NCBI GenBank assembly: GCA_040380025.1
Contig: JBEIJY010000037.1
Location: 1 to 20,296 of the forward strand
From: Bdellovibrionales bacterium
GTDB taxonomy: Bacteria; Bdellovibrionota; UBA1018; CAIMNF01
DNA length: 20,296 nt
Direction of reading: 5' to 3'
Part shown: piece by piece, positions 1 to 20,296 of the stretch
Layout: every line of letters begins with the position of its first letter
Numbering within the stretch: position 1 is the first letter of the stretch
Translations under genes and position numbers: made by a program
Notes under the pieces: model-generated
What the model saw: the letters and a program-made list of their open reading frames with translations, nothing else
What the model was told of the DNA's origin: nothing
The model's database searches: none

Positions 1-2
1 AT

Positions 3-2987
3 CGCCTGGTGACCGTCTCGGGCGATTCACAAACAGGCACCGTGAATCAGCAACTGGCAAATCCCCTGATCGTGAGACTCGAAGACTCCCATCAAAACCC
101 GGTGCCGAACCAGACCATCACGTTCCAGGTCTCCCAAGGAACCGGTGCCATCAACCCAGAAACGGTCACCACCGGACCCGATGGACTCGCAAGCACGCGA
201 CTCACTCTCGGAACCACCGCCTCTTCGCATACCGTACAAGCCTCGGCGGCAAGTCCGCCCCTCCAGGTTCAGTTCTCGGCAACCGCGAATCCGGGTGCTC
301 CCCATCGCATCGTATTCACCACCGAGCCCTCGAACACCACCGCAGGATCACCCCTTAGCGTTGCGGTCGAGGTGTGGGATCCGTTTCAAAATCCCATTCC
401 GACCGCCAACGGGGCGGTTTCACTCACGATCTCGGCAGGGGCGATCGCGGCAGGGGGCAGTGCGAACCTTGTCAACGGAAGAGCCCAATTCAACAACCTC
501 ATCATCAACACCGCAGGAGATAATCTCATTCTCACGGCTAGCTATGGCGGCCTCACCGCGGCCTCGAGCCCATTCGACGTGAACCATGGAAGCCTTGCAA
601 GACTCGAGTTCGCGAATCCACTGCAACACACGACTGCAGGCGCTCTTCTTCCTGTCCAGCCCGTCATTCGAGCCTTTGACATCCACGAAAACCTCCTCAC
701 CGGTGACACCTTGTCTCTACTCTCGCTCTCCGCTCACTCCTCTGCCAACTGCTCAGACACTCCCGTTCCGGGAGCTCTTACCGTGAATTCCAACCCGATC
801 CCGCTCTCTGCGGGGATCGCGAGCTTCAGCGGGGTTTTGATCTCCAGCACCTCGGTTACCCGACTGAAGGCCTCAAGCGGTGGAACCTACGCATGCTCGA
901 ACGAGTTCACTGTGAACCCGAACCAAATCGCAACAAGCACGACCCTGGACAATCCGCCCGTCATCGGGGGCAAGGGGACTCCGCTTCAGTACGATCTTGT
1001 TGTACACCTCAGGGATACGAACGGAACTCTTGTCGAATACGGTGCAGATAGTAGCGCGACCTTGGAATTGACACTTCAACAGGGGAACGGAACGATCAGC
1101 GGCCAAACCATTGTTCAGGCCAACCAAGGAGTGGCGATTTGGTCCGGACTTACATTCAGCGAGGAAGGGAATAAAACGATCCTGATCACGAAAAATCCCA
1201 CCCAAGGAGGAGGCGGCCAGCTCACGATCACTCACGACCTCACTATTTACAAAGCGAACTTCCAGGGGTGGAAGCAAATCAAGGCTGTGGGAAGGAAGGT
1301 GCCTGTCCCGACCTCGGGAATCCTGGAAGAGGACGCCTACGTGATGCTGGAGTGGGATCCGGTTCAGATCCTGCCAATGCCGTCGCCCGCGCCAGTCCAA
1401 ATGGTAAGCAACTACAAGATTTATCGATCAACCCAGATCAACGGCCCGTACGAAGAGGTCGCAAACAGCCCCGTTCCCCTGCCATCTCCCCTGCCTTCTC
1501 CGGCGCCTTCGCCGGCATCGGCAATCCATTTCTTTTACCAAAGGAGCGCCGCCCTGAATGCGATTCCGGATCCTTCACCGATTCCAGGGACCGCGAACCA
1601 AGGGCCTTTGCATTACTATTCCATCGCTCCGGTCCTTCGGAGCGGGAACCGGGACTACACCATTCCAACCGAGGATGCTCCGGATAAAAGATTGGGCATC
1701 TCCATGCCACCCTACAATATGGTTCTGTTGCATCGTTGGGCTGCAAACCGAGAGATGTGCCAGGAACTGATGAACAAAAACAACTTCAACCGGAACAAGC
1801 ACTACGGATGTAATTTGCGAGATCAGGAGCCTACGCCTTTCTTAGACCTCGGCTACAACCTCTTCGTCGACACCTACGGGCAGGGGTGCAATTATACTCT
1901 CTCGAACTCTTGTAATGATAACGGAACGACCGGTCCATGCATTGGAATCAGGGGCACTACTACCCCCATGACCAACGTCACTTCGGAAAGGGACAACGTC
2001 GTTTACTACAGTCGAGATAATCAGTGGTGCTATTACAACACTACAACAAACACGAACACCTGGACCGATGCAAGGTTCGAAACCGAAGCAAATCGAAAAA
2101 AAATGGGGGCGAATTCACCTGGGCTTCCCCCGTTTGTGCGTCTCACGCAATCGGCCAGCCAGCAGGTGTGCCGGGGACAGGCCGTGAATGGAACACTGAA
2201 AAGACTTCTGAGAAGAAAAGAACAACTCTTGGTTTCGGCGTGGGACCCTTACTGGTCCGACCCTACAATTGCAAACATCGAGGCGCTACCTCTTCCCTCT
2301 CCGACTCCGCCCGGTTACAACTCTTTCCTGATCCGAGGATGCAATACCAGACAAGCTTTGGGGTTGGAATCCGAATTCAATAATTCATCGAATCCTTATG
2401 CTCAAGCAACAGGGAATAAGGACACCCTCCCCGCAACACAATTGTCCACTGTCAGAACGCTACGGTTGGGAAGCGATGCAACCAGAAATTGTGTTTCCCG
2501 GTACGGAGCTCAAGACATGACTGGAAATATACTCCATTGGGCTTCAGACCAAGTTCGATGTGACGGTACAAAATGTGATGGATTATCGGGCAATGCAAAC
2601 ACTGTGGATTCAGGGAACACGGACTTCAACAATGTCACGTTCGGCGCGAACAAAGCGCAACATGTCGACAATAGACTTTTTTCCGTCACGGACAGAGTTC
2701 AATTCCCGATTGGAATTCCTGTTACTGCAGGTTTCAGCGGGGATGGAATTGTATCAAGGAATCGCGAAACATATCACGGCGACTATTTTTTGATTTCGAC
2801 TGCCCTCGACAATTTAGGTCAAAATGTGACGCGCCCCCTTCTTTACGGGGGAGTGAACCAAGCCACAGCGGGCCGTTTTTATATGAATTTGAGATCATCC
2901 CTTGAGACGTCCGCAGCTGTTAACTTCGGCTTCCGATGCGCGGTCGAACTGAATATCCCGGATGCAATGCCGACACCGAATCCGTGA
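3..2987 (+). CDS. Large surface/secreted protein, 5'-truncated: bacterial Ig-like (invasin/Big_1-type) repeats, an Fn3-like segment and a Cys-rich C-terminal FGE-sulfatase/C-type-lectin-like domain
   Basis: The frame is open to the window edge. The N-terminal part has Ig-like signatures (SGDSQTGTV...LANPLIVRL.D...NPVPNQTITF...TTGPDGLAST.LTLG; FTTEPSNTTAG). The C-terminus has CVSRYGAQDMTGNILHW...GG...NFGFRCA, resembling the FGE-family 'GLYDMxGNVxEW...GFRC' pattern. Confidence 0.8.
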   Translation, partial: RLVTVSGDSQTGTVNQQLANPLIVRLEDSHQNPVPNQTITFQVSQGTGAINPETVTTGPDGLASTRLTLGTTASSHTVQASAASPPLQVQFSATANPGAPHRIVFTTEPSNTTAGSPLSVAVEVWDPFQNPIPTANGAVSLTISAGAIAAGGSANLVNGRAQFNNLIINTAGDNLILTASYGGLTAASSPFDVNHGSLARLEFANPLQHTTAGALLPVQPVIRAFDIHENLLTGDTLSLLSLSAHSSANCSDTPVPGALTVNSNPIPLSAGIASFSGVLISSTSVTRLKASSGGTYACSNEFTVNPNQIATSTTLDNPPVIGGKGTPLQYDLVVHLRDTNGTLVEYGADSSATLELTLQQGNGTISGQTIVQANQGVAIWSGLTFSEEGNKTILITKNPTQGGGGQLTITHDLTIYKANFQGWKQIKAVGRKVPVPTSGILEEDAYVMLEWDPVQILPMPSPAPVQMVSNYKIYRSTQINGPYEEVANSPVPLPSPLPSPAPSPASAIHFFYQRSAALNAIPDPSPIPGTANQGPLHYYSIAPVLRSGNRDYTIPTEDAPDKRLGISMPPYNMVLLHRWAANREMCQELMNKNNFNRNKHYGCNLRDQEPTPFLDLGYNLFVDTYGQGCNYTLSNSCNDNGTTGPCIGIRGTTTPMTNVTSERDNVVYYSRDNQWCYYNTTTNTNTWTDARFETEANRKKMGANSPGLPPFVRLTQSASQQVCRGQAVNGTLKRLLRRKEQLLVSAWDPYWSDPTIANIEALPLPSPTPPGYNSFLIRGCNTRQALGLESEFNNSSNPYAQATGNKDTLPATQLSTVRTLRLGSDATRNCVSRYGAQDMTGNILHWASDQVRCDGTKCDGLSGNANTVDSGNTDFNNVTFGANKAQHVDNRLFSVTDRVQFPIGIPVTAGFSGDGIVSRNRETYHGDYFLISTALDNLGQNVTRPLLYGGVNQATAGRFYMNLRSSLETSAAVNFGFRCAVELNIPDAMPTPNP
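1477..1512 (+). repeat. Three degenerate 12-bp tandem units encoding a PLPS/PAPS proline-rich stretch
   Basis: ccctgccatctc / ccctgccttctc / cggcgccttcgc. Confidence 0.6.
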
Positions 2988-3478
2988 ACTCGATCATGAT
3001 ACCCTTGTTCTTTCGTTCCACACCCTCCCCGATCGGCACGCTCTATTTGTACGCCTGCAAGGATCGCTTACGGCGTCTCTCGTTTGCGCCGCTTGATCTT
3101 CATGCCCGAGAAACCCACTCCCCGATTCTTGCACTCACGATTCGAGAGCTCTCGCTTTATTTTGCGGGCTCTTTGCGTGAGTTCCACATTCCTTTCCAGC
3201 TCGACGGAACGCCATTCGAGCAGAATGCCTGGCGCGCACTTTTACAAATTCCCTATGGAGAAACCCGCTCGTACCAGGAGCAAGCCTTGATGGCAGGATC
3301 CAAAAACGCCTCTCGCGCCGTAGGTTCCGCCAATCGCAAAAATCCGATTCCGATTTTGATTCCATGCCACCGGGTCATCCGGAGCGATGGAAGCATCGGG
3401 GGCTACAATGGCAGAGAAGCCGGTGGAGGCCGAATCAAGCAGTTTTTGCTTTCTCTTGAGGCCCGCCCGCCCTCCTGA
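2984..3478 (+). CDS. ogt: Methylated-DNA--protein-cysteine methyltransferase
   Basis: GTPFEQNAW..L.QIPYGETRSY, RAVGSANRKNPIPILIPCHRVI (active-site PCHRV), GGYNG. The start is either GTG 2984 (GTGA overlap with the upstream stop) or ATG 2996. Confidence 0.95.
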   Translation: MNSIMIPLFFRSTPSPIGTLYLYACKDRLRRLSFAPLDLHARETHSPILALTIRELSLYFAGSLREFHIPFQLDGTPFEQNAWRALLQIPYGETRSYQEQALMAGSKNASRAVGSANRKNPIPILIPCHRVIRSDGSIGGYNGREAGGGRIKQFLLSLEARPPS

Positions 3479-4870
3479 TCAGCGATACCGCTCGGCCACG
3501 CGAATCGCTTGGAACAGATTCACCCTGCCCCCACTCACCATAAGCCCTTTAAAGGAACTCACGGGGGTAACTGACTCGATTGCGATGCGCTTCAATTCAA
3601 AAGGGGTGAGAGAGGGCTTTCGGCTCAGCACCTCGGCCAGCACCCCCACCGTGGTCGGAGTCGCCATCGAGGTTCCCGACATTGCACCATAGCTGTTGCC
3701 CGGAATAGTCGAATAGATGCTGGTTCCTGGTGCCGCCACATCGACCGAAACCGCCCCCACATTCGAGAACGAGGCAAGACCTCCGCTTGCGCTTGATGCC
3801 GCAATCACAAGGAGCCCCTCGGAATCAAACGATGCGGGGTATTTCGGATTCCGATCAATGTCCCACCTGCCCCAAGGCTTCGAGTCATTTCCGGCGGCCG
3901 CGACCACCAGAGATCCATAGCGATTCGCCACATGATCGATTGTCTCGGCCACGACTCGCCCGCCCTCGTTGTGGGTTTTTCCGAACGAGCAGTTGATGAT
4001 CCTTGCGCCGTTTCGGGCGGCATAAAGAAACGACTCCACGATGTCGACATCGGTCTCGTCCGCATTGTCCGGCACCGTCCGGATGGCCATGATCCGTGCG
4101 CGCGCCGCGATTCCTGCGATTCCGGTGTAATTATTCTGGACAGCCGCAATCGTTCCCGCCACATGAGTTCCGTGAGCATGGCTTGCTGCGGGGTCACCGC
4201 TTGCCCGTCCCGAGGCATCGCGCACCAGCGTATTGATTCCGTGCACGTCATCCACGTACCCGTTTCCGTCATCGTCCTTGCCGTTTGCCGGAACCTCCCC
4301 GCGGTTCACCCACATCGAATCCCTCAAATCAACGTGTCGATAATCGACACCGGTATCGACCACGGCGACGATTACCACCTCGTGAGAGGGCGCAGGAATC
4401 GAGGAGTACGCCTTGTTCACCGAGACTCCGAACCCCGAGTCATCGAGGAACGACCAAATGCGGCCGACCTCGGGGTCATTGAAGGGAAAAGCCTCCTGGC
4501 TTGCGGACTCACGAACAGGAAGAGCGGGCTCAACCTCGGGAAGAACCTGCTTTCCGTGGTAGGTGTTCCGCTCGACGTATTCGACTTCGCTTTGCCCCTG
4601 AAGGGTGCGCGCCAGAGCCCCGGCATCGAGGGTCTGCACCAGGTAAAGATTCTCGAACAAGGGTCTGACCGAGAGGACTCCCTCGGCATCGGGAAAGGCC
4701 GCTCCGGGCTTCAGCTTCACAAAGAGCTGTCGGCGATCGGTCTTGATGATCTGGCCCGAAATGAGCTGGTTTTCAGTGTTTTTTTCAGGATTCGGGAGCT
4801 CGGTTGCTCCGGCTTGGGGAATTGAACCGAGGAGGATCAGGGCTGCAATAGTCAAGTTCATGAGAATCAT
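3479..4870 (-). CDS. Secreted subtilisin-like serine peptidase (S8 family)
   Basis: Signal peptide and propeptide; catalytic triad motifs VAVVDTGVD, HGTHVAGTIAA and SGTSMATP; oxyanion motif AAAGND; NGKDDDGNGYVDD insert. Alternative start at 4861. Confidence 0.95.
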   Translation of the reverse strand: MILMNLTIAALILLGSIPQAGATELPNPEKNTENQLISGQIIKTDRRQLFVKLKPGAAFPDAEGVLSVRPLFENLYLVQTLDAGALARTLQGQSEVEYVERNTYHGKQVLPEVEPALPVRESASQEAFPFNDPEVGRIWSFLDDSGFGVSVNKAYSSIPAPSHEVVIVAVVDTGVDYRHVDLRDSMWVNRGEVPANGKDDDGNGYVDDVHGINTLVRDASGRASGDPAASHAHGTHVAGTIAAVQNNYTGIAGIAARARIMAIRTVPDNADETDVDIVESFLYAARNGARIINCSFGKTHNEGGRVVAETIDHVANRYGSLVVAAAGNDSKPWGRWDIDRNPKYPASFDSEGLLVIAASSASGGLASFSNVGAVSVDVAAPGTSIYSTIPGNSYGAMSGTSMATPTTVGVLAEVLSRKPSLTPFELKRIAIESVTPVSSFKGLMVSGGRVNLFQAIRVAERYR

Positions 4871-4976
4871 TTAACACAGTCGATCAATTTTTTTAATGGA
4901 AAAATTGACACTCCTCCTCGTCAGCTTGCAAAAAAACTGAAATCATTGGAACACTAGGACTACAAGGGAGGAAGTC

Positions 4977-5963
4977 ATGAATTTTACTCGTTTTCTGGTC
5001 GCAGGGGTTTTGTTCTTGGCTTCGCCGGCATTCGCGGTGGTCCCGCCAGAATCTCAAGACACTCCGCTCCAAAACCTCGCATTCGGCTCATGCAACCACC
5101 AAGGGCTCGGAAAAAAGTTCTGGTGGAACATCGCGCGCATTCGTCCCGACGCCTGGATTTGGCTCGGGGATGTCGTCTATGGCGACCTCTTCACGCCGGC
5201 CATGCGAGCCAAGGCCTATCGCAAGGTCAAAAACGCGCCCGGATACCGGGAGCTCGTCTCAAAGAGTTACATCCTCGGTACTTGGGATGACCACGATTAC
5301 GGGTACGACAACAGCAACTCCTCGTTTGGCGGAAAAGAGCTCTCAAAACAGCTTTTTTTGGATTTTCTGGATGAGCCCGCCGAAAGCCCGAGGCGAAAAC
5401 AACCGGGGATTCACGCCGCCTACCGCTTCGGCCCTCCGGGCCGCCTTCTCAAAATCATCCTTCTCGACCAGCGGTATTTTCGAGAAAACGAGGGTGCAAA
5501 CGCCGATATTCTGGGCGAGGACCAATGGCAGTGGTTTGCAACCGAACTTGCGCGAGATGATGCCGAGCTCACTTTGATCGGATCGAGCTCGCAGATTCTA
5601 CCTTGGGGAGGAAAAGGAGAAGAAAGCTGGGTTCTCTACCCGAAGTCCCGCGAACGTTTGCTCGAGCTTCTCCGCCGCACTCCGGGAAAGCACCTGATCT
5701 TGAGCGGCGATCGCCACTTCTCTGAAATCTCTCAAATCCCTTTGGGAGACGGGCGCATGCTCGTGGACTTCACCTCAAGCGGCCTCACACACGCACACGG
5801 ATTGTTTTTTCGCAAGGACCGGAACCCCCTTCGCGTGGGTAAGCGCATGGTAAAGAGGAACTTCGGGATGCTTCGCTTTGACTGGACCCGCGTGCCGGTG
5901 GGAGTCACGCTCGAGCAGTGGGGAACCTGCGGGAAGCTGTTTGGTTCGATGGAGCTTCCGTAG
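4977..5963 (+). CDS. phoD: Alkaline phosphatase D (PhoD) family metallophosphoesterase
   Basis: AFGSCN, WLGDVVYGD, TWDDHDYG, LLDQRYFR, LSGDRH and SSGLTH motifs; Sec-type signal peptide; SD (GGAGG) upstream of the ATG. Confidence 0.88.
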   Translation: MNFTRFLVAGVLFLASPAFAVVPPESQDTPLQNLAFGSCNHQGLGKKFWWNIARIRPDAWIWLGDVVYGDLFTPAMRAKAYRKVKNAPGYRELVSKSYILGTWDDHDYGYDNSNSSFGGKELSKQLFLDFLDEPAESPRRKQPGIHAAYRFGPPGRLLKIILLDQRYFRENEGANADILGEDQWQWFATELARDDAELTLIGSSSQILPWGGKGEESWVLYPKSRERLLELLRRTPGKHLILSGDRHFSEISQIPLGDGRMLVDFTSSGLTHAHGLFFRKDRNPLRVGKRMVKRNFGMLRFDWTRVPVGVTLEQWGTCGKLFGSMELP

Positions 5964-5970
5964 AAATCCA

Positions 5971-6168
5971 AAACTGCCTCCCTTGATTGCGCATCACTAA
6001 GGAAGCCCGCACGGGGAAGGGCCCAAAATAAAAATGGTTTGGCCGACTCTCGCGAGCCAGGATGGCGAAAGCGAGGCCGGACGACCCGGCTCGGAGGCTA
6101 AAACATTTTTATTTCGGGCACTTCCCCGTACGGGCTTTGAAATGATGCGCAGTCAAGTAGGCCAGTTT
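5971..6168. repeat. Long imperfect inverted repeat (~74-bp arms at 5971-6044 and 6096-6168) enclosing a GC-rich branched core; MITE/REPIN-like element or structured ncRNA
   Basis: Left arm aaactg-cctcc-cttgattgcgcatca-ctaagg-aagcccgcacggggaagggcccaaaataaaaatggtttggcc aligns with the reverse complement of the right arm, aaactg-gccta-cttgactgcgcatca-tttca-aagcccgtacggggaagtgcccgaaataaaaatgttttagcc. Confidence 0.9.
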
Positions 6169-6175
6169 GAATTCT

Positions 6176-6205
6176 TTGGACTTTTCTTGACCAATCAGAT
6201 AAAGT
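6176..6205 (+). promoter_or_regulatory. Putative sigma70 promoter of the DEAD-box helicase
   Basis: TTGGAC-N18-TAAAGT about 80 nt upstream of an ATG that has a strong TAAGGAGG SD; a weak match. Confidence 0.3.
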
Positions 6206-6287
6206 AACTGCAAATCTGCTTCTTTAGACGTTTTTGGGCACCCTAGGCCCCTTTTCTCTTCAGTGGCCCAAGCCTTAAGGAGGCCCC

Positions 6288-7559
6288 ATGACCCAGCAAC
6301 TTCGTTTCTCAGACCTTTCTCTTCCCGCATCCCTTCAAGACTCCCTGAACGCAATGGGGTTCGAAACCCCGACCCCGATCCAGGCCCAGGCCATTCCCGT
6401 CGCGCTCGAAGGCAAGGACGTCATCGGACTCGCCCAGACCGGCACCGGCAAGACCGCGGCCTTCGGAATCCCCTTGGTTTCGCGCCTGATTCAGAACCCC
6501 GACGCCAAAGCCCTCATTCTTGTCCCCACGCGTGAGCTCTCAAACCAGGTCCTCGAGGTGTTAAGCGATCTTACCCGTAAGAATCCCGAGCTGAAGCTCG
6601 TGAACCTGATCGGCGGGGCCTCGATGCAATTTCAAAACCGCCAGCTCCAAAAAGGCTTTCGCATTCTGGTGGCCACTCCGGGACGCCTGATCGATCACAT
6701 CGAACGCAATCCGGGGCTTCTCAGCCGCGCCACCACCGTCGTTTTTGATGAAGCCGACCGCATGCTCGATATGGGCTTCGCACCCCAAATCAAACGGATT
6801 CTTCCTGCCCTGCCCGCAAACCGCCAGACTCTTCTTTTTTCGGCCACTTTCCCCGAAGAAATCGATCAGCTTGCGCGCAAGCTCCTGAAATCTCCGGTCC
6901 GCATCCAGGCGGGCGCGATCTCGGTTCCGGTTGCGGCCATCAGCCAGACGGCCGTGTTCCTCGATGGCGCCAAAAAGAATGATCGGCTGCTCGATGAGAT
7001 CAACGCCCGCGAAGGCTCGATTCTTGTGTTCGTGCGCACCAAGCGCAGAACCGACCGGGTTGCAAAATTTTTGAAGAGCTACGGTCTTGGCGTTGTGGCC
7101 CTTCACGGCAACAAGAGCCAGGGACAGCGAAACCTTGCGATCCGCGAGTTCAAAGAAGAATCCTCGCGCATTCTCTGCGCGACCGACATTGTCGCGCGCG
7201 GAATCGACATCTCGCATGTCGCCCACGTGATCAACTACGACCTCCCGCAGGTGCCCGAAGATTATGTTCACCGGATCGGAAGAACCGGACGGAACGGACG
7301 CTCGGGCGAGTCGATCTCGTTCATCGCATCCGAGGAGCACGGGCAATGGAAGGACATCGAAAAACTCCTTCGCACGAAGAACGCCCTGCCCCAATACGAG
7401 AACAAGCCTGTTAGCTCCTCAGGCCCCGGGCGCGCCCCGAACCGTGGCGAAGCACCCAGGATGGCAATGAGGAAGCCGCACCGAGGACAAGGGCCGCAAG
7501 CAGGACGCCCCCGCTCGCCGGCGCCAGGTGGAAGAATCCAGCCAAGGCTGGGATCCTGA
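6288..7559 (+). CDS. DEAD-box ATP-dependent RNA helicase (RhlE/CshA-like)
   Basis: Q motif GFETPTPIQ, AQTGTGKT, PTREL, TPGRL, DEAD, SAT, ARGID, HRIGRTGR; basic disordered C-terminal tail; SD TAAGGAGG. Confidence 0.97.
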   Translation: MTQQLRFSDLSLPASLQDSLNAMGFETPTPIQAQAIPVALEGKDVIGLAQTGTGKTAAFGIPLVSRLIQNPDAKALILVPTRELSNQVLEVLSDLTRKNPELKLVNLIGGASMQFQNRQLQKGFRILVATPGRLIDHIERNPGLLSRATTVVFDEADRMLDMGFAPQIKRILPALPANRQTLLFSATFPEEIDQLARKLLKSPVRIQAGAISVPVAAISQTAVFLDGAKKNDRLLDEINAREGSILVFVRTKRRTDRVAKFLKSYGLGVVALHGNKSQGQRNLAIREFKEESSRILCATDIVARGIDISHVAHVINYDLPQVPEDYVHRIGRTGRNGRSGESISFIASEEHGQWKDIEKLLRTKNALPQYENKPVSSSGPGRAPNRGEAPRMAMRKPHRGQGPQAGRPRSPAPGGRIQPRLGS

Positions 7560-9807
7560 AAAGCAAGAAAGCCAGAACCGTAAGTATCCCCGAGGTCAGA
7601 TAAAACCGCACTCCCGGGGACGGCCAGCTTTCGACCAGCACAAAAAACACATTGCCGAACCACACCGTGGCAAGCGCGATCGTTCGAGCGGCTTCGATTC
7701 CGGATCCTTGATGCATCCGAAACGCGGCGAGACTCGCCACGCTCAAGAGAATTCCCGAGAGGGACGCGAAGAGGACCATGCGAACTCCGGGACGCGCTTC
7801 TTTTTCGGCCATGGACAAAGGCGCGAGATTCTCGAAGGTGAACGCCGACACCGGATGCACCACGAGCTCGAGCAAAATGATGTGAATCGGAAGAAGCAAA
7901 TCCCCCCAGCCCAAAAGAGCGGGCACGAGCGCCAAAAAAATCACCGGAAAATGAAATGAAATCAGGTAGGAGAAGCTCCGCTTCAAGTTCGAGAAAATGC
8001 GTCTTCCCTCGAACACCGCGTGCACGATTCCGCCGAAATCATTTTTAAGAAGCACCATGTGTGCGCTCGATCGGGCCGCATCGGTCGCATCCACGCCCAT
8101 GCTGATGCCGATGTCGGCAAGCTTCAGAGCCGGAGCATCGTTGATCCCATCGCCCGTCATCGCCACCACCCTCCCCTGCTCTTTCAATACCCGCACCATC
8201 TCGTGCTTTTGCTCGGGAAGAACCCTCGCGAAAATCACGCCGTCCCGATAGGCCTGAATGCGCTTTGCCCCGTCCATCCGAAGAAGATCCTCTCCCGTGA
8301 ACACATCCTCGCCCGAGTGTCCGATCTTGAGTTTTTCGGCAACGGCACGAGCGGTCGAGGGATGGTCGCCGGTTACGATCTTGATTAGAATTCCGGCTTT
8401 CCGGCATTCCTCGATTGCGCCGCTCACCGATTCGCGGATCGGATCATCGAAGATCAGAATTCCAAGAAAGGTCAGCCCCGATTCGTCCTCATCGCGGATT
8501 CCGGTGAACCCGCCTTCACGCGAGGCAAGCCCCAGCAAACGATGTCCCTGCTGGGAGAGGTGATCCGCCAGAGCAAGGACGATTGCGTGCTCCTCGGCAC
8601 TCCCGCGGCATTGCCGGATCACTCCCTCCACCGCCCCTTTCATGGCAACGCAGGCGCGATTCCCGGATTTGGATTCCCATACCTGGGACATGAGCTTTTT
8701 TTGCCGGTCAAAGGGGAACTCATAACGCAGATTCCAGGTCAAAAGCGCTGTAACCTGCGAATGGAACCGGTCATGAATCGCGCGCTCCATCGCATCAACC
8801 GGATGAATCGCGCAGGCCATCAGGGCGATCCGCTCGATTTCCGTGCCCGGGACTTCCGGTCGAAGACTTCGAAGCTCGATCAGCTGAAACCGCCCCTCGG
8901 TCAGCGTCCCGGTCTTGTCCGTGCAAATCACATCGACGCTTCCGAGCGTCTCCACGCTGGGAAGCGACTTCACAAGGACCCCGTGCCGCGAGAGCCTCCA
9001 GGCTCCAAGGCTCAAGTACAGCGTGAACACGATCGGGAACTCCTCGGGAATCGCCGACATCGCGAACGTGAGCGCCGTAATCAGACTCCGGGTCCATTCG
9101 CCCTTTCGAGCCCACTCCAAAAAAAACAAAATCAAGGCGAGCGCAAGCGCAATCGCGAACACGCGCCTCACTCCGGCGCGTACCAGCCTTTGTAGCGGCG
9201 TCTCCGTACCCTCGGTTTCCTTCACGAGTCCTGCGATTTTCCCGAAGCGGGTCGAGGCGCCGGTTCGAGTGATGCGCCCGAGACCGCTTCCCTGCAAAAT
9301 CAGAGTTCCGCCATAAAACGGATCCCCCGCATTTTTTTCGACCGGCACCGATTCCCCAGTCAAAGCGGCCTCATTCACAGTGAGCGCTGATGCCTCAATC
9401 GCCTCGCCATCGGCGGGAAGCGCCTGCCCCTCCTCAAAGACCACCACATCGCCCGGGACGAGTTCCCGCGTCGGAATCTCACGAATCACTCCATCCCTAT
9501 ACACCCGAGCCACCGGTCGAAACGCACCCCGCAGAGCCCGCAATGCCTGCCCTGCGCGGATCTCGAGCAGAACATCGACCGCCGTGATGGGAAGAACCGC
9601 AATCAAAAGCGCGAGGGAATCGCGATACTCCCGAAGCAAGGCATAAAGACCCGAAAGACCAAGGAGCATGAGGGCCATGGGATCAAGGAGAATCCGCTTC
9701 AGTTCCTGAAGGCGGGAACTCAGTTCCAAAGGCACAATCTCGTTTGGGCCCAGTGATTTCAGGCGCTCCAAGGCTTCTTTGGAGGAAAGTCCGATTGGGT
9801 CAGGCAT
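7411..9807 (-). CDS. Cation-transporting P-type ATPase (type II-like, PEEFP subfamily)
   Basis: LTGES, IPEEFP in M4, DKTGTLT phosphorylation site, KGAVE, TGDH, MTGDGINDAPALK; about 10 TM helices. Confidence 0.95.
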   Translation of the reverse strand: MPDPIGLSSKEALERLKSLGPNEIVPLELSSRLQELKRILLDPMALMLLGLSGLYALLREYRDSLALLIAVLPITAVDVLLEIRAGQALRALRGAFRPVARVYRDGVIREIPTRELVPGDVVVFEEGQALPADGEAIEASALTVNEAALTGESVPVEKNAGDPFYGGTLILQGSGLGRITRTGASTRFGKIAGLVKETEGTETPLQRLVRAGVRRVFAIALALALILFFLEWARKGEWTRSLITALTFAMSAIPEEFPIVFTLYLSLGAWRLSRHGVLVKSLPSVETLGSVDVICTDKTGTLTEGRFQLIELRSLRPEVPGTEIERIALMACAIHPVDAMERAIHDRFHSQVTALLTWNLRYEFPFDRQKKLMSQVWESKSGNRACVAMKGAVEGVIRQCRGSAEEHAIVLALADHLSQQGHRLLGLASREGGFTGIRDEDESGLTFLGILIFDDPIRESVSGAIEECRKAGILIKIVTGDHPSTARAVAEKLKIGHSGEDVFTGEDLLRMDGAKRIQAYRDGVIFARVLPEQKHEMVRVLKEQGRVVAMTGDGINDAPALKLADIGISMGVDATDAARSSAHMVLLKNDFGGIVHAVFEGRRIFSNLKRSFSYLISFHFPVIFLALVPALLGWGDLLLPIHIILLELVVHPVSAFTFENLAPLSMAEKEARPGVRMVLFASLSGILLSVASLAAFRMHQGSGIEAARTIALATVWFGNVFFVLVESWPSPGVRFYLTSGILTVLAFLLFRIPALAGFFHLAPASGGVLLAALVLGAASSLPSWVLRHGSGRARGLRS

Positions 9808-9811
9808 GGAC

Positions 9812-10903
9812 TTAATTCAGCCACAGGTCGGGGCTGAGCCCGTAATTCGACAAAAGATACAACCGACAGAGTCCCGGATTTTGAGCATCGAGTACCACGC
9901 GACGCCCACCGATCAGCGCCCTTCCCGCTCCCGCGCCCTGCACCCGGAGCCGGATCTCCTCATACCGCGCTTGGTACTGAAGCTGGTGGAACTTCCCCAG
10001 TTCGGACGGGTTTCGAACGATCAAGTCCCTGAGCTCAGTCGAAACCACCGTGCTGTGAACCGCAGAAATCATCGGAACCTCAAGATCACGCCCGAACGCA
10101 TCGCGATACTGCAAGGGAACTCGCACAAGCCCCGAAGAGAAGCGAGCATCCTCCACAAAAATTCCTGCTTCCGCGGTTCCCGAATCAATGCCAAACAAAA
10201 CCAAAGAAAAATGAAACGGATCGTCACCCAAGGGACCGATGTTCAGGTCCACCACCCGAAGAAGCGCGGGATCATTCACAGCCTTCACATGAAGCGAGAA
10301 ATCAGGCGGCACATCGACTTCGAGCACCTGGCCATTTTGAAGAAGAACGACCACACCGCTTCCGGAAGGACTCGGCCGGACCTTCATGATTTCCTCGCGG
10401 AACCAGATCTCATTCAGTGGAACCTCGGAAGCCAGGGCATTTTGATGATAGAGGCGCTTTTGGCCCGCAATATTCTCGGCAACCCAGAACAAATTCTGAT
10501 GCCGATCGGTGAAGGCTTCCGGAATCTGAGCGAGTTCGGCGGGCGCCTGAACCCGGAACAGCACCCTCGAACGCGGGTCATCGCCGTACCGGGCCGTGAA
10601 CGTCCGCGATATGCTGTCCCATTGCGAAATCAAGCCGATGTCACTCTCCGGAAAACGAATGGGGTACGCAGTGAACCCTCCCGGAATCGCAAGGCGCCGG
10701 GAGAGCGATATCGGCCGCACAGCAAAAGAAAGAGGGCCTCGGGACGGAACCTGATGCAACTCAAAGTACGCTTCCCGACGGCCCTCGATCAAAACCCGAT
10801 AATCTTCGGGGTTCACACCGGCGGCAAACGCCGTGAAACCCCCAAACCAAAAAAACAGAGCGACAAAAAAACCCACCACACGCCCTCCTCTCCCGATCCG
10901 CAT
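9812..10903 (-). CDS. Hypothetical secreted protein
   Basis: N-terminal signal peptide (...FWFGGFTAFA); co-oriented with its neighbours; stops 4 nt before the ATPase start; promoter-like motif upstream. Alternative GTG start at 10876 with SD AGGAGG. Confidence 0.7.
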   Translation of the reverse strand: MRIGRGGRVVGFFVALFFWFGGFTAFAAGVNPEDYRVLIEGRREAYFELHQVPSRGPLSFAVRPISLSRRLAIPGGFTAYPIRFPESDIGLISQWDSISRTFTARYGDDPRSRVLFRVQAPAELAQIPEAFTDRHQNLFWVAENIAGQKRLYHQNALASEVPLNEIWFREEIMKVRPSPSGSGVVVLLQNGQVLEVDVPPDFSLHVKAVNDPALLRVVDLNIGPLGDDPFHFSLVLFGIDSGTAEAGIFVEDARFSSGLVRVPLQYRDAFGRDLEVPMISAVHSTVVSTELRDLIVRNPSELGKFHQLQYQARYEEIRLRVQGAGAGRALIGGRRVVLDAQNPGLCRLYLLSNYGLSPDLWLN

Positions 10904-10912
10904 CCGGCGCCG

Positions 10913-10941
10913 AGACTAGAGGAAGACCTGACGGAATTCAA
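10913..10941 (-). promoter_or_regulatory. Putative sigma70 promoter for the hypothetical protein and P-type ATPase
   Basis: Minus strand TTGAAT-N17-TAGTCT, 9 nt upstream of ATG 10903. Confidence 0.5.
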
Positions 10942-11639
10942 TTCATATTCTTGCCGATGAGCTTGAACTCCTCGGGAACGACCACTTCGGTCTTTTCGAG
11001 ATAGGTCCGGAGTCCGTTCAGGGTATTGCGCGGCCATTTCTTTTGCTTCAGGCGCACGATCCACTTCGGGATCGAACCCATCGGATCGACCATGATCTCG
11101 ACCGAGATGAAGGTGGTCTTGCCTTTTTCGATCTCGCGCAGAAAGTACCGGCTTTCGTGCATCTTGCCCCGAACGATGCCCGGCTGGGGAGGCATGGAGG
11201 GATCTTCGACCGACTTCATATTAATGATCATCGTGCGAGTTTTTTTGTCGAGCTCGACTCTTGCGTTGTACACGAAGTCTCGGTTCTGGAACGGCCAGGG
11301 CACCGCAGTGTGATTGTACTCGGTGCGATCAAACAAATCCTTCATATGAAGACGCTTGGTCTCGACGACCTCGTCCATCCATTTCTTCCGGCTTTCCATA
11401 TCCGCCAGAAGCGTCGCGATTTTTTCCATCGGAATATTCATCGTCGCTTCCCCGCGGAATCCCACGATTCCCGCATCGGTGTCGCGTCGGAAGGTCTTGA
11501 CGCCGTCGGCATCTTTAATGAACTCCCAGTCACTAAAACGCGCATCTGCCGCGGGCTTCGGGTCTTCCGATGCGTACGACAGGGAGGAGGTTGAAACAAC
11601 AGAGAGCAAGAATCCCAGAACAAGCCATGATGGTTTCAT
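10938..11639 (-). CDS. Secreted START-domain (lipid-binding) protein
   Basis: Signal peptide MKPSWLVLGFLLSVV...SYA; START hallmarks W...KD.DGVK.F, FRGE, R.KW, VPWPFQNRDFV, P.QPG.VRG and DPMGSIPKW. ATG 11639 is preferred over the ORF-track start at 11675, which lies in the terminator tail. Confidence 0.9.
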   Translation of the reverse strand: MKPSWLVLGFLLSVVSTSSLSYASEDPKPAADARFSDWEFIKDADGVKTFRRDTDAGIVGFRGEATMNIPMEKIATLLADMESRKKWMDEVVETKRLHMKDLFDRTEYNHTAVPWPFQNRDFVYNARVELDKKTRTMIINMKSVEDPSMPPQPGIVRGKMHESRYFLREIEKGKTTFISVEIMVDPMGSIPKWIVRLKQKKWPRNTLNGLRTYLEKTEVVVPEEFKLIGKNMN

Positions 11640-11646
11640 AAGAATC

Positions 11647-11675
11647 AGTTTAGGAGGTTTAAAAAAAAAAGGCAA
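11647..11675 (-). promoter_or_regulatory. Putative leaderless sigma70 promoter of the START gene
   Basis: Minus strand TTGCCT-N17-TAAACT-N7-ATG with no SD; the spacer includes most of a T10 tract. Confidence 0.55.
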
Positions 11676-11709
11676 AAGAAAAAGGGAGGGGTCCCGAAAG
11701 ACCCCTCCC
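11675..11709 (-). terminator. Rho-independent terminator of flagellin
   Basis: Minus strand GGGAGGGGTC-TTTCGG-GACCCCTCCC followed by TTTTTCTTTT (10-bp stem, UUCG-type loop). Confidence 0.92.
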
Positions 11710-11730
11710 CCAGATAAGGAGGCAACCCGG

Positions 11731-12564
11731 CTACGAAAGGAGCTTCAATGCACCTTGTGCGTTGCTGTTTGCCTGACTGAGAACTGCGGTTCCGGCCTGA
11801 GCGAGGATGTTCGACTTGACCATCTCGGAGCTTTCTGCGGCGACGTCGACATCGTAGATGCGGCTCTTGGCTGCGGACAAATTTTCTTCGTAGGTCGTGA
11901 GGTTCGTGACCGAGGAGGCCAGACGGTTCTGGAGCGCTCCCACCTCGGAGCGGTTTTCAGAAAGCCTGGTAATCGCTGAGTCGATCTTGGCCAGATTCGC
12001 CTGAGCCGCCTCTTTCGACTCGGTGTTCACATCGGCAATCCCGAGACCATCGGTCGTGACATTCAGTTTTTGGACGTCAAACTTGAAGCGATCAAGCTCC
12101 GGCGAGTTATGAAGCCCCACCTGGATCTCGAGCGGGTCGCCCACGCCCGAGAGGAGCTTGCGGCCGTTGAATTCCGTGGTCTGCGAGATCCGGTCGATCT
12201 CGCTCCGGAGCTGGAGCATTTCTTTATTGATGAATCCACGCTCGCGATCGCCGATCGTGTCCGAAGCGGCCTGAATCGAGAGTTCCCGGAATCGGGTGAG
12301 GATGCTTCCCACTTCGTTCATCCCGCCTTCGGCCACCTGGACCATCGAGATCCCGTCGTTGGCGTTGCGGTTGTCTTGACGGAGCGAGCGGATATCGGCG
12401 GTCATTTTCGACGCGATCGACAATCCTGCGGAATCATCCGCGGCCTTTGCGATCCGGGTGCCGGACGAGATCTTCTCGAGGCTCGAAGCCTGCTTCAGGC
12501 CCGCCGCGCCGAGATTCCGTTGAGCGACCATTGACTGTACGTTGGTATTGATTCTGAGTCCCAT
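11731..12564 (-). CDS. fliC: Flagellin (short, 277 aa, D0/D1 only)
   Basis: MGLRINTNV...LEKISSGTRI.KAADDSAGLSI, NANDGIS.VQ.AEG, TEFNG, RSEVGALQNRL, SRI.DVDVA.E...K..IL.QAG..VL.QAN. SD AAGGAG lies 7 nt before ATG 12564. Confidence 0.98.
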   Translation of the reverse strand: MGLRINTNVQSMVAQRNLGAAGLKQASSLEKISSGTRIAKAADDSAGLSIASKMTADIRSLRQDNRNANDGISMVQVAEGGMNEVGSILTRFRELSIQAASDTIGDRERGFINKEMLQLRSEIDRISQTTEFNGRKLLSGVGDPLEIQVGLHNSPELDRFKFDVQKLNVTTDGLGIADVNTESKEAAQANLAKIDSAITRLSENRSEVGALQNRLASSVTNLTTYEENLSAAKSRIYDVDVAAESSEMVKSNILAQAGTAVLSQANSNAQGALKLLS

Positions 12565-12678
12565 TTGTTTTCTCCTTATCTGTGCTGAAACCTGCAAGCC
12601 TGGCTTCTGCGTTCCGGGGCCCCATCCTCGGTTCCCACACCTGACTCTTTTTGTCCGTCAAGTGGCTTACACTGGACT

Positions 12679-12705
12679 ATATCGGTCAGCATTTTGAATA
12701 CTTGA
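12679..12705 (-). promoter_or_regulatory. Sigma28 (FliA) promoter of flagellin
   Basis: Minus strand TCAA-N15-ACCGATAT (consensus TAAA-N15-GCCGATAA), with an AT-rich UP-like region at 12706-12765. Confidence 0.85.
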
Positions 12706-12777
12706 AATAAAAAATCAACTAAAATCATATTTTTACAAATTATTGAATTAATTGAGTTTTTATGAAACCATCCCCCC

Positions 12778-13734
12778 ATGACTCCCACTTCTCTTGATGT
12801 CTTGGTAATTGGAGCCGGCCTGTCCGGACTCACTTTTGCCCGCCTTTACCAGCAGGAATTCCCCGAAGGCGCTCTGCTCGTGCTCGAGAAATCAAAAGGC
12901 CTCGGCGGACGGCTCGCCACCCGAAGAACCGATCGCGCCCGGTTTGACCACGGCGCGCCCTTTCTTACCCCTCACGAAAAAGAACGACTGGGAATCGACG
13001 GAGTCGAAAACGCGCGTTTGCGCTCCCTGCTGACTCCCGACGGAGAGCGCTTAGCGTGTCAGGACGGCATGACCGGCATCGCAAAATTTCTCGCACGAGC
13101 ACTTCCGATCGAAAAAGAAACCCGCGTCCACCGACTCGAACGCGCAGAAAGTTTTTGGCGGGCCGACACCGATTCGGGGCGATCTTTCATGGCGAAAACC
13201 GTGATTCTTACTGCCCCTCTGCCCCAGGCACTCTCACTTCTCGAAGAGAGCAAGATTCCCTTCCCTGCACTCTTTGGTGAAATTCGCTATTCGATGGCGA
13301 TCGTGCTTTTGTTCGAGGGAGAGGCTTTTCCCGGAGTTCCTCCTTCGAACCGATTCAAAAGCGGCCCCTTTCTCTCGCTTTGCGATCAACGGTGGAAGGG
13401 GATCTCGGAGGTCCCTGCCTGGGTCCTGCTCGTGAGCCCCGAACGATCGCGGACTCTTTTTGAGCAACCGGAGGAGGCGATCTGGAGCTCCCTGCTTCCG
13501 GAAGTGAGGGAAGCCTTTCCGGCCTTCTCGGGAATCAAGCCCGAAATCAAGAAATGGCGCTATTCGCAATGCGAAAACCCCATGGAAGAATCCTTCGGGG
13601 CCCTTCCCGACGCGCAAGGGCTTTTCTTGATCGGCGACGCATTTCATTCGAAAATAGATTCCTCCGGAATCGAAAGGGCGCTCGAGTCCGCGCATGCCTT
13701 TTTCAGGGTTGGAAAATCCTCCCTCCTGCCATAA
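12778..13734 (+). CDS. NAD(P)/FAD-dependent oxidoreductase, renalase-like
   Basis: VLVIGAGLSGL Rossmann motif, EKSKGLGGRLATRR, FDHGAPFLT, GMTGIAK.LA, ILTAPLPQ, KKWRYS, GD...GIERA.ESA. Confidence 0.9.
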   Translation: MTPTSLDVLVIGAGLSGLTFARLYQQEFPEGALLVLEKSKGLGGRLATRRTDRARFDHGAPFLTPHEKERLGIDGVENARLRSLLTPDGERLACQDGMTGIAKFLARALPIEKETRVHRLERAESFWRADTDSGRSFMAKTVILTAPLPQALSLLEESKIPFPALFGEIRYSMAIVLLFEGEAFPGVPPSNRFKSGPFLSLCDQRWKGISEVPAWVLLVSPERSRTLFEQPEEAIWSSLLPEVREAFPAFSGIKPEIKKWRYSQCENPMEESFGALPDAQGLFLIGDAFHSKIDSSGIERALESAHAFFRVGKSSLLP

Positions 13735-13759
13735 CGTTCGGGCTCAAAGGAGAATCAAC

Positions 13760-14662
13760 GTGGCATTTCATTGGATCGGTCAGTCATCCGACGGGGAGAC
13801 CGTCGTCCTCAAACGCCTGAAACCCGAACTCTTCGAGTTTCCGGCTTATTCCACACCTGAATGGATGTCGGCGAATGCCGACCTGATCCGCTCCGGCGCA
13901 GTGCTGGATGTTGAAACGTCCGGACTCTCCGCTGAAGACTCGAAAATCATCGAGATCGGCATCCGCCTCTTCCGGTTCCACCGCCTGACCGGCGAGGTGC
14001 TCGCACTCGGCGAAGCCTATTCGGAGTTTCAAGATCCCGGCCATGCCCTTGATCCCGAGATCACGAGCCTCACCGGCATCACGGACGAAATGGTGCGCGG
14101 CCGGTCGATCGACTGGGCCCGTGTGAACGCGCTTCTGGAGTCCGTGCACATCGTGATCGCCCACAATGCCTCGTTCGACCGCCCCTTCGTGGACCGGCTC
14201 TCGCGCGCATCCGCCGGAAAAGTCTGGGGATGCTCCTTGAAGCAAATCAACTGGAACGCGAAGGGATACACCTCCTCGAAGCTCGACGTGCTCAGCATTT
14301 ATCACGGATTCTTCACGAGCGCGCATCGGGCCCTCCAGGACGCCGAAGCACTTCTTCACCTGCTCGGCATGAAGGACCAGGGGCAAAAGACGCCGTATCT
14401 TCTGGAGCTTCTCGAGAACGCACGAAAAACCACCGTTCAGGTCTATGCGATCGGAGCCCCCTTCGAAACGAAGGACCTGCTGAAATCGCGGAGCTATCGC
14501 TGGGACAGCCGGAACCGCTACTGGTGGAAGGAAGTCGACCAGCGCGATCTCGAGGCAGAAACGCAGTGGCTCGAGGAGTTCGTATATTTCGGCGCGTTTC
14601 GCGGAAAAACCCTCGAAATCCCACCCTCAGGGCACTTCAAAGAGAAGGCAACGGACTCATGA
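13760..14662 (+). CDS. DEDDh 3'-5' exonuclease (DNA polymerase III epsilon-like) with a C-terminal small domain
   Basis: ExoI LDVETSG, ExoII IAHNASFDR, ExoIII HRALQDA; C-terminal APFETKDLLKSRSYRWD...WW; GTG start preceded by AAGGAG. Confidence 0.92.
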   Translation: MAFHWIGQSSDGETVVLKRLKPELFEFPAYSTPEWMSANADLIRSGAVLDVETSGLSAEDSKIIEIGIRLFRFHRLTGEVLALGEAYSEFQDPGHALDPEITSLTGITDEMVRGRSIDWARVNALLESVHIVIAHNASFDRPFVDRLSRASAGKVWGCSLKQINWNAKGYTSSKLDVLSIYHGFFTSAHRALQDAEALLHLLGMKDQGQKTPYLLELLENARKTTVQVYAIGAPFETKDLLKSRSYRWDSRNRYWWKEVDQRDLEAETQWLEEFVYFGAFRGKTLEIPPSGHFKEKATDS

Positions 14663-15840
14663 TCGGATCAGGACTTGCACCGCTGGTTTCGTTCGCATCC
14701 CTGATCTCCACTCTTGCTCTCTCCGCCCCCGCGCTCGCAGAGGTGGACTTCGCGAGCGAGCCGGCAAGCCCCGTGCTTGAAACCTGCGCAAAAGCCGATT
14801 TTCAGTCGTATCATCGGGCGCGCAACGCCGAATCGATGATCAAAAGCAGCAATGCTTCGTTTTCAAAACCGAACTTCGGCGGAAAATACCTGCTCTTGCA
14901 GGTTCCCTACATGATGGGAACCGACTGGCTGATTCTCGACTGCGAGACCGGAACCTTCCTGAAGGAAGTCCTGGGAACCGGAAATGCCGAATTCCGCGAG
15001 AATAGTTTTTTGATCCGGCTGGTCGGCAAGGAAGAAACGAACTGGTACCGATTCACCGGCGCCGGGTTTGTGAAGGTCGAAGAACAAAAGAAAGCCGAGC
15101 CCGTCGCAGTGAAGGAAGAAATCGGCAAGACCGCGGGAGCCCCGAAAAGCGTGCGGGAGCAGTATCAGTCCTTGTTGGATGCGCACCCCGCCCGCGAGTC
15201 GCTCGCCGCATGCGTTCCTCTGAAATTCGATTCCTACTTCCGAGCTCAGCAGGCAAAGGACCAAATTCTTAAAACCGAAGGCTCGCTCTCCGTTCCGAAT
15301 TTTGCCGGCTCATTCCGGCTGGTTCGAATCGAACTTTTGTTCGAAACGATCTGGGTGATCGCGGACTGCAAGACTGGACTATTCTTTCCGGAATTCCTCT
15401 CGGGAGAAGCGCATTTCTCAAATCAGAGCGATCTTCTGATCCTCGCAAAGTCGGACAAGGCGGTACAGCTGTATCGATGGACCGAAGGATCGTTCGTGAG
15501 GCGGCCTGATCCGACCCGGATGACCCCCTCGCCCGTCGAGAACGAGATCTTCCGGGACGCCGCCCGTAGAGTGATCGCCGCCCTTCCGAATCCCGACAAA
15601 AAAAACTTGATCGAGATCAAGAATCTCCGGTGCAAAAACACTCCGGACGGAATGAAGGATCCCTGCACAGGCGAATCCGAGGGAGAAAAGGGAGCGGTCG
15701 TCGGTTTTTCGATTTCGGGGCCGAAGGCGGACTCGATCCGGGGCCTGATCGCCTCCTACGGAAGCTCGGCGGCCGAATACCAAATTGATTCTGTTCGTTG
15801 CTCTCTCGCAAAAGAATCCTGCGTGATCCGATCCAAATAG
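14659..15840 (+). CDS. Hypothetical secreted protein with two tandem ~95-aa 'PNF(G/A)G' repeats and a Cys-containing C-terminal domain
   Basis: ATGA overlap with the exonuclease stop; signal peptide (...LALSAPALA); the internal duplication is visible in the translation. Confidence 0.8.
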   Translation: MIGSGLAPLVSFASLISTLALSAPALAEVDFASEPASPVLETCAKADFQSYHRARNAESMIKSSNASFSKPNFGGKYLLLQVPYMMGTDWLILDCETGTFLKEVLGTGNAEFRENSFLIRLVGKEETNWYRFTGAGFVKVEEQKKAEPVAVKEEIGKTAGAPKSVREQYQSLLDAHPARESLAACVPLKFDSYFRAQQAKDQILKTEGSLSVPNFAGSFRLVRIELLFETIWVIADCKTGLFFPEFLSGEAHFSNQSDLLILAKSDKAVQLYRWTEGSFVRRPDPTRMTPSPVENEIFRDAARRVIAALPNPDKKNLIEIKNLRCKNTPDGMKDPCTGESEGEKGAVVGFSISGPKADSIRGLIASYGSSAAEYQIDSVRCSLAKESCVIRSK

Positions 15841-15882
15841 CCCTTCCGGAACCGGACACGCTCACGGTACACTGGACCCGAT

Positions 15883-17082
15883 ATGACGGATCGAATCCAG
15901 AAAATGAGAGATGTTCAGCATTTTGGCGAAGAAGGCGGAGTGGTTCCGGTGATCGACGTCGCGTCGACCTCGACCTTTTTGAACCCGGCCGACATGGAGC
16001 GCGCCTTTCATGGCGAGATGGAAGGCTGTTACCTGTACAGCCGGCACTCGAACCCCTCGGTGAATGCGTTCGGAAAAAAATTCGCCGCGCTCGAAGGCAC
16101 TGAAGCGGCTCTCGGTGTGGCGAGCGGCATGGCCGCGATTGCTGCCACGATCGATCAGCTCGTTCCGGCCGGCGGACACATTCTTTCTTCTCGCACGATC
16201 TATGGCGGGACCTATGCACTCTTCCAGAACATCCTGCCCCGTCGCGGCGTCAAGGTCTCGTTTTTCGATCCCAATGATCCTGCCTCGATCGAGTCTCTGA
16301 TCCGGCCCGAAACCCGTGTGATCTATACCGAGTCCCTGAGCAACCCGATCTTGAACCTCTGCGACCTCGAGGCAAGCGGCAGGATCGCAAAAAAGCACGG
16401 CTTGAAATTCGTGGTCGACAACACCTTCACGCCGGTTCTGATCACCCCTGTGGATTTCGGGGCCGATGTCGTCCTGCATTCCTGTACGAAATACATCTCA
16501 GGATCGAGCGACATGATCGCAGGAGTGATCGCCGGAAGCTCCGAGTTCATCCGCCAGCTCTCCGACATCAACTCCGGCTCGGTGATGCTGACCGGACCCG
16601 TGATGGATGCCCGGATCGCGCACGAGCTTTATCTCAGACTCGACCATCTGCCGATCCGCATGAGCGCACATTCGCGGCATGCGCACATTCTGGCCCAACG
16701 GATGGAAGAGGCGGGGGTTCCCGTTTTTTATCCCGGGCTGAAATCCCACCCCCAGCATGATCTCATGGCCCGCCACCTGAACAAGGGCTATGGGTACGGA
16801 GGAATGCTCACGATTGACTGCGGCACATCCCGGAAAGCCATGGAGCTCGCAAGCCTTCTTCAGCAGTCGAAGTTCGGCCTCTATGCGGTTTCGCTCGGAT
16901 TCTCGCGCACTCTGATGAGCTGTCCCTCGGTCAGTACCTCGAGCGAAATCCCCGAGAGCGAGCAGCGGGCAATGAAGCTCTCTCCCGGGCTTTTGCGCGT
17001 CAGCGTGGGATTCACGGGAGACGTCGAGATCGAATGGAGCCGCTTCATCAGTGAATATCGAAAGGTGTTTCCGCACCCATGA
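15883..17082 (+). CDS. PLP-dependent trans-sulfuration family enzyme, methionine gamma-lyase-like
   Basis: YSRHSNPS, ASGMAAI, YGGT, ESLSNP, VVDNTF, HSCTKYISG (PLP lysine), YPGL..HPQH, AVSLG, LLRVSVG. Confidence 0.9.
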   Translation: MTDRIQKMRDVQHFGEEGGVVPVIDVASTSTFLNPADMERAFHGEMEGCYLYSRHSNPSVNAFGKKFAALEGTEAALGVASGMAAIAATIDQLVPAGGHILSSRTIYGGTYALFQNILPRRGVKVSFFDPNDPASIESLIRPETRVIYTESLSNPILNLCDLEASGRIAKKHGLKFVVDNTFTPVLITPVDFGADVVLHSCTKYISGSSDMIAGVIAGSSEFIRQLSDINSGSVMLTGPVMDARIAHELYLRLDHLPIRMSAHSRHAHILAQRMEEAGVPVFYPGLKSHPQHDLMARHLNKGYGYGGMLTIDCGTSRKAMELASLLQQSKFGLYAVSLGFSRTLMSCPSVSTSSEIPESEQRAMKLSPGLLRVSVGFTGDVEIEWSRFISEYRKVFPHP

Positions 17083-17438
17083 CATCCCTTTTTTCGAACC
17101 TCTGCCCGTCGTGCGAGCGGGCACCGGTGTTTCGCAGCTTCCTCTCGATGAACCGGGAGTGTCCCTCGTGCGGCATCGCTTTCGAGAAGGAGTCGGGGTA
17201 TTTCATCGGGGCCATGATCGCCTCGTATTTTCTCGGGGTGTTTCTCGCCTTCCCGGTCCTTCTCGGACTCATTTTTTTCGCCCGTGCCGGAACCGCTCTT
17301 TCGATCGGAGCGACGGCAGTCCTGATCCTGCTTTTGCAACCCCTGCTCTTTCGGTACTCGCGGCTTCTTTGGATTCAAATCGAACATCGTCTCACCAAGG
17401 CCATTCATCAGAACCAAAAGGGACCGCCGGAGAAATGA
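17079..17438 (+). CDS. DUF983-like membrane protein (CxxC...CxxC zinc ribbon plus 2 TM helices)
   Basis: CPSC...F..FLSM...CPSCG..FEKESGYFIGAM..SY, two hydrophobic helices, RYSRLLW; ATGA overlaps on both sides. Confidence 0.8.
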   Translation: MTSLFSNLCPSCERAPVFRSFLSMNRECPSCGIAFEKESGYFIGAMIASYFLGVFLAFPVLLGLIFFARAGTALSIGATAVLILLLQPLLFRYSRLLWIQIEHRLTKAIHQNQKGPPEK

Positions 17439-18082
17439 GAACCCGTCTGATGATGGCTTTGCTTCTTCTCATCCCGTACTCCTCGCTGGTGCTGCCCGGT
17501 TCCGGGCTGGCACAGGCTGCCGCACCCTCGACCTGCTTTGATCTCTCGAAGCCGAATTCGAACCTTCTCCGGCCCGCTCCGGACCAGTTTGCGAAGCCGG
17601 AGAACGAAAACGACCCTGACTACGGCAAGGATCCTGCGACGGGGTTTTCGTGGGCCCGCGCGAGTGGCATCGTAAAAAAACCGGTTTCTGATCTTCTTGC
17701 GAAACTCCTCGATCCGATGGTGACCCGGGATCGCAGCAACACCAAGGTCGAGGTCACCGAGATCAAAGTTCCCGGGGCATATCGCAAAAACGAGGTCCGC
17801 GTTCGGATCAAACCCGTTTTTTTCCTCACGCTCGAATGGGTCGAGGAGTGGCTTTACACGGTCCGAAACGACGCCTCGGGGGCGCCGGAGTCGATCGTGA
17901 TCTCCTACCAAAAGACCTCCGGCACCGCTCATATTCGGAGACTATGCGGCAACATCCTTGTCCGGAGACTCTCCGGACAGGAATCGGGAGTGTATCTGAC
18001 CGAGGAAATCGAGGCGGACCGCAGAACTCCCGGGGAACTTCATCGCGGTCTCCTCGGAACCCTCCGGACGCTCCGGGAATGA
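17435..18082 (+). CDS. Hypothetical secreted protein, possibly START/SRPBCC-like fold
   Basis: ATGA-coupled start, signal peptide, and a beta-helix-beta(n)-C-terminal helix pattern (WARASGIVKKPVSDLLAKLLDP...YQKTSG...CGNILVRRL...). Confidence 0.7.
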   Translation: MRTRLMMALLLLIPYSSLVLPGSGLAQAAAPSTCFDLSKPNSNLLRPAPDQFAKPENENDPDYGKDPATGFSWARASGIVKKPVSDLLAKLLDPMVTRDRSNTKVEVTEIKVPGAYRKNEVRVRIKPVFFLTLEWVEEWLYTVRNDASGAPESIVISYQKTSGTAHIRRLCGNILVRRLSGQESGVYLTEEIEADRRTPGELHRGLLGTLRTLRE

Positions 18083-20296
18083 ACACGATCATCCGGTTTT
18101 TGATCAAACGGGCAGGCCTGGTGGCGGGCCTCTTTGCCCTGCTCTCGGTGGCGGGAGGATACGGGTCGTTCCATTTGTTTTCGAACCTCCGGACCGATCT
18201 CGAGGAACTTCTTCCTCCGCAGGCGAGGAGCGTGCTCGACCTGAACCAGGTGCGTTCCCGTCTGGAGAGCACGAGCAACCTTGCTGTTCTTGCACTCTCG
18301 GAGAATCCGGTTCAAAGCAAGCGCTTCATCGATGATCTCGCGCGCGAGATCTCGGCACTGCCGCGCGAGGTCTGCGCCGGAGTCGAGTACCGGATCGACC
18401 GCGAGATCGAATTCTTCTCCCGGCGAAAGTCATTGTTTCTCGAGTTGGGCGATCTCGAGCGGATCCGGAATTACATCCGCTCGAAGGTCGATTACGAGAT
18501 CACCCTCTCCAATCCGCTCACGATTTTTGACAACCGGGAAATTCCGGAACCGACGCTCGATGTCGCAGGACTTCAAAAAAAATACGAGTCCAAAACCGAC
18601 AGCTACTCGCGCTTTCCCGACGGATACTACGCCTCCCCCGATCAAAAAGAGAGAGTGCTCCTCGCGTACCTTCCGGGGGACCGCTCGGGGATCAGCGCCT
18701 CGAAAGCACTCCGCGAGGCCGTGGACAAGATCATCGCGCGCCTGAATCCGACATCCTACTCGCCCGATCTCGCGGTTCATTTCGCCGGAGGAGCCCAGGA
18801 TCTGATCGACGAACACGAGGCCCTGGTCGAGGACCTCCTGCTCTCGACCGTGCTCGTCACCATCCTCGTCAGCATCGCGATGCTCGCCTATTTTCGCTCG
18901 TGGAGCGGAACGATCGCCCTCATTCTCTCGTTGTTCTCAGGAACGCTTCTGACTTTCGGGGTGGCGCTCCTCCAGGTGGGCTACCTGAACGCGAACTCGG
19001 CCTTCATGGCGAGCATCGTGATCGGAAATGGCATCAACTTCGGCATCATCCTGCTCGCCCGGTTTCTGGAAGAGCGTCAGAAAGGAAAGCAGGTGCCGCG
19101 CTCGGTCTTCATCGCGGTCAAACGCACCTTCTCTGCGACCCTGGTGGCGGCCCTTGCGGCGGGACTAGCCTACGGATCTTTGGTGCTGACGAGCTTTCGC
19201 GGCTTCCGGCAATTCGGAATCATCGGATTCACCGGAATGATGCTTTGCTGGCTTGCGACCTACGCGCTCCTTCCCTCACTTTTGATTGTCATGAACCGGA
19301 TGGGCCTGATGAAGCCGCCCCCTCGCCGCTCGAAAGCCCGGATGTCGAATCTCCTTGCCTTCGCAGTTGACCGGCACCCGCGAAAAATCCTCGCAATCAC
19401 CGCCGGCTTCACGGTCATTTCGATTCTGGGTGCGCGCGCCATCGGCCCGGAGCTGATCGAGACCGACATGAAGAAACTCCGGAACCGGAAAAGCGCTGAA
19501 AGCGGCTCGATGTACTGGGGCGAGCGGGTCGACCGGATCTTCAACCGCCATCTTCTGCCGGTCGTGATCCTCCCCGAGAACGAGCAGGACGTCGAACGGA
19601 TCGCAGAGGAAGTACGAAAACGAAAAGCGTCCTCGCCGATCGGCAACCTGATCGTGAACGTGAGCACACTCCGGGATTTCGTGCCCGCCGAGCAGGACCG
19701 GAAGGTCTCGCTTTTGCGGGAGATCGACCATCTCCTGCCGACCCAGATCCTGAAGAGGCTCTCCCCCCGGGAATTGGAAATCACCTCGACCCTTCTGTCA
19801 GAGAGTTCCTTCCGGAAGTTCTCGGTCGACGATCTGCCGGAGCTCGTGCGCTCAAAATTCCGGGAACGGGACGGCACCATCGGCAAGCTGGTCCTGATCG
19901 AGCCCTCCCTCTCGCCCGAGCTGCAAAAGAGCGGCAACCTGATCGGTTTTGTGCGCCTGATCCGCGAGGCTGCTGACGCCGTTGCGCCGGGAACCGCCGT
20001 TGCCGGCACGCTTCCGGTCACCTCCGATCTTTTCGAGTCGATTGTGAACGATGGGCCCCGAGCCACTTTGTTTGCGTTTTTGGCGGTCCTGCTTCTGGTG
20101 GTGATTCTCTTTCGCGATCCGCGCACCATTCTGGTTTGCTCGTTTGCGCTCATCTTGGGCGTGATCTGGCTCTTCGGCTACATTTTCGTCTCCGGCCACA
20201 AGATCAACTTCCTGAACTTCATCGCGCTTCCGATCACCTTCGGCATCGGCGTCGATTACGGGGTGAATGTGTTCCAACGATACCGGCTGGAGCATC
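18079..20296 (+). CDS. MMPL/RND-family transporter (HpnN/BstA-like lipid exporter), 3'-truncated
   Basis: Absent from the ORF track because it has no stop in the window. Translation from ATG 18079: MNTIIRFLIKRAGLVAGLFALLSVAGG...LRTDLEELLP...YLNANSAFMASIVIGNGINFGIILLARFLEER...LTSFRGFRQFGIIG...; second repeat IETDMKKLR...INFLNFIALPITFGIGVDYGVNVFQRY. Confidence 0.93.
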   Translation, partial: MNTIIRFLIKRAGLVAGLFALLSVAGGYGSFHLFSNLRTDLEELLPPQARSVLDLNQVRSRLESTSNLAVLALSENPVQSKRFIDDLAREISALPREVCAGVEYRIDREIEFFSRRKSLFLELGDLERIRNYIRSKVDYEITLSNPLTIFDNREIPEPTLDVAGLQKKYESKTDSYSRFPDGYYASPDQKERVLLAYLPGDRSGISASKALREAVDKIIARLNPTSYSPDLAVHFAGGAQDLIDEHEALVEDLLLSTVLVTILVSIAMLAYFRSWSGTIALILSLFSGTLLTFGVALLQVGYLNANSAFMASIVIGNGINFGIILLARFLEERQKGKQVPRSVFIAVKRTFSATLVAALAAGLAYGSLVLTSFRGFRQFGIIGFTGMMLCWLATYALLPSLLIVMNRMGLMKPPPRRSKARMSNLLAFAVDRHPRKILAITAGFTVISILGARAIGPELIETDMKKLRNRKSAESGSMYWGERVDRIFNRHLLPVVILPENEQDVERIAEEVRKRKASSPIGNLIVNVSTLRDFVPAEQDRKVSLLREIDHLLPTQILKRLSPRELEITSTLLSESSFRKFSVDDLPELVRSKFRERDGTIGKLVLIEPSLSPELQKSGNLIGFVRLIREAADAVAPGTAVAGTLPVTSDLFESIVNDGPRATLFAFLAVLLLVVILFRDPRTILVCSFALILGVIWLFGYIFVSGHKINFLNFIALPITFGIGVDYGVNVFQRYRLEH

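Follow-up and report, generated by a model that had tools for sequence, protein, structure and literature searches.

Does the tail of a flagellin mRNA pair with that message's own ribosome-binding site (RBS) and, if so, what would that do to translation? This is the question raised by one gene on the minus strand of the window, by which we mean the whole stretch of 20,296 nucleotides that was analysed. Upstream of the AUG at 12564, the RBS region reads CAGAUAAGGAG (12582-12572, minus strand). Beyond the stop codon, the tail contains CUCCUUAUCUG (11721-11711, minus strand), directly 5' of a GC-rich, terminator-like hairpin and U run. The two stretches are exact complements over 11 nt. The nearest named relatives carry the depositor label Bdellovibrionales bacteria.

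Complementary ends of a flagellin message

The features of the transcription unit, from promoter to terminator, are listed here.

12679..12705, minus strand: sigma-28 (FliA)-like promoter with a TCAAG-type -35, an 11-nt spacer and a CCGATAT-type -10; a pattern match to what we take to be the sigma-28 consensus
12638..12664, minus strand: first leader hairpin (RNAalifold columns 12-36); 3/8 pairs have changed on both sides
12621..12632, minus strand: small leader hairpin with GGA in its loop (RNAalifold columns 44-55; loop GGA in 5/6 genes of clade W, defined below); a putative CsrA site, where CsrA might possibly bind
12572..12582, minus strand: 5' arm of the long-range helix, covering the Shine-Dalgarno (SD) sequence, -18 to -8
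11731..12564, minus strand: flagellin coding sequence (CDS) of 277 amino acids, with Pfam Flagellin_N and Flagellin_C
11711..11721, minus strand: 3' arm (seed), the complement of the gene's own RBS, abutting the terminator stem
11674..11711, minus strand: intrinsic-terminator-like hairpin and U run, called from sequence and folding

Transcription would start near 12672 (minus strand), and a monocistronic mRNA of about 1000 nt would end at the 11674..11711 hairpin. The arms are 850 nt apart, the stretch from stop codon to hairpin is 20-21 nt, and the tail as a whole is about 58 nt. At the level of sequence, both arms lie on one transcript in 6/6 clade-W genes, with a promoter-like site upstream and a terminator-like hairpin downstream; the sigma-28-like promoter is some 140 nt upstream of the start codon in all six. 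The original prediction gave 11 consecutive perfect pairs, and 14/16 overall, over the SD. Inspection of the sequence returned the same numbers, as did a repeat finder, which reports 16-nt arms (11711-11726 / 12567-12582) that are 88% complementary. Note that the three-pair extension to 14/16, while present in the window gene, is not kept in orthologues. The 11-mer occurs at these two places only in the 2.35 Mb genome, which is 98% complete. Rfam covariance models, applied to 10500-13500, gave nothing significant (best E-value 1.8).

The gene is one of 8 flagellin paralogues in the source genome. The eighth flagellin (G000:C2:167233-168063, L008) is very divergent, sits on a long branch and has no clear SD. 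Elsewhere in the window are a 363-aa open reading frame (ORF) without a Pfam match (9812-10903, minus strand) and a 992-aa ORF of repeated, extracellular-looking modules (9-2987, plus strand).

How often should such a match occur by chance? In 2030 genes, we compared the start region (-40..+25) with the 60 nt that follow the stop codon, and scored each gene by its longest perfect match. Note that these genes come from a simple gene caller and that their start sites are approximate. By permutation of pairs, the per-gene rate of a match of at least 11 nt is 0.0013, and 7 genes were observed where 2.6 were expected. Matches of at least 9 nt were seen in 43 genes, against 34 expected, and so 5'-3' pairing was not found as a genome-wide property of the 2030 genes. 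A single match of at least 11 nt, taken from a genome scan, is not significant alone because 2.6 are expected per genome. The flagellin match becomes significant because it is conserved in orthologues. The chance estimate made originally, 1e-4 to 1e-3, fits the per-gene rate of about 0.001; yet one such gene is to be expected in a genome scan.

Conservation and recurrence of the pairing

A tree was built from 174 of 203 flagellin matches from 31 genomes, together with 6 genes from four other loci. In this tree, the window flagellin falls in a small group, clade W, nested inside a larger clade A. Clade W has six members: the window gene, three orthologues from genomes (L009-L011, 86-88% identity) and two metagenome genes (L192 and L207). 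Conserved complementarity in orthologues, with compensatory changes, had been proposed as a check, and both are found. The 11-bp helix over the SD is kept in 6/6 genes, with a net energy, once the cost of accessibility is paid, of -8.1 to -12.5 kcal/mol, and is present in the RNAalifold consensus of a 1021-column clade-W alignment. Among its changes are one compensatory U-A/A-U swap and one A-U/G-U change. In the 5' arm, 9/11 columns are invariant, compared with 35/96 in the rest of the leader and 1/7 in the spacer. The equivalent figures for the 3' arm are 9/10 columns, and 2/8 just upstream. Covariation inside clade W alone is not significant (104/500 shuffles reach it), six sequences being too few. 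The statistics for the pairing are strong because of paralogous clades, described below, and not because of clade W itself.

None of the 57 genes of sister clade A self-pairs at -6 kcal/mol or better. The tree suggests that the helix arose after the duplication that produced clade W. Leaders of clade A have a motif of their own; the 8-nt GUACAGCA is in 37/57 of these flagellin leaders, against 3/335 others, and is absent from clade W (an example lies near G000:C30 13994, L002). This candidate protein or sRNA site may have been lost by clade W on gaining tail pairing. The complement of the motif was present in 1/57 neighbouring downstream regions, which shows no network. One metagenome contig (L206:1318-1426) combines the downstream region of L019 with a leader like that of another lineage; it may be a chimeric assembly and was left out.

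Self-matches are not confined to clade W. Of 180 flagellins, 3 were set aside because the flanks were short or the frame was broken. A perfect self-match of at least 9 nt is seen in 28 of the remaining 177, compared with 12/850 tail-to-paralogue pairs from the same genomes. In the source genome, 3 of the 8 flagellins self-match at this length, each at a different site.

In clade C, which includes G000:C28:27040-27867, the tail motif pairs with the gene's own codons 3-6. Taking one gene per genus, the tail complement is present in 21/29 genes with the 5-nt target core and in 0/14 without (Fisher p 5.6e-6), and flanking pairs number 99 against 78.5 +/- 4.5, with none of 20000 permutations reaching 99; note that these p-values overstate the case, genera still being related. 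Paralogue start regions match a clade-C tail as well as its own gene does in 3/118 cases. A held-out family of the same order, added later (70 loci with 71 genes, 69 of them usable), has matches of at least 9 nt in 13/49 clade-C genes and of at least 8 nt in 0/20 clade-A genes. No self-pairing signal was apparent at -6 kcal/mol in clade E (0/10) or the operon clades F (3/72).

Clade D is part of a 64-gene clade that, in a tree of all genes, extends across the phylum. Here the complement is found downstream in 20/24 genes with codons 2-3 GGC UUA and in 6/40 without, and the motif is in 31/64 genes of the clade versus 11/328 others, but it takes a 250-nt window, and a motif picked after the data were seen, for the phylum-wide signal to appear. 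The target also occurs in 2/76 paralogues. A test on codon-2 wobble was not significant in clade D (p 0.21); the C-only test gave p 0.001. Beyond the order, we applied a preset 60-nt window to 147 flagellins of other families. Self-matches are enriched in one family (3/13 versus 0/46) and weakly so in a second (6/63 versus 8/166). The remaining families have no enrichment in this window, for example 1/47 versus 3/234 in a family with complete genomes.

Seeds of clades C and D cover the first codons rather than the SD, and the target site varies between genes, from -27 to +22. In 9/9 examples picked by hand from clades W, C and D, 0-3 nt separate the end of the seed from a strong hairpin downstream. 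That the layout is common while seeds and sites are unrelated suggests that it arose repeatedly. On these comparative grounds, the tail-RBS match appears to be a real, selected RNA pairing. The original prediction is thus supported in part: pairing of the tail with the gene's own initiation region has conservation, self-specificity (see below) and covariation in a paralogous clade in its favour. Recurrence in other flagellin clades of the phylum is what it missed.

Clade C has further peculiarities. In the source genus, a conserved hairpin lies just before the seed, about 30-45 nt beyond the flagellin stop codon (G000:C28, L003), and most of the loops contain GGA. Leaders of the clade average 3.7 GGA motifs, and both ends of the mRNA could be linked by a CsrA dimer. 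Among L033 (G024) and L070 (G021), one gene's seed has moved to the SD (10 nt), and one gene has a 16-nt seed that begins right at the stop codon.

The pairing is largely specific to self. The best partner of the tail is its own gene in 4/4 clade-W cases (genomes with paralogues) and in 30/38 of clade C, compared with just 11/50 in clade A and 10/72 in clade F. It had been suggested that the tail might repress paralogous flagellins in trans. This is disfavoured by the preference for the own gene in 4/4, though 3/18 paralogue start regions do reach -6 kcal/mol with clade-W seeds. Hence, the best target is not another flagellin mRNA, as it would be for an sRNA of the FlaX type. Note that self-specificity is compatible both with folding in cis and with a fragment that targets its own parent. 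In other families, pairing across paralogues may occur. Two flagellins of one genome (L075 tail, L077 leader; G019) share a 13-nt perfect match, and a 12-nt perfect match links the tail of L437 to the start region of L449 (G186).

Predicted folding and proposed mode of action

The original prediction had proposed folding the full mRNA. When this is done, the helix is predicted to close in both the minimum-energy and centroid structures of the whole message. Partition functions give the helix a probability of 0.91-0.97 in 6/6 clade-W mRNAs, and 0.91 for the window gene, bearing in mind that equilibrium folding of a ribosome-free, 1-kb RNA is crude. For clade W, the predicted unpaired fraction of the RBS arm is 3-9% in the full message. 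It rises to 34-65% when the tail is left off and to 45-72% for a nascent piece. Shuffling the seed (6 shuffles) brings the predicted figure back to 44-61%. In clades C and D, the helix has a probability of at least 0.76 in 9/14 genes and of 0.00-0.23 in 5/14. The clade-C gene of the source genome is among these five, and half its seed is in the downstream hairpin. The overlap seen in L003, where half of the seed sits in the stem of the next hairpin, could permit switching.

We lean, with moderate confidence, towards an icaR-like head-to-tail fold that would shut down initiation on finished transcripts. During transcription, the RBS would be open and ribosomes would load. Once the last 60 nt were made, the seed would pair with the SD region, whenever this was free of ribosomes, in an 11-bp helix. 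With the helix closed, new initiation would stop and the ribosome-free message would decay. Stacked together, seed helix and terminator stem would measure some 21-25 bp and might be a substrate for RNase III. Each transcript would then yield a limited burst of flagellin. Such a limit would tune the share of this subunit in a multi-flagellin filament and let synthesis end fast once FliA transcription ended. The effect would be repressive, and tail pairing is probably a built-in brake on flagellin production. No RNA chaperone would be needed because both arms are on one molecule. The genome encodes CsrA, FliW, FliA (over the cut-off), RNase E/G and RNase III. There is precedent for action over a distance: in Bacillus subtilis, distal anti-SD sequences are reported to repress translation and speed decay via long-range folding, with an effect that fades with distance, to a 44% loss of protein beyond 500 nt (PMC12697547). 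The 850 nt between the arms here weigh against the cis reading on that scale.

Alternatively, the last 55-60 nt, containing the seed and terminator, could be cut off by RNase E to give an sRNA. This would repress the parent mRNA in trans, as feedback in the manner of CarZ, OppZ and FliX, with the clade-C flagellin or rplJ as side targets. We think this somewhat unlikely, but it has a good deal in its favour. A seed directly before the terminal hairpin, as in the 9/9 examples, is the usual layout of 3' sRNAs. An RNase E/G gene is present, flagellin 3' sRNAs have been described in E. coli and Vibrio, and the seed is predicted to be 55-65% unpaired in an isolated 3' fragment. Clade-W seeds also match the RBS of the clade-C flagellin over 8 nt in 3 genomes, and that of rplJ (G000:C3:25303 = L487, L490, L491) over 9-10 nt in 3/3 clade-W genomes with rplJ. 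By analogy with the ribosomal-protein targets of FliX, rplJ is a possible trans target. However, the rplJ match is to a common strong SD in three close relatives, which are not independent, and it falls to 6-8 nt in ten other genomes. Also weighing against an sRNA, searches for the chaperones found Hfq in 0/61 genomes of the order and ProQ in 0/19 genomes of the family, while E. coli controls were positive for both. Furthermore, no RNase E-like RNWUU motif near the stop is common to more than 3/6 clade-W genes, and none of the six has an internal or second sigma-28-like promoter there.

A head-to-tail fold might instead protect or store the mRNA, either by keeping endonucleases away, as in hbs, or by competing with CsrA at a GGA that overlaps the SD. 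The net effect on flagellin would then be neutral or positive. In B. subtilis, a 14-bp 5'-3' helix in hbs is described as modulating RNase Y cleavage (PMC5737220), and a review states that it protects the mRNA (PMC7821165). CsrA and FliW are both encoded here, clade-W leaders average 2.8 GGA motifs of which the seed covers one, and the target site shifts between -27 and +22 among genes. We nevertheless regard protection as improbable. The clade-W helix lies over the whole SD and that of clades C and D is within the ribosome footprint, while the RNase Y N-terminal domain was not found in the source genome.

It is very improbable that the tail motif imitates the 3' end of the 16S RNA, as a generic anti-SD retained for other targets, and matches its own RBS incidentally. 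The core of the tail, CCUCCUUA, is what we presume to be the usual 16S tail; a search of the assembly for the 16S 3' end found none. Among the 2030 start regions, ten others match the tail over at least 9 nt, one of them over 11 nt in a different part of the tail. Against this, conservation of the two arms includes the bases distal to the SD, which change in step with each other. Moreover, clade C and D seeds are not anti-SD sequences, but they have the same layout and follow the synonymous codons of their own gene. Scarcely credible, finally, is a chance match or, as had also been raised originally, a DNA inverted repeat bracketing the CDS for its inversion: 2.6 matches are expected per genome and a second inverted repeat (15/16) brackets gene and promoter, but the helix is kept 6/6 with G-U pairs tolerated, 6/6 genes have the same orientation to the promoter, the outer repeat is absent from 5/5 orthologues, and site and sequence differ between clades.

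The outer repeat just mentioned (11629-11644 / 12757-12772) has a 13-nt core that is unique in the genome. It reaches upstream of the promoter and, being absent in 5/5 orthologues, was rejected as a candidate.

Known systems and significance

By analogy, an inhibitory head-to-tail fold of the flagellin message would work most like icaR and hbs. In Staphylococcus aureus, a 3' UTR motif of icaR is reported to pair with the SD region of its own mRNA, blocking the initiation complex and making a substrate for RNase III (PMC3868564). The flagellin message has this feature too: a stretch of its 3' UTR is the complement of its own SD region. The icaR 3' UTR is 391 nt, with a 7-nt motif described as missing in S. 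epidermidis (PMC7821165); here the tail is about 58 nt, with an 11-nt seed abutting the terminator, and the layout is found in three flagellin clades, with covariation. In hbs, the likeness is the 14-bp long-range helix between both UTRs of one mRNA. That helix is described as overlapping an RNase Y site in the leader and as acting on stability, not on the SD (PMC5737220).

Flagellin 3' ends are regulators in other bacteria. FliX, in E. coli, is reported to be cut from the fliC 3' end and to pair inside the 5' part of the fliC CDS, so lowering flagellin; this processed RNA of about 200 nt was found through Hfq and has many other targets (PMC10578931). By comparison, a processed fragment of the present tail is hypothetical, Hfq was not found, and the seed lies over the SD or the initial codons and pairs for the most part with its own gene. 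In Vibrio, the 3' UTR-derived FlaX, Vcr077/078 and FlaY/FlaZ likewise control flagellin translation, and with it filament composition, in a species with several flagellins. According to the same accounts, they are bound by ProQ, made by RNase E and directed mainly at other flagellins (PMC11879080; bioRxiv 10.64898/2026.08.28.747715), whereas the tail studied here pairs best with its own gene, and searches did not find ProQ. V. cholerae FlaX is also reported to repress a reporter of its own flaA (PMC11879080). OppZ and CarZ, of the same species, resemble the mechanism proposed here in that a short 3' UTR element (52 nt for OppZ) represses translation of its own transcript. Both derive from operons, and OppZ is reported to require RNase E processing and Hfq, an intramolecular route having been tested and ruled out by its authors (PMC7398697).

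The original prediction was not aware of pairing of this kind having been described for a flagellin. Given that FliX pairs with its own fliC mRNA, and that FlaX represses its own flaA reporter, this holds only in part. Among the papers listed by literature searches, none deals with this pairing in Bdellovibrionota flagellins. What is new is that the pairing recurs, covaries and is self-specific within one family of genes, in a lineage for which searches did not find Hfq.

Among bacterial 5'-3' mRNA helices, the two that have been studied best, those of icaR and hbs, are reported not to be conserved in close relatives (PMC7821165). In contrast, covariation here extends over many genera, and the pairing appears to have separate origins in several paralogue clades. 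More tentatively, and as a possibility we would not yet favour, the Bdellovibrionota may have evolved a chaperone-free, closed-loop mRNA at least three times, in separate flagellin lineages, with a terminator-stacked seed that binds the gene's own initiation region firmly enough to fix synonymous codons across the phylum. The loop would act as a counter for each transcript, holding every flagellin to one burst of translation and thereby determining the mix of subunits in the filament. If this were true, 5'-3' pairing would be a design rule conserved within a gene family and no mere oddity of single species. Five complete, single-contig genomes of one genus, each with five or six flagellins, have the clade-D form. 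They have the look of cultured Bdellovibrio-type strains, so that an experimental test seems feasible. For bacteria that have five to eight similar flagellins, the pairing suggests a testable way of setting the output of each.
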